Shown here: piece after piece, positions 1-64,000 of the stretch
Layout of the letters: the number at the start of each line of letters is the position of its first letter
Position numbering within the stretch: the stretch's first letter is position 1
Origin: Pecten maximus
Lineage: Eukaryota
Assembly: GCF_902652985.1 (NCBI RefSeq)
Contig: NC_047019.1
Coordinates: 38,688,001-38,752,000, forward strand
DNA length: 64,000 bases
Direction: 5' to 3'
Made by a program: the position numbers and the translations under genes
The notes under the pieces: model-generated
Database searches by the model: none
What the model was told of the DNA's origin: nothing
Seen by the model: only the letters and a program-made list of their open reading frames with translations

Positions 1-3000
1 TAGTTAGACCTGATGCGGTACATTTTGTCTGGATTAAAGATTAATGTCTTGGCCATAGACATGTCCGTTAAACACTAATGTTGGTTTCGTCAATATTAGA
101 GCAGACTTATTGGAGACCTGAGATTACAGTCGGAACCTGTAACTCCTTCAATTTAGTTTCCTATCAATTAACTTAAAGATTTAGAATATTTTACCAATAT
201 TTACTTAATGTTATGTACCTTATGAAAATCTAATCGAACATTTTGTGATGGATTAGAACGCAAAATATTTCTTCTTTCTGAAACAATCAATGAACTTTTT
301 AATCTTGAAAGGTGAAAACGGTCTATTTCGAATAATTTACAACATTTCCTGTTGAATTTTAACCAACCTTCAAATAACCTTATCGGCATGAATCAAAAGG
401 GAACGTGGCCAAGTCTAATTTCGCGTAATGCAAGTGACGGCCGGGACCCGGTGATGTGATGTCATTCGATTATTGATGACGTTAATAACAATTGCAGTTC
501 GGGTCAAAGTTCGAAGCATTAAACACGTTTATAAATGTTTTATGACGATTGTGCATTGATATTTGATTTTAAAGGTAGAAAATCTAATATTCTTGTATCA
601 GCATAAGTTACAGTAATAAAGATAATTGTCACTAGTTTAAGTTGTTTTTCTGTGATTTCCTGCGGAGATTATCTCATATGTCGTATTTCTGAAATATTAC
701 AAAATGCTTTCTCTTTTTATTCTTCCGACCATATTGATAATTATCCTGCCATTGATATTCGGCTTAAAGGAAACGTAGGAAAAAAGAGAGATTATTTAAT
801 CTAATTTTGACTGGTTCATATTTAGATAACGATCACGTGAGTTTGTATTCCGAGACTCCGTGGCTCCTGGTAACTGTGAACGGTTTACATTAATTAGCAT
901 AAAACAGTGTCTCCTTAAAAACTGATTACGGTTTCTCATAATGATGCTGCGGAACGTGCTGCGTTATCCAAAGGTTTCACCTCGGCGTAATTTTACTAAT
1001 TCCAGTTGTTCGTGAGAACAGGGGTATTGTTGGTTCTGTCACCTTGTATGTTATTACCAAACTCTTTTAAACAATCAATGTCATTTCAATTATTGGTTAA
1101 TGCCTTGAAATTTGAAGATAATAGACAAATATTTCGAAATAATATCCAATAAATTCGAGTTAGCTTCTCTTGCTCGAATTAGAACAACTCTTGTCATTAA
1201 AGCGTCATTCCCGCAGATTAAATGGTTCAGGGAATCAAACATTTTGTCCTGTAGCGTTTAAAGTGAGTGAATTAAGGTTAGGCTATATATTTATTTTCTC
1301 ACAATAATGAATTAAATTTGCTATAAATTAGTTGGCTCTTAAATTGCTTCAATTCGAATTGATTCGAAAGAAGAAGACAAAATTCTCAATAGAACACAAG
1401 AAAAACAAATATCCCTTGGAACACTGCCTCCGCCATCGCAAATTTCAGGCAAAGATGGATGGTATTAATTCTGATGCTATTAATCTTAAGGAAGAGGTCG
1501 ATAAGTTAATATTTTTTCAGGAAAAATCTCGATCCGGATTACAGTTTTCACTTGAGATGTGACTGTTAAAGGGACTCTAATGATATCATGGATAGTTCAT
1601 CTATTACCAACAAGCTGGGATGTTGTTCTGTGACTGGCGGCATTCTCCCTATCATGACACGTATTGGTTGATAATGAGTAGACTTTTTGGTTATAGTAAA
1701 CGTTTGGAATAGCGTTTTCCAAATAGCACTGCGTAGATATAAAACAAAAACAAAAACTCGATGTAGGACATTGCTGTGACAGCGAGGTTTTGGACACGTG
1801 ACAACGTTTGGTAGTTAAAAGAATGCCTTTCCCACTCATAGGACTACAATTCACAGGAAATCGAAAAGTCACAATAGAGACGGGTCATATTACACGTGTG
1901 TGATAAAGTAAATGTAGGTAATGGAAGTTATATGATAAACTGATATTAGTATGTAAACAAACGCATGAGTTTCGTATGTTGACTATGGAATTTGTTGTGA
2001 AACCAGAAGCTGTGATTGATTGCTGTTGTTGTCTCTGGTAGGCAAGACCATGGGACTATATTATCTTTGGAACACCTTTTCTGGTCTAATGTCCGTTTAA
2101 AACAAATGATGTAATATGATTCGTTTTGCACGTGTTTCATGCCCTTTGAAATGTGTTTTACTAGACATAGCATTAAGGCAACAGCTCGCGATTCTTAATG
2201 GCTAAATTCAATTTGCAATAAATTCTAAATGGACGAAACTGTAAGATTGAGTTCATTGGAATCCTTTTAAGAAATTCCAGACTTTTTTTATCCTGAGTAT
2301 CTTCCAAAGAAATGAGACGTTCTCCGAAACATGTTTGTAATTGATATCCTCAGAATGTCTCCCACAAAGAAATGTGATACGTTTCCTCGCTCCTTGACAG
2401 AAGATGGAGTACTGCGATGCTGAGGAGATTTTTCTCACCACATGATAGAATGAATGGGACGTTTTGTGGGACTTTGTCGATTTGTCTTCAATCTATCACG
2501 TCGTTTAGCCGGATGTTGTATATAGATAGCCTTAACGACGGCTTTCCAAACCGGATATAGAGTTGGTGGGGTCTCGTACAATGACGTCATAGCCTAATAA
2601 GGACCTGTCATGATAGCGCTGGTTGGTGTTATAAACATGCTGCTTTTAGTAATCTGACAGTAGGAAACCTCGCCTCACGGCCCTTATCTATAAATACAGA
2701 ACTAATCCCACAGGACTTTGTGTGTAGCGACAAAACCTGAAATTGAACGATTCTCTTGTTACGGAATTGAATAAAACCCACTGTGAAACACATTTACGTA
2801 CCAACGGGATATATGTACTTGGAATGCTACAATTTGGGTTTCAATGGATTTTCAATCTGAGCAGACAACACACGCTGGGTATTGGGGAAATACTGTCTTT
2901 CTGCATATACATGTATTACTTTCAAATCAATGCGTATTCCTTAAAACCATTATCATTAATTCCATCTAAATAATTAGTAATCAATGTAAACACTGGGACA

Positions 3001-3269
3001 CATGGAGTAATTGTCATGAGGATGTCTGGAAAGTACAGATGTCTGAAATCAATTCACTTCATCAACCCTGGAAACTCTTATTGCATTCCTTGTGTTAGTA
3101 AAATACATTACGGCTCAAGGTTTAAATCATATCACTTCTTTTCATCAATATAACAAACTAACCTCAACTGTTCATCTGTTTTATTTCATCAGAGGACATA
3201 CACATATAAGTTATCATATAAACAATGTCTAGTAAGTTAAAGTGACAGTATACAGTACAATGATACAAT

Positions 3270-4125
3270 ATAGGTAAATGGTACAATATAGGTAAATATT
3301 AAATACTATATTGTGACGATATGTTCCAATATAGGTAAATATTAAATACTGTATAGTGACGATATGTTCCAATATAGGTAAATACCTAATACTACGGTAT
3401 GTTGGTTTGGTTTAGTTTTATTTGTTTAACGTCCTATGAACAGCTAAGGTCATTTAAGGACGGCCTCCCGTGCGTGCGATATGCATGCGTGTGGTGGGTG
3501 CGTATGTGCATTTTGGGAGGCTGCGGTATGTTCGTGTTAAGTCTCCTTGTGATAGGCCGGAACTTTTGCCGATTTATAGTGCTACCTCACTGAAGCATAC
3601 TGCCGAAGACACCCAGCAGCACACCCCACCCGGTCACATTATACTGACAACGGGCGAACCAGTCGTCCAACTCCTAATATGCTGAGCGCCAAGCAAGAGC
3701 AGCAACAACCATTTTTAAAGACTCTGGTATGTCTCTGCCAGGGGACAGAACCCAAAGCCTTCCTCACAGGGGCGAACACTCAACTAAATAAAAAAGTCAG
3801 GCATTGTCAAGGGAGACATTAGGAAGAAGAAAGTTGGTAAGAAAGAAGAGAAAAGATAAGATCCCAAAGTCGCCTCTTACGATCATGCTATGGGGGCAGC
3901 AGGTACAATTCTTAGGCCCTACCTGCAGGTCATACGGTATGTCCCAATATAGGTAAATATTAAATACTATATAGTGACGATATGTTCCAATACAGGTAAA
4001 TACTAAATACTTTATAGTGACGGCATGTTCAAGTACAGGTAAATACAAAATTCTAAAGTGGCGGTATGTTCCAATACAGGTAAATATATATTAAAAACTA
4101 TAATAACAGTATGTTCCAATACAAA
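3270..4125. repeat. Degenerate ~43-bp tandem repeat split by the SINE
   Basis: tgttccaatataggtaaatattaaatactatatagtgacgata units on both sides of 3403-3932. Confidence 0.8.
3403..3932 (-). mobile_element. SINE with Meta-like central domain and 10-bp TSD
   Basis: TSD TACGGTATGT at 3393-3402 and 3933-3942. The minus strand carries …ttgcttggcgctcagcat…gtcagtataatgtgaccgggtgggg (resembles the MetaSINE core, from recollection) and ends in an (aaacc)-type tail. It interrupts a ~43-bp tandem repeat. Confidence 0.78.
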
Positions 4126-4847
4126 TAATGCACTTTACTATCAGTCAAAATCTATTTTTAGTTGGTGTTCAGATGAAAAACAAGATGATTTTGAATCTTG
4201 GCTCAATGTGTTAAACATAACATGATTACTGCCCGTACATTGATGTGTATGTGGTTATGGTGTTCTCCTGGGTTCGTACATTTCGACAGTCAGATCTCGG
4301 TCACAACTATTATCAATGTTTATATTACAGTAGTGTAGTGTGTGAACTATATTAAAACATTAATAGTTATAGTGAGATTGCCCCATCAACACAGAATCTG
4401 TCTAAAGCGCTATATATTGTAAAAGTTAGTTAAGTATAAGCCAACATACTTCATTCCATGTTGCTACTGCAAAACATATATTAATTAACGACAACAAAGA
4501 CATTTCCTGCAGGTGAAAAATAAGTACTAGAGTTTGTATATATTGAAAAACCGTCTTGCTCACATGGAATTCCCGTGTAGTCACAAGAAAGATGGCTAAT
4601 GCATTTGGGGTTGGTGTTCAATGTATTCTTCACCGCCAACGCTAACATAAATCATTTGTATTAGCGTTCGTTGCTGTTATAAAGGTCTGTCAACGCTTTA
4701 TCACCCTCATACAATGACGTAAGCTTGCTGGTATGTGTTTTTTTTTTTTTATCTATTTCTATTATCTGGTTGAGAAACACATTTGGTGTTCTAAAAGGTA
4801 TTTCTTTGCCATTAACGTTTTTTAATTTCCTGTTTCATTCTCTCCAG

Positions 4848-4902
4848 ACTGTATGGAATCGACGGTTGCACTCGGCGACATTCGTCTTGTCTAATGCTGT
4901 GA
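4848..4902 (+). CDS. Possible short terminal exon of an upstream gene ending in a CaaX box (LYGIDGCTRRHSSCLML*)
   Basis: Long polypyrimidine tract plus tctccAG acceptor. The phase-2 frame ends …RRHSS-CLML-stop. No partner exon found in the window. Confidence 0.25.
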
Positions 4903-5339
4903 AATTAAGCGTGAACATGTGCATCTGATTTGCAATTGAATAACAAAATGTTTCTTATGACAAATACGATATGTTGAATATTCTGACGGGGACATTCATC
5001 CAACGTGTTAAGATCAGGGAGGTGTCATAATGCTAGTCCGTGACTTGCGCATACGGGCGGATTACTGTCGGTGACTGGAGGTTGGTAATACATCAGCAAC
5101 GTATTAAGTCTAGAAACCATTACTTACCCCTACCACAGCCATGCAAATACTCCTCTACACCTGATGCCATCGCTAACGTCTCTCGTTTCAAGTTACATTT
5201 GACATTTAAGAAGGAGGAAAAATTAATTCTGTGTGTTTCTTACTGACACAAAATGTTTGATCGATTTCTCAGAAAGTTCTGCTAACACAAGGCAATAATA
5301 AAAGAAAGCAAGACTAGCCATTTTTGCCACATTCTGACA

Positions 5340-5910
5340 ATCTCTTAAACACGTTCCGGCAGTGTCAGGAAATCTCCTAAGCACGTTCCGGCAGTGTGTC
5401 GGGAAATCTCCTAAGCACGTTCCGGCAGTGTCAGGAAATCTCTGAAGCATGTTCCGGTAGTGTGTCGGGAAATCTCTTAAGCACGTATCGACAGTGTGTA
5501 GGGAAATCTCTTAAGCACGTCCCGGCAGTATGTCGGAAATATCTTTAGCACGTTCCGGCAGTGTTTCGGGAAATCTCCTAAGCACGTTCTGGCAGTGTCA
5601 GGAAATCACTTAAGCACGTCCCGGCAGTGTGTCGGGAAATCTCTTAAGCACGTCCCGGCAGTGTGTCGGGAAATATCTTAAGCACGTTCCGGCAGTATGT
5701 CGGAAATCTCTTATGCACGTTCTGGCAGTGTGTCGGGAAATCTCTTAAGCATGTCCCGGCAGTGTGTCGGGAAATCACTTAAGCACGTCCCGGCAGTGTG
5801 TCGGGAAATCTCTTAAGCACGTCCCGGCAGTGTGTCGGGAAATCTCTTAAGCACGTATTGACAGTGTGTCGGGAAATCTCTTGAGCACATTCCGGCAGCG
5901 TGTCGGGAAA
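5340..5910. repeat. 34-bp minisatellite, about 17 copies
   Basis: Unit gaaatctcttaagcacgtcccggcagtgtgtcgg. Confidence 0.95.
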
Positions 5911-6076
5911 CGGAACAAAGATATCCAGCCATCATCACGTCACGTCCTTGGTGTTCTGTGTGTTTAGGTCGAGCCTCAGTTACGATACACCGTTTTATGA
6001 TTTGGAGGAGAGTGCCAACCCTCATTTTAGATATAGCGATAACAATTATTCACTAAATGTGAACGTAGAGATACAC

Positions 6077-6128
6077 ATGTATGATTTTTTCCTTTATGTC
6101 CTCGCCATTCTGACAGTTTCGAAAGTAG
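6077..6128 (+). CDS. Candidate first coding exon (signal-peptide-like MYDFFLYVLAILTVSKV)
   Basis: ATG at 6077, hydrophobic stretch FFLYVLAILTV, donor AG|GTATGC at 6129 in phase 1. It joins in frame to the VWA exon (…SKV-D-CALKLD). No transcript support. Confidence 0.42.
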
Positions 6129-9100
6129 GTATGCTGGTTCTGCCATTCTGTTTTGAAACTTAACAATAGAGGTAGCGTTTGTTAATGGTAGTGTTCATAA
6201 ATATAAGCAATTTCTATTTCTATTGAAAAGTGCAGTACCTTTGTTAGACAGTAACACCTCTCCAGAACAAGTATGAACCACCCTGGCAATCCTCCAAATT
6301 GTATGCATTATTTATTTCCAAAAATAAAGTTTTAGCGTATCACATTTAATTTAGACATGAGAGACTAATCTGTTGTTTTTATATGGGCTTTACTGGAAAC
6401 TTTTATGGATCTTTCCCTTGGTGATTTGTTTCTCGAGTCTAATGGGAGTCGTGTGATTAGTTGTTGAAAGAAGACCGTAAATATACCTTCACTACGGCAG
6501 AAATCACCTTGATACACATTTCCCCTGGTTTATCAAGTCTCGCGTTTTCCCGCGTGGCGTGGTTGGTGCAATCCGTCACCAGAAATAATCACTCTATGGC
6601 GATAGCGGGATTCCTGATTTAGAGTTTATTTCTATACAGGCGCGGCGTAACACATGAAGGTCATCGGAATCCAGGGAATCCAATCCGCACTTTTGTGGAT
6701 GTTAAGACAAGTCTACAAAAGTCTTCGTATACGATGATGATTTATTAGTACATGCAACTACAAAACGTTGGATTTGTGTTATATTCAAGTAAACGTGTAT
6801 TTATTTCTTAAACGAATATTACGAAAGCACTTTGAAAGATGGGTCTGTGTTGTTAATGAAAGTGTCTGGTTCAAGTTAGTAATAGTAGAAGCTAGTTCCA
6901 AAAGGCGGTTTTGCCCCAGACACAATCGCAGTTGAGTAAAAGGCACATGGATATTGTCACAACAGCAAGTATCGACTTGTTTAACGTAAAACGAAGTACT
7001 ATGGCGTCTTGAAGTAGAACAAAGCCTGTGGTTGGGCACTAATTTGTGGGTGTTCCATAATAACTAACTATAGACTTCATGGTGTGCTTCAATGGCCATT
7101 CTACGCTGGTCGGAATGGCTTTCTAGACACTGCCACAAGGACTACAACATATAACATATGACTACAGTGCTTCACTCAGAGAGCCATATGTCCAGTCGTT
7201 AGCAATGATCTGTAATGCAGCGTGGAGGCAGAATAGAGATTTATCGGACTACTGTTTAATGTTAGTTTATTCAAACATGGACACGAGAAACATTTTTGCT
7301 GCAATTAAGTGGGACATTATGGCAGCCTTAGTTTTTTTCGCCTGGTAACAACTAAGAAGGGAGACGCCGGAACACGGTCTGGTAGTTTCGTGATATATAT
7401 GTACGTTATATTGTAGGCATAGGTATGTGGGGTCAAACATAATAAAACAAATGACAACACTCATATTTATCAAATATTTTCTAGGAATTTATTACATTTA
7501 TTTAAGGGTAACTGTGGCATAATTGATAAGAAAAGATATATTCGTGTTGACCACGTGATATAACCCCTCTCTAAACCCACCAGCCTCTGTCGATCAGTCG
7601 TTACGTGAGACACACTCGGCATTTATGACACCAAAGAGGCCACGCCACACATCACTGGCTAAAAAATCTAGCAATGAACTCAGGAGCCGTGATCAATATG
7701 GGCCTTGTCAATCAATTTGTCGGTTGCATTTTGTCATAGTCTCTGACCACAAGTGATGGCCGTCTAGCCAAAACAAGCCATAGGATGTGTCCAGTCGCGT
7801 CACACGGACAGTTAGCAGTGATCAGTGATTGGCATTATTCGCCACCTAGCGGATGGTTGCGGAGATTAATGATGGCAGCTGTATGTTACCGACATAATGG
7901 CCCAGCAGTTAACGGTATTTCTCGTGTGACGATTCTAGACAAAACTGCCAGTCCACCAAATGATAGGATATGGCCTCATGCTAAAAGCTGTCTCTCATAT
8001 GTTGCAATGAATCATATGGTACATGTAGGCAGCTGGCCGTAGCCTGTAGTCTTGGCCTCTGATATTACCTACAGCGCCTGATATTTTGATTATAAGAAGA
8101 TGACTTCAAAATGAAAATAAATTTTTTAAAAACATGATAGAGAGTTTGATTTTGGTATTTCCCCCTTGTTGCCTAGCAGTAACTGCTCGGATATTGTTCT
8201 TTAGTGACCCTTTCCTGGCTGAAGTATGAACCACGTGACCTATAGTAGGCACCCCCATTACCATTCAGCCCCGTTGGATTCCTACTCTAGTGTCACCAGG
8301 TCCTAATTCGATATCATTTCCGATATGTCACGGGTTCCCTTTTTGTAGCTCGACAATCTCAGCCATCTCTTTCCGTGACTTGTGATTCTGTGCCGAGACG
8401 TAATCATGCCGAACAGGACATGGGTATTATCTCAGGTTTAATTCTACCATTTTAAGAAAACTTCAAGCCGACAGAATCCAAAGGTAATAATCAGGGAAAG
8501 TAAAAGGAGAAAATTGCGACATATTAAGATTAATTCATCGTATAGGAACGTGGAAAGATTGTGGTGGTTCTAACATCACAAAATTCAATTTTGCCTCATA
8601 AAACCAAACACTGAAAGAATTTCGTTGGCGTCTGGGCTATTCATTCAAATTAGCCCTACCGTGATTTATTTCTTGGCTGATTTACATCCTATAGAATTTC
8701 CGCTAATTTTCAATGAAAAGATTATAAAAAAGACTTTAAAATGTTTGTTTGATATAACTTAAAACACGCTATGACGAGTCTGTCCTGATAAATTCAAAAC
8801 CATTTTGATGATTTGGTCTGATTCAAGCCTTTGTCAGTCTCGTACAGGCGATTAAGCGTGTTGGACCAGTAAATATTGATATCTGCTCTCTCTGGTATAG
8901 TGACTAGACCTTCTACTGCCTTTCGAGTGGATTTTATCAGAGCCTAAGCGACATGAACCAATTGCTTTATCTAAGCCTATGTGACATGACAGCGTGTCAC
9001 GAGTTCTAGATTTCATGCATCTCACTTCTTGTTAGCGTTTGATTTATTTAGTGTATGCAGACACCGTCTATGTATGCCCTACAGAGTTTCTGCTTGTCAA

Positions 9101-10901
9101 CTCTACTTAACCTCTCCAAATTTCTCTGTCCATCCGTAGATGCAGATTAGCCGTCATGGTATTGATCTCGTATGTATTATATTGTCCCTGCGATGTAAAA
9201 TACACTCAAATGGGATATATGACCAAGGTTTTGTTTTGTTTGTATGATAAGGAACTGCTTTGGAGTCAATAACGGGTGCTGGCGGTAAACAATCTTGGAA
9301 ATTAAAGGGAAACATATAAGATATGGTCCGAACCCTCTCTCCTTCAATACACTCTGTAATGTTTCATTTTACTTTGATTGGTGACTTTCGTTGTTTTATC
9401 CCAGTTTACGTCCGAAACTATTTTGTAATGCTTCTATGATCGTTTGAACTTCAAACACAAGTACATGTTCATTAAAACTCCTTATAGTGGTGTGATGGAC
9501 CAACGACTGGATGTTTGAAATAAATCTTATTTTGATTAAAGATATGGTATCAACTTGATAGGGTTGCAATAGATTATAATCAGATCAAATATAAAATGTA
9601 GACATGTTTATGTGACTTTGACAATAACGGTTCCTATATGGAGTTGAAGAGATAATGAAACTATATATAAGGATGGGGTTCTGTGTGGTAAATACACTGT
9701 AACGTTAGGTGGACTGGACTAACGCTTAGAAGACAAACAACGTTTATATTCTCTACCACGATCTGATAGGCTGTTACCCGCGCGCTGTCGACCAATCATA
9801 GTTCGTGTTACGGGTGCAAGTGTAACTACAGGAAGAAGCATGACAATGGCAAATAAGAACATCTGAACGTTTTATCTGTTCTTAGCGTTTTTGGATGATA
9901 TTTTACAAAATATTTTTGATTAAAAATTACACTAACAATAACATTAAAAGCAAAATTCAGCATCATTTATAAGTAAAGTTAATCCGATGATAAGGTAGGA
10001 CCAGAAGGCACAAAGCCGTTCTGATATACAAAATATAATACGAATACCAGAACCAATGTGATCAACGGGATGTTCCATGTGATGTTCCACGTGATGTCCC
10101 CACGTGATGTTCCCACGTGATTTTTTCTTCGTGTGATGTCCCCATATAATGTCAATAAAGTAGCATGCCACTGACAGCAGTATTTTTGGCGTTAAGATGG
10201 CGATTCTCAAAACAAGGTGATCATTAAAGACCTAGGCTTTTGTGAAAACATACAATATTAATACGGTGGAATGGGTTAGATGGAACGTAGGTAGAATGTT
10301 GTGAAAACTTCACTAGCTCATTCACTGACATCTTTTTATCGTTCAAACAGTGTATACTGTGTTTACCCAAATCACATCCTCAAGTCATGTTGTGAAATTT
10401 GGGTCAGACGTGACGTCACCCATGCCTCACTGCAGATCCCTGATGTGATTATTTTCAAGAGATCAAAGACATTGAACAATTGAGTAGCATTCCACGTGTG
10501 AACAAACAGGGTAATAAGTTGTATATACTCCTTAAATCTTACTACAATATCCACACTAGTGGCACTACAGACACCACAAATACATACAAACATGTAAGCA
10601 ATATTGTCCTACGTACTCAAAATCTTTAAAACGAGGACAAAACACGTACAAAATAAACAAATAAACGCGGATAATTTTTTTTTCAAGCGAATAAGATCAA
10701 TAAGATCTGTGTCATCAAAGATACTTAACATGCAAAATCCAGATCATGTCTGGTTAATTAGATTTGAAAGGATTTCGGAGTATACTTTTCTGCTTTATAG
10801 CATGTGAAGAAAGTAGCCACAGCTGTGGGTTGTGACTTTGTGATATCTTGTACATAATGTCTATATGTTCGTAATATCACAATTTTATCATTTTTTTTCA
10901 G

Positions 10902-11432
10902 ATTGTGCTCTGAAACTCGACCTCGTATTCATCATAGACGGTACCAGTGCTGTTCCCCCTCATGACTTCTCTAAACTCAAACAAGCGGTACTTGCGCTCC
11001 TCAGGTGCATGCATGAGCGGGACCAGGTACACGCCGGAGTTATTGTGTACGGATCTACACTGGCTCGCCCCATACCCCTCTCTGGCGACAGGAACAAGCT
11101 CGTGGAGTTGGAGGGGGTCAATCCACCGATGGGACAACCTGAAACACATATCGCACTGTTAAACGGAAGAGCCCTGTTTCGGAAACGAGGCAGGCCACAA
11201 GTGAAGAAAGTTGCAGTTTTCTTAACTAGTGGGTTAGGAAAGTTTGCACAGGAGACAATTCAACAGGCAGAACATGCACGTAAAGAGGGATATAGACTGA
11301 TTGTGGTCACCTTGGCGAGTGAAGTAGAGGGCGCTGACCAGTTACCATGGCGACCCGGAGATATCTTTAAACTGAAAAATGTCAACGAAATGGTGGAAGA
11401 ACTTGGAAAAATAGCCAGGAAAATATGTTCTG
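10902..11432 (+). CDS. Pif-like exon: von Willebrand factor A domain
   Basis: Acceptor ttttttttcAG|, donor G|GTAGGC, phase 1-1. Peptide CALKLDLVFIIDGTSAV…AGVIVYGS…THIAL…KKVAVFLTSG…LIVV…KIC has the VWA strand/helix pattern with flanking cysteines. Confidence 0.92.
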
Positions 11433-11826
11433 GTAGGCATGTAATTGCACACTATTGACTGTAAATGACCTTTTCCCTTAAACAGTTGAAATAAGATTTA
11501 TCCATGGCGAACGCCAAATAACATGGACGTTGACTTTCTCAATAGAATGGTACAAATAATACATTTCGGTATCTAACATTACATATCAAATGGCCGATTT
11601 GCTAAATTATGTTGAAAAACACACGCTCTTGCATATACAGCTTTATCAGATTTTGGTAAATGTAATTTATTTTCTTTATTAACTAAGAGTAAGTTTAACT
11701 CCATGGGTGTCAATTGCAAAATTATAAATTCTGCAAATAATAAAGCAATATTTGTTGTAGTTTTAAACGTATGTGTCACTCTTATCGATTCGAATAAAAT
11801 TAACATGGACTTTAGTGCTGTTGCAG

Positions 11827-11964
11827 TTGCCCATGCGGATGTTGTCAAGCCCCTAGTAAACCAAAACAGAACATCCTCGTTTACAAGGCAACCAAGCAAT
11901 GGTCACGAAGCCCTTGGGGATATTGCTGAGGCTCTCAGAGGGAAGACGGATGGCGACGCTTCAG
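11827..11964 (+). CDS. Pif-like exon: linker (VAHADVVKPLVNQNRTSS…ALRGKTDGDAS)
   Basis: gttgcAG| acceptor, CAG|GTTGGT donor, 138 nt, phase 1-1, open in frame, more GC-rich than its flanks. No recognisable domain. Confidence 0.62.
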
Positions 11965-12554
11965 GTTGGTTACTCAAGCTTTCGATCATGATCGTTGAAT
12001 CAGTTTTTTTCTTTTCTTTTTTTCTTTTTCTTTAGAATTATATTCTTCTGCAATTATTACTTATCTGCATGTGCTCATGTATTCAAAGCCATGGATGTAT
12101 ATTTCTGACCGTAAAGAGAAATGCGTTTGGAAGAGTTTAAGGTATATTATGATTTTGGATACTAAAGTGATAAACGCTCATCTTGAGGATCATGTGACTC
12201 ATGCTCTAATCCTATGTCGAAAAGCTTAATGTCACGGAATTTAACATTTCCAGTGAAATATATTTTGACTTAGTACAAAGATCGAAATTGAAAATTAAAT
12301 TAACAATCAGCAGAAAGCTTCTCTACATACCTCAGTCAGCCAAACTCATATTTACTGGACGAGGGACGACTGTTGCGTAAAGAATATCATTCACAGTAAT
12401 TATCTCCCTTGTCGTTCTTTCGACACTTCATCAATACTTTCCATCTATCGTAGTAAGAGGATATATTCCTGATGTACATACGTTTAAGGTGATATACTGG
12501 TCATGCTTACCAATGCATACCGATAAAGAACATTAACTTAACAGTATGTATATT

Positions 12555-13090
12555 AACAGGACTACGGTTATTAGGGTTAATAACGGTTATCAGGATTACC
12601 TTTATCAGGGTTACGGTTATCAGGACTACAGTTATTAGGACGACGGTTATCAGGACAACGGTTATCAGGTTTACGGCTACCAGGACTACAGTTATCAGGA
12701 TTACGTTTATCAGGGCTACGGTTACCAGGACTACAGTTATTAGGACGACGGTTATCAGGACAACGGTTATCAGGACTACGGTTATCAGGACAACGGTTAT
12801 CAGGACTACAGTTATCAGGACTACGGTTATCAGGACAACGGTTATCAGGACTACAGTTATCAGGACTACGGTTATCAGGACTACAGTTATCAGGACTACA
12901 GTTATCAGGACTACGATAATCAGGATTACGGTTATCAGGACAACGGTCATAAGGATTACGGTTGTCAGGATAACGGCTATCAGGACTACAGTTATTTGGA
13001 CTATGATTTTCAGAACTACAGTCATACGGATTACGGTTATCAGGACAACGGTTATCAGGATTACGGTTATCAGGACAACGGTTATCAGGA
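12555..13090. repeat. 15-bp minisatellite, about 35 copies
   Basis: Unit ggttatcaggactac. Confidence 0.95.
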
Positions 13091-13633
13091 GTGAAAACTC
13101 TCATTTTCAGAAAAATAACGAACCCTCTATTGAATCTGCCCCATTGGAATATACAGTAAATTGTGAAATTAATTCTGACGTTTACCGTCCGAAACCACTT
13201 GCCTAATTATTTTCTTTCACGTTCAGAAAAATATGGTGTTTTGTCTTGTTATAGCAAGATGATAACAGTACTATTTGACTGCTGTACAAAACTAAATAAA
13301 TTAGTCCATCGATACATTGGTAGTAAACCGAGTCCTAACAGAAATGGCATCCCGAGTAAGTGGAAATTTAAAAGTATAAGAATATAAAAACAATAACTTA
13401 CAACATATACCTTCAGCAACAGTCATAAAGATAACGCTGTACTCTACAATACAAACATCGGCTGTTTGACAAATCCTGATCGTTACTTAACTTTATCATA
13501 TTATTGCTATGACTTCAAGTGTCTCATACTTAGTGATGTATGTGTCTAAGCTCCAAATCTTTTCCCCAATAGTTACGTTGGTAAAATGATTTTGATTATT
13601 ACACATTTGTTTTAGGAAGGAATGAAGTTTGGT

Positions 13634-14000
13634 ATATAGAGGATGAAGTGACTCTCCGATATCATTTTATTGAAAATATACATTTTTCGCTTCAATTTTT
13701 TTCCCCTTTATTGACTACTACTGTATTACTAAATATTTTCTTCTCTCCCTTCTTCAGCTTAGTAAACTCTGACTGCGAATAAATTAGCATGTACGCAGTG
13801 TAAAAAAAGGCTCAGGTGAATAATAAGCGCAGGAATCGGTAACATAATTATGACGTCGTCTATTTGTGACGTTACCAGAACGTCAACTAGACAGCCCCAT
13901 TTTGAAAGGACTGATCTACGCAATTTTAGCGTGTTCTCCTGTTACCCGATGATCTCTACACAGAAAGCTAACGTCAAATGTGTATTTTGTCATAAATTAA
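13634..14000 (+). mobile_element. Decayed copy of the 53795-54425 element
   Basis: 13850-14000 (tgacgtc…tgtgacgttac…cattttgaaaggactgatc…gctaacgtcaa) aligns by eye with 54040-54190, and it starts with the same tatatagaggat. Confidence 0.65.
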
Positions 14001-16711
14001 ACTGAATATTGCCAAAATGGATGCATATTTAACTTCTCCACTAAGTAAGTAAACAACAGATTGCTGAAGCGTACAGCTCCTATACACGCTTGAGTTGTTT
14101 CTTTTAAATTTATTAACAATATTGGTGTCTTTACGTAGTTCCCTACATCCTAGCAACCACGGCACGTCGCAATATACCATGGAATTTATTGTCTTCGTAC
14201 TTTATTAAAACGATTTGTTTGATGTCAATATAAGGTTTGTACCTCATTTTGACTGCGTACACGGTAATATGCCCGCAGTTGGCAACGAACAACCATAGGA
14301 AGGGTTCGTTGCCAACTGCGGGCATACTACCGTATACGCAGTCAAAATGAGGTACAATCCTTAAATAATTGTTAAATCCCATGGCTAATTTTTCGCGGTT
14401 GTAAACATTTCTGCAGTTAAAACGCGAGACCCGCTTTGATTAATATTCATTTTTTTCGATATTCCCACCAAGTGTTGCTAAATAGATACCAGTCAGCTTA
14501 TGTTTTAGTGTTAACTTTGTATAAATAACAAGAGCATTTTTTCTCAGAATCTTTCTGAATCACGGAAATTTGCCAAATGAGGCATTTATTAGATTTTCAA
14601 CGACCACGAATATAGCGAAAATTAACCTCCCGCAAATACCACCAATGATACAGTGATATGATGCTATAATACCATATTATACAATACTTTACGTCTACAA
14701 CACAAATTTGCTCCTTTCTGGCATTTTCGTTCTGTATTTGTACATTATATGAGAAACTAATTTGATATAAGGTAGGTATAATGATAAAGTAATTTTCTGG
14801 GAACTACCTTACACAGGACACAAGGGGGCATCACTATTGCTCACACCTAGTATTCAGCTGTCATCCCTTTCGTTTTTATAGCTCCTTAGGAACTATAAAA
14901 GAACGTCGACTGATTCCCATTTTACATTACCAGTCAGTTCCCACGGTTTTAATGTACAAAGTGTATGTAAACATCAGGTCATGTGATACCCATATTTAGT
15001 TTGACGACATTGTCTTGTAGGAATGTTCTTCTTGATTTAAAAAGAAAAGAAAAAAAAACTAAAATGGCAAAGTGGGGAAGAAAAAAGGTATGGTTAGGAA
15101 GATTGGATCTGTAAATCACATTGGATGAATTAATCTGGGGAAATAATATGGTCGCGAAAATTATGTAACTCTCGAAATGCCTTATGCTTGCCGAATTCCA
15201 TTCGATGATGTTTTTTCTGTTTTTCTATCACAATGCCCATATTGTTCCATCGTAAACACTTATGGAGTCACCGGCTAAGTGTGTCTAATAACATTGTAAC
15301 TCACCGTTGTTGCTGAAATTGATGTGCTGAACATCATGCTCTTTTTCTCAGATATCCTGATAGTTTGGTTCCTGTTACAAGATCTACACCGACAGCGCCC
15401 AAAGTGATACATATCTCTCGCTGATAACAACCCTGTCTAATGTATGTCTCAGGTTTTCAGGACTTTCCCGTAAGCAGTATTTTTCTGCGTTTATTTAATA
15501 TTTCATCGCAATCTTTCAATAGTATAAATTGATGTTCTTGGTTTTAACACAACTCTGTTCCATGTGGGCCCTTACCCACAGCCTGCAGATTGCATCAAAA
15601 CATCACTCTCTTCTCCTTTTAGAGGTATTAACTCGATTCCCGGAAGCGACTGCCATTTCCACAATTTTCGGTATGGGTACTAAATATCTGTTAAGACATT
15701 GCATTTTATGAGTCCACTTCCTACAGCTCCTTGTCGTGTTGTGTTTGCTAACCAACGAATCATTCCCAGCATCAGGAGTAAAATGACTGGTTTAAATTAT
15801 GACTTTTTGATATAAGTACATCATAACAGATATATATGGAAGTCAGTGTTTCTCCCTAACAAACCACAATATATCCCCACGAAAGTCGTGACAATGTCTA
15901 CTTGAAAGTGCAATAGTATATGTTTTGTTGCAAAGATAAGTAATTGTCTTTGTTAGAAATGGAGATTTATTTAAATTCCTCGACATTGACAAAGTATGGC
16001 ACATTGAATATGTCACTGTGCCTTTCCTGGCTACAGACGCGGAAGGCTTTGTATATCAAAGACAGAAAAGTCAATAAAAACGGTTTTTGTGTCAAATTTA
16101 GTAACGTTCTTATACTTCCATGCATCACGGCAATTGTTTAAGCTAATATTTCTGATACATAGCAGACTTATACAAAAACAGTCTAAGCACGAACGGAACT
16201 TGTTTTGTAAATCATTTAATCAAATAATCACATAAAGCTATGCCATCCTAACGACAGATTTAGCGGTGTTTGTGTGATAAACAGTTGTCTATAATAAGAT
16301 AAGCACTTATCGAGTGATTCGAATAGAGGCAAATCAGATCTGCTACACGACTCGATCATCGAATTTGTTTATTACATTTTCTTCTAGTATGTACGGGAAT
16401 TCTAGACCTTCACAATAGCTGATAAACCATCGGTTTTAAAGTCTTTTTACAAAAAAAATATCTGGATTTCGTTAGTTATTAATTTGTTTTCTAGCGTTTA
16501 CAATGGATATTTTCAATCGCAGGAAATGCGTGTCGAATTTCGATCATTTTATTCGTTTAAGTCGTTTATCATTCCATTCGTAACTAAATATAGAATGTAA
16601 CTAAATATAGAATGTAACTAAATATAGAATGTAACTAAATATTGTTAAGAGGTCGGTTAAACAAGACACGTTGTTAGTAAAGGGTTTGTATTTCCCCTGA
16701 TTTCCTTTCAG

Positions 16712-16906
16712 ATATGTGTTCACAAAGTATCCTGATAGAAGGGGTTGGATACGCCCGTCATCCCAAGGAGTGTGACAAGTTAGTCCAATGTTTCCTAAAG
16801 GAAAGTGGAGCGTGGTACTACGTAGTCCAATCCTGTGGAGTGGGGGAATTCTGGGACCAGGAACTACTGGCATGCCGATTAGCTGAAGTTGTCGACTGCC
16901 CTAACG
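16712..16906 (+). CDS. Pif-like exon: chitin-binding type-2 (CBM14) domain, 6 Cys
   Basis: ttcctttcAG| acceptor, G|GTATGT donor. Peptide DMCSQS…GVGYARHPKECDKLVQC…SCGVGEFWDQELLACR…DCPN follows the CBM14 HPxxC..(F/L)xQC…CxxGxxW/FD…C pattern. Confidence 0.92.
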
Positions 16907-17120
16907 GTATGTACATCATAGATATTGACATACGTTCAAATGTAGTTGGATTTCATGCATGTACAGAAATATCCACTGCGGGGTTAAATATTAAAATAGC
17001 TGCTCTGAAAAGTAGCTCTGGGAAAACGTCAATACGGATCCCCGGAGAGGATACAAGGGGATACACAAACGGAACTTTAAAACATTCTTTGGTGAAATGA
17101 TATCCTTATTTATTGAATCA

Positions 17121-17338
17121 TTTGTTTGGTTTTATTTTGTTTAACGTCCTATTAACAGCCAGGGTCATTTAAGGACGTGCCAGGTTTTGGAGGTGGAGGA
17201 AAGCCGGAGTACCCGGAGAAAAACCACCGGCCTACAGTCAGTACCTTGCAACTGCCCCACGTAGGTTTCGAACTCGCAACCCAGAGGTGGAGGGCTAGTG
17301 ATAAAGTGTCGGGACACCTTAACCACTCGGCCACCGCC
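17121..17338 (-). mobile_element. tRNA-derived SINE with V-like domain and 6-bp TSD
   Basis: Minus strand: A box TGGCCGAGTGG, B box GAGTTCGAAAC, core GGTTTTTCTCCGGGTACTCCGGCTTTCCTCCAC (V-SINE-like), A-rich tail. TSD GAATCA at 17115-17120 and 17339-17344. Confidence 0.85.
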
Positions 17339-18764
17339 GAATCAAAATCAAAACTTATCGAATTGAATGACAATTAAATAAAAATGTAAAGAGGCTATTC
17401 AGTCATACTAAATCAAATTATGGAATGTGGGTGAATCCTATATCAACATATACACTAAAGAGTAACAATATACACTAAGTATTAACAGTTTTAAGTCAAA
17501 ATGTTCTCATATCGTCCACTTTAAGTGTATCTGTTGTACAGAATGTTTTCATATCGTCCACTTTAAGTGTGTCTGTTGTACAGAATGTTCTCATATCGTC
17601 AAAGTTTACGTAAAAAAAACAGCCAGATATCCGTATTCCAAACTCACAATCGACAAAACGATTGCGAAATATTACAACACAAAATTTGAAAAAAGCACAA
17701 ATAGAACAAGACGATTATGTTTTCTAGAAAGGTATGTTTCTTGAGGACACCAAACGTTTGCGTTTAGGTCAAATCAATGTTAAATTACGTTCTTAAAATA
17801 TGAATCTGTTATAATCATTGTAGTGATATAACTTAACTGTAATGATATAACTTAACTGTAATGATATAGCTTTAGTGTAATGATATAACTTCAATGTTTT
17901 GATAAAACTTAATTGTGATGAATTTTTTTTTTGTTACCAATGAGAACGATGCTTTCTATTCACCGCATTGCAATCCAATGGTTTTTGCTTGAGAACTAAT
18001 TGAAGCGATAGAACAATACATGACTATTTTGCTCCACGTTTGCAATATACCTTGCATATCTTCATTAAAATACTCATGACACAACAGTTTTGTAAGAAAA
18101 AACTTAACAGGTAACAACAGAAATTGCGTTGAGTCGTCCCGCCATCTTGTTGTGGAGCGATCCCTACGCTTTTTCGACACATGATTTTTTTTATCTCTTT
18201 TGAAATAGATAGAAAATTGAATGGGTTTCCGTTATATACCACATATATTTCATATTCGGCTGTACGTTTTAGAACAAAGTTATGGCAAGACAGGTGAACA
18301 ATAATATTCCGGACATAATGCGGTACATTATACAGAGTTGCTAATCATATGTTAAAGCAGATTCCATATCTGCTCCCCGTAAAGCTAAGCTACACGTCCG
18401 CTAACCTGTCAGTAATAAAATGACATAATCCACATGCTTGGCGTTTGCTGTCAAGTACATGTTAATATCCAAATATGATATTGCAATTAGCTTTTTAAGC
18501 AGAATGTTAAAATCAAACATCAATGGCGTAGATTCCAATCACAGCTTGTGGCACTTTATTACTTAAACTCGGGTTCTAAATATATCCAGCTCCGACATGG
18601 TTATGAAATTAGAATGTTGCAGTGAATTAAGAAAAATCTTAATGGGCACACTATTCATAGTTTTGAACAGTCGATAACAATCGCTCCTAAAATAACTAAC
18701 AGAAGAGGCATATGAGTGGTGACATAACCCTCTGAGTAGTCAACGGCTGTTACTTCTAACTGTA

Positions 18765-19190
18765 GGCAATAACTTCCACTTCTGAGTGTAGCCAATAACT
18801 GTCATGTCTGAGTGTAACCAATAACTGTCATGTCTGAGAGTGTAACCAATAACAGTCACTTCTGAGTGTAGCCAATAACTGTCACTTCTGAGTGTAGCCA
18901 ATAACTGTCATGTCTGAGTGTAACCAATAACTGTCATGTCTGAGTGTAGCCAATAACAGTCACTTCTGAGTGTAGCCAATAACAGTCACTTCTGAGTGTA
19001 GCCAATAACTGTCACTTCTGAGTGTAGCCAATAACTGTCATGTCTGAGTGTAACCAATAACTGTCATGTCTGAGTGTAGCCAATAACTGTCATGTCAGAG
19101 TGTAGCCAATAACAGTCACTTCTGAGTGTAGCCAATAACTGTCATGTCTGAGTGTAGCCAATAACGGTCACTTCTGAGTGTAGCCAATAT
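18765..19190. repeat. 26-bp minisatellite, about 16 copies
   Basis: Unit tctgagtgtagccaataactgtca(tg/ct). Confidence 0.95.
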
Positions 19191-19204
19191 CGCACCAATG
19201 TGAC

Positions 19205-20770
19205 GCATATTACCATGAGTTTGGTACATTTCAGCATGAGTTTGGTACATTTCAGCATGAGTTTGGTACATATTACCATGCGTTTGGTACATATTACCAT
19301 GAGTTTGGTACATATCACCATGAGTTTGGTACATATCACCATAAGTGTGGTACATATCACCATGAGATTGGTTCATATCACCATGAGATTGGTTCATATC
19401 ACCATGAGATTGGTTCATATCACCACGAGATTGGTTCATATCACCATGAGATTGGTTCATATCACCACGAGATTGGTTCATATCACCATGAGATTGGTTC
19501 ATATCACCATGAGATTGGTTCATATCACCATGAGATTGGTTCATATCACCATGAGATTGGTTCATATCACCATGAGATTAGTTCATATCACCATGAGATT
19601 GGTTCATATCACCATGAGATTGGTTCATATCACCATGAGATTGGTTCATATCACCATGAGATTGGTTCATATCACCATGAGATTGGTTCATATCACCATG
19701 AGATTGGTTCATATCACCATGAGATTGGTTCATATCACCATGAGATTGGTTCATATCACCATGAGTTTGGTACATTTCAGCATGAGTTTGGTACATTTCA
19801 CCATGAGTTTGGTACATTTCACCATGAGTTTGGTGCATATTACCATGCGTTTGGTACATATTACCATGAGTTTGGTACATATCACCATGAGTTTGGTACA
19901 TATCACTATGAGTTTGGTACATATTACCATGAGTTTGGTACATATCACCATAAGTTTGGTACATATCACCATGAGTTTGGTACATATCACCATGAGTTTG
20001 GTACATTTCAGCATGGGTTTGGTACATTTCAGCATGAGTTTGGTACATATTACCATGAGTTTGGTACATATTACCATGAGTTTGGTACATATCACCATGA
20101 GTTTGGTACATATCACCATAAGTTTGGTACATATCACCATGAGTTTGGTACATATCACCATGAGTTTGGTACATTTCAGCATGAGTTTGGTACATATTAC
20201 CATGAGTTTGGTACATATCACCATAAGTTTGGTACATATCACCATGAGTTTGGTACATATTACCATGAGTTTGATACATATCACCATGAGTTTGGTACAT
20301 ATCACCATGAGTTTGGTACATATCACCATGAGTTTGGTACATATTACCATGAGTTTGATACATATCACCATGAGTTTGGTACATATTACCATGAGTTTGG
20401 TACATATCACCATAAGTTTGGTACATATCACCATGAGTTTGGTACATATCACCATGAGTTTGGTACATTTCAGCATGAGTTTGGTACATATCACCACGAG
20501 TTTGGTTTATATCACCACGAGATTGGTACATTTCAGCATGAGTTTGGTACATATCACCATGAGTTTGGTACATATCACCATGAGTTTGGTACATATCACC
20601 ATGAGTTTGGTACATATTACCATGAGTTTGGTACATATCACCACGAGTTTGGTTCATATCACCACGAGATTGGTACATTTCAGCATGAGTTTGGTACATA
20701 TCACCACGAGTTTGGTACATATTACAATAAGTTTGGTTCATATCACCATGAGTTTGGTACACATCACAGG
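19205..20770. repeat. 21-bp minisatellite, about 74 copies
   Basis: Unit catgagtttggtacatatcac, with a homogeneous block of the variant catgagattggttcatatcac at about 19360-19760. Confidence 0.97.
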
Positions 20771-21659
20771 TGTTGATATTCCATAAGAACATGACTAAAT
20801 AAGGCTTTGATATATAAATGTAATTTTATATAAACATACTGTTACACTAAGTTCAGTGGACTTTTATCACAGCAGCCAATACAATGAAGAACTTGGACAT
20901 GTATTCTTACACAACAAGGATGGCGGTTTAGTAACAAAGGAACATTATACCTGGCATTGACACGCAATCTATGAAGTTACACTCCTTTTTTCAATTAGGA
21001 TATCAAACTTTTATTAATGAAGTTCTTTTCGGTATAATGTATAATTTCTTTGCATGTCAGAATTTCCAAACTGTAAATGTAATATCACATTACACATGTA
21101 TATGTATTTATAATGCTTTTCCTCTTCTACAAACAATATTGAGATTTATCCTGGATAAAATATCAAAATGTCTTCCTTTTTGAACAGAACAGATTTACAT
21201 TATTGATGCAAGGAACATTTAAAGCGGATAGAAATTATAAATTGTGTTTTTCTGTAAAGAATAAAGAATGGTTTTAATGAGTTTGAAGATTAAAATTACT
21301 GGAAACGGTGTAGATGACACAATCTCCGCTGAAAACGGTGACAGTCGGCATGTTTTACGACAATTCTGCTGTCAAAATTGTCTTTTAGGTTTGGTTATTA
21401 ATTAAGAATACCGGTTACGGAATAACAAATAGTACGTCATAAAACAGGTTTTGACTATCAGGAGAGAGGAATGGCTGTTTACGGACAGGACTAGCAATCA
21501 ACATCATGACACACGAGAATTGGTTCAAGTTGGAGTTGTGTCTCTTACATTTTGTTTTATATGTATTTTCTGATTCGTTTTCTTTTATTTTGAAATAGAG
21601 TGAGTTTCTAATTTCTACCAGTATTTTCTATCTAATTTATAAAGACACGTTCATTTCAG

Positions 21660-21848
21660 ACAGGTGTAAGGATCCGTCTGTGACGTCAGTGCCCCACTCT
21701 GACAACTGTAAAGCATATTACCACTGCGAGAAGGGTCATTCCGTGGGTCAGTGCTGTCCGGGTGGATCAACGTTCGATTCAGAACGAGGCTGTGTAAACC
21801 ATACCGCATGTCCTCAGGAATGTGTGCCGGAAACGAGTCCAAAACCAG
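21660..21848 (+). CDS. Pif-like exon: second chitin-binding-like domain (8 Cys)
   Basis: catttcAG| acceptor, CAG|GTATAT donor. Peptide DRCKDPSV…NCKAYYHCEKGHSVGQCCPGGSTFDSERGCV…CPQEC. Confidence 0.9.
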
Positions 21849-22542
21849 GTATATATGATGGAGTTGTAGAGTATTCACAGAGAAATTTTTAAGCCATATC
21901 ATTTCTTTCCACATTGGCTCGCCCCGACCAGATCGGCTGTCAGTTTTAAAGAATGGGTACTGACAGACCCCCTTATAGATCGTAATAGGGTCCACACATA
22001 TCGTCTGATCAATCAGATCGCGCCTCACTCTGACATATGTCCCCTGGTGCAGGTGTCTTTAGACAAATCTGAGATATATTACACGCTCGATCAGCACGAT
22101 TTCACGAAATGTCTCTCGCTGTGACAGTATCGAGGATCGGGTGTGGCCCAAGAGAAATGTGTCCGGCCATTCTCAGGGAGTCGGAGACGGTTTATGGCAC
22201 CAGGTTGATCACAAATCAGGAGGCTGTATAAATGATGACATGGTGCCAACCCCACTTTATCGAAATAAATGTGTCGGTGTGACCTCAAGCGACAAAAACC
22301 GTCAACTCTATAATACGCATGTAAATTAGATTGCGACACCGCATCTTACATAGACATTTTTATGGCACAAGGCATCCGAACGCAAAGGCGATAAAGGATA
22401 AAAAAAATCTCCCGACAAGTAATAACTCATAACTATCACATACGACTAGGAAAACTGCCTTAATGCATATCTCTCGAATTCGGTTTTCTCCATTTTGATT
22501 CAAAAGAACTTACTTGGTCTCCACACAATAGTGGCAATAATT

Positions 22543-23235
22543 AATTCTACCACGTTTGCTATGCAACGCCAGTTTTGATTGGTTTAAAACCGTGTATTAT
22601 TTGGCAGTAATACACTCTCGTGTCAATAATACACGCTCGTGAGTCACGGCTGTTACAATCTTCCCCTCCAAAATCGTGCATTTGTAAACAAGCATGGCGG
22701 CGCCAAAACGTTTGAACGTCGGAGACCGTGTATTTTACAACGGAGAAATTTGCCAGATTGTTAATTTCTATCCACCCAGAGCAGACTTTGCTAAACAACA
22801 TGTTGTAAGGTCAATTTCCACAGGCAACCTTTGAAGAGCATTTCTACATGAATCGCTGGCCGACATCCCCGAAAGTTATCGTAACGTTGCCGTCAACTGG
22901 CTTGGAATTGACGTCAGCTTTTGAATATTCATTAGCACGCGCGCCTTATCGTTTCTTGTGAATTGTAACAGCCATGTAGCGACACATTTCCCGGGGTTTC
23001 GTTGCCACTTTTCTATTAGGAAGAGGTAGATCTCAGAACTAAACAGTACATGGTAGAATAGAAATAATCAACATTGACTCGTGTATTGTTGAAGGATATA
23101 CAACTCGGACTCGGATATTTTGCAATTTTGATTAATAACTCAGGCCTGCGGCATTCGTTATCAATTTAATTGCAAAATATCCTCGTCCTCGTTGTATATC
23201 CTGCAACAATACACGAATCATCGTTAATCATTTCT
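22543..23235 (-). mobile_element. Asymmetric hairpin element in reverse orientation
   Basis: Imperfect palindrome 23060-23235 centred on AGGCCTGCGGC. CATGGTAGAAT (about 23049) pairs with ATTCTACCACG (about 22544). Confidence 0.6.
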
Positions 23236-23689
23236 TGAACAACAGCATGAGTCATTTCATGTATACATGTATTTAGTTTTATATCACCAAATAAAAACAC
23301 CTAAAACGTTGTACAACTGGTGCCGCTCGGATTAGAAATTACATTCGGTATTTGTGTGTACGTTATTATAGAGAAGAGCTAACCTGGCGGCGATTAAAGA
23401 TAGTTTAAGAATCCCTAACTACACATTTCGAAAATGGGTTGACTTTATGTATTATAAAGTGCCGAACTGTAATTTGGAATGAACATTCTGTGTCTAACTT
23501 GGGTCCTATCAAATAACATGACCTAGATAAAACAAGTGTTTAAACATTGGAATGAAAGATTTTTGGGGTGAGATTTTAACAAGCAAGTCTTGTACATCTG
23601 ATATCATCTCTAATGCAACTGATACCAAATGCCCCTTGTCTTGTGTATCTGATGTCATATGTCCCATATGAGCTATTATCATGTACCTG

Positions 23690-25552
23690 ATGTCATATGA
23701 ACTATTATCCTGTAGCTGATACCATATCAACTAATTCCCCTGTACCTGATGTCATATGAACTATTCCCCTGTACCTGATGCCATATGAACTATTCCCCTG
23801 TACCTGATGCCATATGAACTATCCCCCTGTACCTGATGTCATATGAACTATTCCCCTGTACCTGATGTCATATGAACTATTCCCCTGTACCTGATGCCAT
23901 ATGAACTATTCCCCTGTACCTGATGCCATATGAACTATTCCCCTGTACCTGATGCCATATGAAGTATTCCCCTGTACCTGATGTGGTATGAACTATTCCC
24001 CTGTACCTGATGCCATATGAACTATTCCCTTGTACCTGATGCCATATGAACTATTCACCTGTACCTGATGCCATATGAACTATTCCCCTGTACCTGCTGC
24101 CATATGAACTATTCCCCTGTACCTGCTGCCATATGAACTATTCCCCTGTACCTGATGTCATATGAACTATTCCCCTGTACCTGATGCCATATGAACTATT
24201 CCCCTGTACCTGATGCCATATGAACTATTCCCCTGTACCTGATGTCATATGAACTATTCCCCTGTACCTGCTGCCATATGAACTATTCCCCTGTACCTGC
24301 TGCCATATGAACTATTCCCCTGTACCTGATGTCATATGAACTATTCCCCTGTACCTGCTGCCATATGAACTATTCCCCTGTACCTGCTGCCATATGAACT
24401 ATTCCCCTGTACCTGATGCCATATGAACTATTCCCCTGTACCTGATGCCATATGAACTATCCCCCTGTACCTGATGTCATATGAACTATTCCCCTGTACC
24501 TGATGTCATATGAACTATTCCCCTGTACCTGATGCCATATGAACTATTCCCCTGTACCTGATGCCATATGAACTATTCCCCTGTACCTGATGCCATATGA
24601 AGTATTCCCCTGTACCTGATGTGGTATGAACTATTCCCCTGTACCTGATGCCATATGAACTATTCCCTTGTACCTGATGCCATATGAACTATTCACCTGT
24701 ACCTGATGCCATATGAACTATTCCCCTGTACCTGCTGCCATATGAACTATTCCCCTGTACCTGCTGCCATATGAACTATTCCCCTGTACCTGATGTCATA
24801 TGAACTATTCCCCTGTACCTGCTGCCATATGAACTATTCCCCTGTACCTGCTGCCATATGAACTATTCCCCTGTACCTGATGTCATATGAACTATTCCCC
24901 TGTACCTGCTGCCATATGAACTATTCCCCTGTACCTGCTGCCATATGAACTATTCCCCTGTACCTGATGTCATATGAACTATTCCCCTGTACCTGCTGCC
25001 ATATGAACTATTCCCCTGTACCTGCTGCCATATGAACTATTCCCCTGTACCTGATGTCATATGAACTATTCCCCTGTACCTGCTGCCATATGAACTATTC
25101 CCCTGTACCTGATGTCATATGAACTATTCCTCTGTACCTGATGTCATATGAACTATTCCCCTGTACCTGATGCCATATGAACTATTCCCCTGTACCTGCT
25201 GCCATATGAACTATTCCCCTGTACCTGCTGCCATATGAACTATTCCCCTGTACCTGATGTCATATGAACTATTCCCCTGTACCTGCTGCCATATGAACTA
25301 TTCCCCTGTACCTGCTGCCATATGAACTATTCCCCTGTACCTGATGTCATATGAACTATTCCCCTGTACCTGCTGCCATATGAACTATTCCCCTGTACCT
25401 GCTGCCATATGAACTATTCCCCTGTACCTGATGTCATATGAACTATTCCCCTGTACCTGCTGCCATATGAACTATTCCCCTGTACCTGCTGCCATATGAA
25501 CTATTCCCCTGTACCTGATGTCATATGAACTATTCCTCTGTACCTGATGTCA
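23690..25552. repeat. 29-bp minisatellite, about 64 copies
   Basis: Unit tgaactattcccctgtacctgatgccata. Confidence 0.97.
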
Positions 25553-26329
25553 TTGCCTAGTTATCATACACCTTATGTCACAAAGCCTTTAGCACCTGAT
25601 GCCGTAAGCCTTGTGCAGCCGATTTCATACATGTCTTCTATTCTCGTGCACCTGAATTATATTAAGTGGACGCTTTAGCCAGTGGTATTGATATATTCAC
25701 GCTCGACAAGTCCCATGAGGATTGGTGTAAGATAATTACATGTACCTGTGGTGTTTTGGACAAGTATATCAACATACACACATAGAAACGTTACAAGGTG
25801 ACGGAAAGGACAACCGCAGCTAGCTTTGGCGAATGTCTTTTGCAGCCCATGACGCCAGATAAAGCAAATGATAACGTTTTCTTCGTTTAAAAGAATCTGA
25901 GAGAAAATCAATATAAGTGTACAAAATGGAACAAAAGTAAGATATAGAACTATTTCCAAACAGAACATTGGGGACTATAGGTGGTACCAAATTCAAACGG
26001 CACTGTGCAGTAAGAATGAAAACCTCGGCATACATTTTCGAAATTTAAATTGATTTACATGAAATTCAATGCTACAATCAATACCTTGTATATATTAGCT
26101 ACATGTATCAGATGCTCTAGAAACCCGAAATTAATACAGGAGCATTCAGTGAGATCAGGTTCTTAGAGATTTTTAATATTTTACATGGTTTGTTTAATCC
26201 CTGAGAATAACGTGTCCTCATTATCTAACGTTAGATCGTACGCACAACACATCACGTGATCTCTTACCCATCTCTTCTTAATACAAATACAGAACGTGTA
26301 ATACCGATAACAGACGTACGACCAACACC

Positions 26330-29300
26330 AATCTCCAGGCTGATACCAAGATTTTATCTCCAGACTCATAACGAGATTTTATCTCCAGACTGATACCGAG
26401 ATTTTATCTCCAGACTGATACCGAGATTTTATCTCCAGACTGATAACGAGATTTTATCTCCAGACTGATACCGAGATTTTATCTCCAGACTGATACCGAG
26501 ATTTTATCTCCAGGCTGATACCGAGATTTTATCTCCAGACTGATACCAAGATTTTATCTCCAGACTGATAACGAGATTTTATCTCCAGACTGATACCGAG
26601 ATTTTATCTCCAGACTGATACCGAGATTTTATCTCCAGGCTGATACCGAGATTTTATCTCCAGACTGATAACGAGATTTTATCTCCAGACTGATACCGAG
26701 ATTTTATCTCCAGACTGATACCAAGATTTTATCTCCAGACTGATACCGATATTTTATCTCCAGACTGATACCAAGATTTTATCTCCAGACTGATACCGAG
26801 GTTTTATCTCCAGACTGATACCGAGGTTTTATCTCCAGTCTGATACCGAGATTTTATCTCCAGAAATACCGAGATTTTATCTCCAGGCTCATACCGAGAT
26901 TTTATCTCCAGACTGATACCGAGATTGTATCTCCAGGCTGATACCGAGAGTTGATCTCCGGACTGATACCGAGATTTTATCTCCAGACTGATACCGAGAT
27001 TTTATCTCCAGACTGATACCGAGATTTTATCTCCAGACTGATACCGAGATTTTATCTCCAGGCTCATACCGAAATTTTATCTCCAGACTGATCCGAGATT
27101 TTATCTCCAGACTGATACCAAGATTTTATCTCCAGACTGATACCGAGATTTTATCTTCAGGCTGATAACGAGATTTTATCTCCAGGTTGATACCGAGATT
27201 TTATCTCCAGACTGATACCGAGATTTTATCTCCAGACTGATACCGAGATTTTATCTCCAGGCTGATACCGATGTTTTATCTCCAGACTGATACCGAGATT
27301 TTATCTCCAGACTGATACCGAGATTGTATCTCCAGACTGATACCGGGATTTTATCTCCAGACTGATACCGAGATTTTATCTCCAGGCTGATACCGAGATT
27401 TTATCTCAAGACTGATACCGAGATTTTATCTCCAGACTGATACCGAGATTTTATCTCCAGGCTGATACCGAGATTTTATCTCCAGGCTGATACCGAGATT
27501 TTATCTCCAGACTGATACCGAGATTTTATCTCCAGACTGATACCGAGATTTTATCTCCAGGCTGATACCGAGATTTTATCTCCAGACTGATACCGAGATT
27601 TTATCTCCAGGCTCATACCGAAATTTTATCTCCAGACTGATACCGAGGTTTTATCTCCAGGCTGATACCGAGATTTTATCTCCAGGCTGATACCGAGGTT
27701 TTATCTCCAGGCTCATACCGAGATTTTATCTCCAGGCTGATACCGAGATTTTATCTTCAGACTGATACCGAGATTTTATCTCCAGGCTGATACCGAGATT
27801 TTATCTCTAGGCTGATACCGAGATTTTATCTCCAGACTGATACCGAGATTTTATCTCCAGGCTCATACCGAGATTTTATCTCCAGACTGATACCGAGATT
27901 TGATCTCCAGACTGATACCGAGATTTTATCTCCAGACTGATACCGAGATTTTATCTCCAGACTGATACCGAGATTTTATCTCCAGACTGATACCGAGATT
28001 TTATCTCCAGACTGATACCGAGATTTTATCTCCAGGCTCATACCGAGATTTTATCTCCAGACTGATACCGAGATTTTATCTCCAGGCTGATACCGAGATT
28101 TTATCTCCAGACTGATACCGAGATTTTATCTCCAGACTGATACCGAGATTTTATCTCCAGACTGATACCGAGATTTTATCTCCAGGCTGATACCGAGATT
28201 TTATCTCCAGACTGATAACGAGATTTTATCTCCAGACTGATACCGAGATTTTATCTCCAGACTGATACCAAGATTTTATCTCCAGACTGATACCGATATT
28301 TTATCTCCAGACTGATACCAAGATTTTATCTCCAGACTGATACCGAGGTTTTATCTCCAGACTGATACCGAGGTTTTATCTCCAGTCTGACACCGAGATT
28401 TTATCTCCAGAAATACCGAGATTTTATCTCCAGGCTCATACCGAGATTTTATCTCCAGACTGATACCGAGATTGTATCTCCAGGCTGATACCGAGAGTTG
28501 ATCTCCGGACTGATACCGAGATTTTATCTCCAGACTGATACCGAGATTTTATCTCCAGACTGATACCAAGATTTTATCTCCAGACTGATACCGAGATTTT
28601 ATCTCCAGGCTCATACCGAAATTTTATCTCCAGACTGATCCGAGATTTTATCTCCAGACTGATACCAAGATTTTATCTCCAGACTGATACCGAGATTTTA
28701 TCTTCAGGCTGATAACGAGATTTTATCTCCAGGTTGATACCGAGATTTTATCTCCAGACTGATACCGAGATTTTATCTCCAGACTGATACCGAGATTTTA
28801 TCTCCAGGCTGATACCGATGTTTTATCTCCAGACTGATACCGAGATTTTATCTCCAGACTGATACCGAGATTGTATCTCCAGACTGATACCGGGATTTTA
28901 TTTCCAGACTGATACCGAGATTTTATCTCCAGGCTGATACCGAGATTTTATCTCAAGACTGATACCGAGATTTTATCTCCAGACTGATACCGAGATTTTA
29001 TCTCCAGGCTGATACCGAGATTTTATCTCCAGGCTGATACCGAGATTTTATCTCCAGACTGATACCGAGATTTTATCTCCAGACTGATACCGAGATTTTA
29101 TCTCCAGGCTGATACCGAGATTTTATCTCCAGACTGATACCGAGATTTTATCTCCAGGCTCATACCGAAATTTTATCTCCAGACTGATACCGAGGTTTTA
29201 TCTCCAGGCTGATACCGAGATTTTATCTCCAGACTGATACCGAGATTTTATCTCCAGGCTGATACCGATGTTTTATCTCCAGACTGATACCGAGATTTTA

Positions 29301-29953
29301 TCTCCAGACTGATACCGAGATTGTATCTCCAGACTGATACCGGGATTTTATCTCCAGACTGATACCGAGATTTTATCTCCAGGCTGATACCGAGATTTTA
29401 TCTCAAGACTGATACCGAGATTTTATCTCCAGACTGATACCGAGATTTTATCTCCAGGCTGATACCGAGATTTTATCTCCAGGCTGATACCGAGATTTTA
29501 TCTCCAGGCTGATACCGAGATTTTATCTCCAGGCTGATACCGAGATTTTATCTCCAGGCTGATACCGAGATTTTATCTCCAGACTGATACCGAGATTTTA
29601 TCTCCAGGCTCATACCGAAATTTTATCTCCAGACTGATACCGAGGTTTTATCTCCAGGCTGATACCGAGATTTTATCTCCAGGCTGATACCGAGATTTTA
29701 TCTCCAGGCTCATACCGAGATTTTATCTCCAGACTCATACCGAGATTTTATCTCCAGGCTGATACCGAGATTTTATCTCCAGGCTGATACTGAGGTTTTA
29801 TCTCCAGGCTCATACCGAGATTTTATCTCCAGACTGATACCGAGATTTTATCTCCAGGCTGATACCGAGATTTTATCTCCAGACTGATACCGAGATTTTA
29901 TCTCCAGACTGATACCGAGATTTTATCTCCAGACTGATACCGAGATTTTATCT
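26330..29953. repeat. 25-bp minisatellite, about 145 copies
   Basis: Unit ccgagattttatctccagactgata. Confidence 0.97.
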
Positions 29954-30949
29954 GCTCAATAGGCTCTTGATAATAAAAAGGAAATAATTTTGTCAAAATC
30001 TGCTGTATTCTTTACATATTCGGTTTGTTTGTTTGTGGGTGTGTTTGTTTGTTTGTTTGTTTTTGGATTTTTGTTTTTTTTTACCTGGGTTACTCTAGAT
30101 TTAAAAGTCGGGTTTAACAAAGCAAACACTACATCTTTAAATCGTGCAACATAGATGATACAATTTTATCCGGTTGATTATATTAAACAAGTGTTAAATT
30201 ATGCAATTTTATATATTACGTAACTTAACAAGTTTTATTATATCATTTAATCTAATTTATCATCTTATACATTAAATATTTTCTATTCAGAATCACATTT
30301 CATCTCATTACGTAACTTAACATGTTTTATTATATCATAAAATCTAATTTATCATGTGCAATACAATTTAATGAATAATTTGTATTCAGAATCACATTGC
30401 CATTAAAGCACGTTATTTATTATAATATAAAGTATTTTGTGTTATCAAGGGAATCTGTGGTGATGTAATTTGCTGACAATTAATCTAATAATGTTAGACA
30501 AGTAGTTGATGTTATCTATTTTAGTGTGTTGTTTTCTTTAAAATATATTGTTTATATAAAATTGTCTCGATGGTTTGCCGAGATGTTACAGGAACTGTCG
30601 TATAACGGGACACAGACAAAAGTTCGAATACGTTTGTGATAACTTGTTATATTATTTCTTCGAATGGTTTCAAATCAAAATACCAGTATAAATGTAACAA
30701 TAGCTTGGAAAATTATAATGAACCCATCCATCTATATTGGTATTCAAAAATGTATTAGATATACTATAAAAGTTCCAGTAAGTCCAGTGATAATAGTTCG
30801 GACCAGGCTCGATATTAGGTGTCCCTATATTATACTGGTTTGTAATCCAATTGACGGTAAAGTTTCTAGAATAGACATATGACATAGAACTGACCATCGT
30901 CTATATTGACACGTAGGAGAGTAGACAGCTGAGATTTAGTAAACAAGTA

Positions 30950-33801
30950 GTTATCACATGTAAATAAAGGGGGTCAGTAAGTATAGACGGCAGTATCACA
31001 TGTAAATAAAGGGGGTCAGTAAATATAGACGACAGTATCACATGTAAATAAAGGGGGTCAGTAAATATAGACGGCAGTATCACGTGTAGATAAAGGGGGT
31101 CAGTAAATATAGACGACAGTATCACATGTAATAAAGGGGGTTAGTAAATATAGACGGCAGTATCACATGTAATAAAGGGGGTTAGTAAATATAGACGGCA
31201 GTATCACATGTAAATAAAGGGGGTCAGTAAATATAGACGGCAGTATCACATGTAAATAAAGGGGGTCAGTAAATATAGACGGCAGTATCACATGTAAATA
31301 AAGGGGGTCAGTAAATATAGACGGCAGTATCACATGTAAATAAAGGGGGTCAGTAAATATAGACGGCAGTATCACATGTAAATAAAGGGGGTCAGTAAAT
31401 ATAGACGGCAGTATCACATGTAAATAAAGGGGGTCAGTAAATATAGACGGCAGTATCACATGTAAATAAAGGGGGTCAGTAAATATAGACGACAGTATCA
31501 CATGTAATAAAGGGGGTCAGTAAATATAGACGGCAGTATAACATGTAAATAAAGGGGGTCAGTAAATATAGACGGCAGTATCACATGTAAATAAAGGGGG
31601 TCAGTAAATATAGACGGCAGTATCACATGTAAATAAAGGGGGTCAGTAAATATAGACGGCAGTATCACATGTAAATAAAGGGGGTCAGTAAATATAGACG
31701 GCAGTATCACATGTAAATAAAGGGGGTCAGTAAATATAGACGGCAGTATCACGTGTAAATAAAGGGGGTCAGTAAATATAGACGGCAGTATCACATGTAA
31801 ATAAAGGGGGTCAGTAAATATAGACGGCAGTATCACATGTAAATAAAGGGGGTCAGTAAATATAGACGGCAGTATCACATGTAAATAAAGGGGGTCAGTA
31901 AATATAGACGGCAGTATCACATGTAAATAAAGGGGGTCAGTAAATATAGACGGCAGTATCACATGTAAATAAAGGGGGTCAGTAAATATAGACGGCAGTA
32001 TCACATGTAAATAAAGGGGGTCAGTAAATATAGACGGCAGTATCACGTGTAAATAAAGGGGGTTAGTAAATATAGACGGCAGTATCACATGTAAATAAAG
32101 GGGGTCAGTAAATATAGACGGCAGTATCACGTGTAAATAAAGGGGGTCAGTAAATATAGACGGCAGTATAACGTGTAGATAAAGGGGGTCAGTAAATATA
32201 GACGGCAGTATCACATGTAAATAAAGGGGGTCAGTAAATATAGACGGCAGTATCACATGTAAATAAAGGGGGTCAGTAAATATAGACGGCAGTATCACAT
32301 GTAAATAAAGGGGGTCAGTAAATATAGACGGCAGTATCACGTGTAAATAAAGGGGGTCAGTAAATATAGACGGCAGTATAACGTGTAGATAAAGGGGGTC
32401 AGTAAATATAGACGGCAGTATCACATGTAAATAAAGGGGGTCAGTAAATATAGACGGCAGTATCACATGTAAATAAAGGGGGTCAGTAAATATAGACGGC
32501 AGTATCACGTGTAGATAAAGGGGGTCAGTAAATATAGACGGCAGTATCACATGTTAATAAAGGGGGTCAGTAAATATAGACGGCAGTATCACATGTAAAT
32601 AAAGGGGGTCAGTAAATATAGACGGCAGTATCACGTGTAAATAAAGGGGGTCAGTAAATATAGACGGCAGTATCACGTGTAAATAAAGGGGGTCAGTAAA
32701 TATAGACGGCAGTATCACATGTAAATAAAGGGGGTCAGTAAATATAGACGGCAGTATCACATGTAAATAAAGGGGGTCAGTAAGTATAGACGGCAGTATC
32801 ACATGTAAATAAAGGGGGTCAGTAAATATAGACGGCAGTATCACATGTAAATAAAGGTGGTCAGTAAATATAGACGGCAGTATCACCTGTAAATAAAGGG
32901 GGTCAGTAAATATAGACGGCAGTATCACCTGTAAATAAAGGGGGTCAGTAAATATAGACGGCAGTATCACGTGTAAATAAAGGGGGTCAGTAAATATAGA
33001 CGGCAGTATCACGTGTAAATAAAGGGGGTCAGTAAATATAGACGGCAGTATCACATGTAAATAAAGGGGGTCAGTAAATATAGACGGCAGTATCACATGT
33101 AAATAAAGGGGGTCAGTAAATATAGACGGCAGTATCACATGTAAATAAAGGGGGTCAGTAAATATAGACGGCAGTATCACGTGTAAATAAAGGGGGTTAG
33201 TAAATATAGACGGCAGTATCACATGTAAATAAAGGGGGTCAGTAAATATAGACGGCAGTATCACGTGTAAATAAAGGGGGTCAGTAAATATAGACGGCAG
33301 TATCACGTGTAAATAAAGGGGGTCAGTAAATATAGACGGCAGTATCACGTGTAGATAAAGGGGGTCAGTAAATATAGACGACAGTATCACATGTAAATAA
33401 AGGGGGTCAGTAAATATAGACGGCAGTATCACATGTAAATAAAGGGGGTCAGTAAATATAGACGGCAGTATCACATGTAAATAAAGAGGGTCAGTAAATA
33501 TAGACGGCAGTATCACATGTAAATAAAGGTGGTCAGTAAATATAGACGGCAGTATCACATGTAAATAAAGGTGGTCAGTAAATATAGACGGCAGTATCAC
33601 GTGTAAATAAAGGGGGTCAGTAAATATAGACGGCAGTATCACATGTTAATAAAGGTGGTCAGTAAATATAGACGGCAGTATCACATGTAAATAAAGGGGG
33701 TCAGTAAATATAGACGGCAGTATCACATGTAAATAAAGGGGGTCAGTAAATATAGACGGCAGTATCACATGTAAATAAAGGGGGTCAGTAAATATAGACG
33801 G
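30950..33801. repeat. 42-bp minisatellite, about 68 copies
   Basis: Unit gtatcacatgtaaataaagggggtcagtaaatatagacggca. Confidence 0.97.
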
Positions 33802-33874
33802 CTGAGATTCATTACACAAAAGAGATGTTATTAAGTGTTAAATAACGAGGTCTGTGATTAAAGACGGCTGAGAT

Positions 33875-36372
33875 CGCCACAAATGTCTTTAAATCAGTTG
33901 TTTGACTATTTCAAAAATCTTGCTAACAGTGCAGAAATAACAGACTCTACGCATATACATGAGAATGAGCCTGAAGTTGACGAGGCGGTCATGTTTGAAG
34001 AGCTAAGTCATGACATATTGGTATGAATGAAATAAACGATGCTATTAATAATCTCAAACGAGGTAAATCACATGGTTTAGATGGTTTGTTAAATGAATGT
34101 TTTATGGAAGGTAAATTTATTCTTTCACCAATTTTTCACACATTATTTAATAATATCTTAAGGTCTCGATGTTTCCCGTCTGAGTGGTCTATAGCAGTCG
34201 TGGTGCCTGTACATAAGAAAGGCGATCGTACAGATCCTAATAATTACCGTGGTATCAGTCTAATTAGCTGTTTATGTAAATTATTTACATCGATTCTTAA
34301 CAAGAGACTATTAGATGTTTGCATCAAGTACAACATTTTAACGGACGCTCAATTTGGATTCAGACCTAATGTTAGTACAATTGACGCAATTTTCGCTCTA
34401 CAAACATTAATTTCGAAAACTTTAGGTACGAAAAAACGCCTTTACTGCTGCTTTGTTGACTTTCGCAAAGTTTTTGATTACGTGGATAGAGCAGGTTTAT
34501 GGTTTAAGCTGTCCAAGATCGGTGTTAGACGAAATTTTTTAGCAACGGTAAAATCTCTTTATACTTCTGTAAAAGCTTGTGTTTTAGGGAATGGGAAATG
34601 TTCAAACTTTTCCCCAAATAATGTTGGTTTATTACAAGGAGAAATATTGTCTCCCCTACCGTTTTCTCTGTTTATAAATGATTTTGAAAATAGTTTCATT
34701 GAAAACGGTGCCACTAGTTATGATTTTGGAGAGTTGAGTTTATTTCTATTACTATATACAGATGATTTAGTTTTGTTTTCTGAATCAATTGAGGGTTTGC
34801 AAAGTCTTTTGAACAGTTTAAATACAATTCAAATGGATGGAAATTGACTGTTAATATAGAAAAAACAAAGATAGTTGTTTTTCGAAACGGAGGTACTTAT
34901 GTCGGCAGCATTGTTTTTTATGCCTGCGAAATTTGGGGAAGCCTTAAAGCAGTAGAAATAGAAAAAATCCATCTGGAATTTTGTAAACATCTACTTGGGG
35001 TTAAGAAATCTACTTGTAACGCGATGGTATACATTGAACTTGGTCGTCAACCTCTCTTAAATACCCAACTTTTTAGAATGATTAAATATTGGTTTAAATT
35101 ATTAAAATCCGATAATTGTATCCTAAATGAGGCGTATGATTTCCTTTACAGTGAAACTTTAAAGGATCATCCAAAGCATAAATGGCTAGTTTATCTAAAA
35201 CAGAAGTTATTTGAGCTTGGCTTTGGATATGTCTGGATTCGTCAGTCTCATATGGATGTCGATCTTTTACCTTTAATTAAACAGAGGATTATGGATCAGG
35301 CTAATCAATCCTTGTTCAATTCAATTAATATGTCAAACAAATGCGATCTTTATAAGCACATGGTTGACAATGTAACGTATTTAACTAAATCTCTTCCAAA
35401 ACAGCGAAGAATTATGATAACCAAATTACGACTCACATCACACAATCTAGCAATCGAATCCGGAAGATACAGAAATATTGATAGACGTTTTAGATATTGT
35501 TTAAACTGTAATGTTTTAGATGTTGAAGATGAATATCATTTTCTTCTTGTATGCCAGTGATACGGTGATATCAGGAAAAATATATCAAAAAGTATTTCTG
35601 GGATAAACCTTCAGTTTTGAAGGTTATTAAATTATTAAAATCAAACAATCTAAAGGAGTTAAACTTGTTAGGTAAATTTATTATTGAAGCTTTCAAGCGT
35701 AGAATTGTTTATTTCACATAGACACGGATCTCTGACCGATCAGTAATATTTAGCGCCCCATTTAGAATATATTCTTAGAGGAATTGCTCCATAAAAGCAT
35801 GGTTAACATAAAAGTGAAATCCAATCCCTATATTTACACTTACGGATGTTGTTTCTATAAGTCTTTGTGATTACAATATTTTTTCTTTATAAATAAAAAA
35901 AAATCATATAAAAGTCGGACACAGTGGGAGGAGTCAATTATTCGAACAGCCAATGGTGATGCTTCACAACAAATTGAGACTTTTTTTCCGCGGTAAAAAA
36001 TAGTTCTGTTTTTTATTATGATATTAACATAAATAACAAAAACATTTTGATAGATTATCATATTTAATATTGTCAAACATGTTATTTTTATACATTTAAC
36101 AATGGTAAACAAAGCGTGTTGTTTTATTTTAAGAAACATTTTATCACCCGTTTACCGAGAGTAACAGAAAACAGACCGCGACCGAAGCACTCGAAGTTCA
36201 AAGGTCAATGTTTCCATGCAAGAATGGTAAACAAATCGGTCTGGTATTGTTATATAGTGACAAAACTTTGCAAGTGTAAATATATTAGTATAGTTACTGC
36301 ATGCCATATTTTGTATTATCTACTGATAGGCTGTATGGCCTAAAGTTAATAAAAAATTGAAATTGAAAAAAT
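33875..36372 (+). mobile_element. 5'-truncated, decayed non-LTR retrotransposon (RTE-X-like LINE)
   Basis: RT motifs (KKGDRTDPNNYRGISL, QFGFRP, FVDFRKVFDYV, GLLQGEILSPL, LYTDD) and a C-terminal LRLTSHNLAIESGRY…CLNC…EDEYHFLLVC. Frameshift near 34845, internal deletion after VFRNGG, premature stop at 35560. 3' AATAAA plus (ttgaaa)n tail. Flanked by TGAGAT (33869-33874 and 36373-36378). Confidence 0.9.
34023..35560 (+). pseudogene. Reverse transcriptase / C-terminal domain remnant of the LINE
   Basis: Two overlapping ORFs (34023-34847, 34844-35560) in different frames, with YTDD in place of YADD. Confidence 0.88.
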
Positions 36373-38003
36373 TGAGATGGATTAAACAAAAGAAGTGTTA
36401 TCACATTTAACTAAAAGAGGTCTGTAAGTATAGACGGTCGAGATTAAGTACACAAAAGAAGTGTTATCCCATTTAACTAAATGGGGTCTGTAAGTATAGA
36501 CGGTCGACACAAGAGGTAGTATCACATGTAAATAAAGCTAGAAGTGAACCTTTTCCGACATAAAGAAACATGTGATAGGGGATATTGTCATAAAGAAAAT
36601 GTGAAAATATTATATTACCAACAGTCACTTCCGTAAGTACATGGGTCAGTCTCTCCGATGACGCAATACCGGGGGAAAGTCTGTACAATATGGAAACCGA
36701 TATATATTGTACAACTATAGAGGTAATACCCAATGATATCTGTAACCATATACATATACTTGTATCTTTTAGTCTGGTAGAAGATTTCCATCCTGGACCA
36801 GAAATAAAGCTAATCTAACCTAATTTAATCATGTGCGTTAATCAACAGATGATGTAATGTGCTTGAGTAGGAGTGGAGAGTTCGAGTCATTTCCAAAATA
36901 ATGTCGGTAGTAAATCACTTATTACCACCTTCCACTGCACACACTATTCCCTTTCATGGCCAATAATGATTACATGACTATGAATGCAGTAAGAAAGGGG
37001 AGATAATCAATAGTTAATCAATACAATGGAAAGGATAAATATCCTAAATCCGTGATGGACACATTTACATTTTAGAAAAAATAATCAATTAAGATTAAAA
37101 ATGATGCCGTCGATACAGATGAAAGGATAAACTTAAATGACATTTGAAATTTTAAAACAAAAAAAAACCATAATAATAAGACATGCTAATTTCTTGACTT
37201 AAAAGACAGCATTTACTTGAAGAGTTAACATTTCCAGGAGCCTTTCCTTATGTAAAATTACACATCACGTTTTGACAGATACAGATGGGAAATACTGGCG
37301 TTCGTTAGGGATTGATTTTAATATCCTGTACAACCTTTGCCAAATTATACTGAAAATATATGTTTTGTATGCCTCTTTCTAGCTTCTGAACACGCTGTCC
37401 CGTATTTTCTTCTTAATGTTCAACAAATACTCCTTATCTGTCCCTGACACCGGATCTGGATAACAAACCGTACGTTTCATACAAAAGAATTACCCCAAAC
37501 ATGTCGTTATATGATACTGTAGCACTAGAGACCGACATTTACTCCATATGAATATATCCTTATGTCCATTAGAATGCATAATGGCAAACTGTGTTGTTAG
37601 TATTGAGCCAAAATTCCCTGGTACTGACAAATATTCATACAATACAAGTAAATTTTACAGAAAACAATGAGTGATTTTTCACTCACTCTTTGTGTTTGTT
37701 TGAGGTGAAAAGTCTGCAGTAAGTCAGTTATTGCACGATTTCTCGCCACTCTCCTATTACTCGAAAGCCAAGCAATAACCTTTCTCACCAGTTAACACAA
37801 AAATGTCAACATGCTGGAGAACAAAGGTAAATAGATATGTTCCTCCCCAATACAACCTATTTACACAGGTATCGACACGGCTAATATAGCTGGAAACCGG
37901 AAGGAAAGAAAAATAGCAGAAAGTGTTGTTATCAATCTACCAATAAAATATATATCAGAATGATGGACTTCAGCTACTGAATGTATATTTGCAATAATTA
38001 CAG

Positions 38004-38183
38004 GTTTTTGTGACAGAGCGGCTGTGTTTGCCAGACCGGAAGTGTATAGTCAATACATCAGCACCGGATCGTACTGGGTAGAGATGCCCTGTGCAAACGG
38101 AAGTTGGTACAACGACCGGAAATGCAGATGTACCGAGGAGATAGTGAAACCTTGGGGCACTGATTCCAACAGCAGGACTTCAA
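38004..38183 (+). CDS. Pif-like exon: third, reduced (4-Cys) chitin-binding-like module
   Basis: ttacAG| acceptor, A|GTAAGG donor. Peptide GFCDRAAV…YSQY…WVEMPCANGSWYNDRKCRC matches the MPCAxGxxY…CxC module that precedes LamG in Pif-family proteins. Confidence 0.88.
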
Positions 38184-39774
38184 GTAAGGACATACAAATG
38201 TCTAGTTATGTGAGATAATTCTACAAGTACGCACTAATTATCCTTACTTAACACTGAAACCCCATCATCTCCGTTTTATTGAGATTGAATCTTTTTGTTT
38301 GGCTTCTGTTTAATTCCGAGCAAATGTCAATATGAAGTGTTAAACCCTAGTTATCGTTAACAAATATCCAAGATTCATTAGACATACCTTAATCAGGTTT
38401 AAACCAGAAGCTGCTTGTAGAATTTTGATTTAATTGAATTTACACGAAGTTTTCGCTCGACATCAGATAGCAGAAGCTTCAGTGAAGGAATAGCCTTCAA
38501 TTTTTAATTTCGTCATTTATTGTCAAATACAGAAAGGCCTTATTGATTTCCGCTGTATTCCGCCGTCTTCTCGGGTTATAAATTCGATTTTCCGTAGAAA
38601 ATGTCTAATTGTAACGGTGCATCATCGACAATACTAATGGCAAAATCGAATATGTTTTACTTAAAAGAGAATCAGAATTTGTATTAGACCTATAAAGTAC
38701 ACAGTGATTTTAAAATAATGTGAACACTTTTAACGAAACCAAATTGCTCGAACGACAATTGGACTTGTAAATACTTGCCGTGGTAGGTTTTTGTGTGCAA
38801 ATAACTCCTTTGTAATGTAAGCATGCTTCCGTCAACAATTGAAAATCGGAAGCTGAGGAATTAAATCCACGGGTTACATACGATAAAAGCAGTACTCGTG
38901 GTTTTTAGTAGTTTTGTTTATACAATCCCAGGACGTTAACACGCGTAACTAACCCTAGTAAATTGCCAGAATCGTGGAACCCTCGCTAAGAGGGATTCGG
39001 TAGTATGCAAACACAATGAGATAGCTTCAGAATTAACTTGATTTGAGGAATCGTATATCTATTTAATTCCGTGTTATGTGCTCTTATGTAAAGACCGATG
39101 TTCTCCGTAACGAGGGCCTCCCGATTATACCTAGTAACATTCTTTGTCCTGTAACTAACATCAGGAGCATAACTGGGATGCCGATATTAAGGTATTTTTA
39201 CAATATATATCAATTATCTTAGCGTGTTTTACAGCTAGAATAGAGATAGTTTCGCAATAAAATGGTTTTCCTCTTTTAGAGTCGTTCCTCGAAATTATAC
39301 ACGGGCGTGCTTTAAATTTGATGTAATAGACATGTCATTGTATGTACCATCGGTTCTCTGCAATGGGAGAAGATACATATTCATCACCCCGCCTTATTGA
39401 AATATATACGTAATACACAATAGTGTTTTAGACTTATACGAATGCGATATATAGCAATTATATTAAAAGTATGATTGAAATTTTGTTCAGTGAGACAATA
39501 ATATCGTTGATACGAAAGCCTATTGGGCTCAGGTTCGAAGAGCCAAGTTATTTTTTGTTGAAATGTGATAAAAACTGTTTCTTGCATACTTCAGCATACA
39601 TATACTTCAAAGTTCAGTGGAGCACATAAACACACCTACCATGCATAGCAATATACCAAAGGTTCTATTCACGTGGCATCTGTAGACAGCCAGGTAATGT
39701 ATCTTATAAAACAGTCTGGTACCAATACTTATAGAGACATAGACTGGGTATTTGGCATACGTGTTCCTTTTGCT

Positions 39775-40125
39775 AGGACCTTTCTATTGGTTCTACATTT
39801 ACGAATCTGCTGACCTTGATCGTGACCTACTTTTAAAAATTAATTCTGAATTTCAACCGACTCGGCGAGCTATCATTCTATCTCCGGCGTCGGTGTCGTG
39901 TGTAGACAGCTAGGTTGAAGTTTTCATAAAACAGTGTTATGTCAATACTAATGAGGATACAGCTTAGGTATATAATATGTGTTTTCTTTCCTTGTCAAAA
40001 GACCTTTCCGTTGGTACTACGTTTGCGGACCTGCTGACCTTTAACCTACTTTTCAAAAGTTGTTTTTGAATTTCAGCCAATTAGAAGCTTTCAGAAGACA
40101 ACTTAGTCTTCTGACAACTCCTGTT
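39775..40125 (+). mobile_element. Helitron/Helentron-type (HINE-like) remnant
   Basis: Two related tgacctt…acctactttt units (39777-39858, 40001-40078) and a terminal hairpin CAGAAGAC-aactta-GTCTTCTG followed by …ctcctgtt. Confidence 0.45.
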
Positions 40126-40619
40126 ATGTAGTATAATACGGGTTAGTTTCGTGTCCTCACGTTTTGTTTGATGTTTCGCGTCATTACTCGAAAGCTTATA
40201 GTGTTCCTAAAATGAACCCAGGTTTCCGTACAATGTCGTGTCGCATCTGGAGAAATTACGCCGAACATGCTATTGGAAAGAGGTTAACATTGAATAGAAA
40301 AACAAAACACAAAACCAATGAGTTATTTATTAAGGGATGTTCGAAATAGACAAAATATGTAATATTTTTGGACCTGAAGAGATGTGTATAGTTATATGAA
40401 CCTGAGAAAGAGACAATAACCAAACATAGGGTACACATACATGTGATTTATTATGACTTTTCAGATACACGTAACCAGATATTTACCCAAGTAAATGATT
40501 TCCAGAACAATCCAGGCCATCTAATTGAGTTACGATGATTTCGTATTACTTGATGTAAAACATAAAGAAATAAAATAAAAACTGATCGAGTTTCGGTCAT
40601 AGTCCTAGACATAATTTAG

Positions 40620-41590
40620 GATAAATAGTTAGTATTATATTACATTAGGAATGATAGAAGTATGATATAAATAGTTAGTATTATATTACATTAGGAATGA
40701 TAGAAGTATGATATAAATAGTTAGTATTATATTACATTAGGAATGGTAGAAGTATGATATAAATAGTTAGTAGTATATTACATTAGGAATGGTAGAAGTA
40801 TGATATAAACAGTTAGTAGTATATTACATTAGGAATGGTAGAAGTATGATATAAATAGTTAGTATTATATTACATTAGGAATGGTAGAAGAATGATATAA
40901 ACAGTTAGTAGTATATTACATTAGGAATGGTAGAAGTATGATATAAACAGTTAGTAGTATATTACATTAGGAATGATAGAAGTATGATATAAATAGTTAG
41001 TATTATATTACATTAGGAATGGTAGAAGTATGATATAAATAGTTAGTAGTATATTACATTAGGAATGGTAGAAGTATGATATAAACAGTTAGTAGTATAT
41101 TACATTAGGAATGGTAGAAGTATGATATAAATAGTTAGTTGTATATTACATTAGGAATGGTAGAAGTATGATATAAACAGTTAGTAGTATATTACATTAG
41201 GAATGGTAGAAGTATGATATAAATAGTTAGTAGTATATTACATTAGGAATGGTAGAAGTATGATATAAATAGTTAGTAGTATATTACATTAGGAATGGTA
41301 GAAGTATGATATAAATAGTTAGTAGTATATTACATTAGGAATGGTAGAAGTATGATATAAATAGTTAGTATTATATTACATTAGGAATGGTAGAAGTATG
41401 ATATAAATAGTTAGTATTATATTACATTAGGAATGGTAGAAGTATGATATAAATAGTTAGTAGTATATTACATTAGGAATGGTAGAAGTATGATATAAAT
41501 AGTTAGTATTATATTACATTAGGAATGGTAGAAGTATGATATAAATAGTTAGTAGTATATTACATTAGGAATGGTAGAAGTATGATATAT
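40620..41590. repeat. 46-bp minisatellite, about 21 copies
   Basis: Unit ataaatagttagtagtatattacattaggaatggtagaagtatgat. Confidence 0.96.
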
Positions 41591-41711
41591 ACATTGTAAC
41601 TATTGGAACTGTGTTATAAACCATATTTAATAGATTGCGATTTGATATGTATAAACTATATTGCTAACATGATGTTTTAACCTAACCTATTTACGCCGAC
41701 ATCCATTGTAG

Positions 41712-41904
41712 TGTGTAAACCCGAAGTCTACCTACCTTTCTGTGGCGGACTAACGGATCACTCTGGACATGGCAACGTCATCGAGAACGAGGGTGACCGC
41801 GTCTTTGTGATTGACGGGAAGGCTTACTTTAATGGCCACTCAACTCTCTACCTTCCAAGTTTTTCGAACGCTCACTACGGCGATTCGGTCGTCATTAAGC
41901 TCAA
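41712..41904 (+). CDS. Pif-like exon: LamG/ConA-like domain, N-terminal part
   Basis: ttgtAG| acceptor, AA|GTGAGT donor (phase 2). Peptide CKPEVYLPF…DHSGHGN…ENEG…GKAYFNG…LPSFSNAHYGDSVVIKLK. Confidence 0.92.
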
Positions 41905-43231
41905 GTGAGTATATTTTTAGAATGCATATCAATTGCTGGATTGTTTTTTGTACAATAGATATTTGAAAATATAACGGGAACGTCTGCTTCGTCAACGACA
42001 CCACCGTGTAATTCTAGGTTAAATCCGGGTTAAGTCACATTCTCAACGGGATGATGACAACGGAATTTGATTAGAATCTTGATGCTTTCTTAGGAAAACA
42101 CACCAGGTAGGAACAAGGAACAGGGCATATTTGGAGCCTTGGAAAGCGTGGGGAGGGGGGAGGGGGGGGGGGGGGGATATCTTTACCCTTGTTTTCAATC
42201 GTGGATATCGTAGACATCCTGGTCAAGTAAAAAAAAAACAGCATAACTTATGAGGTTTGATCTCAGCTGTCCATTTGGAGTCTCTGTTTTAAACTTTTAG
42301 TTTTATAGTTCATGTTCATCGTGTTCCTGTAGATTTAATGAAATATACCAGGACTTTTCGCCCAATATTACATGGGATTCAGTATCCACGGGTTCCTGTC
42401 ATAAGTATTAATCCTTTGGAAGTTTGGTGTTGTTTCATGGGTGTTCAGACTCAACGTTTTACATTCACGCCCTTTATTATAGAATTATCTTATGGTTATG
42501 TTTCCATTGTGTGTCATGTGGTACGCCGTAGTTAATGGCTTTTACATTGCATTTTCATTTTTAAATTTCTTTTCAGCGAGAAGGAGTATCATCTTATAGC
42601 TTGAAGTGATATTGCAAATTTTCTATTTACCATCCTTTTTTTTAAACAAACTTGTTTATTCTAAAATCATGGCTGGCTACACACCAAATTCTAAAATTTA
42701 AGGCCTCTTGCTCTGACTATTGTCCTAATCCAATGAACCCTCTTTCCTTTTGAAAGTCATTTAACTTTCGGCCTCTTGTTGAGATGTTAATAGTGCCATC
42801 AACCTGGTGACTTTCTTCCCCAGACGTGCCTTGTCTATCTCATCAGAGTAGGTATATTTCTCCTGATCTTCAGTACCGAGTACGTTTATACTTCAACAAT
42901 ACGATTGTGTTGTCGATAGACAATCTTTCTCCTTCTGAGAGTAGTCTCCCTTATAAACATGGCCGCGTTATGCTTACAAAAGGTGATGTCAACGGAAACG
43001 AGTTTTTATCTAAATTTCGGAAATGTTTGTTTTTAAGCAGCTAGTTAAATTACATATTGGGTTAAACTTAAAGATAAAATCTATTTCATCTGAATTTTAC
43101 GGGCACTCACTCACGAGATTAGAAAATGTTCATTAATTCATTGGTATCGCACGCTGTATGATTTGACATTGGTTAGGAATTGTACTGTCCATCGTGATAT
43201 CCTACAGATTAGATGTGTTCCCAATCTTCAG

Positions 43232-43649
43232 GTATAAGATGGCAAAACGTAAACTAGATCATGGTGACTCCGATGAATACAGCGACTTTGACTATTACAA
43301 CCCGGATGATGACAGCTACGATTTTAACGATGAATATGATGAAGACGAGGACAACAGATTATACAATACGATGGCACTTGTCTCCAATGGCGACTGTGAT
43401 AACGATTACACCTGGTCCGGATCATGTTACGAGAACCCAACCATCACCATAGCGACGAACAGACGGACAACCATCTTTAACGTTTACACGTCCGAGGATG
43501 AACAGGAAACACAGATGGAGGTACACAAGAAACTACGTAAAAAAGAACACGATGAATTGGATGTGGATTATTATGACGATGAATACTACTCGTATCTGTT
43601 CGAGAATGGGTTTCATGACGATTCCAGCAACTGTACAAATGACACATGG
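43232..43649 (+). CDS. Pif-like exon: LamG middle part with two Asp/Tyr-rich inserts
   Basis: tcttcAG|G acceptor in phase 2 completes K-Y. Contains the LamG-family motif ALVSNGDC and TITIAT…FNVYT. Donor TGG|GTACGT, phase 0. An in-frame alternative donor GAG|GTACAC lies after 43520. Confidence 0.85.
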
Positions 43650-44369
43650 GTACGTACATCTTTTCAGTACATGGAACATAATCCATAATTCGTAACAGGA
43701 TTTTCAAACAGACTCGCACATCTTTGGGAACAATTGGGTCACTATCTAGTCGACATGTTTTTGTTTTTGCTAGGCAGTCGTAATACAAAAAAAACTCAAT
43801 ACTGGTAATAAAGACCTTGCTATTTCTGTCAATTAACTTATAAACATATCGATAATGGTATATGTCTTTAGCTGTTGATACATAGCGATAGGATAAACCG
43901 GCCCTTTTAGTCAAGTTGTAAGTAAATGCCAGGGTAAACGGTCGCTATATTGAAGAGTCGGTTATGCCTTTGATACTTATAAGTTACGGAAATGGCATTT
44001 GTTTCCTTTTTAAACCTTTCTAAAAGCTTCCTAAATTATATTGCTGAAATGGCATTTGTTTACTTTTTAACCTTTTCTAAAAGCTTCCTAAATTATATTG
44101 CCGTTTTATAATCTTTTGAAAATGTGAAAAAATGCCTGTCTGGCAAATCCAAGTCCTGAATAGGTAATATAACTATATCCCTGGCAATGTTCATCTATTA
44201 CTCCTCTATATTGTATAAAACAAGTGCCGGTTTTTAGCGACCAATAACAATGTATTTTTATATGTAGTGTTCATTCTTTATTGATATATGTTTTCGTTCA
44301 TGAAATTTCACTTTTTTTATTGAAACTTAGTGCTAACGTTATAATGAGCTTTAGTTGACTTCACCACAG

Positions 44370-44460
44370 GATGACGAATGGCGTACTGTGATGTTCCTGG
44401 TCCACAACAATTCATTCAGTGTTTACGACAACAGTCTTCATGACCAAAGTAGAGTTTCTG
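44370..44460 (+). CDS. Pif-like exon: LamG strands (DDEWRTVMFLVHNNSFSVYDNSLHDQSRVS); not in the ORF track
   Basis: caccacAG| acceptor, TG|GTAATT donor. The 91 nt bridge phase 0 to phase 1, exactly as the neighbouring exons require. W-x-x-V strand typical of LamG. Confidence 0.85.
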
Positions 44461-45061
44461 GTAATTATCTGGGACTCAGGCTACATGTATAGTCCCTTTA
44501 TTGCATTTTGAAACTAAGCCATGAAATGGTAACCGTTGACGGCATCAAAACTTACTCTTCAACAGATAATTATGCTTCCAGCAACCATATTTTGTATACA
44601 ACATTACTGTGCCTAAGGGATATGCTTGTATTTAAGGGTTAGCACAGAAAACGGGAAGTAGATTTTTAACTGAATCACGCGTAAAGGATCACATGGAGAA
44701 GGATGATTTGAATTGCACGGCTCGGAAAGCTGTTATTTTGGGTTGGTGACAGATTCATAAGTTTTGTTTTATTTGATTTGCTGGAGAACCCCAGAACCCA
44801 GGAGACAATGTGTTTAATTTCTAGGAGTAGCAGTAATATCTATTTTATTGCATTGATATAGACTAGTAAGGGAATATAGCTTATGAAATCCAAGGTATTG
44901 TGTAAAAGGAGGAGACTGAAGCTCGTAATATTAATATCAAAAGTAAACATGTGCGTGCCAATGTTAAAAAAACGAGTGTGTCACACGATTTAAGAGACAT
45001 GATACGTGTACGTCTACTGACACTGTCCTCTTTAATTGCCGAACATACGTTTGATTGGCAG

Positions 45062-45141
45062 GTTATGTGAGAACTACGTCAGCAGGACTTCAGTTTGGCC
45101 AGGGTTCGGGATTCAGAAACTTCAAAGGATATATGGACGAG
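45062..45141 (+). CDS. Pif-like exon: LamG C-terminal part (GYVRTTSAGLQFGQGSGFRNFKGYMDE)
   Basis: ggcAG| acceptor, GAG|GTCAAG donor. LQFG…FKGYMDE is the LamG C-terminal motif and continues as IYVYLC in the next exon. Confidence 0.88.
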
Positions 45142-45889
45142 GTCAAGTATCAATTTTATAAAGCGGTGGAATGTCTGATTTGTACATTGATATACACGTT
45201 AGAATATCTTTTACGTAATCGTGAAATACAGTCTATTTTTAACTTCAAAATAATAACGTGTTGACTTGTACATGGAAAACGAAGGAAATCGATTTTGTAA
45301 GCAATTTAATCCTCACAAACACGAAAATCCAAAAATACCAGTCTCTCAATGTTACCTGTCGTAACAAGTCAAAAGTAACCCCGCGGGACGGGACCAGCAT
45401 TACACCCCGCGGGACGGGACCAGCATTTGAATGCTTCTTCGATAAGCATCAAAGTGACTAGTTATGACCTTTGATATCAATTCACTGACAAGGAGACACT
45501 CCCGGAAAGTATCCCCTAGAGTCATTGGGAGTATCAGTAACAGTTGTATTCAACGTTGTATATCAAATGTATCACGGAATCCGTCCAAATATTTATTTAT
45601 ATAATTATTTATATATTTATATTTTTGTTCAACAGGCTTTTTCTTTTGTTTCTTTGTAAGTCGTTGTTATTCTAGACAAAACTAAGGTCAATCTCATTCT
45701 GCAACTGCGTTTACATGTTAATACTTAAATACAGAAACGATTATTTTAATGTATTTTATGGTAAACATAAAAACGTCTCTCTCTGCTTACATTTTTTTTC
45801 TGTTGAAATTATTGATTATGATGACTAAAGGATTGTATCAAAGTAGTTACACCTTTTATCCTTAAATATAATACCTGTTTGTTCTACAG

Positions 45890-47329
45890 ATCTACGTGTA
45901 CCTCTGTAGACCAAACGACAGCGACCTGTTTGATGAAGCCGACACCACCGGATCTGATTCTACGGTAACCGAGGTTAACATGGACGAAACCACCAGATAC
46001 ACACCTTCCGATGTCACGAAACATCTTTCCTCTCCATCAACTTCAATCGGAACGACGCAAGCTGAGACGTCTGGTGACGTCTTGGACTACAGCAGCGAAA
46101 GTTCATTGATGACGGAATCCACGGTGACGGAGTACGATGAAGTCTATCTTACACGTATCATTACGGAAGCGTTGGACTCGGAGTTTTCAACAACCATGGG
46201 AACAATTGATTTATCGGAAGTGACGTCACTCAGTGAGAGTACAACATCAGTTAGAGAATCATTTACAGCAGAATCTTTAACAACTGTATCTGATTCGGAA
46301 ACAACTTTAAAAAATAGTTCATCATCTTTTAACTCTACATCATCATCATCATCACCCATCGAGAGTACTTCATTACCTGTTACAGAATCATCATCACCCA
46401 TCGAGAGTACTCCATTACCTGTTACAGAATCATCATCACCCATCGAGAGTACTCCATTACCTGTTACAGAATCATCATCACTCATCGAGAGAACATCATC
46501 ACATGTTACAGAAACATCATCAAATCCATTAAGTACTTCTTCATCAGTTTTCTTTGATTCATCACAACCGGTGATAGAAGATACAGAAAAAATCACCGAA
46601 ACATCATCAATTTCTTCACCTACTAACTCTTCACATTCAAATTATCAAACGACTTTTGAACCAGGTGTAAAAGAATACATCACCGAAAGTGAACTTCCGC
46701 AAACAGACATTTACTTCAAAAATCGCTACAACGTCACTTCCGTTTCTGGTATTTTGGAAGAAAGTGATTCATATAATACCTCGAGCCAACATAACAGAAC
46801 TACGCCCCTAGGTGGTGATGTTGACAGTTTGATCATACCTACTTCCAGTCTACGTGGTATCGTTCTTAACAATAACTCATTTTTATCATTACTTACAGGT
46901 AAAAATACATATTTAAAGTCAACAACAGCTGTTGCAAGTATACAACTTGGAAATGATACTCTACGGCTACATAATAATAGTGAAAATAATGGAAATTGTT
47001 GTATCGATTCTCAAATACATGGTGCTACAAAGGGGCACAATCACACTGCTCAAAGTATTCTCAAGACAAATGGTGCTATTATCCACAACGAAAATGGTGA
47101 ATATATCGATAAAGAAAGACGAAGAGCCAAAAACAATAGTCTTACAACAGCTATACAATCTACAGACGACACCACCGCCGGGGCTGCTACATCCCAAGGG
47201 TCCTACGTTACACAATCAGTTAATTTTTCAAAGTGGCTATTTGCCAAATTTGATAGTGATTATCACAGCGAGAATAGACGATCCCATGATAGTGAAGCTA
47301 ACGTGACTGGATGGCGACCAGAACATTGA
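45890..47329 (+). CDS. Pif-like terminal exon: end of LamG (IYVYLC) plus a Ser/Thr-rich low-complexity tail of about 470 aa
   Basis: gttctacAG|ATC TAC GTG TAC CTC TGT; 1440-nt open frame to TGA. Rich in S/T/E/D, with 14-aa repeats SSSPIESTPLPVTE and many N-x-S/T sequons. Confidence 0.87.
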   Translation: MYVYLCRPNDSDLFDEADTTGSDSTVTEVNMDETTRYTPSDVTKHLSSPSTSIGTTQAETSGDVLDYSSESSLMTESTVTEYDEVYLTRIITEALDSEFSTTMGTIDLSEVTSLSESTTSVRESFTAESLTTVSDSETTLKNSSSSFNSTSSSSSPIESTSLPVTESSSPIESTPLPVTESSSPIESTPLPVTESSSLIERTSSHVTETSSNPLSTSSSVFFDSSQPVIEDTEKITETSSISSPTNSSHSNYQTTFEPGVKEYITESELPQTDIYFKNRYNVTSVSGILEESDSYNTSSQHNRTTPLGGDVDSLIIPTSSLRGIVLNNNSFLSLLTGKNTYLKSTTAVASIQLGNDTLRLHNNSENNGNCCIDSQIHGATKGHNHTAQSILKTNGAIIHNENGEYIDKERRRAKNNSLTTAIQSTDDTTAGAATSQGSYVTQSVNFSKWLFAKFDSDYHSENRRSHDSEANVTGWRPEH

Positions 47330-47589
47330 TTATACTTTAGTAAAGATATTTTTATGAATATATTGTTTAGTTTGACTTTTGTTTTGTTCATCATATGTAT
47401 CAACAAATTTAACATGGGACACAAAGACGAGATAAAACAACGATATGATTGATGTGATCTATACGGCTCTTCAACTCCAGCTTACTCAGAAGGAAATAAG
47501 TGTTCTTTTCTCTTAAAGAAAGCATTATCCAAAACACGAGTAAAACTTAAAAAAAAGTTCTTATGTTTTATCTTTATTTTATTTATATC

Positions 47590-47995
47590 GATATCATTGC
47601 CACCCACTAATTTTTTACTCATATCAATATTTTTGCCACCCACTAAAATATCTTACTTATATTTCATTATTTTAATATTATTGCCACACACTAATGTTTT
47701 ACTGATATCAATAGTATTGCCACCCACTAAAATATCTTACTTATATCAATAATATTGCCACACACTAACTATTTTAATATTAGTGCCACACACTAATGTT
47801 TTACTTATATCAATATTATTGCCACACACTAATGTCTTACTTATATCAATATTATTGCCACCCACTAACGTATTCAATAGTATTGCCACCCACTAACGTA
47901 TTCAATATTATTGCCACACTCTAATATTTTACTTTTATCAATAGTATTGCCACTAACTGATATTTAGCTCATTTCTATAGCATTGCCACACACCA
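47590..47995. repeat. Degenerate tandem repeat in the predicted 3' UTR
   Basis: Recurrent atattgccac(c/a)cactaa core with variable spacing, about 11 copies. Confidence 0.8.
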
Positions 47996-48489
47996 AATAC
48001 CTTGATCGATAAATCAAAATACGTTTAAGCTCAGTAGGTATACCAATTATTTTGGTTGGGAACTTTGAATATTTTTTTCGATAAAACATTAATTTCAGGA
48101 GACACATTGCAGATTTTCTCAAATGAAAGTCTAGGCTCAGATCTGGGATTCAAATGACCTGAACACGGTTGTAACTCATGTCGCATGGATATATTGATGC
48201 TGGGGATTCTTATGTTATATAACTACATTGGGTTTACAGGAAGGAATGGCTGTTATAAACAATGTATGTTTAAAAGTGTTTAATGGCGGAAATATTGATG
48301 TAATATCTATGGAATCCTAAATGACGTAAAATCAATGACAGAAAAGATATGCATACTAATAGCAGCTTTTACAAGATCTCAAAATGCAAAGCAGAATTGA
48401 AAGATCGGATTTTTCCCCTATTTCTGTCCTCATCTCTCAAACCGAATTTCTTAGCAAGACGATCAAACGTAGACAAATGTTTGTAGATT

Positions 48490-48510
48490 AATAAATAAAT
48501 GAAAATAAAA
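48490..48510 (+). promoter_or_regulatory. Candidate polyadenylation signal cluster of the Pif-like gene
   Basis: Overlapping AATAAA hexamers (aataaataaatgaaaataaaa) about 1.16 kb after the stop, followed by GT/T-rich sequence. Confidence 0.4.
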
Positions 48511-48774
48511 CAAAACGGCGTCTTATCTGATTGAGTATTTCAAATGGCATATAGAGTTTGTCTTATTCTATGCGTGTTGATGTCTTGTCAAGGCCTGCGG
48601 CGCTCTCATTTTACTTAGATTCGACCTAGATTGACATGGAATGTGTAGTTGATGAAGAATGCGTATCCTTCCGAAACACTTGGTCGTAATTCTATTGGTT
48701 TTTCAAATAGCTTTTGTGTAACTCTTGTTCACTCCCACAAGTTTGAGTTAGAATTACATTTTTACTTACAGGTT

Positions 48775-49452
48775 GTAGCCACTGTGATTTAGTATAAGGA
48801 CGCAGAATTATGTGATCTAAGAATCGCTAGTTCGAATACCGGTACGGAGCGCTGTGTTGTATTCTTGACACTCAACTCTGTTGTGTTCCAGTCGAATCAG
48901 TTGTTAATGGTACGTGGTAGGGCAATGCACGAAATGTCCTGTGTAAGCTGTTTGTGTTCCAGTCGAATCAGATGTTCGTGGTACGTGGTAGGGCAATACA
49001 CGAAATGCCCTGCGTAAGTTGTTTGTGTTCCAGTCGAATCAGATGTTCGTGGTACGTGGTAGGGCAGTACACGAAATGCCCTGCGTAAGTTGTTTGTGTT
49101 CCAGTCGAATCAGATGTTAGTGGTACGTGGTAGGGCAGTACACGAAATGCCCTGCGTAAGTTGTTTGTGTTCCAGTCGAATCAGATGTTAGTGGTACGTG
49201 GTAGGGCAGTACACGAAATGCCCTGCGTAAGTTGTTTGTGTTCCAGTCGAATCAGATGTTAGTGGTACGTGGTAGGGCAGTACACGAAATGTCCTGTGTA
49301 AGCTGTTTGAGCCGAAATGGCTGCTCCGGCTGTAACCTCCCCGTGTTGTTGAGAAAAGACAATGTCTGATAGCTAAATGCCCTATACCACGGATGATAAT
49401 TTGTGAACTGCTTTGAGATGGTCATGTTTCTGTAGTATAGCGATATATAGGA
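48775..49452 (+). mobile_element. tRNA-derived SINE (CORE-like) with internal 71-bp tandem amplification
   Basis: B-box-like GTTCGAATACC at about 48830, then CGCTGTGTTGTATTCTTGACACTCAACTC (decayed CORE-like), about 6 copies of a 71-bp unit, and a 3' tail tgtgaactgctttgag…gcgatatata of L2 type. Confidence 0.55.
48880..49305. repeat. 71-bp tandem repeat, about 6 copies
   Basis: Unit tgtgttccagtcgaatcagatgttagtggtacgtggtagggcagtacacgaaatgccctgcgtaagttgtt. Confidence 0.95.
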
Positions 49453-51803
49453 CTCCCCCCCCCCCCCCCCCCCCCCCCTTTTTTTTTTTACCATTATCGT
49501 TATTTACTACTTGTACTAGAACCCTCCTGTCCAATGTTTTCTCCTTGTTATATTGGAATTCGCGTATTACAGTGACGTCATTTTCTTTATACGATATTGA
49601 AACAATGATGATACAATAAATGATTCAGTGTTCCTTCTGTCAGGACCTCAATTAGCCGTACAATTGTCCCAGTGATACAGGAGGACACCGACACAGGAAA
49701 TCAGCAGCTTTGCACAGCATTAATTACACGTGATTGTAACTTGTTACTTTATCAACATAAGTCGTAAAATCCTCAATCAATATCGTATACATTTGAAGTC
49801 TTGGTTGAATCATTACCATTATATGTGGTGTGTTAAAGCTCTTCAACCGTTTGTTTACTCTGACCTTGATGGCATCGTTTTACATTTCTTTGTTTACCTG
49901 TACGATTACTTCCGTCTGTTTCGGTTAATCGGAAATATGTTGTCAACGTGAAGTTAAACAAATGTGTCCTCAGGCTTTGATAAAAAAAAAAAACGGAAAC
50001 AAGTTCCCACAACTAAAACAAGCAATCTTAGCCGATACATTATTTAAATTACTCTGATTGAAGATTCTGATTCTGTGTGTCTCTGAATTTTAATGACGTA
50101 AGAGTAGTGTTTTAAACACTGATGTGTTCTATGGTGGAATTGATTGTGTTTGTGAGATGTATACATTTACTTACGAGGTCGCAATATGTGAGAAATATAA
50201 GATGTTTTACAAGATGCATATGTGGGAATATTGTTTGGAGCTTACTCCAAATAAAGCTGGAATGTCGAGTTATGTATAGATCACTGGTCAAGTATTCAGT
50301 GGTCGAATATTTTGTATGAAAATAGTTTAATAGCCTCTCGCCAAATCTCAAATAAATTGCAGTATTTACTCATAATATCACAACATTTAAAAACAGTAAA
50401 ATACAGCTGCATAATCGTTTATTTCAAATAACACGCACAAACCTACTCAATAATCGCATTTCACAATACCAGAACTTAAAGTACGTGCGCAGCATGGAGT
50501 TGAAGAGTACTCCTCAGAAACAGTTTAACAGTGGTTTTACTGAAGATGACGAGAACTAAATCATTAATGCTGTAGTTGAGAAGCTGGATATAGGTTACGT
50601 AACACTCCGTACCCACGTGATACGTCAGCAGTCAGAAACACATCTTAATCCATTCTCACACAAATATCAAAGGTTTTTCCATTACACACTCCATATCTAA
50701 GAAATAATAGACACATCGTTGATTTGAAAAGAAAAAGAAATAGTTCTAAATTTCTGGCTGTTCGTCACAGCTTTGGGTCTGGGTCTCCTCTGTGATTTGT
50801 TTTGGTATAGTAATACAGCTGCTCCTCGTGTTTGATGAATTGGTATAGTCAAATATATCCTTTTATAACTAGATGCAGATGTTGTTTTGGTGTCTCCTGC
50901 TCCTGGTGTTTGATGAATTGGCTACAGCAAAACATCATTTCATAAACACCAAATGTGCATGTACAGATGTTATTTCGTTGTCTTTTCCTGTCTCTTGCTC
51001 CCGAAGATTAGCTGTTTATCAGATAGGTTTTTTTTTTAATTTTGCTGCTATAAAACAATAATTAGCACAAAATAGAGCAAATTCATCACTTCTTTTAAGA
51101 GATAGAGCAATCAGGATATACAATTTCTGTATATCCTGATCGCTCTATCTCGTTCTACGTTTTACAAACTGAAGGGTTAATCACCGTTACGTTACGGCAA
51201 TCAACTCACATGGTCTCTTAATTAATGAAGTTTAGACTCACGTACACATTAAAGTGTTTGGTAGAGAGAACGTTTACAATGGTTTACATCATCGTATGCA
51301 GAACGTGGTAATGTTATACAAATGTCTGTGGTCCATGTCTACAATGAAGAAACGAAGAATTATATATAAGAAAAATAACATCAAATTACGTTATCGAAAT
51401 TACACTTGCTTGTATCAGATTTTGCCGGTAACAATACATATTATATTTTTAAGATTTGCAATGTTGAATATCGTTAATATATATTGCTGTCGTTCTTCAT
51501 AATATAATTATCAATTATGTACCTCTGATAAGGTTAATAATGTGTTATTCAGAGCTGGTAGAATAAAGTATTGACGGAGGGCGAAGATCGAGGATGATAT
51601 TACAGGTTTCTTAGATTGTTTATTGATCTAAGACATTAGAAATATTTTTTTTATTTTATTTTCACATTTTACATGAAAGCTGCTTGCAAAAGGGTAGAAT
51701 TGCATTTTATATATCTTATCAGAAAAATTACATTGGCACATAGTGTATGAATCATGATGCAATCTGATTAAAATTAGACTGGTAATTTCCATTTCTCTAC
51801 GAT

Positions 51804-52496
51804 ACACTGCAATATAAGATCTAACAATTCCCCGTTGGAGGTCATCTCAGCATGACCTTTGAGCTTCAAATATAAACCAATGAAAACTGTTCAATAACGT
51901 CATCAATTAACCAATGACAAATAGTCTTAACGAGCCTTCGGCTGCATGTGTCTCCTTAGTATTTACGACTCAATTCAGCGCTTGATTCGAAATACGTAAA
52001 ATTTCACAAACATTACTGGTAGACTATCTTGATGGCCATGGTAATAAAAAAAATGTTAATCCTCTTAACGTTGCATTTCAAAAAGAACAGAAAGCGATTA
52101 TACGATATCTCGTCGACAGGACGGTTTGTGTTGCCAACTGGATTTCTAAAATCGTTACCGTACACGTTATTCCCTTTCAAACACTTTTTTTCATGTCGCT
52201 GTTGCCTTCAGTGTCTGTCTCTTGTACGATTAAGGAAAAACACACAGACAGCACACGTTTGTAAAACTAAATACGTTGAGGTGTTCTCGGTGAGCCGGAG
52301 TGGGCGAAGCCATATTGTTTGCCGTTGCTATCGACCATCGGGATACCTCGGGAACGTTAACGCTACGTAAGTATTTATACTTTCGAAGAATAAAATCACA
52401 CCGAATATGTCATAGGCGACGCGTTGATTGGTTGAGTTCAAAGGTCATGCTGAGATGACCTCCTACAGGGTATTGTTAGATCTTTTATTGCAGTGT
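51804..52496. mobile_element. MITE / non-autonomous DNA transposon with ~60-bp terminal inverted repeats
   Basis: Left ACACTGCAATATAAGATCTAACAAT…GGAGGTCATCTCAGCATGACCTTTGA is the reverse complement of right TCAAAGGTCATGCTGAGATGACCTCC…ATTGTTAGATCTTTTATTGCAGTGT. TSD unclear. Confidence 0.8.
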
Positions 52497-52559
52497 CTGT
52501 GAGGTTTTCAGAACAGGAGACGTTTAATATTAACAATTACTGTAATGTTTAGAGTGAAA

Positions 52560-52910
52560 AAAATCCATACAGCGGAATAGTAAACAGAACAGCTCATTCA
52601 ACGGAAAACTTAACAGAACAGCCCATACATCGGAAAAGTAAACAGTACAACCTATTCAATGGGATAATAAATATAACAGCCTATAATACACCGGAATAGT
52701 AAAGAGAACAGCCCATGCATCGGGATAGTGAACAGAATAGCTAATACAACAGAAAGTTCACAAAACAGCTCATACAGCGGAATAGTAAACAGAACAGCTC
52801 ATACATCGGGAAAGTAGACAGAACAGCCCATACATCGGAATACTAAACAGAACAGCTCACACATCGGAATAGAGAACAGAACAGCCCATACATCGGGATA
52901 ATAAACAGGA
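52560..52910. repeat. Degenerate 29-bp minisatellite, about 12 copies
   Basis: Consensus catacatcggaatagtaaacagaacagc(c/t). Confidence 0.85.
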
Positions 52911-53794
52911 CACGATTCTGGAAAATGGTCAAAGTAATAAAATAGGGGATTGTTGGTTAATTAGGGAAAACAGAGACTGTAATCTTGTGAAGCCGATTGA
53001 TTTCATGCTTGTTCCATAACAAATCATGGTGGCTTACCTTAATCGTGTTTAAAACGCAGTGAATCACAAACACATGGGGAAGCTAAAAGTGGAAATTATC
53101 CTAGTGTCATGAACTTTAAACCACTTTTTTTTTAATATGTGCGATGCACAGTTAATATCGTCTATGCAAACTATACCCACAAGAATTACGATCCAACTAA
53201 TATCATAGTCTGGAAGATATCGTTATTTTTCTTATATTAAAATTTGGGTTATAAAGTGAAATATTGCATGGAGCAAATAATTGTATCAGTAGTTGAGAAA
53301 TCAATATACCATGATATATAACTTCCGGTATACGTCAGTAACACTGAGGACGGTCATTTGTCTATTTCTCATCAATTTTTAACTCGAAATTAGATTTGAA
53401 CGATTCAAACTATTAATAACTAACATATATACGATTCCTTTCTAAATGATTGCTTTGTTGATTTTTTAGGTTATCTTTTATATGTTCTGCCTTTCTTGAC
53501 AAATTATATGTCTACATAGCGTTCTCATTTTAAGTCAGGATCTATCATAGATACTGGTATTAACAGATTTTAACAGATTATCACCCATCTGCACTTATTA
53601 GAATATGAATACAATGACATTTTGGCTGGGCTAGCATCCAATCAATCTCTATCAGAGTTATCGTTCCTTACACTCATTATGAATGTAGCAGACCCAAGGA
53701 ACCCTGGGAGAGATTTACATCCAATACAGCCATAACGGATTAACTGATATTTATACCCATAAAACCTAGCATCTAATTAAAGTAACAAATGTTA

Positions 53795-54425
53795 TATATA
53801 GAGGATATTGAATGGTTGCCCGTTTAATATAACCTATATTTCACGAGTATGACAGAATATCGATATTTTTACGAGTGCGAAGCACGAGTGAAAAATATCG
53901 AAATATTCTGTCATACGAGTGAAATATATGTTATATTTAACGGGAAACCATTCAATTTTCCTTTTATTGCATTTAATAAACTTCTGAACAAAATTAAAAA
54001 CATCGAACAATTAATAGTGTCAAAAAGTGCGGGAATCAGTAATGACGTCCTCTCTTTGTGACGTTACTCCACGTCAACTTGACGGCGTCATTTTGAAAGG
54101 ACTGATCAGCGCAATTTAAGCATTTTCTACTGTTATCGGAGAATATGTGCATGAATAGCTAACGTCAAGTGAGTATTTAGTCAAAAACTAGTCAGACTGT
54201 TTCAGAAATACAGCAAAATAACCAATTTATCTATCTCCGCTTCGATTGGAAAAATCGGCAAGTTTCAACGAGGTGAATACAAAGGTCCGCTCTGATTGGT
54301 CAAAAACGGAAAACTTATATTTTCACTGCAAAATCTTTTATTTTCACTGCTCATCGCTGCAGTGAAAAGATAAGTTTTATTAGTTTGATCAATCTCTATA
54401 TTTCACTGGCAAAAATGCAATAAAA
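53795..54425 (+). mobile_element. Asymmetric hairpin element (terminal ~160-bp palindrome plus short subterminal IR), Crypton-like non-autonomous element
   Basis: Palindrome 53800-53962 centred on GTGCGAAGCAC. TTTTATTGCATTT right after it is complementary to AAATGCAATAAAA at the far end (54413-54425). Class assignment is inference. Confidence 0.65.
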
Positions 54426-55164
54426 GTGAGTTATATAGTAAAAAGATATTATTAGTAACATAAAGTAAATTAAAATACAGTCGACATACTGTACATTTAT
54501 CTCACATTGACGCGTTAATGACTGAAGTCTCTTACATTTATTTACTTATGACAAGGCAAGACAAATTTTGACAATAACGGCATGTTTGCAGCATTACGTT
54601 TCAACATTGTAGATTATGTAAGAAATGTGGTTCCAGTTAATGATTGAAGCTTGAATTATATTTTGTCGCTATCATGGGATGATGAAATGAGTTGATCTTC
54701 AGAAAAAATCAACATGACCTACTTTTTTGGCTAAAAACGGTCGCAAGTCTAAGGGAGTTCACTTAAAAAAAAAAAGAAACAAAAAGTGTTTGGTCTGTTC
54801 TATATATATCGCATAGGTTATAGTCATTGACAAAATGAAGTAATACATAGTTTGGCTTCAGAAATTTCTACAACCCGGATAAAATCGCCATGCAAAAAGG
54901 AGGCAAATCTTTAAACCAGCAGGGATAGTTTACAACTAATCTTTTTTTCCATTTCCAGATAGTACCATCCCTATGTTCACACGTACGGAGGCTACATGTC
55001 CCAGTTAATTCAATATTCAAGGAATCCTTCCTATCATCAAGATTCCCATTATAGATGACAACAACCGGAAAAATTAACAATACAAAGGTTTTCAAAGATA
55101 TTATATTGTCGACTTAACCCGGATTTTACTGATATTGGTATGAAGGGTGTCGTTGATGAATCAG

Positions 55165-55603
55165 AAAACGCTCACTCTCCCGGAACACATGGGTTTAATC
55201 TCCTGGTATTCTACAACGCTCACTCTCCCTGAACACACGGGTTTAATCTCCTTGTATTCTACAACGCTCACTCTCACGGAACACATGGGTTTAATCTCCT
55301 GGTATTCTTCAACGCTCACTCTCCCGGAACACATGGGTTTAATTTCCTTGTATTCTACAACGCTCACTCTCCCTGAACACACGGGTTTAATTTCCTTGTA
55401 TTCTACAACGCTCACTCTCCCGGAACACATGGGTTTAATTTCCTTGTATCCTACAACGCTCACTCTCCCGGAACACATGGGTTTGATTTTCTTGTATTCT
55501 ACAACGCTCACTCTCCCAGAACACATGGGTTTAATCTCCTTGTATTCTACAGCGCTCGCTCTCCCGGAACACACGGGTTTAATCTCCTTGTATTCTACAA
55601 CGA
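55165..55603. repeat. 48-bp minisatellite, about 9 copies
   Basis: Unit acaacgctcactctcccggaacacatgggtttaatctccttgtattct. Confidence 0.95.
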
Positions 55604-55689
55604 TCCAATTATAAAATGTTGCCCTAGTTTTATCGATTTTAAATTAGGATCAAGATTTCGTTATTATCGCATTATTCTTTTTTGTTTTT

Positions 55690-58110
55690 AACATCCGTGA
55701 AGCTATTCCTTATTAATATCCATGAAGCTATTCCACATTAACATCCATGAGGTATTCCATTTTAACATCCATGAAGCTATTCCACATTGACATCCATGAG
55801 GTATTCCACATTAACATCCATGAAGTTATTCCACATTAACATCCATGAGGTATTCCACATTAACATCCATGAAGCTATTCTACATTAACATCCATGAGGT
55901 ATTCCACATTAACATCCATGAAGCTATTCCACATTAACATCCATGAGGTATTCCACATTAACATCCATGAGGTATTCCATATTAACATCCATGAAGCTAT
56001 TCCACATTAATATCCATGAGGTATTCCACATTAACATCCATGAGGTATTCCACATTAACATCCATGAGGTATTCCACATTAACATCCATGAGCTATTCCA
56101 CATTAACATCCATGAGGTATTCCACATTAACATCCATGAGGTATTCCACATTAACATCCATGAAGCTATTCCACATTAACATCCATGAAGCTATTCCACA
56201 TTAACATCCTTGAGGTATTCCACATTAACATCCATGAGGTATTCCACATTAACATCCATGAGGTATTCCATATTAACATCCATGAGGTATTCCACATTAA
56301 CATCCATGAAGCTATCCCACATTAACATCCATGACTTATTCCACATTAACATCCATGAGGTATTCCACATTAACATCCATGAGGTATTCCATATTAACAT
56401 CCATGAGGTATTCCATATTAACATCCATGAGGTATTCCACATTAACATCCATGAGGTATTCCACATTAACATCCATGAAGCTATTCCACATTAACATCCA
56501 TGAGGTATTCCACATATGAGGGTATTCACATTACCATGAATATCCACATTAACATCAATGAGGTATTCCACATTAACATCCATGAGGTATTCCACATTAA
56601 CATCCATGAGGTATCCACATTAACATCCATGAAGCTATTCCACATTAACATCCATGAGGTATTCCACATTAACATCCATGAGGTATTCCACATTAACATC
56701 CATGAGGTATTCCACATTAACATCCATGAAGGTATTCCACATTAACATCCATGAAGCTATTCCACATTAACATCCATGAAGCTATTCCATATTAACATCC
56801 ATGAGATGAGATATTCCACATTAACATCCATGAAGCTATTCCACATTAACACCCATGAGGTATTCCACATTAACATCCATGAGGTATTCCACATTAACAT
56901 CCATGAAGCTATTCCACATTAACATCCATGAGGTATTCCACATTAACATCCATGAGGTATTCCACATTAACATTCATGAAGATATTCCACATTAACATCC
57001 ATGAAGCTATTCCACATTAACATCCATGAAGCTATTCCACATTAACATCCATGAGGTATTCCACATTAACATCCATGAAGCTATTCCACATTAACATCCT
57101 TGAGGTATTCCACATTAACATCCATGAAGTATTCCACATTAACATCCATGAAGCTATTCCACATTAACATCCTTGAGGTATTCCACATTAACATCCATGA
57201 AGCTATTCTACATTAATATCCATGAGGTATTCTACATTAATATCCATGAGGTATTCCACATTAACATCCATGAGGTATTCCACATTAACATCCATGAGGT
57301 ATTCCACATTAACATTCATGAAGATATTCCATATTAACATCCATGAGGTATTCCACATTAACATCCATGAGGTATTCCACATTAACATCCATGAAGTTAT
57401 TCTACATTAACATCCTTGAGCTATTCCACATTAACATCCATGAAGCTATTCCACATTAACATCCATGAAGCTATTCTACATTAATATCCATGAGGTATTC
57501 CACATTAACATCCATGAGGTATTCCACATTAACATCCATGAGGTATTCCACATTAACATCCATGAAGCTATTCCTCATTAACATCCATGAGGTATTCCAC
57601 ATTAACATCCATGAGGTATTCCACATTAACATCCATGAAGCTATTCCACATTAACATCCATGAGGTATTCCACATTAACATCCATGAGGTATTCCACATT
57701 AACATCCATGAAGCTATTCCACATTAACATCCATGAGGTATTCCACATTAACATCCATGAAGCTATTCCACATTAACATCCATGAAGCTATTCCACATTA
57801 ACATCCATGAGGTATTCCACATTAACATCCATGAAGCTATTCTGTATTAACATCCATGAAGCTATTCCACATTAACATCCATGAAGTATTCCACATTAAC
57901 ATCCATGAGGTATTCCACATTAACATCCATGAAGCTATTCCACATTAACATCCATGAAGCTATTCCATATTAACATCCATGAGATGAGATATTCCACATT
58001 AACATCCATGAAGCTATTCCACATTAACACCCATGAGGTATTCCACATTAACATCCATGAGGTATTCCACATTAACATCCATGAAGCTATTCCACATTAA
58101 CATCCATGAA
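55690..58110. repeat. 24/25-bp mixed minisatellite, about 100 copies
   Basis: Units ttccacattaacatccatgaggta and ttccacattaacatccatgaagcta. Confidence 0.97.
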
Positions 58111-58334
58111 AACACACATAAGGAAATCGGGTTGTCAAAGTCATCATTATTTATGTAAAGGAATGACATCACCAGAGTCTTAGAATCCACAAATACTATA
58201 AGGAATACTGAAGAGACTGGACAAAAAGTATACTGGATTCACTTAAACTGTAATCAACACAGCCACTATGGAGATATACAAAGATGGGTATTTGTATTTT
58301 GTTACTAGAGTCAACAGGATGGTAAAATGTCATT

Positions 58335-58530
58335 TAAGGAATAATTTATTTTATTTTTTTTATTATTATTATTATTTTTGTTTTGCAACATTCATGAGGT
58401 CATAACAACATTGTCTTCTGGATATAGTCCATGAATCACGTTCGCGTTAGCGATTCACATGATAAATATGTCCAGAAAGCCAATGTTGTTATGACCTCAT
58501 AAATGTATAGAAAAAAATCCTTCCTTATAG
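58335..58530. mobile_element. Long imperfect palindrome, probably the terminus of another hairpin element
   Basis: ACATTCATGAGGTCATAACAACATTG…CGCGTTAGCG…CAATGTTGTTATGACCTCATAAATGT. The distal end was not identified. Confidence 0.5.
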
Positions 58531-60234
58531 TTACATTATGATTATTGTTTATTTTATCTGTAAAAGGCTAAAAAATATAATTATTTTTTTATTATTATTT
58601 CCTGACTCTCTTTGTAGGAACGTACGCACGCGCCCACACACCAAACTGATTACGATGAAGCTTCTGATGTGTAAACGGTATCTCTAGCAACGCTCTCCTA
58701 GATTCAAAGTCAGAAAGGTTCGAAGAAATCTCTAATCAGGGTTTGTTGTATCTAATTAAAAACAGAGATTCGATACCATATAAATTGTCATATAAGGTTC
58801 TTTATGAATTCTGGGACGTCAACTTTGGAGTTCGAAATTGCACCTGAGCCGAAATTAACAGTTTACTTTAAACACTTTCCTCAGCCTGATAAAATAGCCT
58901 ATATGTGAAATCCTGTGGATTATTCAGGTAAAATAACAGTTATGTCATGCCTTATCAGTCAACAGTCAAAAACGTTTTACCTGAGGGTAACATTGGAGAG
59001 AGAACAGCTGTTTTCGCGGGAAAGTGTCGGACACGGTCTTATCGACCGTCATAATAACAAACAATATATAGTTCAATCTTCGACACTTATTCTGTGAGAT
59101 TTTTGGAGTGATTTTACCACCCTTGGTAACGCGGTCCCAACATTACTACACACTGTGATGAGGCTAATGTTGTTATGGAAAATGAATACAATTTTCGCCA
59201 ATGCTTTCAAGCAAACTGAATGTAAATATACCATGTTGAGTTAGGAGCTCTCTCTTCAGTATTTTTAATTCGTTCATAACAGTTTCTGTCACGAAATCTT
59301 CATTAGTTTTGAAGCTAGGTTCACAAGAACCGAGTTAAATGCTGTTTGATAAAAACTTTATAGGATCATCTTTGTTTCTTCATCATTCTCTCTCGTTTTA
59401 GTAGGTCATCGATCATGGGCACCATGTCAATATCAATTAAACATTGCTAAATGAAATGATGGCGTCACGAAATTCTTGTCACTTAAAGTGAAATTTGAAG
59501 TCAAAACCAATTTTAGCTGTTCACAATTTATAGCTGCAATCTGTGCAGTTTCTTAAAACCATCATTCAATCAAATGAGACTTGCGTGTAACACACTGGAG
59601 GACGTCCGTTCGGAACATCCTTCTATATCGGCGATGTCAGACTGTCCCGAAGAAAAATGAGGGACGATTTATTGAATTCTACCTATTAGTGAATGTTGTG
59701 TACTTTAAAATACATTAGGTTGTATGTTAGGCACAATCATGCTTAATGATTCGAATATCAAACACTTGACTCTGAAATGATTTATTAAATTAGCAGCAAA
59801 ACGGTTTTGGTAGGAAGATGTGATTTCTCTACACAGTGCGAAATCTAAAAAAAAAACAAGTAAAATATCATACCGATAAACAAATAAAAAAAAATGAGTG
59901 AGAGAGTTTATTTTGAGTAAAAACACACCAATCAACAATGTGATGAGCTGTATATCTCAACTTAAACAAACGAATCAACGTTGCGATATATTTTGTTTTG
60001 GACTTAATTTCAAAATAATAACCATCATTTTGACGTTTTCTCGTCATCTGTGATTTCGTAAGAAGCAAACATGTAGTTGACGTTCGGTTCGTCTATGAAT
60101 ATTTTACTGTTGAAAACACCTACACTTCAATGATGACTGGAACTGGTTACTCGAAACAAGTTCATTCAAATGTCTAATACAGATACTTCACTCAATGCAA
60201 GCAGCATATTACTTTATCTAGATATGTTACACGA

Positions 60235-61660
60235 TCATACTCTATAGTCCCACTCAGCATAAATATCAACAATAACTCATACCTCTAGTCTCACTCAACC
60301 TAAATATCAACAATAACTCACACCTATAGTCCCACTCGGCCTAAATATCAACAATAACTCATACGTCTAGTCCCACTCAACCTAAATATCAACAATAACT
60401 CATACCTCTAATCTCACTCAACCTAAATATCAACAATAACTCATACCTCTAGTCCCACTCAACCTAAATATCAACAATAACTCATACCTCTAGTCTCACT
60501 CAACCTAAATATCAACTAATAACTCATACCTCTAATATCACTCAACCTAAATACCAACAATAACTCATACCTCTAGTCTCACTCAACCTAAATATCAACT
60601 AATAACTCATACCTCTAATCTCACTCAACCTAAATATCAACAATAACTCATACCTCTAGTCTCACTCAACCTAAATATCAACAATAACTCATATCTCTAG
60701 TCTCACTCAACCTAAATATCAACAATAACTCACACCTCTAGTCTCACTCAACCTAAATATCAACAATAACTCATACCTCTAATCTCACTCAACCAAAATA
60801 TCAACAATAACTCATACCTCTAATCTCACTCAACCTAAATATCAACAATAACTCATACCTCTAGTCTCACTCAGCCTTAATATCAACAATACCTCTAATC
60901 TCACTCAACCTAAATATCAACAATAACTCATACCTCTAATCTCACTCAACCTTGATATCAACAATAACTCATATCTCTAGTCTCACTCAACCTAAATATC
61001 AACAATAACTCATATCTCTAGTCTCACTCAACCTAAATATCAACAATAACTCATATCTCTAGTCACACTCAACCTAAATATCAACAATAACTCATACCTC
61101 TAGTCTCCCTCAAACTAAATATCAACAATAACTCATACCTCTAGTCTCACTCAACCTAAATATCAACTATAACTCATACCTCTAATCTCACTCAACCTAA
61201 ATATCAACAATAACTCACACCTCTAGTCTCACTTAACCTAAATATCAACAATAACTCATACCTCTAGTCCCACTCAACCTAAATATCAACAATAACTCAT
61301 ACCTCTAGTCTCACTCAACCTAAATATCAACAATAACTCATACCTCTAGTCCCACTCAACCTAAATATCAACAATAACTCATATCTCTAGTCTCACTCGG
61401 CCTAAATATCAACAATAACTCACACCTCTAGTCTCACCAAACCTAAATATCAACAATAACTCACACCTCTAGTCTCACTTAACCTAAATATCAACAATAA
61501 CTCATACCTCTAGTCTCACTCAACCTAAATATCAACAATAACTCATACCTCTAATCTCACTCAACCTAAATATCAACAATAACTCACACCTCTAGTCTCA
61601 CTCAGCCTAAATATCAACAATAACTCATACCTCTAGTCTCACTCAACCTAAATATCGACA
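60235..61660. repeat. 41-bp minisatellite, about 35 copies
   Basis: Unit aataactcatacctctagtctcactcaacctaaatatcaac. Confidence 0.96.
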
Positions 61661-62954
61661 ACAATGTACTCCTCTTGTCTAACTCAACCATACACGGCAT
61701 CATTATTTTTCTTGATTTTTCGTGCTCACTGATTGGTTAGAACTGTGTCACGTGGACGTCACGGGGAATCCCCGTCGTATATCACTTTGAAGCTTGAATG
61801 ATGTATCAAGTCCATCAGAGTCAGGCGCCCCGAAGACCTAGTAACGAAACGACACTCTTTGGCAAAATGGACGAAGCAGACGTAAGGCTAACAGACGGCA
61901 GGAAACATCACGATCCCCCTCGCACTGTGGCGAGGAAATCAAATCCAAATTGGATAACTCGGATTCAGCCAATATAAAATGGCCACGATGACAGCGGTGA
62001 AATTATTAAAGGAGTACACTGACGTCGAAAAATCGTCCAAACGAATTGGTGACACACCATGTGTGAACAGTTCAATAATTCAATGTTTACAATTCAGAGT
62101 CAAGAAAATAAATTTTGTTTTTATTTGAATATTTCCATTTTTAAAATTTTTAATCAAGAAAATTAAAAAAGATTAAATAAACAAAAAGAAATTGAGAAAA
62201 ATAATAAAGCAATTGGAGGATTTTGTTTCGGTCGATTGACCTTATCAAAACGCTATAATTGTATAATATTTTCTATATATGTATACTTTATGGTTTGCAT
62301 ATTTTGCATGAAAAACCTGCAATGTCATTTCAGTCATTTACGCATCGCGAAGATATTTAACGAACTGTATCACACCACGTATGATAAATGGAGATTTTGT
62401 AACGATATTGCTGCAGAACTATGCAATATTGAATGTTGCCAAACCATACCCAAACAATCCGTTCTGTTTCCTTTAATTAAATTTGTCAGAAAGTGAAGTT
62501 TCCATTTTAATTAAAATCCAATTTCTCATTCAACTTGTTTTTTGTAGGTTTTTTTCCTTGTAACATGTATTACAGAAGAGAAATGAGAGATGTGAGTTTA
62601 ATTCAATTGTGAAATTTATATACTAGCACTAGAACCGACTGGTTCAATGCGGAATCGAGAAAATATCATTATCTGATAAAACACAATCTCGATACGTGAT
62701 ATTCGCTATTTACAGCAATTTTTACATGATTTATATAATAAAGTGCTATATAAAACCTGTGTTGCCTTTTGAATCAGGTACCTGCTGAATAGCATGAATA
62801 TTCAGTGGTAAATTGTTCCCTGGTATCGGGCTATTTAGATAATTTCTTGGTTTCGTGGAGACCCGATATTAACAGAGCCATAAAAGCTAAGCAAGTTAGG
62901 GGCTTTTATTTCCTTGGTCCCTTATCAATAACAAAAATACAAAGGTTTATACTC

Positions 62955-63180
62955 AACAGTACACGTTATACCGTACAGACACCGTCACTTACATGTAAAT
63001 ATACTCAACGAACAGTACACGTTATACCGTACAGACACCGTCACTTACATGTAAATATACTCAACGAACAGTACACGTTATACCGTACAGACACCGTCAC
63101 TTACATGTAAATATACTCAACGAACAGTACACGTTATACCGTACAGACACCGTCACTTACATGTAAATATACTCAACGGA
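62955..63180. repeat. 56-bp tandem repeat, 4 copies
   Basis: Unit aacagtacacgttataccgtacagacaccgtcacttacatgtaaatatactcaacg. Confidence 0.95.
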
Positions 63181-63185
63181 TAGTA

Positions 63186-63813
63186 TACAGTTATTGTATG
63201 GGTGTGAGGGAAATAGCACTTTTATTGTCCCCCGAGACATTAACTATTTCCTTAGGCGAAGCCGAGGGAAATAGTTTGTGTCAAGGGGGACAATAAAAGT
63301 GCTATTTCCAGAAATACCCATACAATAACTGTTTTATTATACCCATATTTGAATTATTTCATTTTGTTCAAGACTAGTTATAAAAGCAAAGTCTATTTCA
63401 ATGATCAAATTTTAATGTAAATTCAAAATCAACAAAAAAGCAAAGAAAAAAAAGGCATGTTGTGTTAGCGTTGTCGTTGTCTTTCAGAAACAGTCCTCTA
63501 AAACTCTTCTTCATCCAGATTATATAATCTTGTAGATGGTGTTCCTGTAGCATTCACTCGAACTATTTTAGTAATCGCTTACGTTTTTGGAATGTATCCT
63601 TATACAAGAGATGATCCGAAGAGATATGACAAATGCATTGTCCAATCAGAATGAACAAAGCAAAAAAATCCGCGAAAATATGAATGCGCTCATTCCGGGT
63701 AAATAGCACTTTCGACTATTAACCTGGTAAATAGCATTTTCGGAGGATGTGTTTCAAATAGCATTTCTATTGTCTACCTTTTATAAAGTGTAAAATAAGG
63801 AAAGGTATAATAA
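63186..63813 (+). mobile_element. Asymmetric hairpin element, same architecture, different sequence
   Basis: Palindrome about 63187-63333 centred on GGCGAAGCC. TTATTATACC (63334-63343) is complementary to GGTATAATAA (63804-63813). Inserted into a 56-bp repeat unit, which resumes as cacgttatac afterwards. Confidence 0.7.
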
Positions 63814-64000
63814 TTCACGTTATACTGTAACGTGCACCTGGTCCGTCCCAAGTGTATTCTGGGATACGCTGTGCTTTTAGCGCACTTGACTAATCTACTC
63901 TCAATCGGAATATAATCGGCAATATTTACAAATGATTAATCTATAGGTGACATATAAGAATAGATAAAACGGCCATGCTGCTTGCCACGGACCTTTAAAA

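Follow-up and report, generated by a model that had tools for sequence, protein, structure and literature searches.

Pif is a central nacre protein, and its acidic part changes sharply between species. The available text of Shimizu et al. 2024 describes 'LG domain insert sequences' of 138-1,438 aa between 'partial' halves of the laminin-G (LG) domain and treats the span as one insert. In the Pif subfamily these inserts are Asp-dominant and are linked to calcium binding, with Suzuki 2013 cited, i.e., Asp-rich LG inserts in Pif are already published (PMC11291548). The main text of that paper contains none of the words scallop, tyrosine and loop. The VWA domain is there used as a character for subfamilies, and the P. 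fucata VWA gathers partners in pull-downs (PMC11291548). According to the available portions of other papers, Pif80 binds aragonite and makes Ca2+ coacervates (PMC11291548, PMC5540247), and native Pif80 carries no phosphorylation or glycosylation, its fold being judged not critical (PMC5540247). Likewise in the available text, Du 2016 obtained aragonite-binding peptides that depend on basic residues from the Pif80 tail (residues 913-934), past the LG domain (PMC4971512), Yoshida et al. 2022 modelled P. fucata Pif with AlphaFold and describe a LamG3-like C-terminus in argonaut Pif (PMC9635652), and Bai 2023 reports that high mantle expression is lacking for many Pif/LamG3 genes (PMC10543319). 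The available part of PMC13190495 contains nothing on LG loops.

The window studied here, a stretch of 64,000 nucleotides from the scallop Pecten maximus, contains a gene that we rebuilt from GT-AG exons at 10902-47329 (+). Its product consists of a VWA domain, two Pfam CBM_14 domains, a third chitin-binding-like module, an LG domain and a 471-aa Ser/Thr-rich tail, and is identical to NCBI 'protein PIF-like [Pecten maximus]' except for the N-terminus. From its sequence, the gene is best read as the scallop orthologue of Pif, within the Pif subfamily of shell matrix proteins. The features are as follows.

10902-11432, + strand: VWA exon (Pfam VWA, E=2.7e-13; GT-AG ends; in the NCBI protein)
11827-11964, + strand: 138-bp linker exon in the interval between VWA and chitin-binding modules (in the NCBI protein; AG/GT ends; similar stretch in Mizuhopecten X1)
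16712-16906, + strand: exon of CBM_14 domain 1 (Pfam CBM_14, E=9.3e-7)
21660-21848, + strand: exon of CBM_14 domain 2 (Pfam CBM_14, E=3.1e-6)
38004-38183, + strand: exon of the third chitin-binding-like module (no Pfam match; tblastn similarity to paralogue modules; joint 38183-41712 in run X13)
41712-41904, + strand: exon with the N-terminal LG strands, CKPEV...IKLK (GT-AG ends; contig joints)
43232-43649, + strand: 418-bp exon with loop 1, the middle LG strands and most of loop 2 (X1/X11 contig joints at both ends)
43239-43370, + strand: acidic Asp/Tyr loop 1, site 1, where pearl-oyster Pif has its RMKR cut site (translation, alignment, AlphaFold)
43371-43523, + strand: conserved middle LG strands, MALVSNGDC...QMEV (94% identity to Mizuhopecten)
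43398-43436, + strand: small Pif-clade insertion with an extra Cys (alignment; a rewired disulfide is likely)
43524-44378, + strand: acidic Asp/Tyr loop 2, coding 43524-43649 and 44370-44378 (translation, alignment, AlphaFold)
44370-44460, + strand: exon with the LG strands from WRTV (GT-AG ends; contig joints)
45062-45141, + strand: exon with the C-terminal LG strands, GLQFG...FKGYMDE (GT-AG ends; contig joints)
45890-47329, + strand: last coding exon with the final LG strand and the 471-aa tail, 34% S+T with 14 N-x-S/T sequons (GT-AG ends; contig joints)

RNA-like contigs from runs X1 and X11, apparently one data set, link the 418-bp exon to 41904 upstream and to 44370 downstream, and all four LG-region introns are spliced out in them. 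Run X13 adds the joint 38183-41712 and coverage of 43377-43578, and run X3 covers 43366-43548. As none of the runs is recorded as RNA, the evidence for transcription is these spliced joints, from runs of unstated tissue with a contig depth of only about 8-12. Both segments that the first-pass annotation had described as inserts within the LG domain are transcribed and spliced in. As the exon length is not a multiple of three and the exon contains core strands, its loss by skipping would cause a frameshift and disrupt the LG domain; a misread intron or a skippable exon is thus ruled out by the splice joints together with the exon phase. In the tail exon (46063-47321) the X1 contigs differ from the genome at 18 positions and by a 6-bp deletion, while the LG domain shows 0 differences over 419 bases of the listed spliced contig. 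A length variant of a 42-bp repeat is hinted at in run X13.

A search of the 10 kb preceding the window and of the part of the window ahead of 10902 revealed no signal-peptide exon. A signal peptide is visible by eye only in the N-terminus of a Mizuhopecten isoform, from which the Pecten protein would also be expected to be secreted. In RefSeq, the N-terminus of the Pecten protein is the translation of a short tandem repeat that lies about 6.3-6.4 kb before the start of the window, probably through an error in the gene model.

A library search returned 88 relatives. Both LG halves are present in 64 of 90 proteins, and removing five fragmentary or internally deleted rows left 59. Among these, 52 have only 9-14 aa at site 1 and 5-12 aa at site 2, compared with 46 and 45 aa in Pecten, so the two segments are true insertions as first proposed; that they are conserved core of the homologues is ruled out by the same compact loops. 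The residue counts given earlier are exact for insert 1 (43239-43370; 44 aa with 13 D, 4 E and 6 Y) and insert 2 (43524-43649; 42 aa with 8 D, 4 E and 5 Y). Loop 2 was correctly located but cut too short, as three more residues (DDE) follow in the next exon, up to 44378. The pair of insertions is also incomplete, with a third at 43398-43436 that has 13 aa against a median of 3 and carries an extra Cys.

Relative to the composition of the whole protein, insert 1 is enriched in D+E (P=1e-4) and Y (P=0.008), and insert 2 in D+E (P=0.017) and Y (P=0.025), these values being uncorrected and for segments picked post hoc. In both scallops, P. maximus and Mizuhopecten yessoensis, the loops measure 46-48 aa (site 1) and 43-45 aa (site 2), contain 29-37% D+E and have a net charge of -10 to -12; the two Pecten loops together carry about -22. 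Of the initial description, 'basic cluster + Asp/Tyr-rich', the second half therefore stands, while the basic clusters are weakly conserved (MAKRKL in Pecten is MANRTP in Mizuhopecten). As a functional motif they are a weak candidate, with only 4 of 9 K/R kept between the scallops.

The Pecten LG domain was modelled with AlphaFold, using 42 of the 64 LG domains as alignment (pTM 0.77). The core is confident (pLDDT about 95, blocks 90-97) and the loops are not (about 48), in agreement with the initial proposal of loops on an intact LamG/ConA sandwich. The domain is predicted to be a jelly-roll beta-sandwich with disordered loops. The best fold match is 5hon (Z 17.9, rmsd 2.8 over 174 residues), with other ConA/LamG folds scoring equally well, and neurexin and laminin LG domains score Z 13-14. 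Neither the insert exon nor the LG domain of the scallop has a useful Pfam match, for the latter probably owing to interruption by the inserts, and a sequence search of the PDB gave a weak ConA-like match alone (E=0.005). Compact LG domains of the LamG3/BMSP type (Laminin_G_3, PF13385) share the sandwich with the scallop domain but are without the long loops (52 of 59); PF13385 is matched by 19 of the 42 aligned LG members. In LG domains, the strand preceding loop 1 pairs with the strand following loop 2. From this topology both loops would share one rim of the sandwich.

We suggest that the two LG loops of scallop Pif serve as flexible polyanionic arms that bind Ca2+ or CaCO3; by homology to Pif80 we consider this probable, with considerable room for doubt. 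The protein would be located in the shell as a single uncleaved chain. Its chitin-binding modules likely anchor it on the organic scaffold, its VWA likely recruits partners as in P. fucata and, with the chitin-binding domains, tethers the protein, and the LG sandwich, in its predicted fold, would hold out the two flexible acidic loops, which could concentrate Ca2+ or adsorb to growing carbonate. Some observations count against parts of this. Aragonite binding by Pif80 peptides was seen with stretches of the tail that need their basic residues, and DDRK is absent from the scallop protein, which speaks against mineral binding by the loops; that many Pif/LamG3 genes are not mantle-enriched speaks against a shell role. 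The shell-proteome tables searched (PMC8382897 and, for PMC5854119, those of Mya) list no peptide of the protein, a result that carries no weight either way.

The domain order, VWA followed by two CBM_14 with the third module recognised by similarity alone, is that of the Pif/BMSP family, and within the LG domain AYFNG...IKLKY and WRTV...FKGYMDEIYVY match segments quoted in PMC11291548. As in the Pif subfamily, Asp-rich low-complexity sequence splits the LG halves, with 33-37% D+E in both loops. Each scallop protein has one VWA, against three or four tandem VWA in the BMSP subfamily, and the R-X-K/R-R cut and DDRK repeats of the Pinctada type are missing. No R-X-K/R-R motif occurs in the LG or tail of either scallop, and DDRK occurs 0 times in both proteins compared with 11 exact copies in P. 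fucata Pif.

Phylogenies of two domains place the scallop gene with Pif. Seven LG domains have long loops (two scallops, two Saccostrea, two Pinctada Pif and one Potamilus), and in a tree of the 59 rows with the loop columns removed all seven lie on one side of a branch (98/99). A profile search added Sinohyriopsis Pif, Sinanodonta and three Mytilus proteins, giving a clade of 12. These 12 group together both in an LG-core tree of 64 rows (SH-aLRT 98) and in a VWA tree of 32 rows, where scallops and P. fucata Pif are included (99/95); the LG and VWA trees are midpoint-rooted without an outside outgroup, and the VWA tree draws only on the VWA domains among 102 proteins, perhaps sampling fewer than the eight subfamilies. 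Site 1 is lengthened in 12 of 12 clade members (25-593 aa) and site 2 is long in 9, being compact in the three Mytilus rows. Homologue and library searches for scallop orthologues gave P. maximus and M. yessoensis alone.

The Pif clade also has its own cysteine pattern, with an extra Cys after NGxC and loss of the C-terminal-side Cys that is found in 41 of 52 compact LG domains. The Cys of YLPFC in exon 41712-41904 is part of this rewired pattern. The scallops have added one Cys in loop 2 (43626-43640) and a CC in the tail (46991-47005); in Pinctada, Saccostrea and Mytilus, a C-D-Y-x-N motif close to the C-terminus takes their place.

P. fucata Pif resembles the scallop protein in having one VWA, three chitin-binding(-like) modules and an LG domain, a 48-aa middle block between two acidic inserts, the extra Cys after NGxC and in YLPFC, and the loss of the compact-type Cys. 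Its LG domain, modelled by AlphaFold from a 30-row alignment, is also an intact sandwich with two loose loops. This bears on the first-pass annotation, which had by implication set the scallop loops apart from Pif80. Its insertions, their splicing and the loops on a sandwich hold, but the contrast with Pif80 has to be given up, since P. fucata Pif itself has acidic inserts at both loops on an intact modelled sandwich and the scallop gene falls in the Pif clade in both trees. A display unlike Pif80 as a unique trait is thus ruled out by Pif's own inserts at both sites. The differences are that the P. fucata loops are longer (about 101 and 115 aa), Asp/Lys/Arg-rich and near neutral, whereas those of the scallop (46 and 45 aa) are Asp/Tyr-rich and net negative; that the tail is D/K/R in P. 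fucata and Ser/Thr-rich in the scallop; and that an RMKR-type cut site and 11 DDRK are present only in P. fucata. The shells differ as well, that of the scallop being foliated calcite with crossed-lamellar aragonite, not nacre, according to the available text of PMC5854119.

Within P. fucata Pif residues 462-853, the Pif97/Pif80 cut is located in loop 1. The RMKR at 544-547 agrees with the 460-residue Pif80 given in the available text of PMC4971512. The P. fucata LG sandwich would then comprise both chains, and its first Cys (Pif97) and last Cys (Pif80) could form an inter-chain disulfide. If true, this would add to the VWA-Pif80 contact reported in the available text of Shimizu 2024 (PMC11291548).

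Among the other members, the unionid Pif proteins (Sinohyriopsis cumingii, Potamilus) are similar to the scallops in loop lengths (48 and about 52-58 aa), net charge (-9 to -14), a basic patch where loop 2 begins and the lack of R-X-K/R-R; however, their loops are Asp/Ser-rich with zero Tyr, and they have no C-terminal tail. Site 2 of Sinanodonta is about 100 aa. Mytilus and Saccostrea Pif-like proteins share the clade and both loop sites with the scallops, but in Mytilus loop 1 has 559-593 aa beginning with RRKR and loop 2 is compact, while in Saccostrea loop 2 has about 540-790 aa beginning with RRKR and site 1 has 25-30 aa.

An R-X-K/R-R motif thus lies near the start of a long loop, namely loop 1 in Pinctada (RMKR or RIKR) and in Mytilus (RRKR) and loop 2 in Saccostrea (RRKR), and the scallop basic clusters occupy the position of these motifs. 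Since loop length and composition also vary widely across the clade, the loops could be tolerant spacers or leftovers of processing, with the basic clusters as (degenerate) convertase sites and acidic residues that have no specific job. We give this little credence, as R-X-K/R-R is absent from the LG and tail of both scallops and as loop 2 is 81% identical with all its Tyr kept, more than the tail. In the polyanionic-arm reading that we prefer, the missing motif instead predicts an uncut chain, as for unionid Pif. Among the sequences compared, short loops with 11 conserved Tyr and with neither R-X-K/R-R nor DDRK appear in this clade in scallops alone.

The idea of LG inserts reportedly originates from Suzuki 2013, where the middle LG block may already be shown. 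What we add to the published picture is modest: the mapping to two sites and a scallop form that is short, Tyr-conserved and apparently uncut. With the change in Pif's acidic part mapped to two fixed loops on a conserved fold, it becomes testable by loop swaps on one scaffold. Scallop Pif provides for this a short, non-nacre comparison, as well as a concrete candidate for Tyr sulfation in a shell protein.

Between P. maximus and M. yessoensis, identity is 59% in loop 1, 81% in loop 2, 91-94% in the core and 51% in the tail; the inserts together are 70% identical, more than the tail (P=0.001). All 11 loop Tyr are kept compared with 6 of 13 tail Tyr (P=0.006), and all 16 loop aromatics (11 Tyr and 5 Phe/Trp) compared with 44 of 70 other loop residues (P=0.002), both tests being on one species pair. 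Such conservation suggests that the loop tyrosines have a functional role. Tyr among acidic residues is the context of TPST substrates. An acidic-context rule for sulfation is passed by 10 of the 11 loop Tyr in both scallops and also by 7 of the 37 other Tyr of the Pecten protein, while the five other clade members scored have 1-3 such Tyr per whole protein. Two TPST-like genes (C8:10203310-10203888 and C11:22617104-22617685) are present in the genome, with E values of 1e-95 and 1e-71 to solved TPSTs; they are expected of an animal and hence only permissive. Together, the conservation and these genes make sulfation plausible, and the scallop loop tyrosines may be sulfated; this is our leading candidate for their role, although we hold it to be less likely than not. 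The charge of both loops would then reach up to about -32 if ten Tyr were modified. A literature search that covered few subscription journals found nothing on topic about Tyr sulfation in shell proteins.

The pattern of conservation resembles a linear motif more than a bulk polyanion, as all 16 aromatics are kept but only 19 of 29 acidic and 4 of 9 basic residues. The stretch DYYDDEYYSYLFEN is identical in both scallops, and AlphaFold places short helices at 101-108 and 181-188 of the LG model. Together with the TPST-like genes, this would fit loops that are sulfotyrosine-type sites for binding a basic partner or for matrix assembly, not mineral arms. Such a role has no known partner, and in unionids, oysters and mussels these loops have few or no Tyr yet are always acidic, so that acidity is the constant of the clade; we therefore consider protein-binding loops unlikely. 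Tyr conservation fits any Tyr chemistry, and the P. maximus shell contains tyrosinases according to the available text of PMC5854119. The tyrosines could thus be substrates of tyrosinase (DOPA) cross-linking or of extracellular phosphorylation instead of sulfation, fixing the protein in an insoluble matrix. This is quite improbable: the acidic surroundings of 10 of the 11 Tyr are those of TPST substrates, native Pif80 showed no phosphorylation in the available text of PMC5540247, and the single S-x-E in the loops is not kept in Mizuhopecten.

Starting from Ca2+/CaCO3-binding acidic arms, it can be speculated further that scallop Pif was remodelled into one uncut chain with up to ten sulfotyrosines on its two LG loops, which would offer foliated calcite a mineral-binding surface based on sulfate. 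In bivalves at large, the Pif LG would be a two-slot display scaffold refilled per lineage (D/K/R, D/S, D/Y or very long spacers), and where it is cut, the split sandwich itself would join Pif97 and Pif80. This combined scenario is rather unlikely, and we put it forward tentatively. If mineral binding and sulfation both fail, an ordinary Pif orthologue remains.

Three other LG loci, paralogues of the gene, are found in Pecten on contig C10. Two convergent chitin-binding + LG genes lie at C10:2674000-2694000 with a VWA exon nearby, and the third locus is at C10:18346000-18356000. The aligned stretches of these three paralogues, in which site 2 is partly read, show no long site-1 loop.

The introns of the scallop gene contain minisatellite arrays with units of 21-46 bp (19206-20767, 23664-25553, 26331-29953, 30952-33802 and 40621-41589), which account for most long ORFs of the window. 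At 34014-35560, also within an intron, two overlapping ORFs resemble, by eye, a degraded LINE-type reverse transcriptase.
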